DNA from: Nannocystis bainbridge
GTDB taxonomy: Bacteria; Myxococcota_A; Polyangia; Nannocystales; Nannocystaceae
Assembly (NCBI RefSeq): GCF_028368995.1
Contig: NZ_JAQNDL010000002.1
Span: 417,724 to 481,723 of the forward strand
Length of the DNA: 64,000 bases
Reading direction: 5' to 3'
The translations under genes and the position numbers were made by a program. Below are positions 1 to 64,000 of the stretch, piece by piece; the stretch's first letter is position 1; each line of letters starts with the position of its first letter. A model generated the notes under the pieces. The model had not been told where the DNA came from, did no database searches, and worked only from the letters and a program-made list of their open reading frames with translations.

Positions 1-714
1 GACAGCGGGACGTTCGTGATCCAGTTCGACATGGGCGAGGACGAGTGCGATCCGTGGGAGCGGATCTGTCCCGAGGGACAGAAATGCATGCCGTTCGCGG
101 ACGACGGCGGGTCGGCCTGGAATCGCTGGGGTTGTTTTCCGCTCGTGCCCGACCCGGCCGGCCTCGACGAGCCGTGCACGGTCATCGACAGCGCAGTGAG
201 CGGGAAGGACACCTGCGACGACGGGCTGCAGTGCTGGGACGTCGACGAGGACACCGGGATGGGCACGTGCCTGGCGATGTGCACGGGCACGCCGAACGAG
301 CCGATGTGCCCGATCCCGAACACGGACTGCACGGTCACGGCGGGCGACACCCTGGTCCTGTGCCTGCCGAGCTGCGATCCGCTGGCCCAGGACTGTCCGG
401 ACGGCGATCTCTGCCTCCCCAATCCACAAAACCCGGACAGGTTCCTCTGCGTCCTCGACGCGAGCGGCGAGGAAGGTCAGGTCTTCGACGCCTGCGAGTT
501 CCAGAACGCCTGCGACCCGGGCCTGGTGTGCGCACCGGTCGAGCTGGCGACGGAGTGCGACCCGCAGGCGCCCGGCTGTTGTTTGCCGTTCTGCGACGTC
601 TCGACGGCGAACACCTGCCCGGGGCAGGGGCAGGAGTGTCTGGCGTGGTCCGAGATGGGACAGGCGCCGCCAGGGCTCGAGAACGTCGGGTTCTGCGGCA
701 TTCCGTCGCCGTAG
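1..714 (+). CDS. Cys-rich, acidic secreted repeat protein (5' end lies outside window)
   Basis: Open frame runs from base 1 with no stop. Translation is Cys/Asp/Pro/Gly-rich with repeated C-x(n)-C-x-DG / C-P-x-G spacing, typical of myxobacterial Cys-rich repeat proteins. Composition is unlike the Arg/Ala-rich GC-frame artefacts. Confidence 0.6.
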   Translation, partial: DSGTFVIQFDMGEDECDPWERICPEGQKCMPFADDGGSAWNRWGCFPLVPDPAGLDEPCTVIDSAVSGKDTCDDGLQCWDVDEDTGMGTCLAMCTGTPNEPMCPIPNTDCTVTAGDTLVLCLPSCDPLAQDCPDGDLCLPNPQNPDRFLCVLDASGEEGQVFDACEFQNACDPGLVCAPVELATECDPQAPGCCLPFCDVSTANTCPGQGQECLAWSEMGQAPPGLENVGFCGIPSP

Positions 715-960
715 GGCTCACGTCGATGCGAAGGGCGCCGGCCGCCGCGGGCCTTCGGGACATGTCCGAAGAGTCAGGCGTGAGCGAACGCTGACGCCTG
801 GCTCACGTCGCTGCGAAGGCCCGCGCTGGATCGGGCCTTCGGGACATGTCTGTAGAGGCAGGCGGTAAGGCGGGCGCGAGGCTCATGACACTGCGAAGGC
901 CGGCATATGAGCGGGCCTTCGGGACATGTCCGAAGAGATAGGCGGGAGCGCGCGGGCGGG
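714..960. repeat. Three tandem copies of an ~82-bp unit (GGCTCAyGwCGmTGCGAAGG...CGGGCCTTCGGGACATGTCyGwAGAG...AGGCGG), each carrying the palindromic core CTTCGGGACATGTCCGAAG
   Basis: Direct reading: unit starts near 714, 800 and 880. Lies in the convergent intergenic gap between the Cys-rich protein gene and sodC. Confidence 0.8.
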
Positions 961-992
961 CGCCGGTGATGCACCGACGACCGCGTGCGGGC

Positions 993-1571
993 TCACGCGC
1001 CCGGGGGGTTGGGGTTCTTGACCGGGGTGGTGTCGCCCGAGGTCGAGGTGATGATGCCGCAGGCGAGGCGGCCGCCGGCGTTGCCGGTGGGCTGGCCGAA
1101 ATCGTCGACCTTCTCGTGGACGATGATCGCGCGGCCGAGGACGTTGTAGGTGCCGCTGGCGATCGAGAAGTGGGCCGGGTCCATGGTCAGCGTCAGCTTG
1201 GCGTGGCCGTCGGCGCCGGCGTCGAGGTTGCCGAAGTCGCCCGGGTGGTGGGCGCCGGACCCGGGCGCGCCGTGGTCGACCTTGTCAGGGTTGAAGTGAC
1301 CGCCGGCCGACTCGCCGTCGGGCGAGGTGCAGTCGCCGAACTCGTGGACGTGCATGCCGTGCTTGCCAGGCGAGAGGCCAGTAATGTCGGCCTCGACCTT
1401 GATCTTGCCGTCGGCGAGCTGGGTGAAGTTGACGGTGCCGTTCACGCCGCTGCTCATCAGCGCGGTCAGGGTGGCCGTGGCGTCGGGCGAGGGCTCCTCG
1501 TCCGTCGTGCAGCCGGGCGCCCCCAGGAGCAGCAGCGGGAGCGTGGCGAGGGTGAATGCGGTCCGGGTCAT
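993..1571 (-). CDS. sodC: Periplasmic Cu/Zn superoxide dismutase with lipoprotein-type signal peptide
   Basis: Translation contains the hallmark SodC motifs HGMHVHEFGDCT, GGHFNP, PGDFGN and GNAGGRLACGII. N-terminus MTRTAFTLATLPLLLLGAPGC is a signal peptide with a lipobox-like Cys. Start chosen at the internal Met before the signal peptide. Confidence 0.9.
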   Translation of the reverse strand: MTRTAFTLATLPLLLLGAPGCTTDEEPSPDATATLTALMSSGVNGTVNFTQLADGKIKVEADITGLSPGKHGMHVHEFGDCTSPDGESAGGHFNPDKVDHGAPGSGAHHPGDFGNLDAGADGHAKLTLTMDPAHFSIASGTYNVLGRAIIVHEKVDDFGQPTGNAGGRLACGIITSTSGDTTPVKNPNPPGA

Positions 1572-1682
1572 GGCCGGGAGCGTGATCGAGGTCCGCGTCC
1601 GGTGCAAACGCGCACGTCGCACGCCGCTGGGGGGCCGCTGGGGGCGGTGGGACGAGGAATTGGAAGTCGCTGCCGGAGGACG

Positions 1683-2177
1683 TCAGGGCGCGCAGGTGCC
1701 GGTGCGCCGGTACTGCCAGGTGTGGCCGATCCGCTGGCCGACGTCGCCGTCAGGGTTGGAGACGCTGGCGGTGAGGCGATCACCGGCGAGGCGGTAGACG
1801 ATCCGGCGCGGGAAGTCGTGATCGGGGTTGACCCAAGTCCACACCCGCTCGCCCGGCGCGGCGACGACCGCGGGATCGCGGCGCTCGAGGAAGATGGTCG
1901 GCTCCTGGCCGGAGGGCTCGGCGTGATACTCGGTGAGGCCGCTGCGGAGGACGGTGAGGGTCATGAGCTCGAGCTCGACGAGCTTGCCGCCCGGCTGGGT
2001 GGTGGTGCTGCGACCACGAAGGCCGCCTCGCATCGGCCGCCAGCTCTCGGTGACGATGTGACGGCCCTGGTGGCGCCAGGTCCCGCACAGCGGCGCCAGC
2101 GCGTCGGCGACGGGGGCGTGCCCGCAGCCGAGTCCGGCCACCAGGACGAGAGCGAGGATCGGCGGACCGGCGCGCAT
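1683..2177 (-). CDS. Hypothetical lipoprotein
   Basis: ORF with MRAGPPILALVLVAGLGCG signal/lipobox at chosen start. Non-artefact composition. No recognisable family. Confidence 0.45.
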   Translation of the reverse strand: MRAGPPILALVLVAGLGCGHAPVADALAPLCGTWRHQGRHIVTESWRPMRGGLRGRSTTTQPGGKLVELELMTLTVLRSGLTEYHAEPSGQEPTIFLERRDPAVVAAPGERVWTWVNPDHDFPRRIVYRLAGDRLTASVSNPDGDVGQRIGHTWQYRRTGTCAP

Positions 2178-2313
2178 GAGGGGACGATAGCCGGACATGC
2201 AGGGTTCCGTCTCGCACCACCGGCGAGCGGCGTCGAGGCGGCTCACGGCGGGTCCACGGCGAAACAGGCCAGGTTGTGCGACCCTTCGGATCGTGGCGCG
2301 CGCGCTGGCTCGC

Positions 2314-3657
2314 ATGACTCTCGGGACATGTCTCTCGGCGCTGGTGGCGTGCAACGAGACGTCGGCGCCGGGCTACACGCTGGCGGGCGAGACGGAGGTC
2401 GAGGGCAGCAGCAGCGAGGGCACCGGCGAGCCGGGCGGGACGCAGCTGCCGGTGACGTTCTCGACGGGCTCGGGGGCGGCGTGCGGCGACGGGGTGCTCG
2501 ATGCCGGCGAGGCGTGCGACGACGGCAACCTCGAGGCCGACGACGGCTGCGACGCGAGCTGTTCGCCGATCGCGGCGGTGGAGTGGACGTACACGCACAA
2601 CGGCGGGGCCGGCCAGGACGACGTCGCCAGCGGGGTGGCGATCGACGGGACCGGCCGGGTGTTCGTGGTCGGGGCGGAGGTGGTGCAGTCGCGCGACGCG
2701 TGGATCGTGGCGCTGGCGCCGGAAGGCCACGAGCTGTGGCGCAAGACGATCGACGCGGCGGGCTTCGACGATGCGTTCGCCGAGGTGGTGGTCGACGCGG
2801 CGGGGCAGGTGTTCGCGGCCGGCCACGAGGAGCTGAGCCCGGGGCTGCGATCGCCGATGATCCGGGCGTTCACGGGCGAGGGGGCGGACCTGTGGAAGTT
2901 CAGCGAGCCGGCGGCAGGGGCCGGGGCGAGCGGGGTCGCGGGGCTGGCGGTGGCCGACGGGGCGATCTATTCGACGGGGTCGGAGGCGGGGTACCCGGTG
3001 CGGTTGGCGATCCGTCGCCACGATCCGGGGAGCGGAGCGGCGACGTGGAAGACGCTGGCGGCGGCAGGGACGGGCGACGCATACGCGGGCGGGATCGCGG
3101 CGGCGGGGGTGGAGATGTTGGCAGCGGGGGCGGCGGAGCTCGACGGGGTGCTGCACCCGCTGCTGGTCCGCGTGGGGCACGACGGGACGCTGATGGCGTC
3201 GACGGTCGAGGCGGAGCACGCAGGGGCGTGGACGGACGCGGTGGCGATCGGCAGCGAGGGCGAGGTGGTGGTGACGGGGCGGCTCGAGGCCCGGCCGGGC
3301 GCAGGCTTCGACGTGGCGGTGCGCCGAATCGCGGCGGGTGAGCTGGTGCGCTGGACGCAGTCGATCGATCAGGTGGCAGGCTTCGATACGGGCCGCGGGG
3401 TGGCGGTGGGCGCAGGCGAGGAGGTGTTCGTGGCCGGGGCGGTGACGAGCGCGAGCGGAGACCTCGAGATCTTCGGAGCGCGCCTGTCGGGGCTCGGCGA
3501 GACGCGCTGGACGCATGTGAACGCGAACCGCGGAGTCGGGCTGGACGACCACGGCTCGGCGGCGGCGTTCGGGCCGGGCTTCGTGGTGCTGGCGGGCGAC
3601 GAGCAGGTGCCGGGCGAGGGGGCGAACGTGTGGGTGCGTCGCTTCCGCGCGGAGTGA
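2314..3657 (+). CDS. Lipoprotein with Myxococcus-type Cys-rich repeat followed by beta-propeller (SBBP/delta-60-like) repeats
   Basis: Signal MTLGTCLSALVAC (lipobox). Motif CGDGVLDAGEACDDGNLEADDGCDASC (C-x2-C-DDGN...DGC-x3-C). Then repeated G-x-(V/I)-(F/Y)-V-x-G / W-x-x-x-x-D blades. Paralogous to 8868..10100, 45717..47387 and 59185..60720. Confidence 0.75.
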   Translation: MTLGTCLSALVACNETSAPGYTLAGETEVEGSSSEGTGEPGGTQLPVTFSTGSGAACGDGVLDAGEACDDGNLEADDGCDASCSPIAAVEWTYTHNGGAGQDDVASGVAIDGTGRVFVVGAEVVQSRDAWIVALAPEGHELWRKTIDAAGFDDAFAEVVVDAAGQVFAAGHEELSPGLRSPMIRAFTGEGADLWKFSEPAAGAGASGVAGLAVADGAIYSTGSEAGYPVRLAIRRHDPGSGAATWKTLAAAGTGDAYAGGIAAAGVEMLAAGAAELDGVLHPLLVRVGHDGTLMASTVEAEHAGAWTDAVAIGSEGEVVVTGRLEARPGAGFDVAVRRIAAGELVRWTQSIDQVAGFDTGRGVAVGAGEEVFVAGAVTSASGDLEIFGARLSGLGETRWTHVNANRGVGLDDHGSAAAFGPGFVVLAGDEQVPGEGANVWVRRFRAE

Positions 3658-3834
3658 GACGAGGTCGCGGAGCGGCGCGGCATATGGGCCGAGGGCGGTC
3701 CGATCGCGCAGGACGAGGCGCGCGGGCGCGTGGCGGCCGGGGCCCTGGGCATGGCTTCGGCTCACCGGGATCGGTGCAGGACGAGCCGCAATTGATCGGA
3801 GGAGGCGAGGCACTGTCCGCGAGAGAGGCTCGCC

Positions 3835-4872
3835 ATGTCGTCGTCCGTCTGTCTTTCTTCGTTGCTCGCGCCGACCTGCGATCCGCCGCCCGATGCGGCG
3901 ATGATCGCCGAGACCTGCGCGATGGCGGATCCAGCGCAGCGCAACCTGTGGATCACGTACGTGTATCACCGGCTCGAGGTGGCGCTGGCGGGGCACCTCG
4001 GCGGCGAGGACGTCAGCTGGTGCGCGTACGGGACGTGGGCTTCGAAGAGCGCGGGGCGGTTCATCCGCGGCGAGGCGGTGGCCGAGGCGCTGCGGCTGGC
4101 GCGGCTGGGTGGGGCGGTGAGCCGGGTCGACGCGGAGGTGCGTGAGCGCATCGGTCGCGGCAACTTGCTGGTGTTCGCCGAGCTGGCGCCGCTGTTCCGC
4201 GCGCTGGTCGAGGTGCTGGCGCGGCCGGTCGGGCAGCGGCGCGCGGCGGCGGCGGTGGCGTTCGCGGGGCTGACGGAGGGGGCGACGCGCGAGGGCGGGC
4301 AGACGCTGCTGCGGCGGGCGTTCGCGGCCTATGTGACGGCGGCGGAGACGGGCGAGGCGAAGGCGCGGGCGGAGCAGATCCTGCTGGCGAACACGCTGGT
4401 GGGTTATCACGAGCAGATCCGGTTGCAGCCGGCGATCGCGGGGGCGCTGTCGGCCCCGCTGGCGCTGCTGGTGACGGCCGACGCGGCGCCGCTGCGACGG
4501 GCGCTGGGCGAGCGCCTCGGCGAGGTGGCGCGGTCGCTGCTGACGCGGTGGATGATGACGATCGAGCTGCCGGAGGGGGCGCTGGCGCTGGGGCGCGATG
4601 TGCCGGCGACCCGCGACGGGCGGATGTTCCCGGCCGCGCTGACGCAGATCACGGACCCGGAGCTGCGCGCGGTGCTGGAGGAGGTCGACCGCACGCCCGA
4701 TACGACGCAGGGCAGCGCGGCGGCCGACTGGGCGGCGCTGGCGGACCGCATGAACTTCATCGTCGATCTGTTCCGCTCGCGCCAGCGCGATTCGTCGCTG
4801 CGCCGGTCGCCGTTCCGCGCCGATCAGGTGGCGGCGATGCAGCTGGGGCTGCGGCCGCTCGGGCCGCTGTAG
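3835..4872 (+). CDS. Hypothetical protein
   Basis: 345-aa ORF with balanced, helix-rich composition. No family recognised. Confidence 0.5.
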   Translation: MSSSVCLSSLLAPTCDPPPDAAMIAETCAMADPAQRNLWITYVYHRLEVALAGHLGGEDVSWCAYGTWASKSAGRFIRGEAVAEALRLARLGGAVSRVDAEVRERIGRGNLLVFAELAPLFRALVEVLARPVGQRRAAAAVAFAGLTEGATREGGQTLLRRAFAAYVTAAETGEAKARAEQILLANTLVGYHEQIRLQPAIAGALSAPLALLVTADAAPLRRALGERLGEVARSLLTRWMMTIELPEGALALGRDVPATRDGRMFPAALTQITDPELRAVLEEVDRTPDTTQGSAAADWAALADRMNFIVDLFRSRQRDSSLRRSPFRADQVAAMQLGLRPLGPL

Positions 4873-4925
4873 GAAACTTCAGGCGGCGAACGCAGGCCCC
4901 GGGTCAGGAGCGGCGTGTGGTCTTT

Positions 4926-5010
4926 AGGACATGCTCGAGAGGACATGCTCATGTGGGCATGTCGAATCGGGCATGTTTGATGAGGCATGTCCGAATGGAC
5001 ATGCCGGGGT
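4926..5010. repeat. Six tandem ~14-bp units, each with the core R-GG-R-CATG-Y (aGGACATGCTCgag aGGACATGCTCatg tGGGCATGTCGaat cGGGCATGTTTgat gAGGCATGTCCgaa tGGACATGCCgggg)
   Basis: Direct reading. Lies in the convergent intergenic region between 3835..4872(+) and 5010..5402(-). Same half-site family as the 714..960 repeats. Confidence 0.8.
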
Positions 5011-5402
5011 CACGGCCGGACCCATCGCAGGACGGCGTCGGCGGCGGAGTCCGGGGAGGTGCTGAAGCACAGGCTGGCGCCCGGGGCGACGGCCTGGACG
5101 AGGTTGACGATCCGCTCGAACAGCAGCAGGTGGGCGGGCTGGGTGCGGATGCCGGCGCCGATCATGACGGCGGCAGGCGGACGCGCAGTGAGGCGGGCGC
5201 GCAGGACGGGCTCGGCCTCGGGCCAGCGGTCGGTGATCAGGCACCACTCGGCGTCGAAGCCGGCCGCGGTGGTGGCGTCGAGCGAGGCCTGGAGGCCGGC
5301 GGCGAGCTTGGGAGCGTCGAGGCCGGGGAACTGGCTGAAGTCGACGACGGCGGGGTCGAGGCCGACGAGCAGGACGAATTTCTTGGCGGAGGCGGTGGTC
5401 AT
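5010..5402 (-). CDS. Hypothetical small protein
   Basis: 130-aa ORF, MTTASAKKFVLLVGLDPAVVDF..., non-artefact composition. Confidence 0.5.
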   Translation of the reverse strand: MTTASAKKFVLLVGLDPAVVDFSQFPGLDAPKLAAGLQASLDATTAAGFDAEWCLITDRWPEAEPVLRARLTARPPAAVMIGAGIRTQPAHLLLFERIVNLVQAVAPGASLCFSTSPDSAADAVLRWVRP

Positions 5403-5489
5403 GGCGATGGGCTGCCGGGGAGCGCGGGGTGGAGCGCCGAGGTTAGCCGCGCCGCCTTTTCGGCGGACGGCGCGGTTTGACGGCGCGGA

Positions 5490-7892
5490 TCAGCGCCAGA
5501 AGTCCTTGCGCTTGCCGGGCGGGGGCGGCGGGCTGCGCTTGTCCTCGACGAGCTTGCGCAGGGCGGCCACGGCTTCCTTCAGGAGCGCCAGCAGGTCGTC
5601 GGCGCCGAGGGACCCGCGCAAGCGATCGACGAGCGGCGCGAGGGCGGTGGCGAGGGCGTCGAGGCCGACGGTGCGCAGGTCCTCGAGCAGCTCGATCAGG
5701 CGCGCGATCGGCAGCTGCGCGGCCGCCGTGTCGACGGCGCGCTCGAGGTCGCGGACGATGGCGCCCAGGCGCGCGAGGTATGGGATCGCAGAGACGGTCG
5801 CGCCCTCGGGCGACTCCTGCCTGGGCGGAGGGGGCGAAGGGCTGCGTGGAGGCGAGGCGGGCGCGGGGGCGCGGGCGCCCGGAGGGGGCGGGGCCGAGAG
5901 CGTGGCGGAACGGGGAGGGGCGGCGGATCGCTTGCTGCTCATGGAGATCGCACCGACGAGCTTGGGCTCGCCGCGCCTGGCGTGTTCCATCGGCATGGCG
6001 TCGAACCGCGGCTGGGACCATCCGGCCGGGCGCTCGACGGGCTGGGTGACCGTGCGCGGGTTGCCGCCGGGGTTGACGACTTCGCGGTCGACGGCGACGA
6101 AGGCGGTGAAGCGCGAGAGCACCTGGTGACGCCGCGAGACGGCGACGATGGCTTGCTCGAGCCGCGACGGATCGGCGGTGCGGGCGGCGTACTGATCCTC
6201 GAGATCGCGGATGTGCGCGCGGGCCCACGACTGCGCCAGCGCGGCGGCCGGCGGGGCAGGGTCGAGGCGGACGCGCTGGTGGTACTCGGTGCCGGCGGGC
6301 AAGCGGCCGCGCAGCTCGAGGGTGGCGCCGGGGCGCGGCTGGCCGTGCCAGCGGGCGTGGACGACCAGCGGGGCGCCGGCGAACACGGCGGGCAGGCGGT
6401 GCGGGGCCTGGGTGGCGAGGTCGAGGCCGTCGCCAGCGACGCTGACTTCGACGAGGACAGGGGTGGCGATCCGGCGGTGGATCTTGGCCATGACCTCGTC
6501 GAGGCGCTCCTCGCTCTCGACGAGCTCGCAGGCGCCGCCGCCGAGAGCCGCGAGGCGGCGCAGGAAGCCGGCGTTGACGGCCTTGTCGATGCCGAGGGTG
6601 AAGACGCGGATGTCGCCGAGGCGCGGGCCGTGGTCGCGCAGGATCTCGTCCTCGTTGCCGACCTGGCCGTCGGTGACGAGCACGAGCACGCGGTCGCGGT
6701 CGTCGTCGCCGGCGAGCATGCGGGTGGCGAGCGCGAGCGGCCTGGTGAGATCGGTGCCGCCGCGCTCTTGGAGGCCGGCGAGGTACTCGACGGCGCGGAA
6801 GCGGTTGCGGTCGCTGGCGGTCGCGAGCTGGGCGCCGAGGCTCGGCGGCGACTCGACGGTGTTGTCGAAGGCGAGCACGGCGAAGCGGTCGCGGGCGCCG
6901 AGAGTGTCGATGATGCGCGCGGCAGCCCGGCGCGCGGCGACCATCTTCCACCCGCCCATCGAGCCGGAGCGATCGAGGACGAGCACGACGTCGCGCGGGC
7001 GACCCTGGGCGGCGGCGCCGACGGGCGGGACGATGGTGAGGACGGCGGTGGCGCCCTCGCCGTCGGCGTCGGGGGCCCACACTGCGGCGCTGTGCAGGGC
7101 TGCATCGCCGAGGGTCCAGCGGAGGATGAAGTCGCGGTCGAGGCGCTCGCCGGGCCGCAGCTCGAGGCGCCAGCCGCCGGCCTCGGGCGCGGCGAAGACC
7201 TCGTGAAGGCTGGCGCGCAGGTTCGAGACGGGCAGACCGGCGCCGTCGACAGTGACGGCGAGCGCGAGTCGGACGGGGCTGGCGAACCCGGGCAGCAGGA
7301 CGGGCGGGGAGATCCGCGAGGCGTCGGGGACACGATCGGTGTCGGCAGCGAGGCCGGTGCCGGCCTGCTCGCCGCCGAGCGGGGCGCCGGGGATGTAGCG
7401 CGGGGCGACCACCAGCGGGAAGGCCCAGGTGACCTCGCCGTCCTCGATCGGCAGCGGACCGACGGTGCGCAGGGTGATGACGGCGTGGTCGCCGGGCACG
7501 AGGTTGCCGACGCGCAGGGTGAAGACGCCCGGTCGATCTTCCTCGGCGATCGCGGCGCGCTGGCCGGCGGCGATGGCCTGCTCGTAGACCTCGCGGGCCC
7601 GGCCGCGCTCGTCGATCACGCCGTCGACGATCCGCCCCTGGACCTGCATGCGAAAGGCGTAAACGGCGGCGCGATCGGGCAACGGAAAGATGTACGTGGC
7701 CTCGATCGCCGCGCCGGTGTTGTTGACGAAGGTCTGCTGGATCTCGGTGGCGACCTGCAGGCCGCTGATCCGCGCATTGACGGACAGGGCGGCGAGCGGG
7801 AGGCGACCCTGGGAGGTCTCGAGGCGACCGAAGGCGGGCTCGTCGAGTGGCTGGGTGAGCGTGGGGTCGATGGTGAGCGCCGTGGGGATCAT
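5490..7892 (-). CDS. VIT (vault/inter-alpha-trypsin) domain + von Willebrand factor type A domain protein with Pro-rich and helical C-terminal tail
   Basis: N-terminal VIT-like region (IFPLPDRAAVYAFRMQVQGRIVDGVIDERGRAREVYEQAIAAGQRAA...VFTLRVGNLVPG). vWA MIDAS motif VVLVLDRSGSMGG...TDLTRPL...LVTDGQVGNE. The C-terminal 150 aa are Pro/Ala-rich followed by an amphipathic helix. Confidence 0.85.
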   Translation of the reverse strand: MIPTALTIDPTLTQPLDEPAFGRLETSQGRLPLAALSVNARISGLQVATEIQQTFVNNTGAAIEATYIFPLPDRAAVYAFRMQVQGRIVDGVIDERGRAREVYEQAIAAGQRAAIAEEDRPGVFTLRVGNLVPGDHAVITLRTVGPLPIEDGEVTWAFPLVVAPRYIPGAPLGGEQAGTGLAADTDRVPDASRISPPVLLPGFASPVRLALAVTVDGAGLPVSNLRASLHEVFAAPEAGGWRLELRPGERLDRDFILRWTLGDAALHSAAVWAPDADGEGATAVLTIVPPVGAAAQGRPRDVVLVLDRSGSMGGWKMVAARRAAARIIDTLGARDRFAVLAFDNTVESPPSLGAQLATASDRNRFRAVEYLAGLQERGGTDLTRPLALATRMLAGDDDRDRVLVLVTDGQVGNEDEILRDHGPRLGDIRVFTLGIDKAVNAGFLRRLAALGGGACELVESEERLDEVMAKIHRRIATPVLVEVSVAGDGLDLATQAPHRLPAVFAGAPLVVHARWHGQPRPGATLELRGRLPAGTEYHQRVRLDPAPPAAALAQSWARAHIRDLEDQYAARTADPSRLEQAIVAVSRRHQVLSRFTAFVAVDREVVNPGGNPRTVTQPVERPAGWSQPRFDAMPMEHARRGEPKLVGAISMSSKRSAAPPRSATLSAPPPPGARAPAPASPPRSPSPPPPRQESPEGATVSAIPYLARLGAIVRDLERAVDTAAAQLPIARLIELLEDLRTVGLDALATALAPLVDRLRGSLGADDLLALLKEAVAALRKLVEDKRSPPPPPGKRKDFWR

Positions 7893-8494
7893 CGGGAGTC
7901 CTCGGGAGGTTCGGGGTCGTCGGAGCAGTCGGGTTCGGAGCGGGTGAGGAGGCGGCGGCGGGCGAGCTCGGCGAGCAGCGGGGCGGCTGCGGCGAGCAGG
8001 GCCGCGGCGTCGGCGTCGGTGGCGTCGCGCGCGGCGGAGAAGCCGAGGCGGACGCCAGGAGCGAGCTCGAGCTCGAGGGTGGGCGTGAGCGCGGGGGCGG
8101 CGGGAAGCGGCGGCGCTTCGGGCTCGAGCGTGGTGACGGGGGCACGCCAGAAGTCGCGGCGACCGGCGGAGCGCGGGGCGGGACGCAGCTCGACCTGCGA
8201 GAGCTGCGTGAGCGCAGAGTCGTCGAGGGTCGGGAGGAGGCGCTGGATCTCGGCGAGCGGCTTGCCCTCGGCTTGCAGGCGCTTGATGGCGATCAACTGG
8301 GCGAGGTGCCGCGGGCCATAGAGGGCGGTGCGGCCCTGCAGCGCGGGGCGATCGAGGAGGCCGAGTGTCGTGTAGTAACGGATGCTGCGCTCGTCAGGGA
8401 CAGCGCGCACCTGGCCGTTGGCGGGGGCCTCCTCGCTCGCCAGGCGCTGCTCGGCCTGGCGGCTGAGCTCGCGGATCGTCCAGGTGACGGTCAC
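7889..8494 (-). CDS. MerR-family HTH transcriptional regulator
   Basis: N-terminal WTIRELSRQAE...RSIRYYTTLGLLDRP...LYGPRHLAQLIAIKRLQAEGKPLAEI matches the MerR HTH plus dimerisation helix. Its stop overlaps the ATG of the VIT-vWA gene by 4 nt (ATGA), implying translational coupling. GTG start. Confidence 0.75.
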   Translation of the reverse strand: MTVTWTIRELSRQAEQRLASEEAPANGQVRAVPDERSIRYYTTLGLLDRPALQGRTALYGPRHLAQLIAIKRLQAEGKPLAEIQRLLPTLDDSALTQLSQVELRPAPRSAGRRDFWRAPVTTLEPEAPPLPAAPALTPTLELELAPGVRLGFSAARDATDADAAALLAAAAPLLAELARRRLLTRSEPDCSDDPEPPEDSR

Positions 8495-8600
8495 GGGGAG
8501 GATGGTGACAGTGTTATATGACAGTGTCGAGATTGAATTTTTAAATCATTGGAAATATGAGGGAAAATCGGACGCGCCGAGCGACTCGGGAGCGACATCG
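8495..8600. promoter_or_regulatory. AT-rich promoter-like region upstream of the merR/VIT-vWA operon, with direct repeat TGACAGTGT-TATA-TGACAGTGTC
   Basis: Local GC falls to ~40% (gtgacagtgttatatgacagtgtcgagattgaatttttaaatcattggaaatatgag). Perfect 9-bp direct repeat separated by TATA, immediately 5' of the merR start. Confidence 0.4.
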
Positions 8601-8867
8601 CTCACCGGGCTGTTCGCGCAGGAGGGCGATGGCACGCGGGCGCAGGCGGACGTGGTGAGGCGTGTCGTCCTCGAGTTCGCGCCCTTGCGAAGCTTCGTGA
8701 CGAAGAAGCAGCGATGAAGAGCGAGCGTGGCGGCTCACGATCGGCGATCGGTCGATGTTGACGGGCTTGGTCGTTCGCGCAAAACCAGAGGTGAGGCGCT
8801 CGGGGTCGGGTCGGTTCGGTCGGTGACTCTGTCCCGCGCGGGGCAGCGAACTTCTTGCTCGCCGCGC

Positions 8868-10100
8868 TCAACCCGACACGAACCGACGGATCCACAGGTC
8901 CGTGTCCGAGATGGCGACCGTCTCGAACCCGACGACGACGAAGAACTCGGGCCCGACCGCGACGTCGTAGCCGCGCTCGCTGAACCCGAGTGTCGTGTTG
9001 TCGTACAGTGCCGACCAGCGCGCCGCTCCGTCGCCCTCGAGCCGCGCCATGTAAAGATCCTCTTGCGCCGGACCGTCGCCGACCGACCCGGTCACGAGCA
9101 CCGACCCGTCGAAGTCGGCCGCCACTCCGAGCCCGCCGTACCCGTAATTCGAAGTATCGAGCAGATGCGTCCATCGCTCGCTCCCGTCGGCCGCGATCCT
9201 GCGCGCCGATTTCCCCTGGCTCAGCCATCCAGTCAACACGACGTCGCCTTCCTCGCCGATCGCCGTCACGGCGTGCCATGCCCCCGACGTGCCCGTCTCG
9301 ACCGCGAGCGACTGCAGCGCCCCGGACGCGTCGAACACCGCCGTCAGCGGCCGATCTTTCCCTTCGCCCGGAGGCAGCGCCGCGCCCGCGACGATCAACC
9401 GCCCGTTCGCCTCCGTGAGCCCGTACCCGCGCGTCGATCCCTCGGCCTTCGCCGGCGTCTCCCATACCGGCGCTCCCGAGCCCACGTTGTGCCGTCGCAG
9501 CACCATATGGGTGCCCGTCGAATCATTGAACGCCTCGCCGAGCGAGTACAGGCCCTCGTGCGCGAGCACCAGCGCCGTCACGCTCGAGCTCTCCTCGTCG
9601 GGCGTCGGCACCGAGTATGCCCACACGTCGTTGCCGTCGCGGTCGAGTCGGCGCACGACCCCCAGCCGCGACGCGTCCCACCCCGCGACGAAGATCGCCC
9701 CGTCGTCGCCGACCACGACATCATTGAACACCGCGTCGAGCTCCAGCGCCGCCGCGAACCGTCGCGTCCACAGCTCCGTGCCGTCGGGCGCGAGCACCAG
9801 CACGAGCCCGGCGAAGTTCTCGTCCGCGTCCGTCTCGAGCCCGACCACGACGATCCGCCCTTGCGCGTCGATCGCCACCGCGCGCGCCTCGTCGCGCCCC
9901 CCTGCGGCCCCGCCATGGACGTGCGTCCATTCGACCGCCGGCCCCTCGCACTCTGTCGGACACGCGGGGCCGGTGGTCGGGTCAGCTTCGGTCGTCGAGG
10001 ATGCGTCCGTCGCCGTCGTGTCGCCTGTATCGCCCGGAACGCCGGGGCAGGCTGTCGCGCACAAAAGGAAAGGCAGGGCGAGGATCGATCGCGTCATCAA
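8868..10100 (-). CDS. Beta-propeller repeat lipoprotein (paralog family)
   Basis: Signal MMTRSILALPFLLCATAC. Thr/Asp-rich linker, then blades with repeated VVVG / LWTRRF / VFVAGW motifs as in 2314..3657. Confidence 0.75.
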   Translation of the reverse strand: MMTRSILALPFLLCATACPGVPGDTGDTTATDASSTTEADPTTGPACPTECEGPAVEWTHVHGGAAGGRDEARAVAIDAQGRIVVVGLETDADENFAGLVLVLAPDGTELWTRRFAAALELDAVFNDVVVGDDGAIFVAGWDASRLGVVRRLDRDGNDVWAYSVPTPDEESSSVTALVLAHEGLYSLGEAFNDSTGTHMVLRRHNVGSGAPVWETPAKAEGSTRGYGLTEANGRLIVAGAALPPGEGKDRPLTAVFDASGALQSLAVETGTSGAWHAVTAIGEEGDVVLTGWLSQGKSARRIAADGSERWTHLLDTSNYGYGGLGVAADFDGSVLVTGSVGDGPAQEDLYMARLEGDGAARWSALYDNTTLGFSERGYDVAVGPEFFVVVGFETVAISDTDLWIRRFVSG

Positions 10101-10214
10101 GCTCTCCGCTCGAGCGTGGAGTACCCGGCGAGGCGAGAGAAATTGCGGTGACGGTACAAGTTCCTCGCGCGCGGCGGCGCGCTCGCGCGATGGGCGGCCT
10201 GTCAGCGCTGCCCG

Positions 10215-11624
10215 TCACGACGCGGCAGACCTCGCGGTGATTTCTGCCGGGCCACCTCGTTCAAGGGCGGCTGCGATGAAGTCGTGGATCGTCTGCGCGA
10301 TCGATGGATCGAAGTACATGCTGTAGTGGTCGCCGTCAGGCAGCACGAGGCTCGATGCGTGGGGGATCGCGGCGCCGATCGCCGCGGCTGCGGCCGGGTG
10401 AGCGACCTCGTCTGCGGCGCCGGTCATGACCAGGGTCGGCGCGGTGATCGAGGGCGGCGGACCGCTCGCGCTCTCGGCGAAGAACTCGCGCAGCAGGAGC
10501 GCATAGCGGTGCAGCGCGACCGGGCTGCGGAACGGCATGCTCGCCAGGTGGACGAGCGAAGGGTCGATCTCCCCGAGCACGTGAGAGACCTGGTCGCGCG
10601 CCTCCCCGTCGCGCTCGCCGCCGCCGCCGAACACGACGTGGTGCACGTGGATGAATCGTCGCACGCCGAGGGTCACTGCCAGATCGAGCACATTGCAGGT
10701 CCCGCCGAAGTTGTGCTCGAAGATCATGCTGCGCTGGCGGGCCTCGAAGCTCAGGCTGGCGGCGAAGTGCCACGCGCTGGTCGGCACGCCGCGGCCCACC
10801 GGACGGACCGTGAGGTCGACGCCGCAGCCCGCCTGGCTGCGGCGCTCGGGCGCGGCCGCCGGCTCGATCATCCGCCGCGGCAATGGGGCGACAGCGCACA
10901 GGTACGCGACCTCGTGCTCGTCGATCAGTGCCAGCAATCGTGCGGGCAAGTAGAACGGCGCGGTGTAGAGCCGCACCGTGGCGCCTTGGGCGAGCGGGAA
11001 GAAGATTTCGAGCAACGACACGTCGAAGAACAGCGGCGCGGTGTTGAGGCAGCGCGCGCCGGCCTCGACCGGGTAGTACGCGACGATGTCGCGGAAGAAC
11101 GCGGCCACGTTGGCGTGGGAGATCCGCACGCCCTTCGGGGCGCCCGTCGAGCCCGAGGTGAAGAGGCAATAGGCGTCGCGCTCTGGCTCGGGACCACGGC
11201 GAGGCGCCGCATCATCATCCTCGGCGAGCGTCGCGGTCAGCTCGGCGTCGGCCGCGACGCAGACGACCCCGGGCGCCGCGTCGGCGACCAGCGCTCGCAG
11301 CTCGGGTCGCACGACGGCGTCGCCCGGGGCGATGCGCCCGAGCAGGAGCCGGAGACGGGCCGGCGGCAGCGACGGGTCGAGCGGCACTGTCACGACCCCG
11401 GCCAGCCAGGCGCCGAGCATCGCCGTGACGACGTCGATGGATTTGTCGGCGACGATCACCAGCGGACCGCCGCCGAGCCGCGCCGCGAACGAGCGCGCCC
11501 GCCGGACGAGCGCGCCGTAGGTGACCGAGGCGCGGTCGTCGATGAGCGCGATGCGCTCGGGGCTGGCGGCCGCGTGCGCTGCGATCGCGTCGGTCGCCAG
11601 CGCTGCGGGGTCAGACGCGCGCAT
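10215..11624 (-). CDS. Atypical chimera: ANL-superfamily adenylation domain N-terminal half (A1-A4 motifs only) fused in-frame to an alpha/beta-hydrolase-like C-terminal region. Possibly a decayed or rearranged gene
   Basis: N-terminal portion has ERIALIDDRASVTYGALVRRARSFAARL (A1/A2 region), LFTSGSTGAPKGV (A3) and FFDVSLLEIFFPLAQGATV (A4). A5-A10 are missing. The C-terminal ~180 aa (TLVMTGAADEV...LPDGDHYSMYF...IHDFI) look like an alpha/beta-hydrolase C-terminus with the catalytic His region, but no clear GxSxG nucleophile elbow. Single uninterrupted frame of 469 aa. Confidence 0.5.
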   Translation of the reverse strand: MRASDPAALATDAIAAHAAASPERIALIDDRASVTYGALVRRARSFAARLGGGPLVIVADKSIDVVTAMLGAWLAGVVTVPLDPSLPPARLRLLLGRIAPGDAVVRPELRALVADAAPGVVCVAADAELTATLAEDDDAAPRRGPEPERDAYCLFTSGSTGAPKGVRISHANVAAFFRDIVAYYPVEAGARCLNTAPLFFDVSLLEIFFPLAQGATVRLYTAPFYLPARLLALIDEHEVAYLCAVAPLPRRMIEPAAAPERRSQAGCGVDLTVRPVGRGVPTSAWHFAASLSFEARQRSMIFEHNFGGTCNVLDLAVTLGVRRFIHVHHVVFGGGGERDGEARDQVSHVLGEIDPSLVHLASMPFRSPVALHRYALLLREFFAESASGPPPSITAPTLVMTGAADEVAHPAAAAAIGAAIPHASSLVLPDGDHYSMYFDPSIAQTIHDFIAAALERGGPAEITARSAAS

Positions 11625-11850
11625 GGACCCACGCCGTGAGGCTGTCGAGGCTGCGCAGCGCCGCGAAGTCGTCGGCGCCGCCGCCGAATGCCAGGCCGAA
11701 GCGTCGCTCGAGGCGCGCGAGGAACTCGATCACCTCGAGCGAGTCGAAGCCTGCCGCGCCGAGCAGGTCGGCGTCATCGGCGATCGTCAGGTCGGGGACA
11801 TGCTTGATGTCGCGGATATCCGCGACGATGGTGCTCTTGATGTGCATCAT
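11611..11850 (-). CDS. Stand-alone acyl/peptidyl carrier protein
   Basis: GFDSLEVIEFLARLERRFGL is a canonical phosphopantetheine attachment site (DSL). 79 aa. SD GAGGGAA upstream of ATG. 3' end overlaps the start of the adenylation-like gene by 14 nt. Confidence 0.85.
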   Translation of the reverse strand: MMHIKSTIVADIRDIKHVPDLTIADDADLLGAAGFDSLEVIEFLARLERRFGLAFGGGADDFAALRSLDSLTAWVHARV

Positions 11851-11880
11851 GGTTCCCTCGTTTAGGAGTGCGGACAGGGG

Positions 11881-12942
11881 TCAGGCGGACAGAGGCTCGC
11901 GGGCGAGGCCCTCGAGGTAGCGGTGCGAGGTCTCCAGGCGGTACAGCGCTCCGATTGCGACCGGGCGCCGGACGTCGGGAGCCTCGACCAGCGGCGAGAT
12001 CACCTGATTGAGCCAGCCGCTCGCGTGCTGCGCGTCCATGCGGATGTGCAGGCGGTGGTACTCGAGGCCCTGCTCGCTCAGCCCATTGCGCCGCCAGCCG
12101 GTGACGATGTGTTGAAACCGGTCCGGAACCAGATACTCGGTCACCGCGTAGTAACCGATGGCCTTGTGGAAGTGCCGGCGGTGCAGGGCGAGCAGCACGG
12201 ACAGGTTGCCGCACACCAGCGATTCGAGCGACGCGGCGCCGTCGAGGTCGGCTTCGTCGATGCCGACATCCGCGAGCGCCTGCGTGAACAGGACGGTGTG
12301 GGTCGCCGCGAGCGTGCCGTTGCCGATCTCGTCCCAGAAGTTGCGACCGATCTCCAGCTTGACCCCGCCGCTGGTGCCGAGCTGCAACAGCGCGAGGATG
12401 TCGTCGAGGCGCGCGTCGATCGTGCTCTCATCGACGAAGAACCGCCGCAGGTCGGCGAGCCCGGCCCGCTGCGCCAGGAAATCGGTGTAGTACGGGTGCT
12501 TGTAGGCGGGGTGGGCGTGGATCAGCCGGGTCAACCACCGGCGGAACGCGCCTGGCTCGCGCGGCATGTCGTCCAGCGGCGAGAGGTCGATGGAGCGCTC
12601 GAGGTCCGCGAGGAACGCCCGCTCCGCGAACCCGGCGATGTCGGCGAGGATGCCCGCGAACTGCGGGTGTGCGCGTCCGGGCTTGGGGATCTTCAGGTGG
12701 AGGTCGTAGAGCGCGTGCAGCACCCGATGCAGCTCGAGCGCGTAGCCCGGGTCGCCCGCCGCCTTGTCGCACACCTGCGCGGTCAGCCGGAGCAAGGCGT
12801 CGCGCCGCTCGGCGTCGGCGAACAAACCACCGAGCTCGTCGGCGTCGAGGCGCAACAGCTCGCGGACGACGGTGGTCAGCGGCCCCGGCCCGGTCTGCAT
12901 CGAGCGCGCCGGCTCGAGCGCGCGCAGTAGTTCGAGGCTCAT
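11881..12942 (-). CDS. Heme-oxygenase-like iron-containing redox enzyme family protein (Haem_oxygenas_2 / HDO-type diiron fold)
   Basis: HPYYTDFLAQRAGLADLRRFFVDES...KLEIGRNFWDEIGNGTLAATHTVLF...HFHKAIGYYAVTEYLVPDRF: Glu/His-bearing helices typical of the PqqC/CADD/UndA-like iron-containing redox enzyme family. Sits 30 bp upstream of the carrier protein gene on the same strand. Confidence 0.7.
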   Translation of the reverse strand: MSLELLRALEPARSMQTGPGPLTTVVRELLRLDADELGGLFADAERRDALLRLTAQVCDKAAGDPGYALELHRVLHALYDLHLKIPKPGRAHPQFAGILADIAGFAERAFLADLERSIDLSPLDDMPREPGAFRRWLTRLIHAHPAYKHPYYTDFLAQRAGLADLRRFFVDESTIDARLDDILALLQLGTSGGVKLEIGRNFWDEIGNGTLAATHTVLFTQALADVGIDEADLDGAASLESLVCGNLSVLLALHRRHFHKAIGYYAVTEYLVPDRFQHIVTGWRRNGLSEQGLEYHRLHIRMDAQHASGWLNQVISPLVEAPDVRRPVAIGALYRLETSHRYLEGLAREPLSA

Positions 12943-13289
12943 GACAACACCGCCATCCGCTCGGAGACGATGGCCATCGCGTCGACCTCGAACCACGCGG
13001 TGTCATGTGTGCGGGTTTTATGGGGAACAATCATCATACAAGCGCGCGCTTTCGTGATTTGTCAGGACTTGCGGCCGCACGAGTCATCGTGCTTCGGCCT
13101 CGCCGCGGCAACCTAACAGGGCGGGGCCGGGCCGAAATTGCATCCGAATTACACGAATGCAGGCTCGAAATTATCTCCCGGATCCGGACTCACCGCATCG
13201 TCAGACGCGCGCGCACAGTAGGGTGGGGGGCGTCCAGCGGCCGGAGACGGGTCCGCGCCCACCGTGTGAGTGCGCTACACATGAGGCGC

Positions 13290-13543
13290 CGTTGAACGAG
13301 CGTCTGGAGCAGGCCGGCGTGCCGCTGCTCGCCGTGTTCGGCGAGCAGGACCAGATCTACGCCGCACACGAGGCTTTGCGAGCCTACGCGAAGGTCACGG
13401 GGTCCCAGACCCGGCTCATCCCGGACGCGGGCCACGCTCCGAACGTCGAGCAACCGAGGGTGCTGGCGCAACTGATCCTGGCCTTCTCGGCCCCGGCGGA
13501 CCCCGGCGGCGAACGACGCCATGAAGAGCGGTCCAGTCGGTGA
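13290..13543 (+). pseudogene. C-terminal fragment of an alpha/beta hydrolase (remnant)
   Basis: LEQAGVPLLAVFGEQDQIYAAHEALRAYAKVTGSQTRLIPDAGHAPNVEQPRVLAQLILAF is a typical hydrolase C-terminus with catalytic-His motif. No N-terminal nucleophile-containing half upstream. The preceding 300 bp are low-GC non-coding. Confidence 0.4.
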
Positions 13544-13876
13544 GACGGGCGTGAGACCGGGGTGATCGTCGCGCTCGGCGGGGTGAACCCGTACTACGAT
13601 GATTGCCGCTCGGGCTTGCTGTGATTCAGCGCCAACCTCGACTCGGACTCGCGTTCGGGCAGCTCAGCAGCCATCGGGACGAGGTCGGCGTGTCGAGCAT
13701 GGCATCGGCGCTCGACCTCGCACGCTCCAGTCAGGGTCGACCGTGTCGCAGTAAGAGATCGATCGCGTCGAGCCTGTCACCGGCGAGATCGACAGCGTCG
13801 CAGTCCGTCGTCCGTCTCGTCCTCGCCTGTCCCTCGGGACAGCACGTGCCCGTCCAGGACCTGTTAGCATGGGCCC

Positions 13877-14908
13877 GTGACCGACGAACACTGCGCGGAC
13901 GCTGTCCAGATCCTCTCGCTCCGCGAGGTAGTGCGCAAACGGCCCGCCATGTACGTCGGGGGGACCGACGAGGGGACTGGCCCGTTGCACCTCCTGCTGG
14001 ACGTCCTCGCCGGTGCCGTCGAGCTGGCCGTGCGCGGTCGCTGCACCCGCATCGACATCGTCGTCGAGGCCGACGACCACATCACTGTCGCCGACGACGG
14101 CCCCGGCATCCCGGCGGCCGCGCTCGTCGACCTCCTCGAGGTCCCCGCGGGCCGGACCCGCGGCGAACTCACGTTCCTCTGCTCCGACCTGCCGCTCGCC
14201 GTCGCCCTGTGCGACCCCCTCGAGATCGACACCGTCCACGCCGGCGAGCAGGCGAGCGTGGTCTATGCCGCCGGCTTGCAGCGCGCTCCCGTGCGGGTGG
14301 CCCCTGCCGCACGGTCGTCGGGTACCCGGATCCGCTTCCGCCCCGATCCGCACATCTTCCAGTGCACGCGTGTCCCGCGGGCCGAGGCGGCGCGGCGCCT
14401 CGCCGACCTCGCGTTCGTCCTCCCCGCGGTGTCGCTGTCGTGGACGTTCGCCGAGCCCCGCGTAGCGAACCTCGCCGATCGCGTGCGTGTCGAAGTCGGG
14501 GCCTCGCCTTTCGGTGTTGCCCACCACCATGGCGCCTACGGCACCGGCGAGCGTCCGATCGCCGTCGAAGTCGCCCTCGCCTGGCGCGCCGAGCCGCGCG
14601 GACGGCCGCCGCAGATTCATGCCTTCGCCAACCTCCGGCCGAGCGCGGGCGGCCAGCACGTCCTCGGCGTCGCGGCGGGCGTGCGCCGGTTCCTGAAGGC
14701 CCGCGGCGACCGCGGCCTCCACGACCTCGTCGCCGCCGTCGCCGTGCAGCTCACCGACCCCCGATTCCGCGGAGCGTCGCAGAGCGTGCTGCTAGACGCA
14801 GGGGTGCGTGCCGCCGTCAAGCAGGCGACCCTGATCGCCTTGATGTCCTGGGCCGTGCGCGACCCGGAGGCCGTCGAAGCGCTGCATCGCCGTACGCGGG
14901 CCCGCTGA
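13877..14908 (+). CDS. GyrB-like GHKL ATPase domain protein (short stand-alone homolog of DNA gyrase B N-terminus)
   Basis: ILSLREVVRKRPAMYVGGTDEGTGPLHLLLDVLAGAVELAVRG...DIVVEADDHITVADDGPGIP aligns with the GyrB N-terminal Bergerat ATP-binding fold (LEAVRKRPGMYIG...HLV.EVVDN...DNGRGIP). Only 343 aa, so the Toprim and C-terminal domains are absent. GTG start. Confidence 0.65.
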   Translation: MTDEHCADAVQILSLREVVRKRPAMYVGGTDEGTGPLHLLLDVLAGAVELAVRGRCTRIDIVVEADDHITVADDGPGIPAAALVDLLEVPAGRTRGELTFLCSDLPLAVALCDPLEIDTVHAGEQASVVYAAGLQRAPVRVAPAARSSGTRIRFRPDPHIFQCTRVPRAEAARRLADLAFVLPAVSLSWTFAEPRVANLADRVRVEVGASPFGVAHHHGAYGTGERPIAVEVALAWRAEPRGRPPQIHAFANLRPSAGGQHVLGVAAGVRRFLKARGDRGLHDLVAAVAVQLTDPRFRGASQSVLLDAGVRAAVKQATLIALMSWAVRDPEAVEALHRRTRAR

Positions 14909-15037
14909 CCGCCGTGACCCGAACACGCAGAGGGGGTAGGACGGGTGGCTGACGTCGAGCAGGTCACTGATGTGGGGATCGATTCGTCGATCTCGAAGCG
15001 GGCGCCGCCCTTGAAGCATTGGACGAGCGCATGGACG

Positions 15038-15676
15038 TCATTGGTGAGGAACGGGATCTCGTCGGGGCTGCGCCCGCAGCTGCTCGTAAAGCCGCTCGCT
15101 CGGGGTCGGACCCTCGGGCACCGGGTCCGGTTGGCCGGGCAGGGCCTCGTGTACGTTCATGGAGCCCGTCGCCTCGTACCACGTATGGAAGTCGAGGACC
15201 TCGACCTGCCCGCCGCGCACCCGGAGCTGGCCCGCGCTGGTGGTGAGGCGCTCGTGTCCGCCATCGGCGCTCGTCCCGAGGACCATGACCACGATTTCAA
15301 CGTACCCGTCTGGCAGCCGCGGCATGGCGATCTGCCACGGCCGAGCGGTGGACAGGCCGGGTACCCGGACCTCGGGGCCGAGGACCGCCGGGACAAGCTC
15401 CTCGCCGCGCCCATCGACGATCATCATGCCCGTGGCGAACACGAGGTCGCTGTCGGTGTTGTTGGTGATCTCGGAGGTCACGGCGGAGGCGGTGATCACG
15501 GAGCACATCACGAGCTCGGATTGTGCGCCGGTGCAGGCGTGCGCGAGCTTGAGGCTCGCCGCGCATAACGGCTCGTCGACGGGCTGGACCAGCGGGGGCT
15601 CCGGCGCCGGTCGCCGCATGCACGCAGCGAACGCGACGAGGACGAAGATCGCACACGTATCCGGGCGCCAGAGCAT
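15038..15676 (-). CDS. Hypothetical lipoprotein
   Basis: MLWRPDTCAIFVLVAFAAC signal/lipobox. 212 aa with non-artefact composition. Confidence 0.5.
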   Translation of the reverse strand: MLWRPDTCAIFVLVAFAACMRRPAPEPPLVQPVDEPLCAASLKLAHACTGAQSELVMCSVITASAVTSEITNNTDSDLVFATGMMIVDGRGEELVPAVLGPEVRVPGLSTARPWQIAMPRLPDGYVEIVVMVLGTSADGGHERLTTSAGQLRVRGGQVEVLDFHTWYEATGSMNVHEALPGQPDPVPEGPTPSERLYEQLRAQPRRDPVPHQ

Positions 15677-15789
15677 CGTCGACCTACTTCGCACGCGGCG
15701 AAGCTGATGGTCAATCGCCGCAGCTCACGGTCGCTGGCGCGCCAGCGCTCGGACATCGCAGCAACGAGTCGTGTTCGCGGTCGGCATCG

Positions 15790-16050
15790 ATGCTCTCGAT
15801 CGCCTCCGCTCGCGGCTCATTCCAACTCCGCTGGAGGATGCTCAAGGCGACGCTGCTTATGGTCCTGGACTCGCTGCGGAGTGACCGGATGTTCTGCGAG
15901 CAGCTCGACCACAATCTCCTGTTCCGCTGGTTTCTCGCCATGGACATGAGGGAGGACGCGTCCCACCCGACGACGTTCACGAAGAACCGCGAGCGACTCA
16001 GGGTCCACGAGCACGTGCTGATGGGGAACCGCGACGGGCTCATCGTCGGC
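15790..16050 (+). mobile_element. IS5-family transposase N-terminal fragment (DUF772/InsH-N-like). IS remnant without DDE domain
   Basis: LLMVLDSLRSDRMFCEQLDHNLLFRWFLAMDM...DASHPTTFTKNRERL matches the conserved N-terminal transposase domain of IS5/IS1182 elements. The frame then degenerates and no DDE catalytic region follows. Confidence 0.6.
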
Positions 16051-16143
16051 ATGTGCATCAAGCCCGGCGCGGGAGGCCGACTGCAGCTTCGCGCGTGCGG
16101 GCGCTGGGGCCGGGCGATCGGCACGTCATGATACGCTGCGCCG

Positions 16144-18156
16144 ATGTTCGCTCGGCCCGCGCCCCGTGGCTCTCTCCTCGTCGCGCTGGCGCTCCTCGCC
16201 GGCGGGCCGGCCTGCAAGGACCCCCAGCAGCCGGAGTCGGCAGTGAGCGCGGCCAGCGAGCCCGCCCCCGCGGCGCTCGTCGACGAGCACTTCCGCTTCC
16301 GCATCGACTGGCCCGGCGCGGGCTGGACAATGCTGTCGCGCGACGAGGCGCGGCAGCTCGCCCCGAGCGCGGTCGCCGGGGCTCGCCACGCCTCGGGCGT
16401 GTCCGCGATCGTCCTCGTCAAGTTCGCGCCTGGGCTGACCGTCGACGCGTACGCCGAGAGGCTGCTGCCGACGCTGCTCGACGGCAGGGTCGAGCTGGAG
16501 TCGCGCGAGGTCGTGACGTTCGCCGGCCAGGACGCGCGCCGGATCGTCTACGTCGGTGAGAAAGACGGCCTCACCTACCGCTGGATCTACACCGGCTTCG
16601 TGCGCCAGGACCACGCTTACTGCATCTATGGCTCGGGACTCGCGCACGCGGTGTCACTGCCGGCGCTCGAGCCGTTGCTGCGCGCCTTCTCGCTGCTGCC
16701 CGGGGAGATATCCGCTCCGCCGGTCGTGGCGACGGCCGACCAGCGCGGGCCCGGCTGGCGCGTCCGGGGCGGCGTGTTCGAGAGCGCGGTGTCGGGGCTG
16801 CGCGTCGCGCCGCCGCCGGGCTGGCGGCTGCTCGTCGGCGACGAGCTGATGCGCATGAACCCCGACGCCGAGGTCGGCCTCCAGACGGAGGGGCTCGGCG
16901 CCCAGCTCGTCGTCGTCCCCGAGCGCTTCCGCGGCGACGCGGCGACCTACCGCACGCGGATCCACGGCATGTGGATGGACGATCGCACGACGTCGCCCCT
17001 CGACCCGTGGACGGTCGAGCTCGCCGGCGAGCCGGTCGCGCTCCTGCGCGTCGCCGACGATCGGCTCGAGTACGCGGTCGGCACCCGCGTGGCTGACGGC
17101 TTTGGGCTGCAATTCGCGGCCTCGTATCCGCCCGCGCCGGGCGAAGCGGCGCGCGCCGGGCTCGACGAGGCGTTCGCCGCGGTCGCGCTGGTGGACCCGA
17201 CCGCCCGTGCCACGCTGGGCGAGGAGCTGGCGGCGCTGGGAGACCCTCAGAGCGACATCGGCTCGCGGCACAGCCTGCGCGGCGGGGTCTTCCGCGACTT
17301 CGCGGCGCGCGTCGTCTGGCGCGCGCCGCCGGGCTTCTGGCGCCTGATCGCCCGCGACGACCCCGAATCGCCCGACCGCGAGGTACTGGAGTTCGAGCAC
17401 CCGGCGAGCGGGCTGTGGGGCGGCCTCGTCGTCGCCGAGCGCCCGGGCGTCGACCCGGACGCGTGGCACGCGGAGCGCGTCGCGGAGCGCGGCGGCGTCG
17501 CTACGCACGTGAAGGGCCTCGCGCTCGGGCGCGGCGCGGCCCGGTTCGCGCGCGTGACGATCGCCCACGAGGGGATCGAGGTCGCGTACACGATCGCGAC
17601 CGCCGTCCACGGCGACGCGGCGATCGAGCTGTCGACGCAAGCGTTTGCGAGCGAGCTCGGGCAGGTCGAGGCCGAGCTGGGCCGGGTGTTCGCCGGCCTC
17701 GAGCTCGCGCCGGCGCTACCGATGTCGCGGCAGGACGGCGGCGAGCACGTCGACGAGCGCCGCGGCTTCGCCGTGCGAGTGCCGGCCGGCTGGGAACTCG
17801 CCGAGGAGAAGTTCGGCGACGGCGGTGACGGAGTCGACATGGCGCAGTGGCGCCGCGGCTTCCAGACCTTCCTCGTCATGGTCCTCGACTCCGGTCAGGG
17901 CCCGCTGACCGCTGAGTACGGGCGCAAGCTCTCCGTGCAGTCGATGCGCAAGCTGTTCTCACAGGACGCCGGCGAGCCCCGCGAGACGGTGACGACGCTC
18001 GCCGGCGCCCCGGCCGAGCGCCTGTCGTGGACGGGCGGCCCGGGCGGCGTCGAGCTGGTGACGGCGACGTTCGCCGAGCGCATATACTTGATCGTCGCCG
18101 AGAACCTCGAGCCCGCCGAGTTCGAGGCGACGCTCGCCAGCTTCCGGGCGCTGTGA
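16144..18156 (+). CDS. Large hypothetical lipoprotein (670 aa)
   Basis: Signal LLVALALLAGGPAC. Long non-artefact ORF with internally repeated ~150-aa modules (WRxxxGxFE/WRLL... recurring). No family recognised. Confidence 0.7.
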   Translation: MFARPAPRGSLLVALALLAGGPACKDPQQPESAVSAASEPAPAALVDEHFRFRIDWPGAGWTMLSRDEARQLAPSAVAGARHASGVSAIVLVKFAPGLTVDAYAERLLPTLLDGRVELESREVVTFAGQDARRIVYVGEKDGLTYRWIYTGFVRQDHAYCIYGSGLAHAVSLPALEPLLRAFSLLPGEISAPPVVATADQRGPGWRVRGGVFESAVSGLRVAPPPGWRLLVGDELMRMNPDAEVGLQTEGLGAQLVVVPERFRGDAATYRTRIHGMWMDDRTTSPLDPWTVELAGEPVALLRVADDRLEYAVGTRVADGFGLQFAASYPPAPGEAARAGLDEAFAAVALVDPTARATLGEELAALGDPQSDIGSRHSLRGGVFRDFAARVVWRAPPGFWRLIARDDPESPDREVLEFEHPASGLWGGLVVAERPGVDPDAWHAERVAERGGVATHVKGLALGRGAARFARVTIAHEGIEVAYTIATAVHGDAAIELSTQAFASELGQVEAELGRVFAGLELAPALPMSRQDGGEHVDERRGFAVRVPAGWELAEEKFGDGGDGVDMAQWRRGFQTFLVMVLDSGQGPLTAEYGRKLSVQSMRKLFSQDAGEPRETVTTLAGAPAERLSWTGGPGGVELVTATFAERIYLIVAENLEPAEFEATLASFRAL

Positions 18157-18334
18157 CCCGCGGTCGAGACGCAGCGCTGCTTCGAGACGGGTTTTGGTGA
18201 TATGGCCTGCAGGCCCAGTCAGGCCCCTATAAGGGCCCGAATTCGAGGGCTTGTATCGCAGACGATGCCGGGAACCCTGTCCCAGGAGAACGGAGATCTT
18301 GACGACGCGGACGCCTCCGTCCATGCGCCCTTCG

Positions 18335-18748
18335 TTACACCACGGGAAAGTTCACGACCGTCAGTTGTCCTCTGAAGCTTCCGGCTCCGTCGCCCGGCAC
18401 GATTACCGGCACATTCGCGAAGTCCAGGTTCGGCACGTCCTGGGTGATGTGGAGCGGCTCACCTTCGGGATCCGTGGTAGTGCAGTCGGTGCCCTCGAGC
18501 AAAGTAAACGTAGCGCCGAGCTGGACGGTTGTCCCATCACCGAGCAAAGCGCCTGTAATCTGAACGACGAGCCGGACTTCATCACCCGCACACGGGTAAT
18601 CGACATTGATCAAGCTGATCACCTGACCGGGGCCTCCGACGACGGCGGCGCCCTCGAGAGCGACCGGCGCGGTCTCATCGGTCCACGGCCAGTTCTCGTC
18701 GTCAGTCAGCGTTCCGGTCAGCTTGACAGAGATCCTCTGCGCCATTTC
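18335..18748 (-). CDS. Hypothetical protein (138 aa), in low-GC segment
   Basis: Strong SD GAGGAGCG 5 nt upstream of ATG (MAQRISVKLTG...). Beta-rich composition. Lies in an 18.16-19.5 kb lower-GC stretch. Confidence 0.5.
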   Translation of the reverse strand, partial: EMAQRISVKLTGTLTDDENWPWTDETAPVALEGAAVVGGPGQVISLINVDYPCAGDEVRLVVQITGALLGDGTTVQLGATFTLLEGTDCTTTDPEGEPLHITQDVPNLDFANVPVIVPGDGAGSFRGQLTVVNFPVV

Positions 18749-19476
18749 ACGCTCCTCTCGCTTCAAAGTATGGAGCAGGAATTCTCCGGTGAAGGTGGCG
18801 AGGTGATCAATGGCATACCCTCCGGAACCGTCTCTTGGCATGCCACGCGCGGAAGGGCCCGTATCGCCGCGGGCGAGTGCTGCGCAGGCGAAGACCGTTC
18901 CTTTGCTCAGTTCGCCGCTCGATCCGTTACCGGCATCCTCTTGGAACGTCGAGTGCCTGTCCCAGCATACGATCTCGCATCACTTGAATTCGGTGGGGCG
19001 ATATCATGAGTGACGACGGTAAAGCCACTCGACTGGATGGAACGAGAAGGCTGTCGGCGCGCTCAGGGTGTGCGATCTGTGATGCACGGCGTGTACGTAT
19101 CTGAACCTCAAACGTGTAAACCAGGCGCAGAAATGTCTGCACACCGACGACGGGGAGAGATGGGCTGTCGAAGCGTACGATCGTGAGGCTCCGCGCGATG
19201 TCGCTTGTCAGCGCATTACTTCGGGCGATCCCCCTTGCGAGCCGGACGGACCGCAGTGGGAGAAGCGACGATGGCCTGTTCACGCTGCGGCGCACGCTCA
19301 GCACCGTGGCTCCGCCGTCACTGGCTGCCTTCCTCCCGCCTGCCGTGATCGCTGTCGACGCTGGCTCGACGGCCCGACACCCGCTCATCATGGGTGCGTC
19401 GCCCCCGTTCGTCGTCCGCGGTCGCGTGAGGGCTGTGCTGGAACGCTCGGGACGACGGGAGCGTGGCGTCGCCCCG

Positions 19477-20097
19477 CTACCCCTCGCAGCCCCAGGGGAC
19501 CGCGGTGCCGCAGTCGGAGATGAGCCCTTGCTCGCCCTCCGCCTCGGCGCATTTTTGGAGGCAAAGCTCGCCGCGACGGAGCGGCTCGCCGGCCGCGGTC
19601 AAAAAATCGACCTCCGCGTCGTCCTTGCCGACTTGCTTCAGGTATAGCGAATCACAATCGGGCCCTATCTCGATAAAGAGTCGGTCGATGCCGCCGTGCG
19701 GCATGAACTCGTGCGAACCACCGGCCGGCTCCAAAAGGATCACGCCGTCGACGGGCCCGCTCGGCCGATACTCGTAGGAATGCGGGCCCCAGGCGCAGCT
19801 CTCGGTGCGGAGCGTCGCCCCGTCGGGACGTAGCTCGAAGCGCGTGAAGCCGAACGCGCTGCCGCCGTTTTCCCACGACGCCGGAACGTTGACCGGGAAC
19901 TGATCAGAGAGGGCGTACCACGGGCCGTACCATGGTTCGAGTTCGACGGCGTCGCCGTTGGTGCCGGTGCCCGTCGACTCCGAGATACCCCCGGTCTCCG
20001 CCGTCCCCGCCTCGCCCGCCTCCTGAAGCCCGTGGCCGGAGACGTCCGAGTCCCATTCGCTCGGCGTACAGGCCAGCGTCATGACGGACAGCAGCAT
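19477..20097 (-). CDS. Hypothetical lipoprotein
   Basis: MLLSVMTLAC lipobox at chosen ATG. Trp/Tyr/Cys-containing secreted-type composition. Lower GC than background. Confidence 0.55.
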   Translation of the reverse strand: MLLSVMTLACTPSEWDSDVSGHGLQEAGEAGTAETGGISESTGTGTNGDAVELEPWYGPWYALSDQFPVNVPASWENGGSAFGFTRFELRPDGATLRTESCAWGPHSYEYRPSGPVDGVILLEPAGGSHEFMPHGGIDRLFIEIGPDCDSLYLKQVGKDDAEVDFLTAAGEPLRRGELCLQKCAEAEGEQGLISDCGTAVPWGCEG

Positions 20098-20516
20098 CGC
20101 CGATAAAGGGGCTGATAGGCATTGTATGCGCCTGTACGTCCTTCGCGTATGTGCCACAGGATAGATGGTTTTTGGCACGTGCGAGGCTACCTGGCATACG
20201 GTGCAACGCAATATTTGGGGAGGTCGAGGCCACAAAAGAAGCATCCTTATCGGCGAACCTAGCCGACTTCAGGTCCTCGGTGCAGCGGGTAAACTCCGTA
20301 AACTTTTGGACGCGCAGGGGCTGCGCTCCCCTCGGTCTGCTCCCAAGAGTTCGTGGCCCTGGAAGTCACGGGGAGGTCGGATCGAGGGTATCGAGCGTCT
20401 GCGCCGTGGTAGACCATGTTCTCGGTGCTGCATGATCGATTGACTCGGGACCCACGAGCGACGCCCTGAAGCTGCCCGATTTGGTGGACACCCTCGATGA
20501 GCCGGGGACCCGCCGA

Positions 20517-21008
20517 TCAGCCCTTCGCGTCGCGGACGTCTTCGCCCCGCTCGGCGAACGCCTTGAAGTCCTGCATGTGCTGCTGCGACTGCTTGCGGAA
20601 GGCGCCGGGCATCAGGAGTCCCACCATTCGCATCATCAGGCCGCTGAACCGGTACTCGCTCTCGCTCTCCCAGAGCGTCGTCTGCGGGCCGGCTTCGGTC
20701 AGCCGGTCGCGTACGGCGCTCCACATGCCGCCGCCGACGATCTCGCGTTCGAAATGGACGACGCTCGCACTCGGAATGTCGTGCAGGTCCACCGGTTCCC
20801 GGCGTGTGACGGTCTCGGTGCCCTCGAACTTCTGGTTGCCCATCTGCAGCACGACCCGCGACGTGGTGCCGGCGTGGCCGTGCGCCCCTTGGAGCGGCTC
20901 GTGCAGCACCAGGCCCCGTAGCCACTTCGGCAGATGTGCCGGGTCTGCGAGCAGCTGGGCCGCCCTCTCCCGCGGCAGGGCGAGCTCGATCGATACGGTG
21001 TACTTCAT
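20517..21008 (-). CDS. SRPBCC (START/polyketide cyclase-dehydrase/AHSA1-like) family protein
   Basis: 163 aa. Pattern MKYTVSIELALPRERAAQLLADPAHLPKWL...VTRREPVD...HFEREIVGGG is typical of the polyketide_cyc2/SRPBCC fold. Confidence 0.7.
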   Translation of the reverse strand: MKYTVSIELALPRERAAQLLADPAHLPKWLRGLVLHEPLQGAHGHAGTTSRVVLQMGNQKFEGTETVTRREPVDLHDIPSASVVHFEREIVGGGMWSAVRDRLTEAGPQTTLWESESEYRFSGLMMRMVGLLMPGAFRKQSQQHMQDFKAFAERGEDVRDAKG

Positions 21009-21289
21009 GCGGAGCGCTCCAGGTTCTCGAGTGGACGGAGGGGCAATATCCGTACCGTTTTATACGCGAAGGTCAACCTCTGGATCGAGGGCGAGCCAGT
21101 GGCGCCACAACCGCGACTTCGGCTACTCGGGGCAGGTCTGGAAGTGTTCCCCGTAGGCGCAGCGTTCGCGTGCCGGCTCGGTCGGCGGCTTGCCCAGTGC
21201 TCGGCCCCGGTGCCGCCGAGCGCCTGAAATTTCGGTCAGGCAGCTCTCCGAAATTTCAGTAAGACCGCCACGACCGGCTGCGCGACGCT

Positions 21290-22195
21290 TCATACCGGGC
21301 GCACGACCGATTTTTTGAGTGTCTCGACGAATAGACGCAGAGGACCGGAGCGCTGGGCGCGGCTGGGGTAGTAGAGGTAGAAGCCGGGTACTGTCGGCGC
21401 GTACGGTTCGAGCACCCGCTGCAGCCGCCCGGCGCCCAGCTGCTCGAGGATCATCGGCTCGAGCGCGTACGCCAGGCCCAGGCCCTGCTCAGCCATGGAC
21501 ACGGTCAACAGGTTATCGTTGGCGACGACGGCCCCTCGCACCGGGATGCGCCAGTTACGGCGCCCACGCTCCAATTCCCACGCGTAGAGCGTTCCGGTGC
21601 TCTGCGAGCGGAAGGTGATGCACTCGTGTTGCAGGAGATCCTCGGGGCGCGCGGGCGTACCGTGGCGCGCGAGATAACTCGGCGCCCCGACGACCACGAA
21701 GCGGAACGCGTCGGTGAGCCGCACCTGCACCATGTCGCGCTCGATGGCCTCGCTGAGTCGCACGCCAGCGTCGAAGCCTTCCGCGACGATGTCGACGAAG
21801 CGGTCCTCGACGGTGACCTCGACCTCGATCCGCGGATGGCGCTCGCGGAAGGTAGGGAGCGCCGGGGCGATCACGAGCGGGTAGGCCGCTCGCGGGACCG
21901 ACAGCCGAAGCCGCCCGACCGTCTCTCCCGGACCCGCGGAGACCTCGGTGAGCGCCGCGAACACCTGGCTCAACGCCGGACCCGCACCCTCGACGAGGCG
22001 CCGCCCCGCGTCCGTCAGCGACACGCTGCGCGTCGTGCGGGTCAGGAGCACCACGCGCAGCTGCTTCTCGAGCTGCTGCACCGCCTGACTGACCGCGGAC
22101 CTGGACACGCCGAGCTCGCGCGCGGCGCTGCTGAAGTTGCCCAGGCGCGCGACGGCGAGGAACGTCTGGAGCTGTGGGAAAGGTGCCGCGTGCAC
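21290..22195 (-). CDS. LysR-family transcriptional regulator
   Basis: HTH LQTFLAVARLGNFSSAARELGVSRSAVSQAVQQLEKQL plus a typical LysR substrate-binding domain. GTG start chosen ~6 aa before the HTH; the ORF extends further upstream, so the start is uncertain. Divergent from the oxidoreductase operon. Confidence 0.85.
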   Translation of the reverse strand: MHAAPFPQLQTFLAVARLGNFSSAARELGVSRSAVSQAVQQLEKQLRVVLLTRTTRSVSLTDAGRRLVEGAGPALSQVFAALTEVSAGPGETVGRLRLSVPRAAYPLVIAPALPTFRERHPRIEVEVTVEDRFVDIVAEGFDAGVRLSEAIERDMVQVRLTDAFRFVVVGAPSYLARHGTPARPEDLLQHECITFRSQSTGTLYAWELERGRRNWRIPVRGAVVANDNLLTVSMAEQGLGLAYALEPMILEQLGAGRLQRVLEPYAPTVPGFYLYYPSRAQRSGPLRLFVETLKKSVVRPV

Positions 22196-22435
22196 GGGCG
22201 AGGCCGCCGACGATGTGCCTTGTGTGAAGGTCCCGTCCGGGCGTGTCAAGGAACGAGCGAATGGAGCGCGGTCGAGGCTGGCGAGCCATGTCGCGGCGAG
22301 CGGGTCGGGCACGCAAGGCGTGTCGGCGCCTCACGACGGCAGGCGCCCGCAGAGGCCCGCTCGGGGCGCTCAGGATGAGTTTGCTTCCCGGCGGACGACC
22401 CGCACTGCCCGGCCGCTCGTAGGCCCCGGTCGACT

Positions 22436-22452
22436 GTCAAGCAGGGCTTGAC
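22436..22452. promoter_or_regulatory. Inverted repeat GTCAAGC-AGG-GCTTGAC (candidate LysR box) in the lysR/adh divergent intergenic region
   Basis: Perfect 7-3-7 palindrome flanked by T...A, located between the LysR start (22195) and the ADH start (22614). Confidence 0.4.
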
Positions 22453-22613
22453 GGCCTGTAGGCCGCGCGGCGCCTAGTCCGAGGCGAGCACCGGGCGCAT
22501 GATTCTTCGCGCTCCGGCAAGCGGCGCACACACGGTGCGTACGCCCGGGGAGCGTCAGCCCGCGACGAGCAGTACGGGCGCTGACCGCAACCGCGAAAGG
22601 GAGCAGAGCCATC

Positions 22614-23648
22614 ATGCGTGCAACTATCATGTACGGCGCCGGCGACGTCCGCGTCGAGAACGTCCCCGACCCGTCGATCGTCGAGCCGACGGACGCGATC
22701 CTTCGCGTGGTCCGGGCCTGCATCTGCGGCAGCGACCTCTGGCCCTACCACGACATGACCCCGAGCGACGCGGGGCAGAGCATGGGTCACGAGGCGATCG
22801 GCGTCGTCGAGGCGGTCGGCCGTGACGTCCGGACCGTGAAGCCCGGCCAGGTCGTCATCATGCCGTTCGCGATCTCGGACGGGACGTGCACGTTCTGCCG
22901 GGAAGGGCTGCCCACGGCCTGCGTGCACGGCGGGTTCGTCGGCAACGGCGGGATGAACGGCGCGCAGGCCGAGGCGCTGCGGATCCCGTTCGCCGACGGG
23001 ACGCTCTACGCGATCGATGTCACCGAGAGCGACGCGCGGCTGCCGGGGCTGCTCACGCTCTCCGACGTGATGGGCACGGGCCACCACGCGGCGGTCGTCG
23101 CTCGCGTCGCGCCGGGCCACCGCGTCGTCGTCGTCGGCGACGGTGCCGTGGGTCTCTGCGGTGTCATTGCAGCGAAGCGTCTCGGAGCGGAGCAGGTCAT
23201 CCTCATGGGCCGGCACGAGGACCGGATCGCGCTCGCGCGGGCGTTCGGCGCCACGGACGTCGTCCCCGAGCGCGGCGAGGAAGGCGTCGCCCGCGTGCGC
23301 GAGCTGACCGGTGGGCACGGCGCCCACTCCGTGCTCGAGTGCGTCGGTACCGGCGAGGCGATCAAGACCTGCGTCGCGGTCGTGCGTCCCGGCGGCGCGA
23401 TCGGGCGGGTCGGCGTCCCGCATTACCCGGCGATCCCCGGCGCGGACACGATGTTCTTCAAGAACGCGATCGTCGGCGGCGGCCCGGCTCCGGTGCGCGC
23501 GTACATCCGCGAGCTCTTGCCCGAGGTCCTCGAAGGCAAGATCGATCCCGGGCGCGTCTTCGACAGCATCGTCGGCCTCGACGGAGTGCCGGACGGCTAC
23601 CGCGCCATGGACGAGCGCAAGGCGATCAAGGTGCTGGTGACGCCGTGA
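22614..23648 (+). CDS. Zn-dependent alcohol dehydrogenase (medium-chain dehydrogenase/reductase)
   Basis: GHEAIGVVEAVG, the C-x2-C-x2-C-x7-C structural-Zn motif and the Rossmann motif VVGDGAVGL. SD AAGGGAG upstream. Confidence 0.9.
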   Translation: MRATIMYGAGDVRVENVPDPSIVEPTDAILRVVRACICGSDLWPYHDMTPSDAGQSMGHEAIGVVEAVGRDVRTVKPGQVVIMPFAISDGTCTFCREGLPTACVHGGFVGNGGMNGAQAEALRIPFADGTLYAIDVTESDARLPGLLTLSDVMGTGHHAAVVARVAPGHRVVVVGDGAVGLCGVIAAKRLGAEQVILMGRHEDRIALARAFGATDVVPERGEEGVARVRELTGGHGAHSVLECVGTGEAIKTCVAVVRPGGAIGRVGVPHYPAIPGADTMFFKNAIVGGGPAPVRAYIRELLPEVLEGKIDPGRVFDSIVGLDGVPDGYRAMDERKAIKVLVTP

Positions 23649-24707
<1,059 letters not shown>

Positions 24708-24823
24708 GCGCGTCCAGGAGCGGCGGCGAAGGACCCCATTCCGGGCGTCTCGGAGTGATCAGGGGTCCGCGAGGAGCTCTCACTGGTCGCGCTTCGCCAT
24801 CAAAAAGCATGGAGAGACGAGAC

Positions 24824-25591
24824 ATGAATCCAACGTATGACTTCAAGGGCCAGGTGGCCTTCGTGACCGGCGCGGCGATGGGAATGGGGCTCGCCACGGC
24901 CCGCGCCTTCGCAAAGAGCGGCGCGTCCGTGGTGCTGGCCGACCGCGAAGGCGAACTCGCAGTCAGGGAAGCGGCGAAGATCGTCGAGGAAGGCGGCGTC
25001 GCCATCGGCGTGCGCTGCGACGTCACCGACGAGGCGCAAGTCGCCGCCGCGATCGAGCGGGCGGTCGCCGAATACGGCCGGCTCGACATGGCGTTCAACA
25101 ATGCCGGCATCCAGGTGCCGCCGAGCGATGTCGCCGACGAATCGGCCGAGAACTTCCATCGCGTCACGGCGGTCAACCAGTTCGGCGTATGGGCGTGCAT
25201 GAAGCACGAGCTGCGCGTCATGCGTGCGCAAGGGTCGGGCGCCATCGTCAACTGCTCGTCGCTCGGTGGATTGGTCGGCCTGCCCGAGCGCGCGGCCTAC
25301 CACGGCACCAAGCACGCCGTGTTGGGCATGACCAAGAGCGCAGGCGTCGAATATGCGCCGCGCGGCATCCGCATCAACGCCGTCTGCCCCGGCACCATCG
25401 ACACGCCGATGGTGCAGGACATGCTGAAGGGTCAGTCGGACGCGATGGCCGAGATCATGAAGCAGCAGTCGATTGGGCGGCTCGGTCGGGCCGAGGAGGT
25501 CGCGGCCGCCGTGCTGTGGCTGTGCAGCCCGGGCGCGAGCTTCGTGATCGGCGTCGGCTTGCCGGTCGACGGGGGCTTCACCGCGCACTGA
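24824..25591 (+). CDS. SDR-family short-chain dehydrogenase/reductase
   Basis: TGAAMGMG (TGxxxGxG), NNAG, catalytic Y-x3-K (YHGTKHAV) and PG motif. SD GGAGAGA. Confidence 0.9.
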   Translation: MNPTYDFKGQVAFVTGAAMGMGLATARAFAKSGASVVLADREGELAVREAAKIVEEGGVAIGVRCDVTDEAQVAAAIERAVAEYGRLDMAFNNAGIQVPPSDVADESAENFHRVTAVNQFGVWACMKHELRVMRAQGSGAIVNCSSLGGLVGLPERAAYHGTKHAVLGMTKSAGVEYAPRGIRINAVCPGTIDTPMVQDMLKGQSDAMAEIMKQQSIGRLGRAEEVAAAVLWLCSPGASFVIGVGLPVDGGFTAH

Positions 25592-25690
25592 GCGGAGAGG
25601 CGAGGGGGTCTCGCGGGCAGCTGCGCATCCGGAGCCCCGGGCCAGCGCAGACACCCCCTGGGGGCCGGGCGCTCATGGTAGGCTGGTGCC

Positions 25691-26584
25691 ATGTCGTTTC
25701 GCGTCCCGGTGTACTTCAGCCCGGACTACGTCCTGGCTCGCCACGAGTTCGACACCACGCGCAAGGCGTCGTGGGTGTACGAGTCGCTGGCTGCGGCGCC
25801 GATCGCCGGGATCGAGGTGCGGGCGCCGGAGCCGCTGACTGCGGCCGGGCTGGGCGAGGTGCACGATCCCGAGTACGTCGAGGCGGTCCGCTGCGGGGAG
25901 CCGCGCGAGCTGGCCGAGTCGCAGGGCTTCGCCTGGGACCCCGCGCTTTGGGCGATGGTGCGGGCGTCGAACGGCGGGGCGGTGGCGGCGGCGCGGGCGG
26001 CGTTGGTCGAGGGTACTGCGGGGTCGTTGTCGAGCGGGCTTCACCACGCGCGGCGCCGCCACGGGGCCGGCAACTGCACGTTCAACGGGCTGGCGCTGGC
26101 GGCCCGCGCGGGGCTGCAGGCCGGGGCGGGGGAGGTGCTGGTGCTCGACCTCGACGCGCACTGCGGCGGCGGGACGCACTCGCTCCTGGCCGACGACCCG
26201 CGGGTGTGGCAGGTCGACGTGTCGGTCGACGATTACGACGCGTACGAGGCGTCGGAGCGGTGGACGCTCGACCTGGTGCGCCGGGCCGACGATTACTTGC
26301 CGACGGTGCAGGAGCGGCTGGCGGCGCTCGAGAGCGCGGCGCCGCGGTTCTCGTTGTGCATCTACAACGCGGGGATGGACCTCCACGAGCGCAGCGGCGA
26401 CGGGGCGCTGGCGGGCATCACCGCGGAGGTGCTGGCCGCGCGCGAGCGCCTGGTGTTCGAGTGGTGCCGCCGACGCGGGACCGCGGTCGCGTTCGTGCTG
26501 GCGGGCGGCTACATCAGCGCGACGCTCGACCGCGCGGAGCTGGTCGGGCTGCACCGGCTGACGCTCGCGGCGGCGTGCGGGTGA
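25691..26584 (+). CDS. Histone deacetylase / acetoin-utilisation (arginase-deacetylase superfamily) protein
   Basis: SGLHHARRRHGAGNCTFNGLALAA and VLVLDLDAHCGGGT correspond to the HDAC-family catalytic His pair and Zn-binding Asp-x-His. Confidence 0.8.
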   Translation: MSFRVPVYFSPDYVLARHEFDTTRKASWVYESLAAAPIAGIEVRAPEPLTAAGLGEVHDPEYVEAVRCGEPRELAESQGFAWDPALWAMVRASNGGAVAAARAALVEGTAGSLSSGLHHARRRHGAGNCTFNGLALAARAGLQAGAGEVLVLDLDAHCGGGTHSLLADDPRVWQVDVSVDDYDAYEASERWTLDLVRRADDYLPTVQERLAALESAAPRFSLCIYNAGMDLHERSGDGALAGITAEVLAARERLVFEWCRRRGTAVAFVLAGGYISATLDRAELVGLHRLTLAAACG

Positions 26585-27108
26585 ACGTGAGCCTGCAGCC
26601 CGAAAGAACCGCGACAGCCGGCTGCCGATCGCGCGTCAGACCTCGCAGATGCACCGCGTAGTGGCCGTCACGCTTCGTCGACACGGGTCCACCGCGACTG
26701 GGTCTACGACCTCGGACCGTTCGTCTTCGATCGCCAGGCTTACGAGCGCGCGCTCGCCGAGTGACCCGCGGCGCGCGAGCTCCACCTTCTCCGCGGTCGT
26801 CGGGTTGTCCGTCCTCGAACCAGGGCACGCACTCCGAGCCGGCGTCGTCACACGCCGGCATCGTCAGAGCGCAGAAGTTCAGGCGACGAAGGGCCGGATC
26901 GCCGGGCGAGCCGCAGGCGCCGGCCGTTCGCTCACCGCCGACGAGGCGCGCGGTCGCAGCGAGCGACCGCGCGGCTGTGGACGGCGGAGCCACACCCGTC
27001 CGCCGCGTGTGGACCGCGGAGCCACAGACGCGCGGCCGGGGCCACGACATCGCGTGCACTGGGGTGGCACGGTCGGTGCATTCCGAGTCGGCACACCCGA
27101 GGAAACTC

Positions 27109-27510
27109 ATGCGCTTCCATACCCTCCTGAAGACCGCCTGCCTGTTCACACTCCTGCCCCTCGTCGCCTGCGACGTCGCGGACCTCGACGCCGAGAGCGT
27201 CCGCGTCGAGCATCTCGCCGAGGAGGACGTACCCCCGCCGCCGAGCGCCCTGCGCGACGCCCCGGCCGACGAGGACGCCGAGGGCATCTCGCTCGACCCG
27301 AGCCTCGAGGTCGCCGACGCGGGCGACCCGAGCGCGGCCACCTGCTTCACCGGTCAGGTGCAGTGGCAGGACAGCCCGAGCGGCATCTGCGGCGGGTGCC
27401 TGATCAACAACGCGTACCCGGGCCAGAAGTACAACCGCTATTACCGCACGTGTCAGAACGGGGCCTGGGGCTCGTGGACGTACTACAACAGCCCGTGCGT
27501 TGACTGCTGA
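27109..27510 (+). CDS. Small secreted lipoprotein with Cys-rich aromatic C-terminal domain
   Basis: SD GAGGAAA, then MRFHTLLKTACLFTLLPLVAC (lipobox). Acidic linker, then CFTGQVQWQDSPSGICGGCLINNAYPGQKYNRYYRTCQNGAWGSWTYYNSPCVDC (6 Cys, many Tyr/Trp). Confidence 0.55.
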   Translation: MRFHTLLKTACLFTLLPLVACDVADLDAESVRVEHLAEEDVPPPPSALRDAPADEDAEGISLDPSLEVADAGDPSAATCFTGQVQWQDSPSGICGGCLINNAYPGQKYNRYYRTCQNGAWGSWTYYNSPCVDC

Positions 27511-28325
27511 GACCTGGCTCGCCGCCCGTCACCGTGCCCGTGGCGGTGGCGGCGGGATCGCCGGCGCGCAAGCGCGTCGCCGATGGGAGCGCCGCGACAT
27601 GTCTTTATGGACAGGTCGCGGCGCTGTCGCTTCCGGGGAGGCGGATCCCGTTGCCGCCGGCGACCCGGTCACGGTTCGAAAGGCGGGAAGCCGCAGCAGC
27701 TCACGCCCTTGTCCCCGAGCCCCTGAGTGAGCGACAGTCGGCTCGTCGGCTCGTTAGCGCATCTGGAACCGTTCCACTGGGAAGGCCACGTAGGAGTGCC
27801 TGTGAATGGCTACGACGCTGCTCTGCGCGAGATAGTTGGTGATGTGGTGTCCTCGTGGAGCTAGACCTTCCTACGGGCCCGTATACGAGAGGTCGTCTCG
27901 AAACTGCCCGGATCGCGACGGTCCTGGCGATGCGTTGATTCCGCCGCGCTCGGTCGACGGCGCGAACGCCTGGACCGGCGCGACCTGGCTGTGGGCAGCG
28001 GAGCTCGACGAGGTCTGCAAAGCCTATCAGGGGCGTCAAGGTCATCCTGCGGGGGAGCTCGAAGCGATCGCAGCTGCGATGCACCGACTGAACGGGAACG
28101 CTTCACAACGCACTCGCTGCGTGTTCCGCTTCTTCTAGCGCAGGGCCGTTCCGCCGCAGCGGTTGCCCCCTCGGCCGCCTCGCGGGCGACGGCGAGGTCG
28201 TGCGCACGTGGGAGCGGCTCGACCGCGCGCTGCTCGACGGCCGCCTGCCTGCGCTGCAGCACGGCCGCCCGGAGTTCCCGCTGCGCGGCGACGGCTCGGC
28301 ACTCGAGCGTGAAGCCGAGGCCGTG

Positions 28326-29867
28326 TCAGCAGCCTGGTGCGAGCCCCTCGGGGCCGAGGCTCCACGAACCCTTCAGGCTCGCCATCGGCAGGCGCAGTGG
28401 AGATTTCCGCCGGGTGCGCCCGAAGTCGCTGGTCTGCCAGGAGAGGCTGCGCACGAGATTGACGGCGAGGCAGCGCGGCGGTCTGGGCGCGAGCGAATAC
28501 TCGTACTCCCAGCCGCCCTCGCTGCGCAGCATCGCCATGCCTCGCACCGGCAGCGGCAGCCGGCCGGCGGGGCGTAGCCCCTCGCCCTCGGCGACGAAGA
28601 TCGTCAGCCGGCCGTCGGCGTAGGCGAGGCCGTCGCCGCCTGGGCGCTCGTGCGAGCCGAGCACGAGACCGACCATCTGTCCGTCGGGCCATATCAAGTG
28701 ATCGCGGACATCGTCGCCGTCGAGCGCGCTGAACTGCCAGCCGGACGGGAGCCGGCGGAAGATCCATGTCGCATCGGGTACTTGGCCTTGCGAGCCGTCG
28801 CCGTACTCGCCCGCGACGATCCACTCGGCCGTCAGCGAGCGGACCCACAGCGCCGCGAACTCGCCGCGGAACGGCGCGAGCGTGGCGGGCTCGAACCGCC
28901 GGTCGCCGACGAGCGGTCGCGGGCGTCCGCGCCGGCTGTTCGCACTGCCGACGACCGTCCAGCGGCCCGCGGCGTCGAGAGCCCATACCTCGAGCCGGTG
29001 ACCTGTCCATACGGTCATCTCCATCGGCGCGAACGCGTCGGCCCGATCGTCTGCGGATTCGCCGTTTTCGTCGTCCCGGGATTCGTCGTCCTTGCCGACA
29101 CGCAGGCCCGGCATGGCCTCGTCGATTTCGACCGGCGATGTCGACCAGCAGCCGCGCTTCGACGCGGCCTCGACGCACAGCACGCTCACCGTCGCGTTAC
29201 GCACGTGGACGAGCCGCGGCAGCGTCGCCAACTCCTCGTCGCCGATGACGATGTCCCAGCCGATCGGGTAGCTCTCTACCGAACTTCCGGCGGGCAGTTC
29301 GGCGAGCCACGCGCTCAGCTTGCGGGCGGTCGCTGCCGGGCGGGCCGCGAAGTTCAGGCCGCGCCACGGACCGTCGAGGCGCCGCTCATCCTCCTCGAAA
29401 TCGGGATCGACGTCCCCCTCGGCGGTGTCGGCGAGCCGCTGCTTCACCGCGGCCCAGCTCGCCTCGTCGAGGCGGGCGAGCGACGCCGTCAGCGAGTCGC
29501 CGGACGCCGGATCGATGCCCCCGAAAAACACGCGCCCGCCGAGGACGGTGCGTCGCGTCGGGCTGGCGACATCGTCGGTCACTCCGGGCACGAGCTCGAA
29601 GTCGGAGACGTGCCACGGCTCGCGCTGAACTACGCGCAGCGCCGGCGGGCAGGTGAACCCCTCGGGTGCCGGGTTACGCGCCAGCCAGGCCGCGAGGGCG
29701 CGCTGCTCGTCCCCCGCGCCGGCGGGGACCGTACAATGGCGTGGCGCCGCAGCAGCAGGCTCCAACTCGGCGGCAGGCGCAGGCGCAGGTGCAGTCGCCG
29801 CCTCCGGCCGATGCTCCGGTCGTTCGGGCGCGTGCTCCGGCGGACGGGTGCAGGCCGAGAGCACCAT
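28326..29867 (-). CDS. Hypothetical lipoprotein (~510 aa)
   Basis: MVLSAC lipobox at chosen start. Long non-artefact ORF. Start could be 31 codons further upstream. Confidence 0.5.
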   Translation of the reverse strand: MVLSACTRPPEHAPERPEHRPEAATAPAPAPAAELEPAAAAPRHCTVPAGAGDEQRALAAWLARNPAPEGFTCPPALRVVQREPWHVSDFELVPGVTDDVASPTRRTVLGGRVFFGGIDPASGDSLTASLARLDEASWAAVKQRLADTAEGDVDPDFEEDERRLDGPWRGLNFAARPAATARKLSAWLAELPAGSSVESYPIGWDIVIGDEELATLPRLVHVRNATVSVLCVEAASKRGCWSTSPVEIDEAMPGLRVGKDDESRDDENGESADDRADAFAPMEMTVWTGHRLEVWALDAAGRWTVVGSANSRRGRPRPLVGDRRFEPATLAPFRGEFAALWVRSLTAEWIVAGEYGDGSQGQVPDATWIFRRLPSGWQFSALDGDDVRDHLIWPDGQMVGLVLGSHERPGGDGLAYADGRLTIFVAEGEGLRPAGRLPLPVRGMAMLRSEGGWEYEYSLAPRPPRCLAVNLVRSLSWQTSDFGRTRRKSPLRLPMASLKGSWSLGPEGLAPGC

Positions 29868-30189
29868 AGCGAGCGAGGCGAACGACGAGCGCGCAGCGCG
29901 GGGCACCACCGCCGACGGTATCACGTCAGCGACTGCGAGCGTCCTGACTCCCCTCGGCACGGAGGCCGCCGAAGCGAGAGGTCGCCCGCGCGACCGCCTG
30001 CCCCTCGATCGGCGCCACGCTGGGCGGGAGCTCGGGGCACTGGTTCACGAAGCAGGTCGTCGCAGGCCACCACGGCGGGCCAGGTGTCGTCGTTCGCCTG
30101 CTGACCGCGCCCCGGGGGCGGCCGTCGACCTGATCCCGGAAACAGGCGCGACCGCTGGTGGGTGCCCGGGCGATGGTGTATGGGCGAGC

Positions 30190-39403: not shown

Positions 39404-39729
39404 GATGGCGCGCTTCGGCGCGACCGGCCACCCGTAGGCGCTCGAAGCGCGACCAGTTGCTCGCGCTCGGCGGTGTGGTCAAGCACCTCGCGCTCGATGA
39501 GGACGAGGTGGCCGAGTCGCGGGCGTGCGCGAGGCGCGGGCCGACGGGCCGGGGTTCGGGTAGTCCGACGATCCGGGCGTGTGCAACGAATGGCTCGAGA
39601 GGCTCGATCTGGCGGCCGAGCCGTCGAGCGAGGTGATCGAGGCGTCGCGGCTCGAGTGCGAGGCCGAGCTGCTGGGGTTCATCGCCGAGCTCGAGGCCGG
39701 GGCCTGAGCGCCGGGATCGGCGAACCTTC

Positions 39730-39948
39730 TCAGCCGGGGATGCAGATCCCGCCGGCGCAGTAGCAGCATTCGCTGCAGCCGCCGTTGTCGACACAATCGA
39801 CGCACAGGCCCATCATGTCGCACTGATCCTGCTGGCCGTTGCACAGGGAGCCGGGCGGTTCGCGGCGGTGGAATCGTCGCTGGTGGCCGTGCTCGTGGTG
39901 GTGCCGGTGGTCGTCGTGTCGGTTGAGGCCGCGACCCAGGATACACAT
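39730..39948 (-). CDS. Small His-rich/Cys-rich peptide (72 aa). Candidate metal-binding peptide or RiPP-like precursor
   Basis: MCILGRGLNRHDDHRHHHEHGHQRRFHRREPPGSLCNGQQDQCDMMGLCVDCVDNGGCSECCYCAGGICIPG: 10 Cys in the last 40 aa and 11 His in the first 30. Composition opposite to GC-frame artefacts. Local GC ~64%. Lies 87 bp downstream of 40036..41751 on the same strand. No modification enzyme adjacent. Confidence 0.35.
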   Translation of the reverse strand: MCILGRGLNRHDDHRHHHEHGHQRRFHRREPPGSLCNGQQDQCDMMGLCVDCVDNGGCSECCYCAGGICIPG

Positions 39949-40035
39949 CAACTCACCATGCGATCACTACCGCATCGAGGCAGGGGAAGTCTCCCCGCCG
40001 GCCACGCGAGTTGTCGCGTGGCACCGGCGGAGCGC

Positions 40036-41751
40036 TCAGAGCTCGCGGAGCGTCGCACCCAGCCGCACCTCACCCACCGCGGCGTGCCGCCCGACCACGC
40101 CGCGGATCGCCGCCTCGTCCGCCACGGTCGCCTCGACCGCGACGTTGATCTCGTCGAGCCGTTCGGTGAACGGGCGCGTCAGCGCGACCTCCAGCAACGT
40201 GTCCCAGGGCGCCGACGTCGGGGCCTTGAAGCTCTGCAGCAACCCGCGTAGACGGCCATCCCGGCGCTCGAACCACAGGTGAGCGATCGCTCCCTCGAGG
40301 TGAAAGTGCAGGATGACTTCTCGCAGTCGAGGCAGCGCGTCGAGCACCGGCAGCCACACCGCGAGGTCGTGCGGACTGGCCAGCACCTCCACCGCCTCGA
40401 GCTGCGCCGCCAGCCGCGACGCCCAGAACCAGGCGGGCGCCGGCTCGTACGGCCGGCTCCCCCGCGCCAGGCGGTCCTTGTCGGTCTCCGTCGCGTCGAA
40501 CGAGAGGGCGCGCAGCCGCGTCAGGGCGTGGACCGCCAGCGCGTCGGCCCACGCCTTGCGTGCCAGCCTCGGAGGCGACTGGACCCTGCGCCCTTCCCAC
40601 CAGTTGTCCACTTCGTGGGCGAACGCCACCTCGAGCGCGACCGGCTCGTCCGTGCGGGCCAGCGCGGACAGCCCCGCGCCGTCGAGCGTCGCGCGCAGCA
40701 ACCTCGGCAACTGCTTCGCAGACAAGGGCATGTGACCGCTGGCGAGCTCGATCAGGTCGGGCGCCCGCGCCTCGAGGACCGCCCGGTCCGCCGGCAACTC
40801 GAACCCTCCTGCACGCACCGCCCAACCGTCGGCCGTCTGCTTCCACAGCGGCTCGCGCGGCGCGGTGCTCTGCCCGAGCGCCTGCGCGAGCGCCTGCGCG
40901 TAGCCCTCGGACGACGCGATCACCCGTGGCGTCCGCGGGTGCGTCGGGGCGGGCGGCGGCGCATGCTTCGGGGCCGCGCGGGCGGCTCGCTTCGCCGGCG
41001 CTCGCGCCGGAGCGGGCGCCAGGTAGTTGACGTATTTGGTGGCGCCGGCGAGCAGCGCCCGCGCCGTGCCCGGGAGGCCCGCGACGCTGGCGAGGTGGAG
41101 GCACATCGCGGCGTGCTCGTAGCACCCGCCCTCGAGCGCCGTCGAGAGGTTGGCCCGCAGGAAGCGCTCGGCGAGCCCCACCGGATCCGGCGCACCGTCA
41201 GCGAGGGCGAGGGTCAGCTCGGCGACCGTGCACGCCCGGGTCGGCTCGAATTTCTTGTCCGGCAAGATCCTGGTGAGGAACGCCCGAGCCTGCTCGAACT
41301 TCCGGGCGGCGCAGGCCAGCTCGATTACTGGGAAGACGTTAAACTGCAGCGATGGCTTCTTACGCGCCGTGGTGACGGCGAAGCAGCGCGCCTGGGCGGT
41401 GAGCGCCCGCTCGAACCAGAGCACCTGCGGCTCGCTGGTGGCGATCCATTCGGCCAGCGCGAGGGTGCGGAGCCCCTGCGAGACATGGAACGGACCGAGC
41501 GACGCGGTCAGCGTCGTGATAGCGACGTCGCTCGAGAACGCCGCCGCGAGCACACGCCGAACCATGGCCAGCAGCTCGACCGCCCGCGGGTCGTCCCCGA
41601 GTCCGATGATGTGCGCGAGGGCAACATCACCGAGCATAAAGCTCCAGAACCCCGGGTCGAGCGGTTGCCCGGCGAGCTCGCGCGCGTGGGCGAGGCCGTC
41701 GTACCTGGCGAACGCGTCGCGTCGTTGCCCGGGGTCGAAGGCGCGCGGCAT
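40036..41751 (-). CDS. Large hypothetical protein (572 aa)
   Basis: Long ORF with helical, non-artefact composition (MPRAFDPGQRRDAFARYDGLAHARELAG...). No family recognised. Start uncertain: the ORF extends 44 codons upstream. Confidence 0.6.
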   Translation of the reverse strand: MPRAFDPGQRRDAFARYDGLAHARELAGQPLDPGFWSFMLGDVALAHIIGLGDDPRAVELLAMVRRVLAAAFSSDVAITTLTASLGPFHVSQGLRTLALAEWIATSEPQVLWFERALTAQARCFAVTTARKKPSLQFNVFPVIELACAARKFEQARAFLTRILPDKKFEPTRACTVAELTLALADGAPDPVGLAERFLRANLSTALEGGCYEHAAMCLHLASVAGLPGTARALLAGATKYVNYLAPAPARAPAKRAARAAPKHAPPPAPTHPRTPRVIASSEGYAQALAQALGQSTAPREPLWKQTADGWAVRAGGFELPADRAVLEARAPDLIELASGHMPLSAKQLPRLLRATLDGAGLSALARTDEPVALEVAFAHEVDNWWEGRRVQSPPRLARKAWADALAVHALTRLRALSFDATETDKDRLARGSRPYEPAPAWFWASRLAAQLEAVEVLASPHDLAVWLPVLDALPRLREVILHFHLEGAIAHLWFERRDGRLRGLLQSFKAPTSAPWDTLLEVALTRPFTERLDEINVAVEATVADEAAIRGVVGRHAAVGEVRLGATLREL

Positions 41752-42381
41752 GACCTTGCAGTACCGCGACGGCCGCGGCGTGAAAAGCCCCGCGTCGCGG
41801 CCCGGCCGGACTTCTCCGACGCGGTGATCGACCCCGACATCGAACCCTCGCACCGACGCTGCGTCCCAGTGAAGCCGTCGCACCGGACCGTCAACGGGCC
41901 GGCGATCCCGCGCGCCTCTTCGCCGAGGGATCGGGTCGGCGAGCCCAGATCACCACGACGGCCCGCCGGCGCAGCCCGAGCGGCGGGCCCGACAGGCCGA
42001 TCACGTCATCGAGCTCTGCCGGGAACGTCAGCGTCACCAGCAGCCAGAAGGCCCGGCCGGCAGGGCGTCGAACACGGCGTCGAGGATGCGCTCCTGCAAT
42101 CCCGTCGACGGTTCCTCGTCCTCGCCGTCGTCCGCCTCGTCCACACCAGCTCGCTCTTGCCGGCCCCGCCGCGCGCCGTCATCACCCGCCCGGGCGGCCC
42201 GCTCGCCAGCGCGAACGCGCGGAGGTCGTCCTCGGGGCGGTGTCGACGGCCTGGTCGTGATCCACGGGCCCCTCGAGCGCGGCCACGCCGGCCTCACGCG
42301 CACGGCTGAAATCATGACTGACGCACGGATCTCATTCGCATCTCTTGCGCCGCTCTCGTGGCGGCGCTTATAGAGGGCTCC

Positions 42382-42500
42382 GACCGCTCTCCAGGCCAGT
42401 CCACGACCAGGCCAGTCCACGACCCAGAAGCCCGTGACCCAGAAGCCCGTGACCAAGAAGCCCGCGACCAGGAAGCCCGCGACCAAGAAGTCCGCGACCA
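42382..42500. repeat. Short tandem repeats: 2x ccaggccagtccacga, then 6x ~15 bp (cmrgaagcccgygac)
   Basis: Direct reading. The second array encodes the KKPxT repeats of the SUKH protein. Confidence 0.8.
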
Positions 42501-43111
42501 GGAAGCCCCGGGAAATGCAGGTCAAGGAAACGACGGACGCTAGCCGGACCGCTCGTGCTGAACGAATGAGGACAGCCCTCGGGCGGATCAAAGCGTGGAT
42601 GCGCTCCAACAACGCCGAGGACATTGTCGACAACCTCGCACCACCAACGTCCGACGAAGAAATTGCTTCGTGCGCGAAAGCCCTCGGTTTCGCGGTACCC
42701 GATGATTTGCGTGAGCTCTGGTTGCTTCACGGCGGTCAGAACCTGGAGAAGACACATCCGTTTCTGAATTCCCACGACCTTCTCAGCCCTGCGAGGGCGG
42801 CGAGCGTGCGCCACGATTTCTTGTCGACGCTCCCGACGCTCCGTGATGCGCCCGACGACCTCGTCGAGGTGACGGAAGAGGAGCTCGCGTCGGACGAATG
42901 GTTGACGATCGGCAAGATCGGCCGATGGGACGTATGGGTGATTTGTGCCCTTACGGGACGCCTCTTCGGCTCGAGTCCCGACTATCCGCAGTTGTACGCA
43001 ATCTCAGGCTCGCTGCTCGATTGGCTCGAGACCTTCGCGGAGGGGGCGGAGAACGGCGAGTACGAGGTGACTCGATTGGGGAAGTCGTGCTTTGTGTCCC
43101 CGATCCTCTGA
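42434..43111 (+). CDS. SMI1/KNR4 (SUKH-1 superfamily) immunity-like protein with N-terminal Lys/Thr-rich tandem repeat region
   Basis: ASCAKALGFAVPDDLRELWLLHGGQN...WLTIGKIGRWDVWVI is the SMI1_KNR4 core. N-terminus (PVTKK PATRK PATKK SATRK) is encoded by 15-bp tandem repeats at 42420-42500. Lower-GC gene. Alternative start at MQVKETT (42512). Confidence 0.7.
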   Translation: MTQKPVTKKPATRKPATKKSATRKPREMQVKETTDASRTARAERMRTALGRIKAWMRSNNAEDIVDNLAPPTSDEEIASCAKALGFAVPDDLRELWLLHGGQNLEKTHPFLNSHDLLSPARAASVRHDFLSTLPTLRDAPDDLVEVTEEELASDEWLTIGKIGRWDVWVICALTGRLFGSSPDYPQLYAISGSLLDWLETFAEGAENGEYEVTRLGKSCFVSPIL

Positions 43112-43239
43112 TAGCGCGCGATTGCGGCGGCATGGCGTCAGGTCGCCGAGGGCCTGGACGCCCTCCCGCGCCAAGCCTCGGGGCCGCGGGTCGGCGGGCC
43201 GTCGTGCCAGGGACAGCCCGCCCCAGGGCGCCGTGCCGC

Positions 43240-43989
43240 TCACCGCCCGCAGAGCCAGTCGAGGATCGCGGCGTCGCCGAGCACGTATCGGCCGTGCGAG
43301 CTTGCGGTGAACCACAGGTTGTTCGCGGCGTGGAGCAGGATGCCGGGGAGGATCGATCCGGTGCGGAGAAAGACCCAGCCGAGCGCCAAGGCGACGAGGA
43401 GATAGCCCGTGTTCCAGCCGTAGCCGTAGAGGTAGTGCAGGACCACGAACACGCCGCCGCCGATCACCAGCGCGTGTGAGTCCTTGAACCGCTCGCGGAG
43501 TGCGGAGAGCAGGATAGCGCGATACATGATCTCCTCGTAGAGCGGCGCGAGCAGGACCATGCAGATCGTGTCTCGCACGAACACGGGCCACGGATAGACC
43601 ACCGGGGCCCATAGTGCCCGCTCGCTCAGCTCGCACACAAGACTCGGGAGTACGAGCCGCCCGAGCACCAGCACTAGCGCCGCTGCGAAGATCGCTACGG
43701 CCGCGGCCTTGGCGAGCCAGCGCAGCGCCGGCCCGTGGCGCGCCACGGCAAGCCCGAGCTCGGGCGCACTGAACCAGCCGGAGCGGAGCGCCCACGCGAG
43801 GGCGACACCCGCGATCAGACAGCGGCCGGCTTGGTAGCCGGCGTAGAACCCGGCTTCGCCATCGACGAGGCCGAGTGCCCCGAGGGCCGGGATGTGCGTC
43901 GCTACCCACGCGAAGTCGGCGAGGATCGTGGCGACGACAAGCGCCCCCCGCTTCTGCGAGGGGCGCTGCGGTGGCGTCGGCGCGTCCAT
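43240..43989 (-). CDS. CPBP-family intramembrane glutamic metalloprotease (CAAX protease self-immunity family)
   Basis: Multi-TM protein with the EEIMYRAIL (EExxxR) motif, FxxxH and LHAANN motifs of CPBP/Abi. Confidence 0.8.
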   Translation of the reverse strand: MDAPTPPQRPSQKRGALVVATILADFAWVATHIPALGALGLVDGEAGFYAGYQAGRCLIAGVALAWALRSGWFSAPELGLAVARHGPALRWLAKAAAVAIFAAALVLVLGRLVLPSLVCELSERALWAPVVYPWPVFVRDTICMVLLAPLYEEIMYRAILLSALRERFKDSHALVIGGGVFVVLHYLYGYGWNTGYLLVALALGWVFLRTGSILPGILLHAANNLWFTASSHGRYVLGDAAILDWLCGR

Positions 43990-44004
43990 GCCGACACGAG
44001 TCTA

Positions 44005-44418
44005 TCAGGGCTTGCCGCCACCGGGCGGCTGCGTCCCTGGGTTGTTCGGGGCGCCGCCGGAGTGCCCGGAGGGACAACTGCATCCGTCCACCAGCGCAGC
44101 GGCGGCGATCACGACGACCACAAGGAACCAGACCGCCGACTTCTCGGTCTCGATCGCCAGATCACCGAGCCCTTGCCCGAGCTGTTCGTCAGTCAGCGGC
44201 TCGCCGTGAATCGGGCAGGGGAGCGCGACATGGGCGGTGATGAAGCGGTAGCTATCGAGGATACGGGTTTGTGTCACGTCCGCGAAGCTGTCGGGCGTGA
44301 GCGCGGCGAAGCGGCTCCGCTTGTGCGCGGCGAGGCGTTCCGAACGGGAGTCGTCGGGCTTTTTGGCCGCGGCGAGGCTGCGCTCGAGGATCTTGTTCAA
44401 GGTGGCGAGTGCGATCAT
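44005..44418 (-). CDS. Hypothetical protein with C-terminal TM segment
   Basis: Excellent SD GGAGGAAG 7 nt before ATG (MIALATLNKILERSLAAAKK...). C-terminal WFLVVVVIAAAALV hydrophobic segment. Confidence 0.55.
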   Translation of the reverse strand: MIALATLNKILERSLAAAKKPDDSRSERLAAHKRSRFAALTPDSFADVTQTRILDSYRFITAHVALPCPIHGEPLTDEQLGQGLGDLAIETEKSAVWFLVVVVIAAAALVDGCSCPSGHSGGAPNNPGTQPPGGGKP

Positions 44419-44629
44419 GGTTCTCTTCCTCCGCATGGTTCAGGGCCGAGGCCGCCACGCCGCGATGTTGGGCGGGCTCCTCCACGACATCGGCTATCAC
44501 GGCGCCACGCGCGGAGGGACGCGCGGCCGATGGTGTACCGCGTTAGATCGACAGGGCGCCGTGCAGGTTGCCGCGGAGCTTTACCCCCGGCGGGTGACAT
44601 CGCCCGCCGTACGCGCTAGCCTGGACATC

Positions 44630-45712
44630 ATGCGCCGTCTCGCGCTCGCCGCTCTCGCCGCTCTCGCCGCCTGCAACAACGGCGAAGGGCCAGGGCCAGG
44701 ATTCGGCTCGAGCATCACGACCGCGCCGCAGGGCACAAGCTCGAGCGGTGACGCGTCGACGTCGACGTCGACGTCGACGTCCACCAGCTCGGCGGAGGAC
44801 TCGGCCGCGGCGTCGAACAGCTCCACCAGCTCGGCGGGCTCCGGCATCCCCGACGGCGGTACGCCGCCGGACGGCGGCGACAAGCCGCCGCCGGGCTGCA
44901 TGGGCAAGGTCGATCTGGTGTTCTCGATCAGCTCCTCATGGACGATGGAGAACCAGCAAGAGGCGCTCAAGGCGAGCTTTCCCGGCTTCGTCGATACGCT
45001 CGAGACTGCGTTCGCCGGCTTCGACTATCACATCCTCGTGCCGCGCCAGTATGGCCCTCCGTGGGGGATCCCGGGCTGCGAGGCCGACTGCGTCGACACC
45101 TGCCCGACAGGGCCGGAGGACTACCCATGCGGGGCGGTACTTGAGCCCTGCGACACGGTGAAAGGCGCAGGGATCACGTTCTCTGCCGGGTGGGACGCGA
45201 GCAACGAGCGGTGCGACCTCGCTGGCGGCCACCGCTACATCACCGCCGGTCAGCCCGATTTGACCGGCGCCTTCACTTGCGTCGGGTCGGTCGGCACCAG
45301 CGGCGCCGGGGTGGTCGCTGAGGCCGCCGTCAGCGCACTGAAGGACGAGATCAACGCCCCGGCCGGTTGCAACGCGGGCTTTCTCCGCGAGGACGCGCTC
45401 CTCGTGGTCGTCGCCATCGATGACGTGTGGGACGAGCTAAGCGAGGGCACGCCCAAGGACTGGGCCGACGCGCTGGTCGGGGCCAAGGGAGGCGACGCGG
45501 ACGCGGTGGTGCTCCTCGTGATCGCTAACGATATCGACGATCCGGACAGCCTCTGTGGCTACGAACCTGGCGGCGAGCACAGGCTTCGCACGTGGACGCA
45601 GCTCCTCCCGCATTCGGTGTTCGGGTCGATGTGCGTCGACAGCTACGATGGGTACTTCGCCGACGCGGCGGCGAAGATCAAGGCGCAGTGCGACGTATTC
45701 GTGCCGCAGTGA
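44630..45712 (+). CDS. Hypothetical lipoprotein with Ser/Thr-rich linker
   Basis: MRRLALAALAALAAC lipobox. (ST)n linker encoded by tcgacg repeats 44755-44790. Cys-containing globular domain (GCEADCVDTCPTGPEDYPCG). A fragment of this gene is duplicated at 33930..34090. Confidence 0.7.
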   Translation: MRRLALAALAALAACNNGEGPGPGFGSSITTAPQGTSSSGDASTSTSTSTSTSSAEDSAAASNSSTSSAGSGIPDGGTPPDGGDKPPPGCMGKVDLVFSISSSWTMENQQEALKASFPGFVDTLETAFAGFDYHILVPRQYGPPWGIPGCEADCVDTCPTGPEDYPCGAVLEPCDTVKGAGITFSAGWDASNERCDLAGGHRYITAGQPDLTGAFTCVGSVGTSGAGVVAEAAVSALKDEINAPAGCNAGFLREDALLVVVAIDDVWDELSEGTPKDWADALVGAKGGDADAVVLLVIANDIDDPDSLCGYEPGGEHRLRTWTQLLPHSVFGSMCVDSYDGYFADAAAKIKAQCDVFVPQ

Positions 45713-45716
45713 GCGT

Positions 45717-47387
45717 CTACGGGTAGAGCCGCAGCGCGAACGCTCGCGGCTGCAGCTCCGCGAACTCGCTTCCCGCGATCGAAACATGACCCCACGGACC
45801 GATGGCCAGCCCCGGGGCGTCGTCAGGTCCGTGGCCCGGCCCATCGCGGACGACGTCCCAGACGTGCGCGCCGAGCGGGCCAGGGATGGCGAAGATCCAC
45901 GCGTCCATGTCGGTGGCCGGCTGCTTGCGCGAGCCGGCGATGATGATCTTGCCCTCGCGATCCTCGCCGATCGCGTAACCAATCGCGTCGCTTCCTGGCG
46001 TGGGCTCGACTCGCACGGGTCCGGCCTCGCCCGCGGCCGAGAACCAGCGCGTGAGCACCTGACGGATCGTGCCCTTGTTGCGGCCCCAGCCAACGGTCAC
46101 GAACCCGCCCCCCCGGAGCGGCGTGACCCCCATCGCGCCGTCCTCCGTCAGTAGCTCGCCGGGCGAGGTCCACTCGTCGAGGGGCTCTCCCGCGAGCGAG
46201 TACCGCAGCACGACCGCACGCCGATAGATCTTCGTGTCTCCGCCCTTGATCAGGCGCTCGCCAACGACGATGACTTCATCGTCGACGATGGCCACGCCGC
46301 GGCCGATCTCGTCCAGGTCGTTCGGAGGGTCATCGGCGAGAGATGCGGCGAAGGGCGCCTCGTGGAGCAGCGCTCCGTCCTCCGCGGCCAGCCACCAGAC
46401 CCGGAGGTCATGCGTGCCCGGCGATATCTCGATCCCGCCGACGACGATCACGAAGGGACCCGCGACCGTGACCGCGAGCGCTTTAGTCTTGGGGTCGCCC
46501 GTCGCCTTCCACTCGAACGACAACGGATCGTCGAGCCACACCTTGGACACCGCCCACGTCGGCCCGAGTTGCGTGGACGCGACGAACACCGCGCCGTCGT
46601 CGCTGGCAGCGATCGCCGGTCCGCTCCCCGCGGACGCGAGCGCGACCTTACCGAGCGCGACCGGCCCCGCCTCGAGCTTGCCCGTGGCGCCGTCGATCTT
46701 GACCGCGATCGCCTCGAGCCCCTGTTGGGTCTCATAGAAGCCCGCGGCGGCGATCGCCGCGTCGTCGAGTAGCGTCGCGCTCGTGAAGCCGTTGATCGGC
46801 CCGGCCTGCACGTAGGGCGGCCAGACGTCGGTGCCGCCGGGCGCGACGTCGATCGTCAAGTCCTTCTCGGCTTGCCCGCTCACGCCGTCGGCGGCATGCG
46901 CGACAGCGCGGATCGTGTGCGTGCCGTCGCCGGGGACGTTGTCCGACGTCACCTCGAACACGCAGACCGGATCCCCCGGCGTCGCGCCGAGCGCGAGGGG
47001 CACGTCGCCGTCGAACACGTCGATCGCCGCCACCGGGCGCGACGTCCACACCGCGACCTGCACCTCGCCGACCTTGTCCACCGACGTCGGCGTCAGGAAC
47101 ACCTCCACGTTGACCGGCAGGGCCTTTCCGTCGTCGGTGGTGGTGCCGGTCGCGCCGTCGCTCTCTGTCCCGCCGTCGGTCGCCGACGCGCTCACCGACG
47201 TCGCCTCACCGATCGTCGCGCTCGCGTCTGCGGTGCTGGCCGTCGTGCTCGCCGGGCTCGGATCGTCGGCGGTCGATCCGCTGGTCCCGTCGCTGATCGG
47301 GTACGCCCCCCCTTGCTGCAGGAGCTGATCGAAGTCTCCCGCGCAGGCAGCGAGGATGACGGCGGACAGGAGGCTGCGGCGGACCAT
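45717..47387 (-). CDS. Beta-propeller repeat lipoprotein with N-terminal Ig-like region (paralog family)
   Basis: MVRRSLLSAVILAAC lipobox. Thr/Ala-rich linker. Blades with VFVAS / IVVGG / VIVVGE / IIIAGS motifs. Confidence 0.7.
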   Translation of the reverse strand: MVRRSLLSAVILAACAGDFDQLLQQGGAYPISDGTSGSTADDPSPASTTASTADASATIGEATSVSASATDGGTESDGATGTTTDDGKALPVNVEVFLTPTSVDKVGEVQVAVWTSRPVAAIDVFDGDVPLALGATPGDPVCVFEVTSDNVPGDGTHTIRAVAHAADGVSGQAEKDLTIDVAPGGTDVWPPYVQAGPINGFTSATLLDDAAIAAAGFYETQQGLEAIAVKIDGATGKLEAGPVALGKVALASAGSGPAIAASDDGAVFVASTQLGPTWAVSKVWLDDPLSFEWKATGDPKTKALAVTVAGPFVIVVGGIEISPGTHDLRVWWLAAEDGALLHEAPFAASLADDPPNDLDEIGRGVAIVDDEVIVVGERLIKGGDTKIYRRAVVLRYSLAGEPLDEWTSPGELLTEDGAMGVTPLRGGGFVTVGWGRNKGTIRQVLTRWFSAAGEAGPVRVEPTPGSDAIGYAIGEDREGKIIIAGSRKQPATDMDAWIFAIPGPLGAHVWDVVRDGPGHGPDDAPGLAIGPWGHVSIAGSEFAELQPRAFALRLYP

Positions 47388-47402
47388 CGTTGCGAGGGTA
47401 CC

Positions 47403-47420
47403 ACGCGCGGGTCCGCGCGC
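47403..47420 (-). terminator. GC hairpin CGCGCGG-GT-CCGCGCG between two co-directional minus-strand genes (putative intrinsic terminator, no U-tract)
   Basis: Perfect 7-bp stem, 2-nt loop. Located 62 nt after the stop of 47482..48396 and just 5' of the 45717..47387 start. Confidence 0.3.
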
Positions 47421-47481
47421 GAAGTCGAGGCGCCACGTCAGGCGCGTTGACGACGTTTCATTTCTCCCAAGGGAGTAGACC

Positions 47482-48396
47482 CTAGAAGCGCCCGAAAATC
47501 GAAAGGCCGGCGCCCTGGGGCCCCCCGTAGGGCGCAACGCGGGCCCGGTCCGTCGTCGGGCGCAGCTTGCCGCGGGCGACCATGCCGACGCCCACAGCCC
47601 CGAGCACCGCCGCCGAGATTGCGAGGCCGATCTTGGCGCCCCGCGTCCACGTCCCCACGGATCCGAGGTCGCTCATGCGCTGCGCCTGCTCCGGGGTCCG
47701 ATGGCCCGCCTGTTCAATCTCGGCGATCAACGTCTCGAGGTCATTGAACGCCCCGGCGCGGCGGACCTGCACGGGGATGATGGCGAGGGCGGCGAGGGCG
47801 GCCGTGCCAAGCAGGACCCCGCCGGCGATCGTCAGGCCGTTGGCGCGCGGAGGCGTGCGGCCCGTCGTCGGCGCTGTCATCGCGGGCGAAGGTTCGCGCG
47901 CCTGCTCGGGTTCCGCCACGGGGCCGGGCTTCGGCTCGGATGTCGGCTGCACGCAAGGGGGCGCGACGAAGCGCGCGTCACCGCGTGCGGCCGCTTCAGC
48001 GTGCGAGGCGAGGCCGGCGCGCGCTTCGTCGCGGAAGTCCGTCGCCTCGGGCGGCGGGGTGTCCGTGCGCGCGAGGACCCGCTCCGCGGTGGCGAGTAGT
48101 TGGCACAGGTGCGCAGCGTCGTTCGTGCGCTGGTACGCGACGCGGCGGGCGGTCACGGCGAGCGTGAGCAGATCGCCGAGGTCCTTGACGTCGGACGTGT
48201 CCGCGAGTCTCGACTCCACCAACTCGGCAGCGGTGATGAGCCGCTCGAGCGGCGCGAGGTTGTCGGTGGTGATCGTCGGGTCGGCCGCCGTGATCTCGTC
48301 GTTGATCTCGGCGTTGCTGGCCGTGGGCGACAGCGGCGGCGCCGCCAGGGTGGGCCCCGCAAGGACGAGGGAGAGCAAGGCGGCGCGCGCGGGCAT
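47482..48396 (-). CDS. Hypothetical secreted/membrane protein
   Basis: Signal MPARAALLSLVLAGPTLAAPP. Two C-terminal hydrophobic segments. Divergent from the kinase gene. Confidence 0.55.
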   Translation of the reverse strand: MPARAALLSLVLAGPTLAAPPLSPTASNAEINDEITAADPTITTDNLAPLERLITAAELVESRLADTSDVKDLGDLLTLAVTARRVAYQRTNDAAHLCQLLATAERVLARTDTPPPEATDFRDEARAGLASHAEAAARGDARFVAPPCVQPTSEPKPGPVAEPEQAREPSPAMTAPTTGRTPPRANGLTIAGGVLLGTAALAALAIIPVQVRRAGAFNDLETLIAEIEQAGHRTPEQAQRMSDLGSVGTWTRGAKIGLAISAAVLGAVGVGMVARGKLRPTTDRARVAPYGGPQGAGLSIFGRF

Positions 48397-48514
48397 GGGT
48401 TCGTTGTACCACCACGCCGGCCGAACGTGCTCCCGGCGTGGGTTGAAAGGGGGAGGATCGCGGCGGAACGAGGGGGTGAAGCGCGGTCGGGTGTGGGACG
48501 AAACGGGCCTGAAA

Positions 48515-51112
48515 ATGGCAGGAAAGGCATTTAGGCGGTCTTTCTCGCCTGGGGCTGTGGCACTCTTGGCGACGATGGACAGCCCCCTCACCCCACGCTC
48601 CGGGCCCAGGCCGACGTGGCCCATCTACAAGGAAGTCGGCGCCGATTTCATCGGCGAGCTGCTCGACGGGCGCTACAAGATCGTCCGGCGGCTGGCGAAG
48701 GGCGGCATGGCCCACGTGTTCCTGGCCAAGGATCTCACGCGCAAGTGCTACGTAGCGATCAAGCTCCTGCGCGCGTGCAGCCCGGAGGCGCACCGCCGGT
48801 TTGCGGTCGAGGCGGAGATCCTGAGCAACATTCGGCACGAGAACATCGTGCGCGCGATCGCGTTCGGTCACACGGCCGACGAACAGCCCTACATCGCGCT
48901 CGAGCACCTCGACGGCGAGACCTCGTCACAGCGCCTCGCTCTCGGCCCGCTCCCGTGGCGTGAAGTGGCCGAGATCGGCATTCAGATCGCCGACGCGTTG
49001 CACGCCTTGCATCGCGTCGGCGTGATCCACCGCGACGTCAAGCCCGACAACATCATCCTGACGAGAGATGCCGATCGCAGCGCGGCGAAGCTGATCGACC
49101 TCGGCCTGGCGAGCGTCGGGGTTCCGTTCCACGAGGCCCAGGACGCGCGCTTTACCCCGCCCGTGATCCGCCACAAGACCCAGCTCGGTCGGGCGATCGG
49201 CACTCCCGACTACCTGCCGCCGGAGGCGGGGCTCTGCGACGCAAATCCGCTCCTGGACGTGTACCTGCTCGGCGCCACGCTCTACCAGCTCTGCACACAG
49301 CTCCTGCCGAAGCTGGCGGGGCTCCGGCCGATCCACGAGGTGAACCCCAGCGGCGAGGCGCCAGAAGACCTTTCGCGACTTCTCTGCTCGGCGCTCGAGC
49401 CCGAGGTGAGTCATCGGCTACCGTCCGCCGATCACCTCCGCCGCGGACTCGAGGCGATCCTCGCCGCGCACCCGAAGACGCCGCGCCGAGAACACCTGTT
49501 CGGCGGAAGCTTCGACCGATTGGAGGTCCTCGGCGTCGGCGCGAGCGCGGTGGCTTTCCGCGCCTCCGATCGTTGGCTGTCACGCGAGGTCGCGCTCAAG
49601 GTGCTGCGCGACGCGAAGCCGAGCGAGGACGACGCGATTCGCTTTCACCGCGCGGCGAAGATCCTGTCCGCGCTGCGGCACCCGAACATCCCGCAGATCC
49701 ACCACTACGGGATCGAGGGCCGAGAGGCGTTCACGATCACGGAGCTGTGCCCCGGCTCGCCGGCGACGGACGTCGCGGGGCCCGACAAGCACCTGCGCCC
49801 CGACGAGGTAATCGCGGTCGGCCGCCAGCTAGCGAGCGCACTCATGGCCGTGCATGGGGTCGACGTCGTGTATCGCGACCTGCACCCGGGAAACGTCTTG
49901 ATAGCACGCGGAGAAAAGCCGCAGGCGTGGATCTTCGACTTCGACCACGCGCAGGTGTCACCCGCGTTCTACGCCCACCTGACGGAGCGGTGGGCGACGC
50001 CGCCGGAGGCGCGCGTGGAGCCCAAGAGCGAAAAGCCGCTCCGAAACATGGACTACGCGGCGCCGGAGGTTCGCAGCGGTGGGGCGTTCACCGTGGCGAG
50101 CGACGTGTTCGCGCTGGGCCTGTTGCTGTATCGCCTGCTCACGGGCTTGCGCCCGTTCCCGCCCGGCGGCAGCGAGCCCGTACCGGCGCGCAAGGTGTGT
50201 CCCGAGTGCCCGCCCGGCCTCGAGTCTTTGCTCATCGCCATGGTGAACCCGAGCCCGAGCGGCCGGCCCGCGCTGCGCGCCGTGGAGGAAGCGCTCGCGG
50301 CGGAAGAGGAGGAGCTTGAAGCCGTCAAGCGCGAGGAAGCCGAGGCCGAGCAGGAAGCCGCAGCGGCCGCGCCGATCGTCCCGATCGGGCCGACCGTTTC
50401 GAGCGCGACGCCGGAGAGCACACCCGTTGTGAGCGCTGCCGCGGTCGAAGGGCCAACACCTTCGCAAGCGGCCACCGCCGCTGCAGAAGCGCCGCCCGTC
50501 GACCTACCGATCGGCACGTCGGGCGTGACTCGCATCGCCCAGCGCGGCGGCATGTGGGGGCTCCTCGCGCTGATGTTTGCGATCGCGGTTGGCGTCGTCG
50601 TGGGACGCGTGACCGCACCGGGCGATGTGGCAGAGGCGGGGCTGGCGACGCCGCTGGCGATGCTGCCGCCCAGCACGGAAGAGAAGCCGCGCACTTCGAC
50701 CGGCGACGGGCCGGCCAAGCCAGCGACCGCCGAGGTCGCGCCGATGAAGTCGTCGCACGAGGGGACGTTGCCGAAACCAGCCCAGACGACCGACACGACC
50801 GGCAAGCGAACACCGCCGCAGCGCCGCACACAGCCGTCGCCGCGTGGCGCGGTGACGACGGCAGAAGCCACCACCGCAGCACAAGGCGCCCTGCAAGCGC
50901 TGCGCGTTTGCAAGGATGTTCCCGGCGCCATTACGGCCGACCTCGACGTCGTTCGGGGCAAGGGCGCCGTGGTCACGCTCAACGCCCGCGCGCCGGCTCC
51001 CGATGATCCGCGCTACCCCTGGCACGCCTGCGCCCGCGATGCACTCGAGCGTGTGCGCTTCCCGGTGAGCGAGATCGCCGGGCGCGTGCGTGTCCGCCTC
51101 CCGCTCGAGTGA
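48515..51112 (+). CDS. Tandem Ser/Thr protein kinase: two kinase domains (second degenerate/pseudokinase-like), TM helix and extracytoplasmic C-terminal domain
   Basis: Domain 1: YKIVRRLAKGGMAHVFLAKD...VAIKLL...HRDVKPDNIIL...DLGLA...GTPDYLPPE. Domain 2: FDRLEVLGVGASAVAFRASD...VALKVL...YRDLHPGNVLI...DFDHA (HRD->YRD, catalytic-loop Lys->His, DFG->DFD). Then Ala/Pro-rich linker, TM (MWGLLALMFAIAVGVVVG) and a C-terminal domain. Start could alternatively be the ATG at 48575 (MDSPLT). Confidence 0.85.
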   Translation: MAGKAFRRSFSPGAVALLATMDSPLTPRSGPRPTWPIYKEVGADFIGELLDGRYKIVRRLAKGGMAHVFLAKDLTRKCYVAIKLLRACSPEAHRRFAVEAEILSNIRHENIVRAIAFGHTADEQPYIALEHLDGETSSQRLALGPLPWREVAEIGIQIADALHALHRVGVIHRDVKPDNIILTRDADRSAAKLIDLGLASVGVPFHEAQDARFTPPVIRHKTQLGRAIGTPDYLPPEAGLCDANPLLDVYLLGATLYQLCTQLLPKLAGLRPIHEVNPSGEAPEDLSRLLCSALEPEVSHRLPSADHLRRGLEAILAAHPKTPRREHLFGGSFDRLEVLGVGASAVAFRASDRWLSREVALKVLRDAKPSEDDAIRFHRAAKILSALRHPNIPQIHHYGIEGREAFTITELCPGSPATDVAGPDKHLRPDEVIAVGRQLASALMAVHGVDVVYRDLHPGNVLIARGEKPQAWIFDFDHAQVSPAFYAHLTERWATPPEARVEPKSEKPLRNMDYAAPEVRSGGAFTVASDVFALGLLLYRLLTGLRPFPPGGSEPVPARKVCPECPPGLESLLIAMVNPSPSGRPALRAVEEALAAEEEELEAVKREEAEAEQEAAAAAPIVPIGPTVSSATPESTPVVSAAAVEGPTPSQAATAAAEAPPVDLPIGTSGVTRIAQRGGMWGLLALMFAIAVGVVVGRVTAPGDVAEAGLATPLAMLPPSTEEKPRTSTGDGPAKPATAEVAPMKSSHEGTLPKPAQTTDTTGKRTPPQRRTQPSPRGAVTTAEATTAAQGALQALRVCKDVPGAITADLDVVRGKGAVVTLNARAPAPDDPRYPWHACARDALERVRFPVSEIAGRVRVRLPLE

Positions 51113-51140
51113 GCGCCCAGGACGTTGTCTTGACGTAGCG
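51089..51140. repeat. Copy A of a ~52-bp direct repeat covering the last 8 codons and stop of the kinase gene (copy B at 52350..52401). 26-bp perfect core GCGTGTCCGCCTCCCGCTCGAGTGAG
   Basis: Direct comparison: 26/26 identical, then ~65% identity for a further ~26 bp. Confidence 0.8.
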
Positions 51141-51192
51141 GTCGCAGGCGCCGCAGAGGAAGAGGTCTTGGGGTAGAGCGCCGAGTGTTAGC

Positions 51193-51681
51193 CTACTTGA
51201 GCGTGCATTCCTTCAACATCACATTGCCGAACTTGCCGTCGCAGCGGCAGGCCACGGTAACGTCTTGTCCCTTCGAGAGATTGGCCAATTTGGGCAAGGA
51301 CGCATCGTCGAAAAAGGCCTGAACACCCAAGATGTCAAACTTCCCGCCGGTCGACAGGGCCACGTACGGGGTGTCGAGAAGGTCCTTCCCGACGTTGTCG
51401 ACCTTCCCGCTCACTTCCAGGAGCTTGTCCTTGAAACGGTTGTCGGCCGCGATTTCGTTCTTTTCGTACGCCTCGAACAGTTCGCGAGCTGTGACGCGCG
51501 CATCGATCTGCGGCGCTTTAGGAGGCTCAGGGGCTGAAGAAGGTCTTGCGGCGGACGCTGCGGACGTCGAAGTCGTCGGCGAGGTGTTCTTGTCCCTGCT
51601 GATGATCGAAATTACGAACAGCGCGCCGACGCCAACGAGAAGGTAGAAGCCGATGCCGCGCTTCTTTTCTTGATTTGCCAT
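51193..51681 (-). CDS. Membrane-anchored OB-fold (tRNA_anti-like family) protein. Low-GC gene
   Basis: N-terminal TM (IGFYLLVGVGALFVISIIS). C-terminal TARELFEAYEKNEIAADNRFKDKLLEVSGKVDNVGKD...YVAL pattern of the tRNA_anti-like OB-fold lipoprotein family. Confidence 0.7.
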   Translation of the reverse strand: MANQEKKRGIGFYLLVGVGALFVISIISRDKNTSPTTSTSAASAARPSSAPEPPKAPQIDARVTARELFEAYEKNEIAADNRFKDKLLEVSGKVDNVGKDLLDTPYVALSTGGKFDILGVQAFFDDASLPKLANLSKGQDVTVACRCDGKFGNVMLKECTLK

Positions 51682-51972
51682 GTCACGCCACTAACACGGC
51701 TGCCAGTAATGCCGCCACCATCTCGTGCATTACGCCGTTCTCGGGCGCCGATGCTTCAATGAACGCCGTTGGCCGAAGGCGCACTGAGGCGGGGCCGACG
51801 TGGCCGGCGACGCTGGCGGTGTTGCTCGGCACGCAGATGTTGCTGGCGCGCAGGCTTTGCGTGCGTGGCTGTTTCTCAGCTCGGCCTCGCGGCTCGCCGT
51901 GTTCCGACGCCCACTTGCGGGCTCACGGATCCAGCCTTACGGTCGCGGCTCAACCCGGCGAAAGGACACAAC

Positions 51973-52143
51973 ATGAGCAAAGGCGGCGGCAGCAAGGGCG
52001 GTGGCGGTAGCGGGACCAAGGGCGGTGGCGGTAGCGGGACCAAGGGCGGTGGCGGTAGCGGGACCAAGGGCGGCGGCAATTGGCCGAGCACCACGGGGAA
52101 CCCCTCGGGTGGGGGCAGAGGCAACAACCCTCCATCAAAGTAG
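51973..52143 (+). CDS. Gly-rich small repeat protein (56 aa; 3x GGGGSGTKG)
   Basis: ATG preceded by AAAGGA. Encoded by three perfect 27-bp tandem repeats (ggcggtggcggtagcgggaccaagggc). Could be non-coding repeat DNA. Confidence 0.3.
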   Translation: MSKGGGSKGGGGSGTKGGGGSGTKGGGGSGTKGGGNWPSTTGNPSGGGRGNNPPSK

Positions 52144-52349
52144 CAGGCGCAGCCACCAGGAGAGCGAGGTCTTCCGCGGAAGGCCCCGCTCTTTTGTTTG
52201 GCGCCGAGTACTGCTCGCCGCGTCAGGTGTTGCTCGGCGCGAGCACGGGGTCGGCGGGGCGAGTTTGTCCTGGACGTTGGGGCGAAGCTGTTACTCGACG
52301 TGCAGCGACACGGAGCTGTTGCTCAGCGCGACGGGGCAGAGTTTTTTGG

Positions 52350-52401
52350 CGTGTCCGCCTCCCGCTCGAGTGAGTGCTCAAGAGCGCGTCTTGACTTGGC
52401 C
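52350..52401. repeat. Copy B of the kinase-3'-end direct repeat, fused at its right side to an IS5-family transposase fragment (52380..52480)
   Basis: See copy A. Downstream sequence WQQIAAALELSTGELGREPSHRPPRAKS (minus strand) matches the transposase fragment at 53876..54100. Confidence 0.75.
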
Positions 52402-52541
52402 CGCGGCGGCCGGTGACTCGGCTCGCGCCCTAGCTCGCCCGTCGAGAGCTCCAGGGCCGCCGCGATCTGCTGCCACGACGCGGTCCGCTGGGTCCTACAC
52501 ACCGGACGATCCGATCCGTGGCCGTAAGGCGAGGGTCGCGG

Positions 52542-53612
52542 TCAGGCTGGCGCGCGCGGTAGATCAACCGTGAACACGCACCCCGTGCCGGGCACGTCGC
52601 GCACATGGATTGCGCCGCCGCATGCCTGAACGCCCTTCAGACTGATAGCGAGTCCGAGCCCCAGCCCGGCCTTGTTGGCGGATCGCTTTTCGAACGGTCG
52701 GAACATGTCCTCGACGGCCCCCGGCGGCAGTCCGCCGCACTCGTCCTGGACGTCGATCAGCACCCGTTCGTCCGTCGCACGGGCGCAGACCGTGATGTGA
52801 CCGTGGGGGCGGGTGAACTTGAACGCGTTCTGAACCAGGTTAGCGACGACAGAAGCGAGGATCTGGTGGTCGGCCTCGACCACGACGTCGCATGCGCCGG
52901 GATCGACCGAGAGCTTGATGTCGTGTTCCTTGGCCTCGATCGTGGCGACGACCTCGATCTCCTCGATCAATTCTGCGACGCGCACGCGCTCCGTCGTCCC
53001 GATTCCGGCACCAAGGCGAACCTCGGCGAGCGTGCGATCGATGAGATTTCGCATTCGTCGCAGGCTGCGTCCGAGCAAGGTGCCGGTGCTCCCCTGGATC
53101 CCGACGCGGCCGTGCATGAGAGCTTCGAACGTCAGCATCGCGGTGGTGAGCAGGTTGCGCATCTCGTGCGCCAGGAATCCAAGGTGCTCCACACTGGGAC
53201 CGCTGGTCGAGTCGCGCTGGTGCTCGTACTCGGTCACGGCCTGCGCGATGGCGTCGTCGAGGCAGCGGTTGAACGTCTGGAACTCTTCGGCGGTGATGGC
53301 GACACCACGCTCATCCGCCAACTCCGTGACGCTCTGGCAGATGCTGCCATAGTCGTGGACGACTTGGCCGACGGTCAGTCCCATTTGTAGCAGTTCCCGC
53401 CCATGGACGGCCGCGCTGGCGATGACGTCGTGGTGACCCGCCGCGCGCTCGCCCTTCTCGGTGCGCAAGATCGTGACGAGTTGGTCCAGGAAAAAGGGCA
53501 GTCCGTTCCCCATCTCGGCCATCGTGGGAATCGGAACTGAGCGCGCGGCGATCTTCAAGCACGAGCGCTCGAGGATCTCCTCTCGGTGGGTGACGATGAA
53601 CTCGTGCAGCAT
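52542..53612 (-). CDS. Cytoplasmic sensor histidine kinase (no TM; orphan, no adjacent response regulator)
   Basis: H-box HLGFLAHEMRNLLTTA. HATPase_c N/G boxes (VANLVQNAFKFT, DECGGLPPG, GLGLGLAI). The ORF's first codon is TTG at 53633; ATG at 53612 chosen. Confidence 0.85.
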   Translation of the reverse strand: MLHEFIVTHREEILERSCLKIAARSVPIPTMAEMGNGLPFFLDQLVTILRTEKGERAAGHHDVIASAAVHGRELLQMGLTVGQVVHDYGSICQSVTELADERGVAITAEEFQTFNRCLDDAIAQAVTEYEHQRDSTSGPSVEHLGFLAHEMRNLLTTAMLTFEALMHGRVGIQGSTGTLLGRSLRRMRNLIDRTLAEVRLGAGIGTTERVRVAELIEEIEVVATIEAKEHDIKLSVDPGACDVVVEADHQILASVVANLVQNAFKFTRPHGHITVCARATDERVLIDVQDECGGLPPGAVEDMFRPFEKRSANKAGLGLGLAISLKGVQACGGAIHVRDVPGTGCVFTVDLPRAPA

Positions 53613-53875
53613 ATTTTGGGAGTATTGCCCCAAGCATTCGGTGCCTGGGTGTTCCGAAGCTTTCTGTGGCCGCCGCGTGCGTTTGTTTTGCGCTTGTCCG
53701 GCGCGGCCCTATGCGGCTTTGCCGCGGCACCGAGCGGCCGCCCGCCCAGATTGCCTTCGTCCTGGACGCGCGACGGTGGCGTGCACGACGCTCGTGCACG
53801 GCCCTCCGGGGCCGCGCCCCCCCCCGACACGTAGTCACAGGAGCGCGGCGGATACACGAACGGCTAGACCGGGGC

Positions 53876-54100
53876 TGCCGCCTCGACCGCCGTGACGTCG
53901 ATCGGCGTCGCGTTGCGGTGCGACTTGGCCCGCGGGGGCCGGTGGCCCGGCTCGCGCCCGATCTCGGCCGGCGGGAGATCCAGGGCCGCGGCGATCTGCT
54001 GCCACGTGCCATCGCTGCACCAGCGCTCATACCAGCGCCAGCACGTGGTCGAGGCGCCATACTCCGCGGGGATCTCGCTCCACTTCGCGCCGGTGTGCAG
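53876..54100 (-). mobile_element. IS5/IS1182-family transposase N-terminal fragment (DUF4096-like). Second shorter copy at 52380..52480
   Basis: VLHTGAKWSEIPAEYGASTTCWRWYERWCSDGTWQQIAAALDLPPAEIGREPGHRPPRAKS matches the conserved N-terminal domain of IS5-group transposases. No DDE domain follows. ~85-bp nucleotide repeat between the two copies. Confidence 0.6.
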
Positions 54101-54103
54101 GAC

Positions 54104-55469
54104 TCAGCGGACCGCGTCCACCGTGCGGCGGAGGTCGATCCGGGGGCCGCCGCAGCGGCCGCGCGTGCTCTCGACCATCGCCTCGATCGCCTTCCACTGC
54201 GCGTCGCGCATCGGCTCGAACGGCGCCGGCGGGAGCGCGACGATCGGCTGCACCGCCTCCACGATCCGGTCCGTGGCCGTCTCGAGCGCCTGACGGAGGT
54301 AGTCATCCGCGAGGTGCGTGTAGCGCTTCGTGGTTCGCTCCTGCTTGTGGCCCAGCAACTTGCCGACCGTGCTGAGCGATGCGCCGCTCATGATCGCGTC
54401 GCTGGCGAAGGAGTGCCGGAGGTCGTGCAGCCGGACATCGGGGATCCCGGCGGCGGCGCGGATGTTCTCCCACGTGCGATTGATGCCCCGGAGGCGCTTG
54501 CCGTTCGGGGTACGCAGCACGTACCCCGTGCTCGGGTTGCCCGCCTGGTCGTGAATGTGCTTCAGGAGCGCGAGCACGCGGGCAGACACGGGCACCTTGA
54601 GCTGTCCCGTCTTGGTGTCGGGGATGTTCAGGAGCGAGTGTTGGAAGTCGACCATGGCCCACGTGAGCGTCAGGATCTCGTCGCGACGTCGGCCAGTGAG
54701 CGCGAGCAGGTCGATCGCCCAGACGCTCACGAGCTTGACGTGCCCCTTGCGTCCGGCGGGGATCTTGAGCCCGACGAGGATCACCGCGTGCACGCGCTGG
54801 CGCTCCTCGGGGGTCAGGAAGCGCTCGCGCTCCGGAATGGCGAAGCGCTTGACCTTGTGCGCCGGGTTCCGCAGCTCGGCGAGCTCCCAGTCTTCGATGA
54901 TGCGCGTGTAGAGACTACCGATCACGCACAGGACGTAGTTCGCGACGGAAGGGCCCCGCACTTTCTTGAGCTTGGCGTGCAGCGCCGCGATCTCGGCCTT
55001 CTTCACGGTGCGGAAGTCGCGATCTCCGATCGTCGGCAGGATCACCGTCTCGAGGTGTTCCTTGTAGTTCACCGCTGAACCAGGCTTAAGGTGCACGTCG
55101 ACGTAGTCACGGATGAAGCGCTCCACCAGCTCGCGGACCGTCGTGATCTGGGATGGCCGCGATTCCGGCTGTTCCAGTCGAGCGGCCTTGTCCGCGGCTT
55201 GCTGGCCGGATTGTTCATCGGCGCTCGCGCTGACGGCCGCGTTAGTGAGCAGGACAGCGGCACGCCGCCGCGCCTCGTCAATGGACAGTGCGGACCCGAG
55301 CAGTCCGATCTTTCTCCCGGTGGTCCTTGCCGTCCAAGCGGTATCGAACCAGCGCGACTTTCTTCCCCGTAGGCAGAACCCGCAAGATGAAGCCCGGGAG
55401 CGCTTCGCAGGTGACTTCGTACATCGTCGCGCGAGGCTTGCACTCGCGCACGAACGCAGCAGTGATCAT
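54104..55469 (-). pseudogene. int: P4-type tyrosine integrase, frameshifted (N-terminal arm-binding domain in one frame, core-binding and catalytic domains in another)
   Basis: N-terminal YEVTCEALPGFILRVLPTGKKVALVRYRLDGK (P4-integrase N-terminal domain) in frame A stops at 55278. Frame B continues with TTGRKIGLLGSALSIDEARRRAA...RELVERFIRDYVD...HDLRHSFAS...LGHKQERTTKRYTHL (catalytic R..HxxR..Y). A 1-nt shift near 55300 is required to join them. No tRNA gene found adjacent. Confidence 0.75.
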
Positions 55470-55748
55470 GAACCCCTACCTTCCTACCCCTAGTTTTCGA
55501 GACAAATTCGAGCCAAGCTAGAGCGACTTAAGACCTGTCCGAAAGTGCACAATGTCCTGTGCACGGCCGCGAAGGGCGGTTTCAGGACAAGCGTATCACA
55601 TTGGTGATGTGATAGGTGCGATGATTCCACCGCGGGCGTGACGAGGCCCAGCGGGAGAGCCTGTCCCGAAGGACACGTATTCCGATGAGACCCGCGGCAC
55701 ACCGTGCCGGCACTATCCATCGATCTGTCCCGAAGGACAGCCTACGTC

Positions 55749-57092
55749 TCACGCCAGCAGCTCGGGGATCGTCTGGCTGACGAGGCCTTCGTCGGCGCCG
55801 AACGAGGGGTCGGGGCTGCCGAACAGCTTGAGCAGGGTGAACGGGACCTTGCTGGCGTTGTCGCCGGCGGCGCGGTGGTGGATGTCGCCGCGCAGCAGGC
55901 CGCCGGCCTTGCCGACGACCAGCAGCGGGAAGTCGTCCATGCGGTGGTCCCACGGCTGGCCGACGCACGAGGTGGTGTAGACGGCGGTGTTGTCGAGCAG
56001 GTTGCCGGTGGCGTCGGGGGTGTCGCGGAGGCGCTTCAGCAGCTCGGCGAGGCCGGACATGGCGTAGGCGACGCCGGTGTGGAAGCCGCCGGTGGCGTAG
56101 TCGATGCCCATGGGGCTGAGGCGGTGGCCGAAGTCCTCGTGGAAGGTGACGCTGCCGAGGCCGGCCTCGGTGTAGGGGGCGTGGCAGGCGGCGCACGAGA
56201 ACACGAAGGAGGCCACGCGGGTCAGCTCGCACGAGAAGGCGAAGGCGAGCAGGTCGGCGAAGGCGCGGCAGCGGTCGAGGGAGATCGAGCCGTCCTCGCC
56301 GCGATCGGGGTAGGCGACGTCGGGGTCGATCGGGGTGCCGCAGTCGGCGGAGGTGATGGTGGCGTCGATCTGGGTCTGCAGCTCGGCGATGCCGTCGAGG
56401 TGGCGGTCGAGGCGGAGCCGGTCCTCGGCGCCGAGTTGGTGCTGCAGCGCCCGGGTCTCCTCGGCGACGGCGTCGAGCAGGCTCTTGCGGCGGAACAGCG
56501 AAGGGTCGGGCTCCTGGGCGCCGGAGAGCGAGAGCAGGGTGGCGAACAGGTGGGCGGGGCTGTAGTTGGGCGGGTTGGGGGCGTTGGGGCCGTTGAAGGA
56601 GATGTTGAAGTCGAGCGCGCCGGCGCCGGTGACGTTGCTGATGCCGACGTGGAGGCCGCTGGGGAAGGCGGTGTCCTTGTTGATCAGGGCGGCGATCCGC
56701 TGGTCGATCGAGGGCGCGGTGACGTCGCCGTTCATGGCCGCCTGGGCGCCGGTGAGCACGGCGGCAGGGGCGGACTTGTGGGCGTAGAGCGCGGGGATCT
56801 TGACGTCGTAGCCGGACAGCACCGACAGCCACGGCTTGAACTCGGCGAGCGGCATGAGCGAGGGGCTGAGGCTCCACGCGGCGCCCTGGCCGACAGCGGC
56901 CGGGACCCATTGGGTCGGGTCGGCGCCGTTGCCGAAGAACCAGGTCAGGTAGCGCGGCAGCAGCGGGGTGGCGTCGGCGTAAGCGGTGCCGTTGCCGTCG
57001 AGCATGGCGGCGAGGCGGGGCAGCGGCACGGCCACGGCGACGCCGGCGAGCATGCCCCGGAGGACGGTGCGGCGCGGGATGGGGCGGCTCAT
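55749..57092 (-). CDS. DUF1552-domain protein with Tat-type signal (RRTVLRGMLAGVAVAV)
   Basis: Tat motif. Family-typical length (447 aa). Translationally coupled (ATGA overlap) to the upstream DUF1588/DUF1592-type gene. This pairing is the conserved DUF1552/DUF1588 two-gene module. Confidence 0.8.
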   Translation of the reverse strand: MSRPIPRRTVLRGMLAGVAVAVPLPRLAAMLDGNGTAYADATPLLPRYLTWFFGNGADPTQWVPAAVGQGAAWSLSPSLMPLAEFKPWLSVLSGYDVKIPALYAHKSAPAAVLTGAQAAMNGDVTAPSIDQRIAALINKDTAFPSGLHVGISNVTGAGALDFNISFNGPNAPNPPNYSPAHLFATLLSLSGAQEPDPSLFRRKSLLDAVAEETRALQHQLGAEDRLRLDRHLDGIAELQTQIDATITSADCGTPIDPDVAYPDRGEDGSISLDRCRAFADLLAFAFSCELTRVASFVFSCAACHAPYTEAGLGSVTFHEDFGHRLSPMGIDYATGGFHTGVAYAMSGLAELLKRLRDTPDATGNLLDNTAVYTTSCVGQPWDHRMDDFPLLVVGKAGGLLRGDIHHRAAGDNASKVPFTLLKLFGSPDPSFGADEGLVSQTIPELLA

Positions 57093-58849
57093 GGCTTGTC
57101 TCCTTCGCTGTCGTCGCCGGCGACGACGGTGCCCGCAGGGTGGGCGAAGCGGAAATCATCGTGGGTGACGAGGGCGACGAGCAAGCGGTCGAAGCGGTTG
57201 CCGGACAGGGCCAGCTCGTCCTCGATCTCGGCGACGGTGTCGGTCTCGCGCGGCAGCGGCAGGCGGCCGCCGGCGTAGGTGTAGAGCTTGCGCACGAGGC
57301 AGTTGGCGACGACCGGGTGCTCGCGCAGGAGCAGCGCGAGCTCGCTGCCGTCGGCGAAGTACTGGCCGTCGAGCTCGCCGCTGGCGTCGATGGTGAGGCC
57401 CTGATCGGTGGGGCGCCAGCGGCCGACGGTGTCGAAGTGCTCGAGCGCGAGGCCGAGCGGGTCGGTGATGTTGTGACAGCCGGAGCAGGCCGGGTCGGCG
57501 CGGTGGGGCTCGAGCTTCTCGCGCAAGGTCTTGGGGCCGGGGTCCTGCATCTCGCCGTCGTCGAGGTTGGTGTCGACGGTGGGGGGCGGCGGCGGGACGG
57601 TGCGGCACAGCAGCGACTCGGCGATGAACTGGCCGCGCTCGGTGGCGGAGGTGCGGGCCGGCAGCGAGTTCATGGCGAGCACGAGGGCGCTGCCGATGAG
57701 GCCGCGGCGCGGGCTATCGGGCGGGAGCATGGCGGCGCGGAAGCCGTCGGGCTGGACCTCGTCGAGGCCGTAGATCTTGGCCAGCTCGTTGTTGACGAAC
57801 ACTTTTTGCCCGTCGTAGAGGCTGAAGAAATCGGCCGGTTGATCGAACACGACGTCCTCGACGCGGGCGAGCAGCTCGTCGCGCATGACGGCCTTGAGGG
57901 TCGGGGTCCACTCGGGGAAGAGGGTGTCGTCTTTGACCTTCTCGCCGAGGGCCCAGAGGCCGTAGAGCTCGGTGATGAAGTTGTGCACGCCCTGTCGCGC
58001 GCGCGGGTCGGCGAGCATGCGCACGGCCTGGGCGTGGACGCCGGCGCTGTCGGCGAGCAGGTCGGCCTCGGCGGCGTCGAGCAGGGCCTCGTCGGGCACG
58101 GTGTTCCACAGGGTGAAGGCCAGGCGCGAGGCCATCTCCCAGGCGGTGAACTTGAGCCGGCCGCCGTCGTCGGGCGAGGGCAGGCCGAGCTCGACGCGGT
58201 AGAGGAAATGCGGGGCCTGCAGCAGGGCCCACACGGCGTGGCGCAGGCCGACGACGACGTCGCCGGTCTCGCCGCCGATCGCGGCGGCGATGCCGAGGTA
58301 GCGATCGAGCTCGACGCTGGTGAGCGGGCGTCGCCAGGCGCGGCGGCCGAAGGTGGCGAGGGCGTCGCGCATGCACGGCACGTCGTCGAGCTGGGTCGGG
58401 ACGCAGCGCAAGATCTGGGCGACGCGCGCGGGGTCGCTGAAGGCCTGGGCGGTGGCGTCGCCGATCGCCTGCTCGTACTTGGCGACGCCGGCCGGCGAGA
58501 GGGCGACGCGCGCGGCCCCGACGGCGAAGAAGCCGTCCTGCGACGAGTCGGCCTCGACGGCGCCGATGCTGACGGGGCCGAGCAGATCCTGCACGGCGTG
58601 GGTGAACTCGGCGGCGGTGAGGCGCCGCAGGGTCGGGCCGGGGACGGCCTGCGGGGCGTCGGGCGCGTCGCCGTCGCTGTCGCTGTCGCTGGTGGTCGGG
58701 GCGGGGTCGCCGGTGAGGTCGCCGGTGGTGGCGAGCGTGGTGGTGCCGGCGCTGCCGTCGGCGTTGGCGCTGACGCCCTGATAACAGGCCGAGGCGCCGA
58801 GCAGCGCCGCGAGCAGAGCGCCGAATACGTAGGAGTCGCCGCGTCTCAT
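57089..58849 (-). CDS. DUF1592/DUF1588/DUF1587-type multi-domain secreted protein (partner of DUF1552)
   Basis: SD CGGAGG before ATG. Signal MRRGDSYVFGALLAALLGASAC. Conserved C-terminal CxGCH-like motif (DPACSGCHNITDPLGLALEHFD), characteristic of the Planctomycete-type PSD/DUF1588 family. Confidence 0.8.
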   Translation of the reverse strand: MRRGDSYVFGALLAALLGASACYQGVSANADGSAGTTTLATTGDLTGDPAPTTSDSDSDGDAPDAPQAVPGPTLRRLTAAEFTHAVQDLLGPVSIGAVEADSSQDGFFAVGAARVALSPAGVAKYEQAIGDATAQAFSDPARVAQILRCVPTQLDDVPCMRDALATFGRRAWRRPLTSVELDRYLGIAAAIGGETGDVVVGLRHAVWALLQAPHFLYRVELGLPSPDDGGRLKFTAWEMASRLAFTLWNTVPDEALLDAAEADLLADSAGVHAQAVRMLADPRARQGVHNFITELYGLWALGEKVKDDTLFPEWTPTLKAVMRDELLARVEDVVFDQPADFFSLYDGQKVFVNNELAKIYGLDEVQPDGFRAAMLPPDSPRRGLIGSALVLAMNSLPARTSATERGQFIAESLLCRTVPPPPPTVDTNLDDGEMQDPGPKTLREKLEPHRADPACSGCHNITDPLGLALEHFDTVGRWRPTDQGLTIDASGELDGQYFADGSELALLLREHPVVANCLVRKLYTYAGGRLPLPRETDTVAEIEDELALSGNRFDRLLVALVTHDDFRFAHPAGTVVAGDDSEGDKP

Positions 58850-59184
58850 GGACCTCCGGGCGCGCGCGATCGCGGAGCGAGGGCGGACGCTCCGGCAACG
58901 TAGCGCCGAGCGCACGCGGCCGTCAACGCGGGCAGAAATCACGAGCGTCGCAAGCCCGCGCGCACGGAGGCGCTGGAGCGCGCGAGGCAGGGGTCTGCGG
59001 TCCGCACACGCGGTGGAGCGACCTGCGGGCGCGAGGCCGCGAGGGGGATGTCCCTTGGGACAGGTTGATGGCGAAGTCGATGCGCCGGCTGAAAGAACAT
59101 GTCCGAAGAGACATGGCATGGGATGTCGGGCGCGATTGCGATCGTCGCCTGCCGCGGAGACTTTGTTACCCTCGCGCCATTCTC

Positions 59185-60720
59185 ATGACTTCCACGCTTC
59201 GCGCGCCCCTGGTCCTCTTCACGTCGCTGCTGGCCGCCTGCGGGCCCGGCGAACCGTCCGACAGCGAGAGCGGCAGCGAGGGGGAGCCGACCTCGACGTC
59301 GACCACATCGACGACGGGCGAGCCGAGCACGGAGGCGCCGACGACCACGACGCCGGGCACGACCACGGTCGACGAGACGACCACCGAGGCGGGCACGACG
59401 GGTGAGCCGGGCGAGCCGGTCGGCTGTGAGCGGCTGGCGGGACCGGCCGACGGGCCTGTGGACTGGTACCTGCGCTGCGGCGGTCTACAGGACGAGCGCA
59501 TCACGGGGATCGCCACCGACGCCGCCGGGGCGATCTACGTCGGGATCGAGCTGCGCGTGCTCGAGGGGTCGTCGCCGCTGCTGATCGGCGAGGTCACGGT
59601 GACGCCCGGCGAGCTGTCCGACATCCTGCTGATCAAGCTGTCGAGCGCGGGCGAGCCGCAGTGGGTGCGTCACTTCACCGGACCCGGGGACCAGAGCGTG
59701 TACGGCCTGGTCGCGTGCGGCGGCGGCGTAGCGATCCACGGCTGGGCCGAGGGGGAGTCGCTCGATCTCGGCGGCGGGCCGATCGGCGGGGCGTTCCTCG
59801 CGTCGTTCGACGCCGAGGGCCAGCACCGCTGGAGCCGCGCGGTGCCGGCGGTGAATGACGACGGGCACGTGACGTTCTCCGCGATGGCGTGCGACGGGGC
59901 GGGCACGCTCGCGGTCACCGGCGATCTCCGCCACGGCGCCGATTTCGGCGGCGGGCCGGTCATGGCGCCCGAGCTGTACGACGGCTTCGTCGTCACGTAC
60001 GACGCCGCGGGCGAGCTGCAGTGGGCGCGGCAATTCGGCAGCACGGGCGACGCCACGGCGCGCGGGCGGGCGCTGGCGTTCGCGCCGGCGGGCGAGGTCG
60101 TGGTGGTGGGCGCGTTCCAGGGCAAGGTCGACCTCGGCGGCGGCACGCTGTCGACGGACTTCCAGGACGACATGCTGGTCGCCAAGTACAGCGCGGCCGG
60201 CGAGCACGTGTGGAGCCAGCAGGTCGGCGACTGGGGCCTGCAGTACGGGACCGCGATCGCGGCCGACTCGGCCGGCGGGATCACGCTCGGGGGCATCTTC
60301 CTCGAGGAGATCGAGATCGGCGCGGACAAGTACACCAACGTGTTCCCGGAGCAGATCCCCGACGCCCACGGGACCCTCTACGACGCCGTGCTGGCGCAGC
60401 TCGATCCGGCCGGGGCGGTGCAGGCGTCGCAGCACGTCGGCACCATGGGCGACGACGACATCATCGACCTCACGTTCGACGCGGCCGATGCGCTGCTGAT
60501 GACCGCCTTCACCGAAGAGGCGTTCACGATGCGCGCGCGGGTCGGCCAGGAGACGACCTGGGAGTGGACGACCGATCAGTTCGCGCGCGCCTACTCGACG
60601 CCGTCGGGCGATGCGGCGGTGCTGCTCGGCGTGTCGGCGGGGGTCGACATCGACCTCGGCGCGGGGCCGCTGGTCGGCCGGGGCGAGACGGACTTCCTGG
60701 TCGTGCGGCTGCGCCGCTGA
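59185..60720 (+). CDS. Beta-propeller repeat lipoprotein with Thr/Pro-rich linker (paralog family)
   Basis: MTSTLRAPLVLFTSLLAAC lipobox. Blades with IYVGIE / VAIHGW / LAVTGD / VVVVGAF motifs, as in the other family members. Confidence 0.75.
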   Translation: MTSTLRAPLVLFTSLLAACGPGEPSDSESGSEGEPTSTSTTSTTGEPSTEAPTTTTPGTTTVDETTTEAGTTGEPGEPVGCERLAGPADGPVDWYLRCGGLQDERITGIATDAAGAIYVGIELRVLEGSSPLLIGEVTVTPGELSDILLIKLSSAGEPQWVRHFTGPGDQSVYGLVACGGGVAIHGWAEGESLDLGGGPIGGAFLASFDAEGQHRWSRAVPAVNDDGHVTFSAMACDGAGTLAVTGDLRHGADFGGGPVMAPELYDGFVVTYDAAGELQWARQFGSTGDATARGRALAFAPAGEVVVVGAFQGKVDLGGGTLSTDFQDDMLVAKYSAAGEHVWSQQVGDWGLQYGTAIAADSAGGITLGGIFLEEIEIGADKYTNVFPEQIPDAHGTLYDAVLAQLDPAGAVQASQHVGTMGDDDIIDLTFDAADALLMTAFTEEAFTMRARVGQETTWEWTTDQFARAYSTPSGDAAVLLGVSAGVDIDLGAGPLVGRGETDFLVVRLRR

Positions 60721-61199
60721 TCAGACCGGACGCGTCAGCTCGACCTGGTCGATATCAGGCCGCCGCCGGCGACGATGGGGAGGTAGTTCCCGCGCTTGCG
60801 GTCGCTGCCGTAGTGGGCGCCGAGAGCGACGCGGAGGTGACGCTCGGCCACGGCCTGCTGGTCTTGATCGGCGCGCTGGAGGTTGTGCGCGCCTTCCTCG
60901 GCCAGCCGCAGCAGCTCGGCGGAGGGGGCTGGACTCGGTCGGCTCGGCTCGTGCGCCACGGCGAGGACGATAGCGGGGCGCCTGCAGCCGGGCAACGTGC
61001 AGTTCCACGCGGGCGCCGCGGGCGCGAGATGGCTTTCGGGACAGGTGTGAAATGGCGCGTGGTGTGGCTGTTAGCTGTCTATGAGGACATGTCCTTAGAG
61101 ACAGCATCTTGGGTGAGCATAAGGAGCGCCCGTGCTCGACTGCGTCACGCGGTGGGGCTCGAGATCACGAGGTCGCCGTGCGACTCGAGCCGCCGACGC

Positions 61200-61745
61200 T
61201 CATGACTTGGGCGGGACGGTGTAACGCAGCTCGATCAGCCCGCGCGGGAAGCGGGTCACGGCGGTGAGCTCGAGCGGGCCCGGCAGGGCGGCGGGCAGCA
61301 GCGGGGCGCCGGCGCCGAGGACCACCGGGATCACGCTGAGCACGATCTCGTCGATCAGGCCGTGGCGGGCGAACTGGGCCGCCAGGTGGCCGCCGCCGAC
61401 CAGCCAGACGTGCTTGCCCGCGGCGGCGCGGACCATGTTGGGGTGGACCGCGGCGAGGTCGTCGGCGGTGAAGCGGATGTCGGCGCCCGGCACGGTCGGC
61501 AGCGCGCGGTGGGTGAACACCCAGGTCGGCATGCCGGCGTACGGCCAGACCTCGAAGCCCTCGGCGAGGATGAACTCGTAGGTCGCGGCGCCCATCGCCA
61601 GCGCGCCGACGCCGGCGAGGAAGGCCTTGTAGTGGGCGTCGAGGCCCTCGACGTCGTTGAACTGAAACAGCCATTGCAGGCGGCCGTCGGCGTCGGCGAT
61701 GAAGCCGTCGAGGCTGGCCGCCACGTAGTACTGGGTTCGTGTCAT
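61200..61745 (-). CDS. Dihydrofolate reductase-like (RibD C-terminal domain/YwjB) family protein
   Basis: MTRTQYYVAASLDGFIADADG...WLVGGGHLAAQFARHGLIDEIVLSVIPVVLG: the RibD_C/DHFR-like fold pattern. Confidence 0.8.
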   Translation of the reverse strand: MTRTQYYVAASLDGFIADADGRLQWLFQFNDVEGLDAHYKAFLAGVGALAMGAATYEFILAEGFEVWPYAGMPTWVFTHRALPTVPGADIRFTADDLAAVHPNMVRAAAGKHVWLVGGGHLAAQFARHGLIDEIVLSVIPVVLGAGAPLLPAALPGPLELTAVTRFPRGLIELRYTVPPKS

Positions 61746-61766
61746 GCGGCGAGCATGACCGCGAAC

Positions 61767-61783
61767 CCTGACAGGACCTGTCA
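61767..61783. promoter_or_regulatory. Perfect palindrome CTGACAGG-A-CCTGTCAG in the 38-bp divergent intergenic region. Candidate operator of the adjacent HTH-WYL regulator
   Basis: 8-1-8 perfect inverted repeat abutting the regulator's GTG start and 22 bp from the DHFR-like start. Confidence 0.5.
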
Positions 61784-62773
61784 GTGATTTTCCGGCAAGA
61801 TGCAGGCGTGCGCTCGAGCCGACTCCTGGCCCTCTTGCTGGTGCTGCAGCGGCGTCAACGGGCCACCGCGGCCGAGCTGGCGGCGGAGCTCGAGGTGTCG
61901 GTGCGCACGCTCTACCGCGACGTCGCGGCGCTGGTGGCCGCGGGCTTTCCGCTGTGGACCGAGCCGGGGCCGCACGGGGGCGTGCGCCTGGTCGAGGGCT
62001 GGCGCACGCGGCTCGACGGGCTGACGGCGGAGGAGGCGAGCGTGCTGTTCCTGTCGGGCGCGCCGCAGGCGGTCACCGATCTCGGGCTCGGCGCGGTGGC
62101 CCTGTCGGCGCGGGCCAAGGTCGACGCCACGCTGCCGGCAGAGCTGCGCGATCGGGCGGGACGGATCCGCGAGCGCTTCCTGCTCGACGCGCCGGCGTGG
62201 TTCTCGCGGCCGGAGCCGCTGCCCGCGCTGCCGATGGTCGCGACCGCGGTGTGGGAGAGCCGCGCGCTCGAGCTGCGCCACGGCGGACGCCCGGGCAGCC
62301 GCCGCGTCGAGCCGCTCGGGCTCGTGCTCAAGGCCGGCATCTGGTACCTGGTGGCGCGCGCGCGCGGCGAGGTGCGCACGTACCGGGTGGGGCGGATCGA
62401 TCACGCGGAGGTGCTGGCCGAGACGTTCGCGCGGCCGCAGCAGTTCGACCTGGCGGCCTGGTGGGCGGCGTCGTCGGCGGCCTTCGATCTGTCGCTGCTG
62501 GTGTATCGCTGCCGCCTCCGCCTGTCGCCGGCCGCCCAGCGAGCGCTGCCGCGGGTGGTGCCGCATGAGGTGGTGCGCCGCCTGCTGGCCGAGGCGGGCC
62601 CGGCCGACGCGCAGGGGTGGATCGAGCTCGAGCTGATGCTCGAGGGCGAGGAGGTGGCGGCCGATCAGCTGAGCGGCCTCGGCGGCGGGGTGGAGGTGAT
62701 CGAGCCGGCGGGGCTGCGACAGCGGCTGCATGCCGTCGGGCTCGAGATGGCGCGCCGGAACGCTGGCCCGTGA
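61784..62773 (+). CDS. HTH + WYL domain transcriptional regulator (YafY/DeoR-like)
   Basis: N-terminal wHTH (LLALLLVLQRRQRATAAELAAELEVSVRTLYRDVAAL). Central WYL-like region (GIWYLVARARGEVRTYRVGRI). GTG start; an alternative GTG lies 7 codons downstream. Confidence 0.8.
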   Translation: MIFRQDAGVRSSRLLALLLVLQRRQRATAAELAAELEVSVRTLYRDVAALVAAGFPLWTEPGPHGGVRLVEGWRTRLDGLTAEEASVLFLSGAPQAVTDLGLGAVALSARAKVDATLPAELRDRAGRIRERFLLDAPAWFSRPEPLPALPMVATAVWESRALELRHGGRPGSRRVEPLGLVLKAGIWYLVARARGEVRTYRVGRIDHAEVLAETFARPQQFDLAAWWAASSAAFDLSLLVYRCRLRLSPAAQRALPRVVPHEVVRRLLAEAGPADAQGWIELELMLEGEEVAADQLSGLGGGVEVIEPAGLRQRLHAVGLEMARRNAGP

Positions 62774-63131
62774 ATGGGGTTGCTCTTGGGACATGTCATC
62801 GAGGACATGCCTTAAAGTACAATGCTTCGAAGACAGGACCTTCAGGACATGTCCGAAGGTTCGTTCGCGGGATGCGCCCGCTTCCAGTTCATGCGATCGA
62901 TTTCGTCGATGAGGCATGGGGGCGTGGAGCGACGGCACGCGCCCCCATGCGTTGCCCGGTCGCTTCGCCGCGGTCCGGGTGGCATCTACGCCGGCTGCGC
63001 AGGGCCCTCGCGGGTCGTCCTGGTCGGCTCCCCGAGGTGGGTTTGCGAAGGTTGTCGCGCGTCGCGCGAGCGCGGGATGCCTCGCCATCGCTCGCGCGGG
63101 CGACCTATGCTCGCGGCCTCAAAGGTAGTCC

Positions 63132-64000
63132 ATGCGCATTCAGCGAAATCTCATCCTCTCGGTCGCCCTCGCGGCGGCCTGCGGCGACGATACGGTCGTC
63201 GTCACCGACAGCGACAGTGCCTCCTCGACGACGACCGGCTCGACGACCGGGGTCGAGGCGACCACCCAGGATGTCACGCCGACCGAACCCGGCACGACCA
63301 CGACCGGGATGACCGGCACGACGACGACGGGCACCACCGATCCGACCACGGGGCAGGTGTCGGCGACCGAGTCGACGAGCGAGACGACGACGACGACGAC
63401 CGGGGAGACGACGACGAGCGAGTCGACGACGACGAGCGAGACGACGACGACGAGTGAGACGACGACGACGGGCGAGACGACGACGACGGGCGAGACGACG
63501 ACGACGACGGGCGAGACGACGACGACGACCGGCGAGACGACGACGACGACGACGACGACGAGCACCGACACCGGCGAGAGCTCGACGACCGAGGGCGAGA
63601 CGGGCGGGCCGGTCGAGGAGGGCTTCGGCTACGCGGGGATGTCGGGCAACAACTCGCTGGTGATCTTCGACCCGCAGACCAAGCAGGTCGTCGGCGCGCC
63701 GGTCAGCCTGCTGCCGCACGCCAGCTATCCGTACGACGCGACCATCAAGCCCGACGGCGCGGAGGTGTGGGTCGTCGGCGCGGTCGGCGACGGCGTCAAG
63801 GTGCTCGACACCGCGACCGGCCTGCTGTCGCAGCAGATCAGCCTGACCGGGGTGGGCGAGTATGCGGTCGACGTGCTCTTCAACCAGGACGGCTCGCGCG
63901 CGTACGTCAGCTCGCGCGACAGCGACGCGCTGGTGTTGATCGACACGGCCAGCTACTCGGTGATCGGAGCGATCGCCGTGCCGGCCGGGATGGAGGGCGG
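63132..64000 (+). CDS. Lipoprotein with long Thr-rich (GETTTT)n linker and YVTN-type beta-propeller. 3' end beyond window
   Basis: Hand-translated (not in the ORF track because no stop lies within the window). MRIQRNLILSVALAAAC lipobox. Repeats TSETTTTTTGETTTSESTTTSETTTTSETTTTGETTTTGETTTTTGETTTTTGETTTTTTTTST. Then LVIFDPQTKQVVGAPV...AEVWVVGAVGDGVKVLDTATG...SRAYVSSRDSDALVLIDTASYSVIGAI (YVTN blades). Confidence 0.75.
   Translation, partial: MRIQRNLILSVALAAACGDDTVVVTDSDSASSTTTGSTTGVEATTQDVTPTEPGTTTTGMTGTTTTGTTDPTTGQVSATESTSETTTTTTGETTTSESTTTSETTTTSETTTTGETTTTGETTTTTGETTTTTGETTTTTTTTSTDTGESSTTEGETGGPVEEGFGYAGMSGNNSLVIFDPQTKQVVGAPVSLLPHASYPYDATIKPDGAEVWVVGAVGDGVKVLDTATGLLSQQISLTGVGEYAVDVLFNQDGSRAYVSSRDSDALVLIDTASYSVIGAIAVPAGMEG
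63360..63560. repeat. Coding microsatellite-like (gagacgacgacgacg/ggcgagacgacgacgacg)n tandem repeats encoding (G/S)ETTTT
   Basis: Direct reading: ~10 imperfect 15-18-bp units. Confidence 0.8.

Follow-up and report, generated by a model that had tools for sequence, protein, structure and literature searches.

Probable remains of FG-GAP-targeting integrase islands beside a duplicated kinase gene end in Nannocystis bainbridge

The end of a protein-coding gene, found twice on either side of GC-poor DNA and next to integrase remains, raises the question whether a site-specific element once entered there. Such an arrangement is present in a 64,000-nucleotide stretch of the Nannocystis bainbridge genome (contig NZ_JAQNDL010000002.1, positions 417,724 to 481,723), indicated here as the window, downstream of a tandem Ser/Thr kinase gene. 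Sequence comparison within the 64 kb reveals a direct repeat (51088-51139 vs 52349-52400, 83% identity) with a perfect 26-bp core, GCGTGTCCGCCTCCCGCTCGAGTGAG, present in exactly two copies (chance expectation: 0). The first-pass annotation had taken these as the traces of an element that inserted at the kinase 3' end, rebuilt it, and later decayed through IS insertion. That the region contains decayed, integrase-associated island DNA of atypical composition, with cargo absent from three sister species, is borne out. As to its origin, the evidence leans, on balance, towards a different reading: the region would represent the worn remains of integrase islands targeting FG-GAP genes, the kinase-end duplicate being a rearrangement scar and not an att site. 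The features are reported in Table 1.

Table 1. Features of the region between the kinase gene and the FG-GAP junction (window coordinates)
Feature	Position	Strand	Description
Tandem Ser/Thr kinase gene (K)	47567..51112	+	two Pkinase stretches; syntenic left anchor
Copy A	51088..51139	+	last 8 kinase codons, stop and start of gene X remnant
Gene X remnant	51113..51166	-	about 18 codons of 3' end; read from alignment; stop mutated
OB-fold (tRNA_anti-like) membrane-anchored protein gene	51193..51681	-	PF12869, E=7.9e-23
Five same-strand copies of a ~14-nt motif, CGCGCCGAGCAACA	51816..52331	-	upstream of OB gene, flanking Gly-rich ORF
Gly-rich small ORF	51973..52143	+	56 aa; 24-bp x3.8 tandem repeat
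Copy B	52349..52395	+	ectopic 47-nt duplicate of kinase/gene X end junction
Scraps of second integrase copy (int')	52393..52525	-	three pieces collinear with integrase gene
int' tail region	52393-52477	-	88% identical to 53922-54006
int' inverted piece	52477-52505	inverted	encodes DAVRWVLHTG; 93% identical to 54090-54118
int' third piece	52506-52525	-	encodes TATDRIV; 95% identical to 54261-54280
Orphan cytoplasmic histidine kinase gene (HK)	52542..53612	-	HisKA and HATPase_c
One REP-like hairpin unit, CGTGCACGACGCTCGTGCACG	53769..53803		arrays downstream of integrase in N. radixulma (L001) and N. pusilla (L003)
Integrase pseudogene	53864..55469	-	Arm-DNA-bind_3, SAM-like, catalytic and C-terminal DUF4096 domains
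Conserved integrase leader (P' arm)	55470..55596	-	two tandem arm-type-like sites, 55497-55505 and 55508-55516
attL-type junction	55597..55680	-	core ATCACCAATGTG at 55597-55608, then FG-GAP remnant

PF00589 (Phage_integrase) is matched by the ORF at 54107-55126 (E=4.7e-24) and by the N. radixulma ortholog (E=9e-23), a single intact ORF of 534 aa, which also carries DUF4096 (E=3e-21). PF13356 (Arm-DNA-bind_3) is annotated on most integrase homologs; in the N. radixulma ortholog its score is borderline (residues 3-78, 27.3 bits vs a cut-off of 27.0), and no match is found in the 63-aa N-terminal ORF of the window taken alone, which is cut by the frameshift. The P4-type assignment made at first holds, based on the Arm-DNA-bind_3 domain, while the single frameshift becomes two lesions: an additional base in the T3 run at 55310-55312 and a TGG to TGA change at 54104-54106. 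The remaining frame is open; as a whole, the window integrase lacks an intact reading frame.

The segment 53876-54100, initially described as an IS5 fragment, is in frame with the integrase and is its C-terminal DUF4096 domain. This architecture is common to more than 100 protein clusters: the best 120 homologs listed are mostly about 530 aa long, and almost all of them combine PF00589 and PF13340, usually with PF13356. An IS5 insertion sequence was considered and rejected: PF13340 occurs alone and in frame, the intact N. radixulma ortholog is one ORF, no DDE transposase domain is matched in any ORF scanned, and there are neither IS ends nor a separate reading frame. The other supposed IS5 fragment, fused to copy B, corresponds to the int' scraps, whose inverted piece retains TGG where the main integrase copy has TGA.

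The target of the integrase is indicated by its relatives. Every informative one is placed at a WNQHxYxITN motif close to an FG-GAP gene's 3' end. In three loci (L007, L008, L018), and likewise in 20 of the 27 evaluable metagenome loci, about 110 nt separate the integrase from an upstream FG-GAP gene that ends with the motif, four further residues and the stop codon. FG-GAP identity and integrase identity do not track each other. The family core, 12 nt long, is ATCACCAATGT. This motif, and not the kinase 3' end as first proposed, is the target of the family. In the window, an exact copy of the core is found at 55597-55608, at a junction with 28 FG-GAP codons (residues 564-591 of the target gene, reaching 55680), located at the integrase 5' end, on the side away from the kinase.

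Both island ends are visible at one locus only, the metagenomic locus L045, where a complete island runs from attL across 8.2 kb to arm-type sites, a further copy of the 12-nt core and, beyond it, the displaced 3' part of the FG-GAP gene. Membership of the window region in the FG-GAP-targeting integrase-DUF4096 islands is indicated by the junction between leader and FG-GAP remnant, with its exact core; a distal attR (P arm, core, FG-GAP 3' part) is absent between kinase and integrase, and was presumably deleted. A distal att site does not survive in N. radixulma or N. pusilla either, and the far island boundary is therefore inferred, not directly observed. In N. radixulma an FG-GAP gene is intact and two core copies are separated by 170 nt, for which the only explanation we can offer is that integration took place just downstream and that the other lineages then underwent deletion from core to core.

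Two of the three sister species, N. radixulma and N. pusilla, have the integrase block in synteny, at 88-90% identity: the island is therefore old and predates the species. A recent integration event was rejected on the same ground. In both species the orthologous integrase is accompanied by different cargo; the third sister locus (L002) lacks an orthologous integrase, and features a truncated FG-GAP gene and a different gene X allele. The right flank, from 55680 onward, is not syntenic with any of the three.

The OB-fold gene, the Gly-rich gene and HK are missing from all three sister species. Among isolates, the OB gene is found only in N. bainbridge; homologs come, besides, from metagenomes, and in two loci (L009, L010) the gene is again near a kinase ortholog. 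L010, a relative, repeats the layout of the window (integrase tail, motif cluster, OB gene, decayed integrase scrap, then kinase), in line with the island reading. HK, which has no match in the sister loci, is specific to the N. bainbridge lineage; its initial description as orphan cytoplasmic cargo stands, with no response regulator found adjacent to it. Pfam matches are absent from its N-terminal 150 residues and from the Gly-rich ORF. The fall in GC content noted right after copy A is real, if uneven: values range from 57.7% in the OB gene, through 64.8% in HK and 67.8% in the integrase, to 71.8% in the patchwork, vs 70-72% in the flanks. Since the OB gene is similarly GC-poor in a distant relative (59.2%, with flanks at 74-77%), the drop is largely a property of this gene.

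The tandem kinase gene lies outside the island. Its orthologs in the three sister species are 88-91% identical, and its C-terminus is kept to the last residues in distant orthologs with no integrase nearby; the gene end is therefore native, and was not reconstituted by an element as had been suggested. Copy A is continuous with native sequence (51033-51150, identity to sister species 0.89-0.92) and is the native junction with gene X, a convergent gene encoding HTH, coiled coil and TM segments, intact in N. pusilla and L002, whose homologs adjoin integrases in 7 metagenome loci. Copy B is a second copy of this junction: the duplication reported at first is found with its core, while the effective duplicate is shorter, 47 nt. 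The kinase ends of N. radixulma and N. pusilla match this duplicate at 96-98% identity. On the left it begins at a sharp, arbitrary edge; on the right it meets the integrase scrap at a 3-nt microhomology, GAC. Outside the core, copy B matches N. pusilla at 20 of 21 positions, copy A at 15 of 21. Window-private substitutions amount to 7.3% over the last 685 nt of the kinase gene vs about 3.7% upstream, a weak excess (p ~0.035), falling within a low-complexity linker. As originally described, the two copies enclose the OB-fold gene and the Gly-rich ORF. Neither core copy adjoins the integrase leader.

In the reading that we favour, 51113-55680 would consist of decayed islands of one family, lying between the kinase and a former FG-GAP gene. 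The integrase would act at the 12-nt core within the WNQHxYxITN coding motif of FG-GAP beta-propeller genes, and integration would truncate the target gene, placing the integrase gene directly downstream of the junction. One nearly whole, doubly inactivated integrase, with leader and FG-GAP junction, would be kept at 53864-55680, and three collinear scraps of a second, older copy at 52393-52525. Islands may have accreted in tandem at the FG-GAP site, older material being pushed kinase-ward and eroded by deletions. Copy B is most likely an illegitimate-recombination scar, left by the import of the OB-fold/Gly-rich segment. On the preferred path, the 3' part of the kinase gene would have been imported, together with the OB-fold and Gly-rich genes, from a sister lineage, through a homologous left crossover inside the kinase gene and an illegitimate right join at 52348/52349 that left the final 26 nt of the recipient's kinase gene stranded; the collapse of a tandem duplication would leave the same picture. 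The path is drawn from sequence anatomy; the genomes compared include neither a donor nor one with the predicted pre-event arrangement. A perfect 26-nt core beside a diverged arm is also expected from an att or Campbell crossover, which counts against it.

Entry of a site-specific element that rebuilt the kinase 3' end, copies A and B being attL and attR and either the integrase at 53864-55469 or its decayed twin the catalyst, would account for a perfect 26-bp core bordered by unrelated sequence at one end and by a diverged arm at the other, for the GC-poor DNA between the copies, missing from sister species, and for the integrase remains directly beside copy B. Yet the core and target of the family are different and well replicated, at the FG-GAP motif by the integrase 5' end, and copy B meets, via three nucleotides of microhomology, the truncated 3' tail of an integrase gene, not a leader or arm. 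Moreover, no recombinase is encoded between A and B, the kinase end is native, no third copy of the core occurs near the integrase end, where a search had been proposed, or elsewhere in the 64-kb window, and neither kinase-end sequence nor core was found at paralogous integrase loci. Site-specific integration at the kinase end is unlikely, and we give this account little credence. Slimmer still is the chance that copy B arrived as cargo, an older island beside the kinase gene of another lineage having undergone aberrant excision, taken along 26 nt of that gene and the end of gene X, and later re-integrated here. In the integrase reading direction, the distal end of the int' scraps is exactly where copy B lies, and copy B is nearer to the N. 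pusilla and N. radixulma sequence than to copy A; the int' tail scrap, however, is nearer the integrase of the window (88%) than those of the same two species (80%), and aberrant excision would have to be followed by re-integration without a distal att site.

A stronger competitor, although itself rather doubtful, is a local tandem duplication with no entry of foreign DNA, which would have begun 26 nt ahead of the kinase stop and taken in the OB-fold and Gly-rich genes. A microhomology-mediated deletion would then have removed nearly all the second copy together with the final 56 nt of the integrase copy next to it. At L010, the integrase tail is directly followed by the motif cluster and the OB gene, and a kinase-OB-motifs-integrase order could therefore be ancestral. 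Junction microhomology is only 0-3 nt, and partial duplications of the integrase tail recur within the family (L010, L083). Two events are needed, however, and neither the presence of six private changes in the non-core part of copy A, vs one in copy B, nor the patchy distribution of the OB gene is explained.

The islands resemble P4-type (Arm-DNA-bind_3/DUF4102) genomic islands and satellite prophages in the order of integrase domains (arm-binding N-terminus, SAM-like, catalytic), in the integrase gene directly beside one att site, in the arm-type repeats of both arms, and in a core which is a short identity segment common to attL and attR, as seen here in L045. They differ in the extra C-terminal DUF4096 domain, homologous to the N-terminus of IS5-family transposases, and in the target, a protein-coding motif of the multi-copy FG-GAP family instead of a tRNA gene; no tRNA gene is found in the 64-kb window. 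Coding genes are also targeted by phage 21/e14 at icd, SGI1 at trmE and GIsul2 at guaA. Coding-gene-targeting integrases likewise insert site-specifically at a conserved coding sequence, the element providing a substitute gene end; here, in contrast, the substitute is just 5-6 codons, the FG-GAP protein loses about 36 or more residues, and the target is a family of paralogs, so that several islands are possible per genome (N. radixulma has three). A further protein-coding target is that of the dusA-specific integrases (PMC4482086). With the N-terminal domain of IS5-family (IS427/IS1031-type) transposases (PF13340, NF033580) the likeness is limited to integrase residues 420-497, matching model positions 5-82: DDE domain, IS ends and separate ORF are lacking, and the domain is fused in frame, as in the homologs listed. 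Homology-facilitated illegitimate recombination and collapse of tandem duplications are general mechanisms. They share with copy B one homologous side, an arbitrary join with 0-3 nt microhomology on the other, and a short stranded resident duplicate; in the present case, unlike those, the mechanism is deduced from anatomy alone.

What the analysis brings for the window is mainly correction: an apparently neat att duplication is read as a secondary scar, and the "IS5 fragments" prove to be an integrase domain, a useful warning when islands and IS elements are annotated automatically in high-GC genomes. Tentatively, the islands may define an apparently undescribed P4-like recombinase family with an IS5-type DUF4096 domain, hosted by Nannocystaceae and related uncultured bacteria and inserting at WNQHxYxITN of FG-GAP genes; in the boldest form of this reading, some copies would move as integrase-only, IS-like units, and DUF4096 might help read the target. 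Insertion would truncate the target, and a genome could hold several islands, or islands in tandem; what the copies have in common comes to only about 1.8 kb (core, leader, integrase). If confirmed, the family would explain some turnover of surface beta-propeller genes and of small cargo (regulators, kinases, defence-type genes) in myxobacterial genomes, and would add a well-defined attB to the site-specific tools for myxobacteria.

Finally, a terminator-like hairpin is found at 52168-52185, 3' of the Gly-rich ORF. The CGCGCCGAGCAACA motif cluster, which includes 4 of the 11 minus-sense TGTTGC hexamers of the 64 kb, recurs in two other loci: at L010 it lies upstream of the OB gene, at L025 downstream of the integrase.

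The segment 53876-54100, read in the first-pass annotation as an IS5 fragment, is a domain of the integrase itself, as shown by its ortholog in L001, one of the three orthologous comparator loci obtained by scanning the kinase protein against species-representative genomes (L001, N. radixulma; L002, N. punicea; L003, N. pusilla). Translation of the L001 block gives one intact 534-aa ORF, and the homologs listed have the same architecture: the best 120, mostly about 530 aa long, contain PF00589 and PF13340 in almost all cases, PF13356 in most. In the window, Pfam places DUF4096 positions 1-36 at the C-terminus of a 340-aa integrase ORF and positions 40-75 in the next ORF. Both this 340-aa ORF and the OB-fold protein of the window have counterparts of 100% identity in Nannocystis bainbridge / Nannocystis sp. 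bb15-2, the source of the window. The integrase DUF4096 can likewise be aligned with the N-terminal part of the IS5 transposase model of NCBIfam.

DUF4096 is cut off from the window integrase by a TGG to TGA change at 54104-54106; the codon is TGG in L001, in L003, in L007 (a paralogous N. radixulma locus) and in the window's own second copy. The frameshift reported earlier corresponds to one added base in the run 55310-55312 and is not the single lesion it was taken to be; outside these two positions the frame is open. The L003 integrase carries a different frameshift. A block of about 1.77 kb, extending from 53863, 1 nt past the stop codon, to 55611-55629, is conserved among window, L001 and L003 (88-90%) and in the N. 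radixulma paralogs L007 and L008 (77-87%). A REP-like palindromic unit, GTGCACGA-GCG-TCGTGCAC, is present once in the window, and in arrays 3' of the integrase in L001 and L003.

The outer end of the block is coding sequence for the motif WNQHTYH(V/I)TNV. At this motif, the L003 block is fused to an FG-GAP gene, of which the window retains residues 564-591 (55597-55680). In both N. radixulma paralogs and in a 68%-identical relative (L018), the integrase lies about 110 nt 3' of an FG-GAP gene ending in WNQHxYxITNxxxx-stop. An FG-GAP gene lies just upstream of the integrase, in the same arrangement, in 20 of the 27 evaluable metagenome loci; a few metagenome integrase copies are found in other contexts. 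FG-GAP identity is decoupled from integrase identity: the gene is therefore regarded as the target, and its interpretation as island cargo was rejected.

A complete island is found in the metagenome locus L045, composed of attL, the integrase gene, a cargo region of 8.2 kb, a set of three arm-type sites, a 12-nt core and the displaced FG-GAP 3' part, which features a CARDB domain. Arm-type sites (TTGTCNCGA) are present in both arms, the three distal ones resembling two in the leader. The core has one exact match in the window, at 55597-55608. Judging from these sequences, it may be argued that the attachment site is to be reassigned to the FG-GAP motif, ATCACCAATGT, and not to the 26-bp kinase core. 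Among the loci searched, only L045 features a displaced FG-GAP 3' end and core repeat downstream of the integrase gene: none was found within 10 kb 3' of that gene, whether in the window, in L003, L007, L008 and L018 or in most metagenome loci. The distal site is undetectable in the window, L001 and L003, and the right flank of the window, past 55680, shows no synteny with any sister species.

Location of the features described in the window and in related loci
Feature	Location	Remarks
L001 integrase, Arm-DNA-bind_3	residues 3-78	
L001 integrase, SAM-like		
L001 integrase, Phage_integrase	residues 244-388	
L001 integrase, DUF4096	residues 420-492	complete, E=3e-21
L045 island ends	L045:1352-1441 and L045:11230-11400	attL and attR, common core ATCACCAATGTC
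int' piece 1		85 nt, 88% identical to 53922-54006
int' piece 2		29 nt, inverted, 93% identical to 54090-54118
int' piece 3		20 nt, 95% identical to 54261-54280
Motif cluster, about 14 nt, CGCGCCGAGCAACA	window 51816-51852 and 52224-52331; L010:85-360; L025	same strand; upstream of the OB-fold gene, flanking the Gly-rich ORF
REP-like units	window 53769-53803; L001:14289-14558 and 16059-16240; L003:15336-15640	single unit in the window
Integrase 3'-tail duplications	L083:~630-900; L010:6-52 and 1095-1141	partial
Segment between core copies	L001:18060-18230	170 nt; imperfect cores TTTGTGACGTG and TTGGTGATGTG
Same position, 170 nt missing	L003:17445-17477; window 55597-55629	crossover points differ slightly
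Palindrome TGTCCCGAAGGACA	window 55662-55675 and 55728-55741	between FG-GAP remnant and DUF1552 gene stop
Core-like 12-mer ATCACGAACGTC	window 9-20, minus strand	encodes I-T-N-V

Some minor features of the target region may be added. In L001, where the FG-GAP gene is intact, 170 nt separate two imperfect core copies; these 170 nt are missing from L003 and from the window, which suggests a recurrent core-by-core deletion. Elements akin to the palindrome found past the FG-GAP remnant (GTCC/GGAC) are present in the integrase leader. The core-like 12-mer within the first 20 nt of the window could be an FG-GAP-type site that is not occupied. Metagenome loci L025-L104 include dozens of distinct contigs with family integrases from a single series of wastewater samples (Ga0075163). 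In many of them the contig begins inside the integrase or some 240-250 nt before it, a pattern compatible with assembly breaks at a multi-copy element or at a repetitive FG-GAP target.

The fragment adjoining copy B, the second copy of the kinase end, had also been assigned to IS5. Instead, it is made up of three pieces, all from a second copy of the integrase (int', 52393-52525); they retain gene order and are therefore read as a real copy, worn by deletions and one small inversion; random templated patches are less likely, since the three pieces are collinear. A tandem integrase pair, one member decayed, occurs in two lineages, the window and the metagenome contigs L009 and L010; such recurrent pairs would fit successive islands accreting at the FG-GAP site. 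At unrelated loci, too, parts of the integrase 3' tail are duplicated directly 3' of family integrases; such tail scraps seem to arise repeatedly as a by-product in the integrase-DUF4096 family.

The fall in GC content past the first copy of the kinase end, copy A, is present but uneven, the lowest part being the OB-fold gene (57.7%); in a distant relative the gene has 59.2%, between flanks of 74-77%. The OB-fold gene has no homolog among the other sequenced Nannocystis species, and is again found near a kinase ortholog in L009 and L010, in the order integrase tail, GCAACA-type motif cluster, OB-fold gene, decayed integrase scrap, another gene, kinase; the module lies there between two direct copies of a 47-nt stretch of integrase tail. 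The motif cluster, kept in the distant relative, is also found 3' of another family integrase (L025): operator and arm sites are possible roles. Gene X, convergent to the kinase gene, is complete in L002 and L003 and codes for a product with an HTH_31 domain, a coiled coil and, at the C-terminus, a TM segment; its homologs lie 0.5-2.5 kb from integrases in seven metagenome loci, and it is therefore island DNA too. All DNA that separates the kinase gene from the FG-GAP remnant belongs to the integrase-DUF4096 island family. An exact-protein look-up of the histidine kinase gave no match; its annotated start is probably different.

Homology of the window to the three comparators extends through the kinase gene and ends at about 51150 in all three. 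The duplication of the kinase end is borne out: 51088-51139 and 52349-52400 are 83% identical, with a 26-bp perfect core, and the repeat occurs twice in 64 kb and never in 100 shuffles. The usable duplicate is 47 nt long (52349-52395), spanning the kinase gene's final 26 nt, with the final 6-7 codons of gene X on the opposite strand. Copy A runs on into native sequence, where about 18 codons of gene X are kept; copy B begins abruptly on the left, while its right side passes, via the common trinucleotide GAC, into the integrase fragment. A common, att-like breakpoint just past the kinase stop in all four species was rejected: a 6-nt gap allows alignment of the window to L001 across the roughly 18 codons, and the breakpoints therefore differ. 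Their clustering near the stop reflects only the need for an intact kinase end. A shared terminator was ruled out, as no terminator-like site is predicted at the repeat and no further copies exist.

The first-pass annotation had placed att sites of an integrated element at the kinase end, which the element would have rebuilt. An att or Campbell crossover would indeed also leave a perfect core next to a diverged arm; yet the interval between the copies encodes no other recombinase (ORFs, Pfam), and this reading is quite improbable. The 26-bp core is absent from every paralogous integrase locus and occurs once in each sister species; a third copy was found neither in the window, at up to 3 mismatches, nor in JGI metagenomes with a 24-mer query. 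The 9-mer TTGTCTTGA of copy A, as a candidate arm-type site, has a single one-mismatch match, no more than expected by chance. A kinase C-terminus query for further empty-site comparators returned only distant homologs lacking the island; since distant orthologs with no nearby integrase keep the same C-terminus to the last residues, the element did not rebuild the kinase end. Copy B, moreover, adjoins an integrase gene at its truncated 3' tail, and not at a leader or arm. The absence of the core at paralogous loci, the native kinase end and the position of copy B argue against an att site for the integrase-DUF4096 family.

What remains is that the duplicated kinase end would be a product of illegitimate recombination. 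Over the 21 non-core nt, copy B matches L003 at 20 positions, copy A at 15; over the final 685 nt of the kinase gene, substitutions private to the window reach about twice their upstream frequency, a weak excess (p ~0.035) in a linker region. Copy B being nearer to L003, this excess and the patchy occurrence of the OB-fold gene favour an import of the 3' part of the kinase gene, with the OB-fold and Gly-rich genes: a homologous crossover inside the kinase gene would be accompanied by an illegitimate join at 52348|52349, stranding the resident 26 nt of the kinase. The main alternative to import is a tandem duplication, later collapsed.

The element works like P4-type integrase islands, and its domains test as P4-type; unlike them, its integrase family features a DUF4096 fusion and a coding, multi-copy target. 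No publication on the DUF4096-integrase link was found in the literature; as regards a protein-coding target, the nearest parallel in print is a dusA-integrase study (PMC4482086). The window copy being a pseudogene remnant, the local finding is ordinary: the integrase family from which it stems is of greater interest.

The kinase gene shows a mosaic pattern of divergence: L002 is the outlier at 48660-49859, with 79 private differences, and the window at 50460-50832, with 77-84% identity and indels, which suggests recombination among Nannocystis lineages. Finally, at two loci (L016:9452-12861, L017:7799-11400), a gene pair for an OLD-TOPRIM ATPase and a UvrD helicase lies 3' of sequences distantly homologous to the C-terminal region of the kinase; the pair being Gabija-like, the position downstream of the kinase is variable across the wider group.
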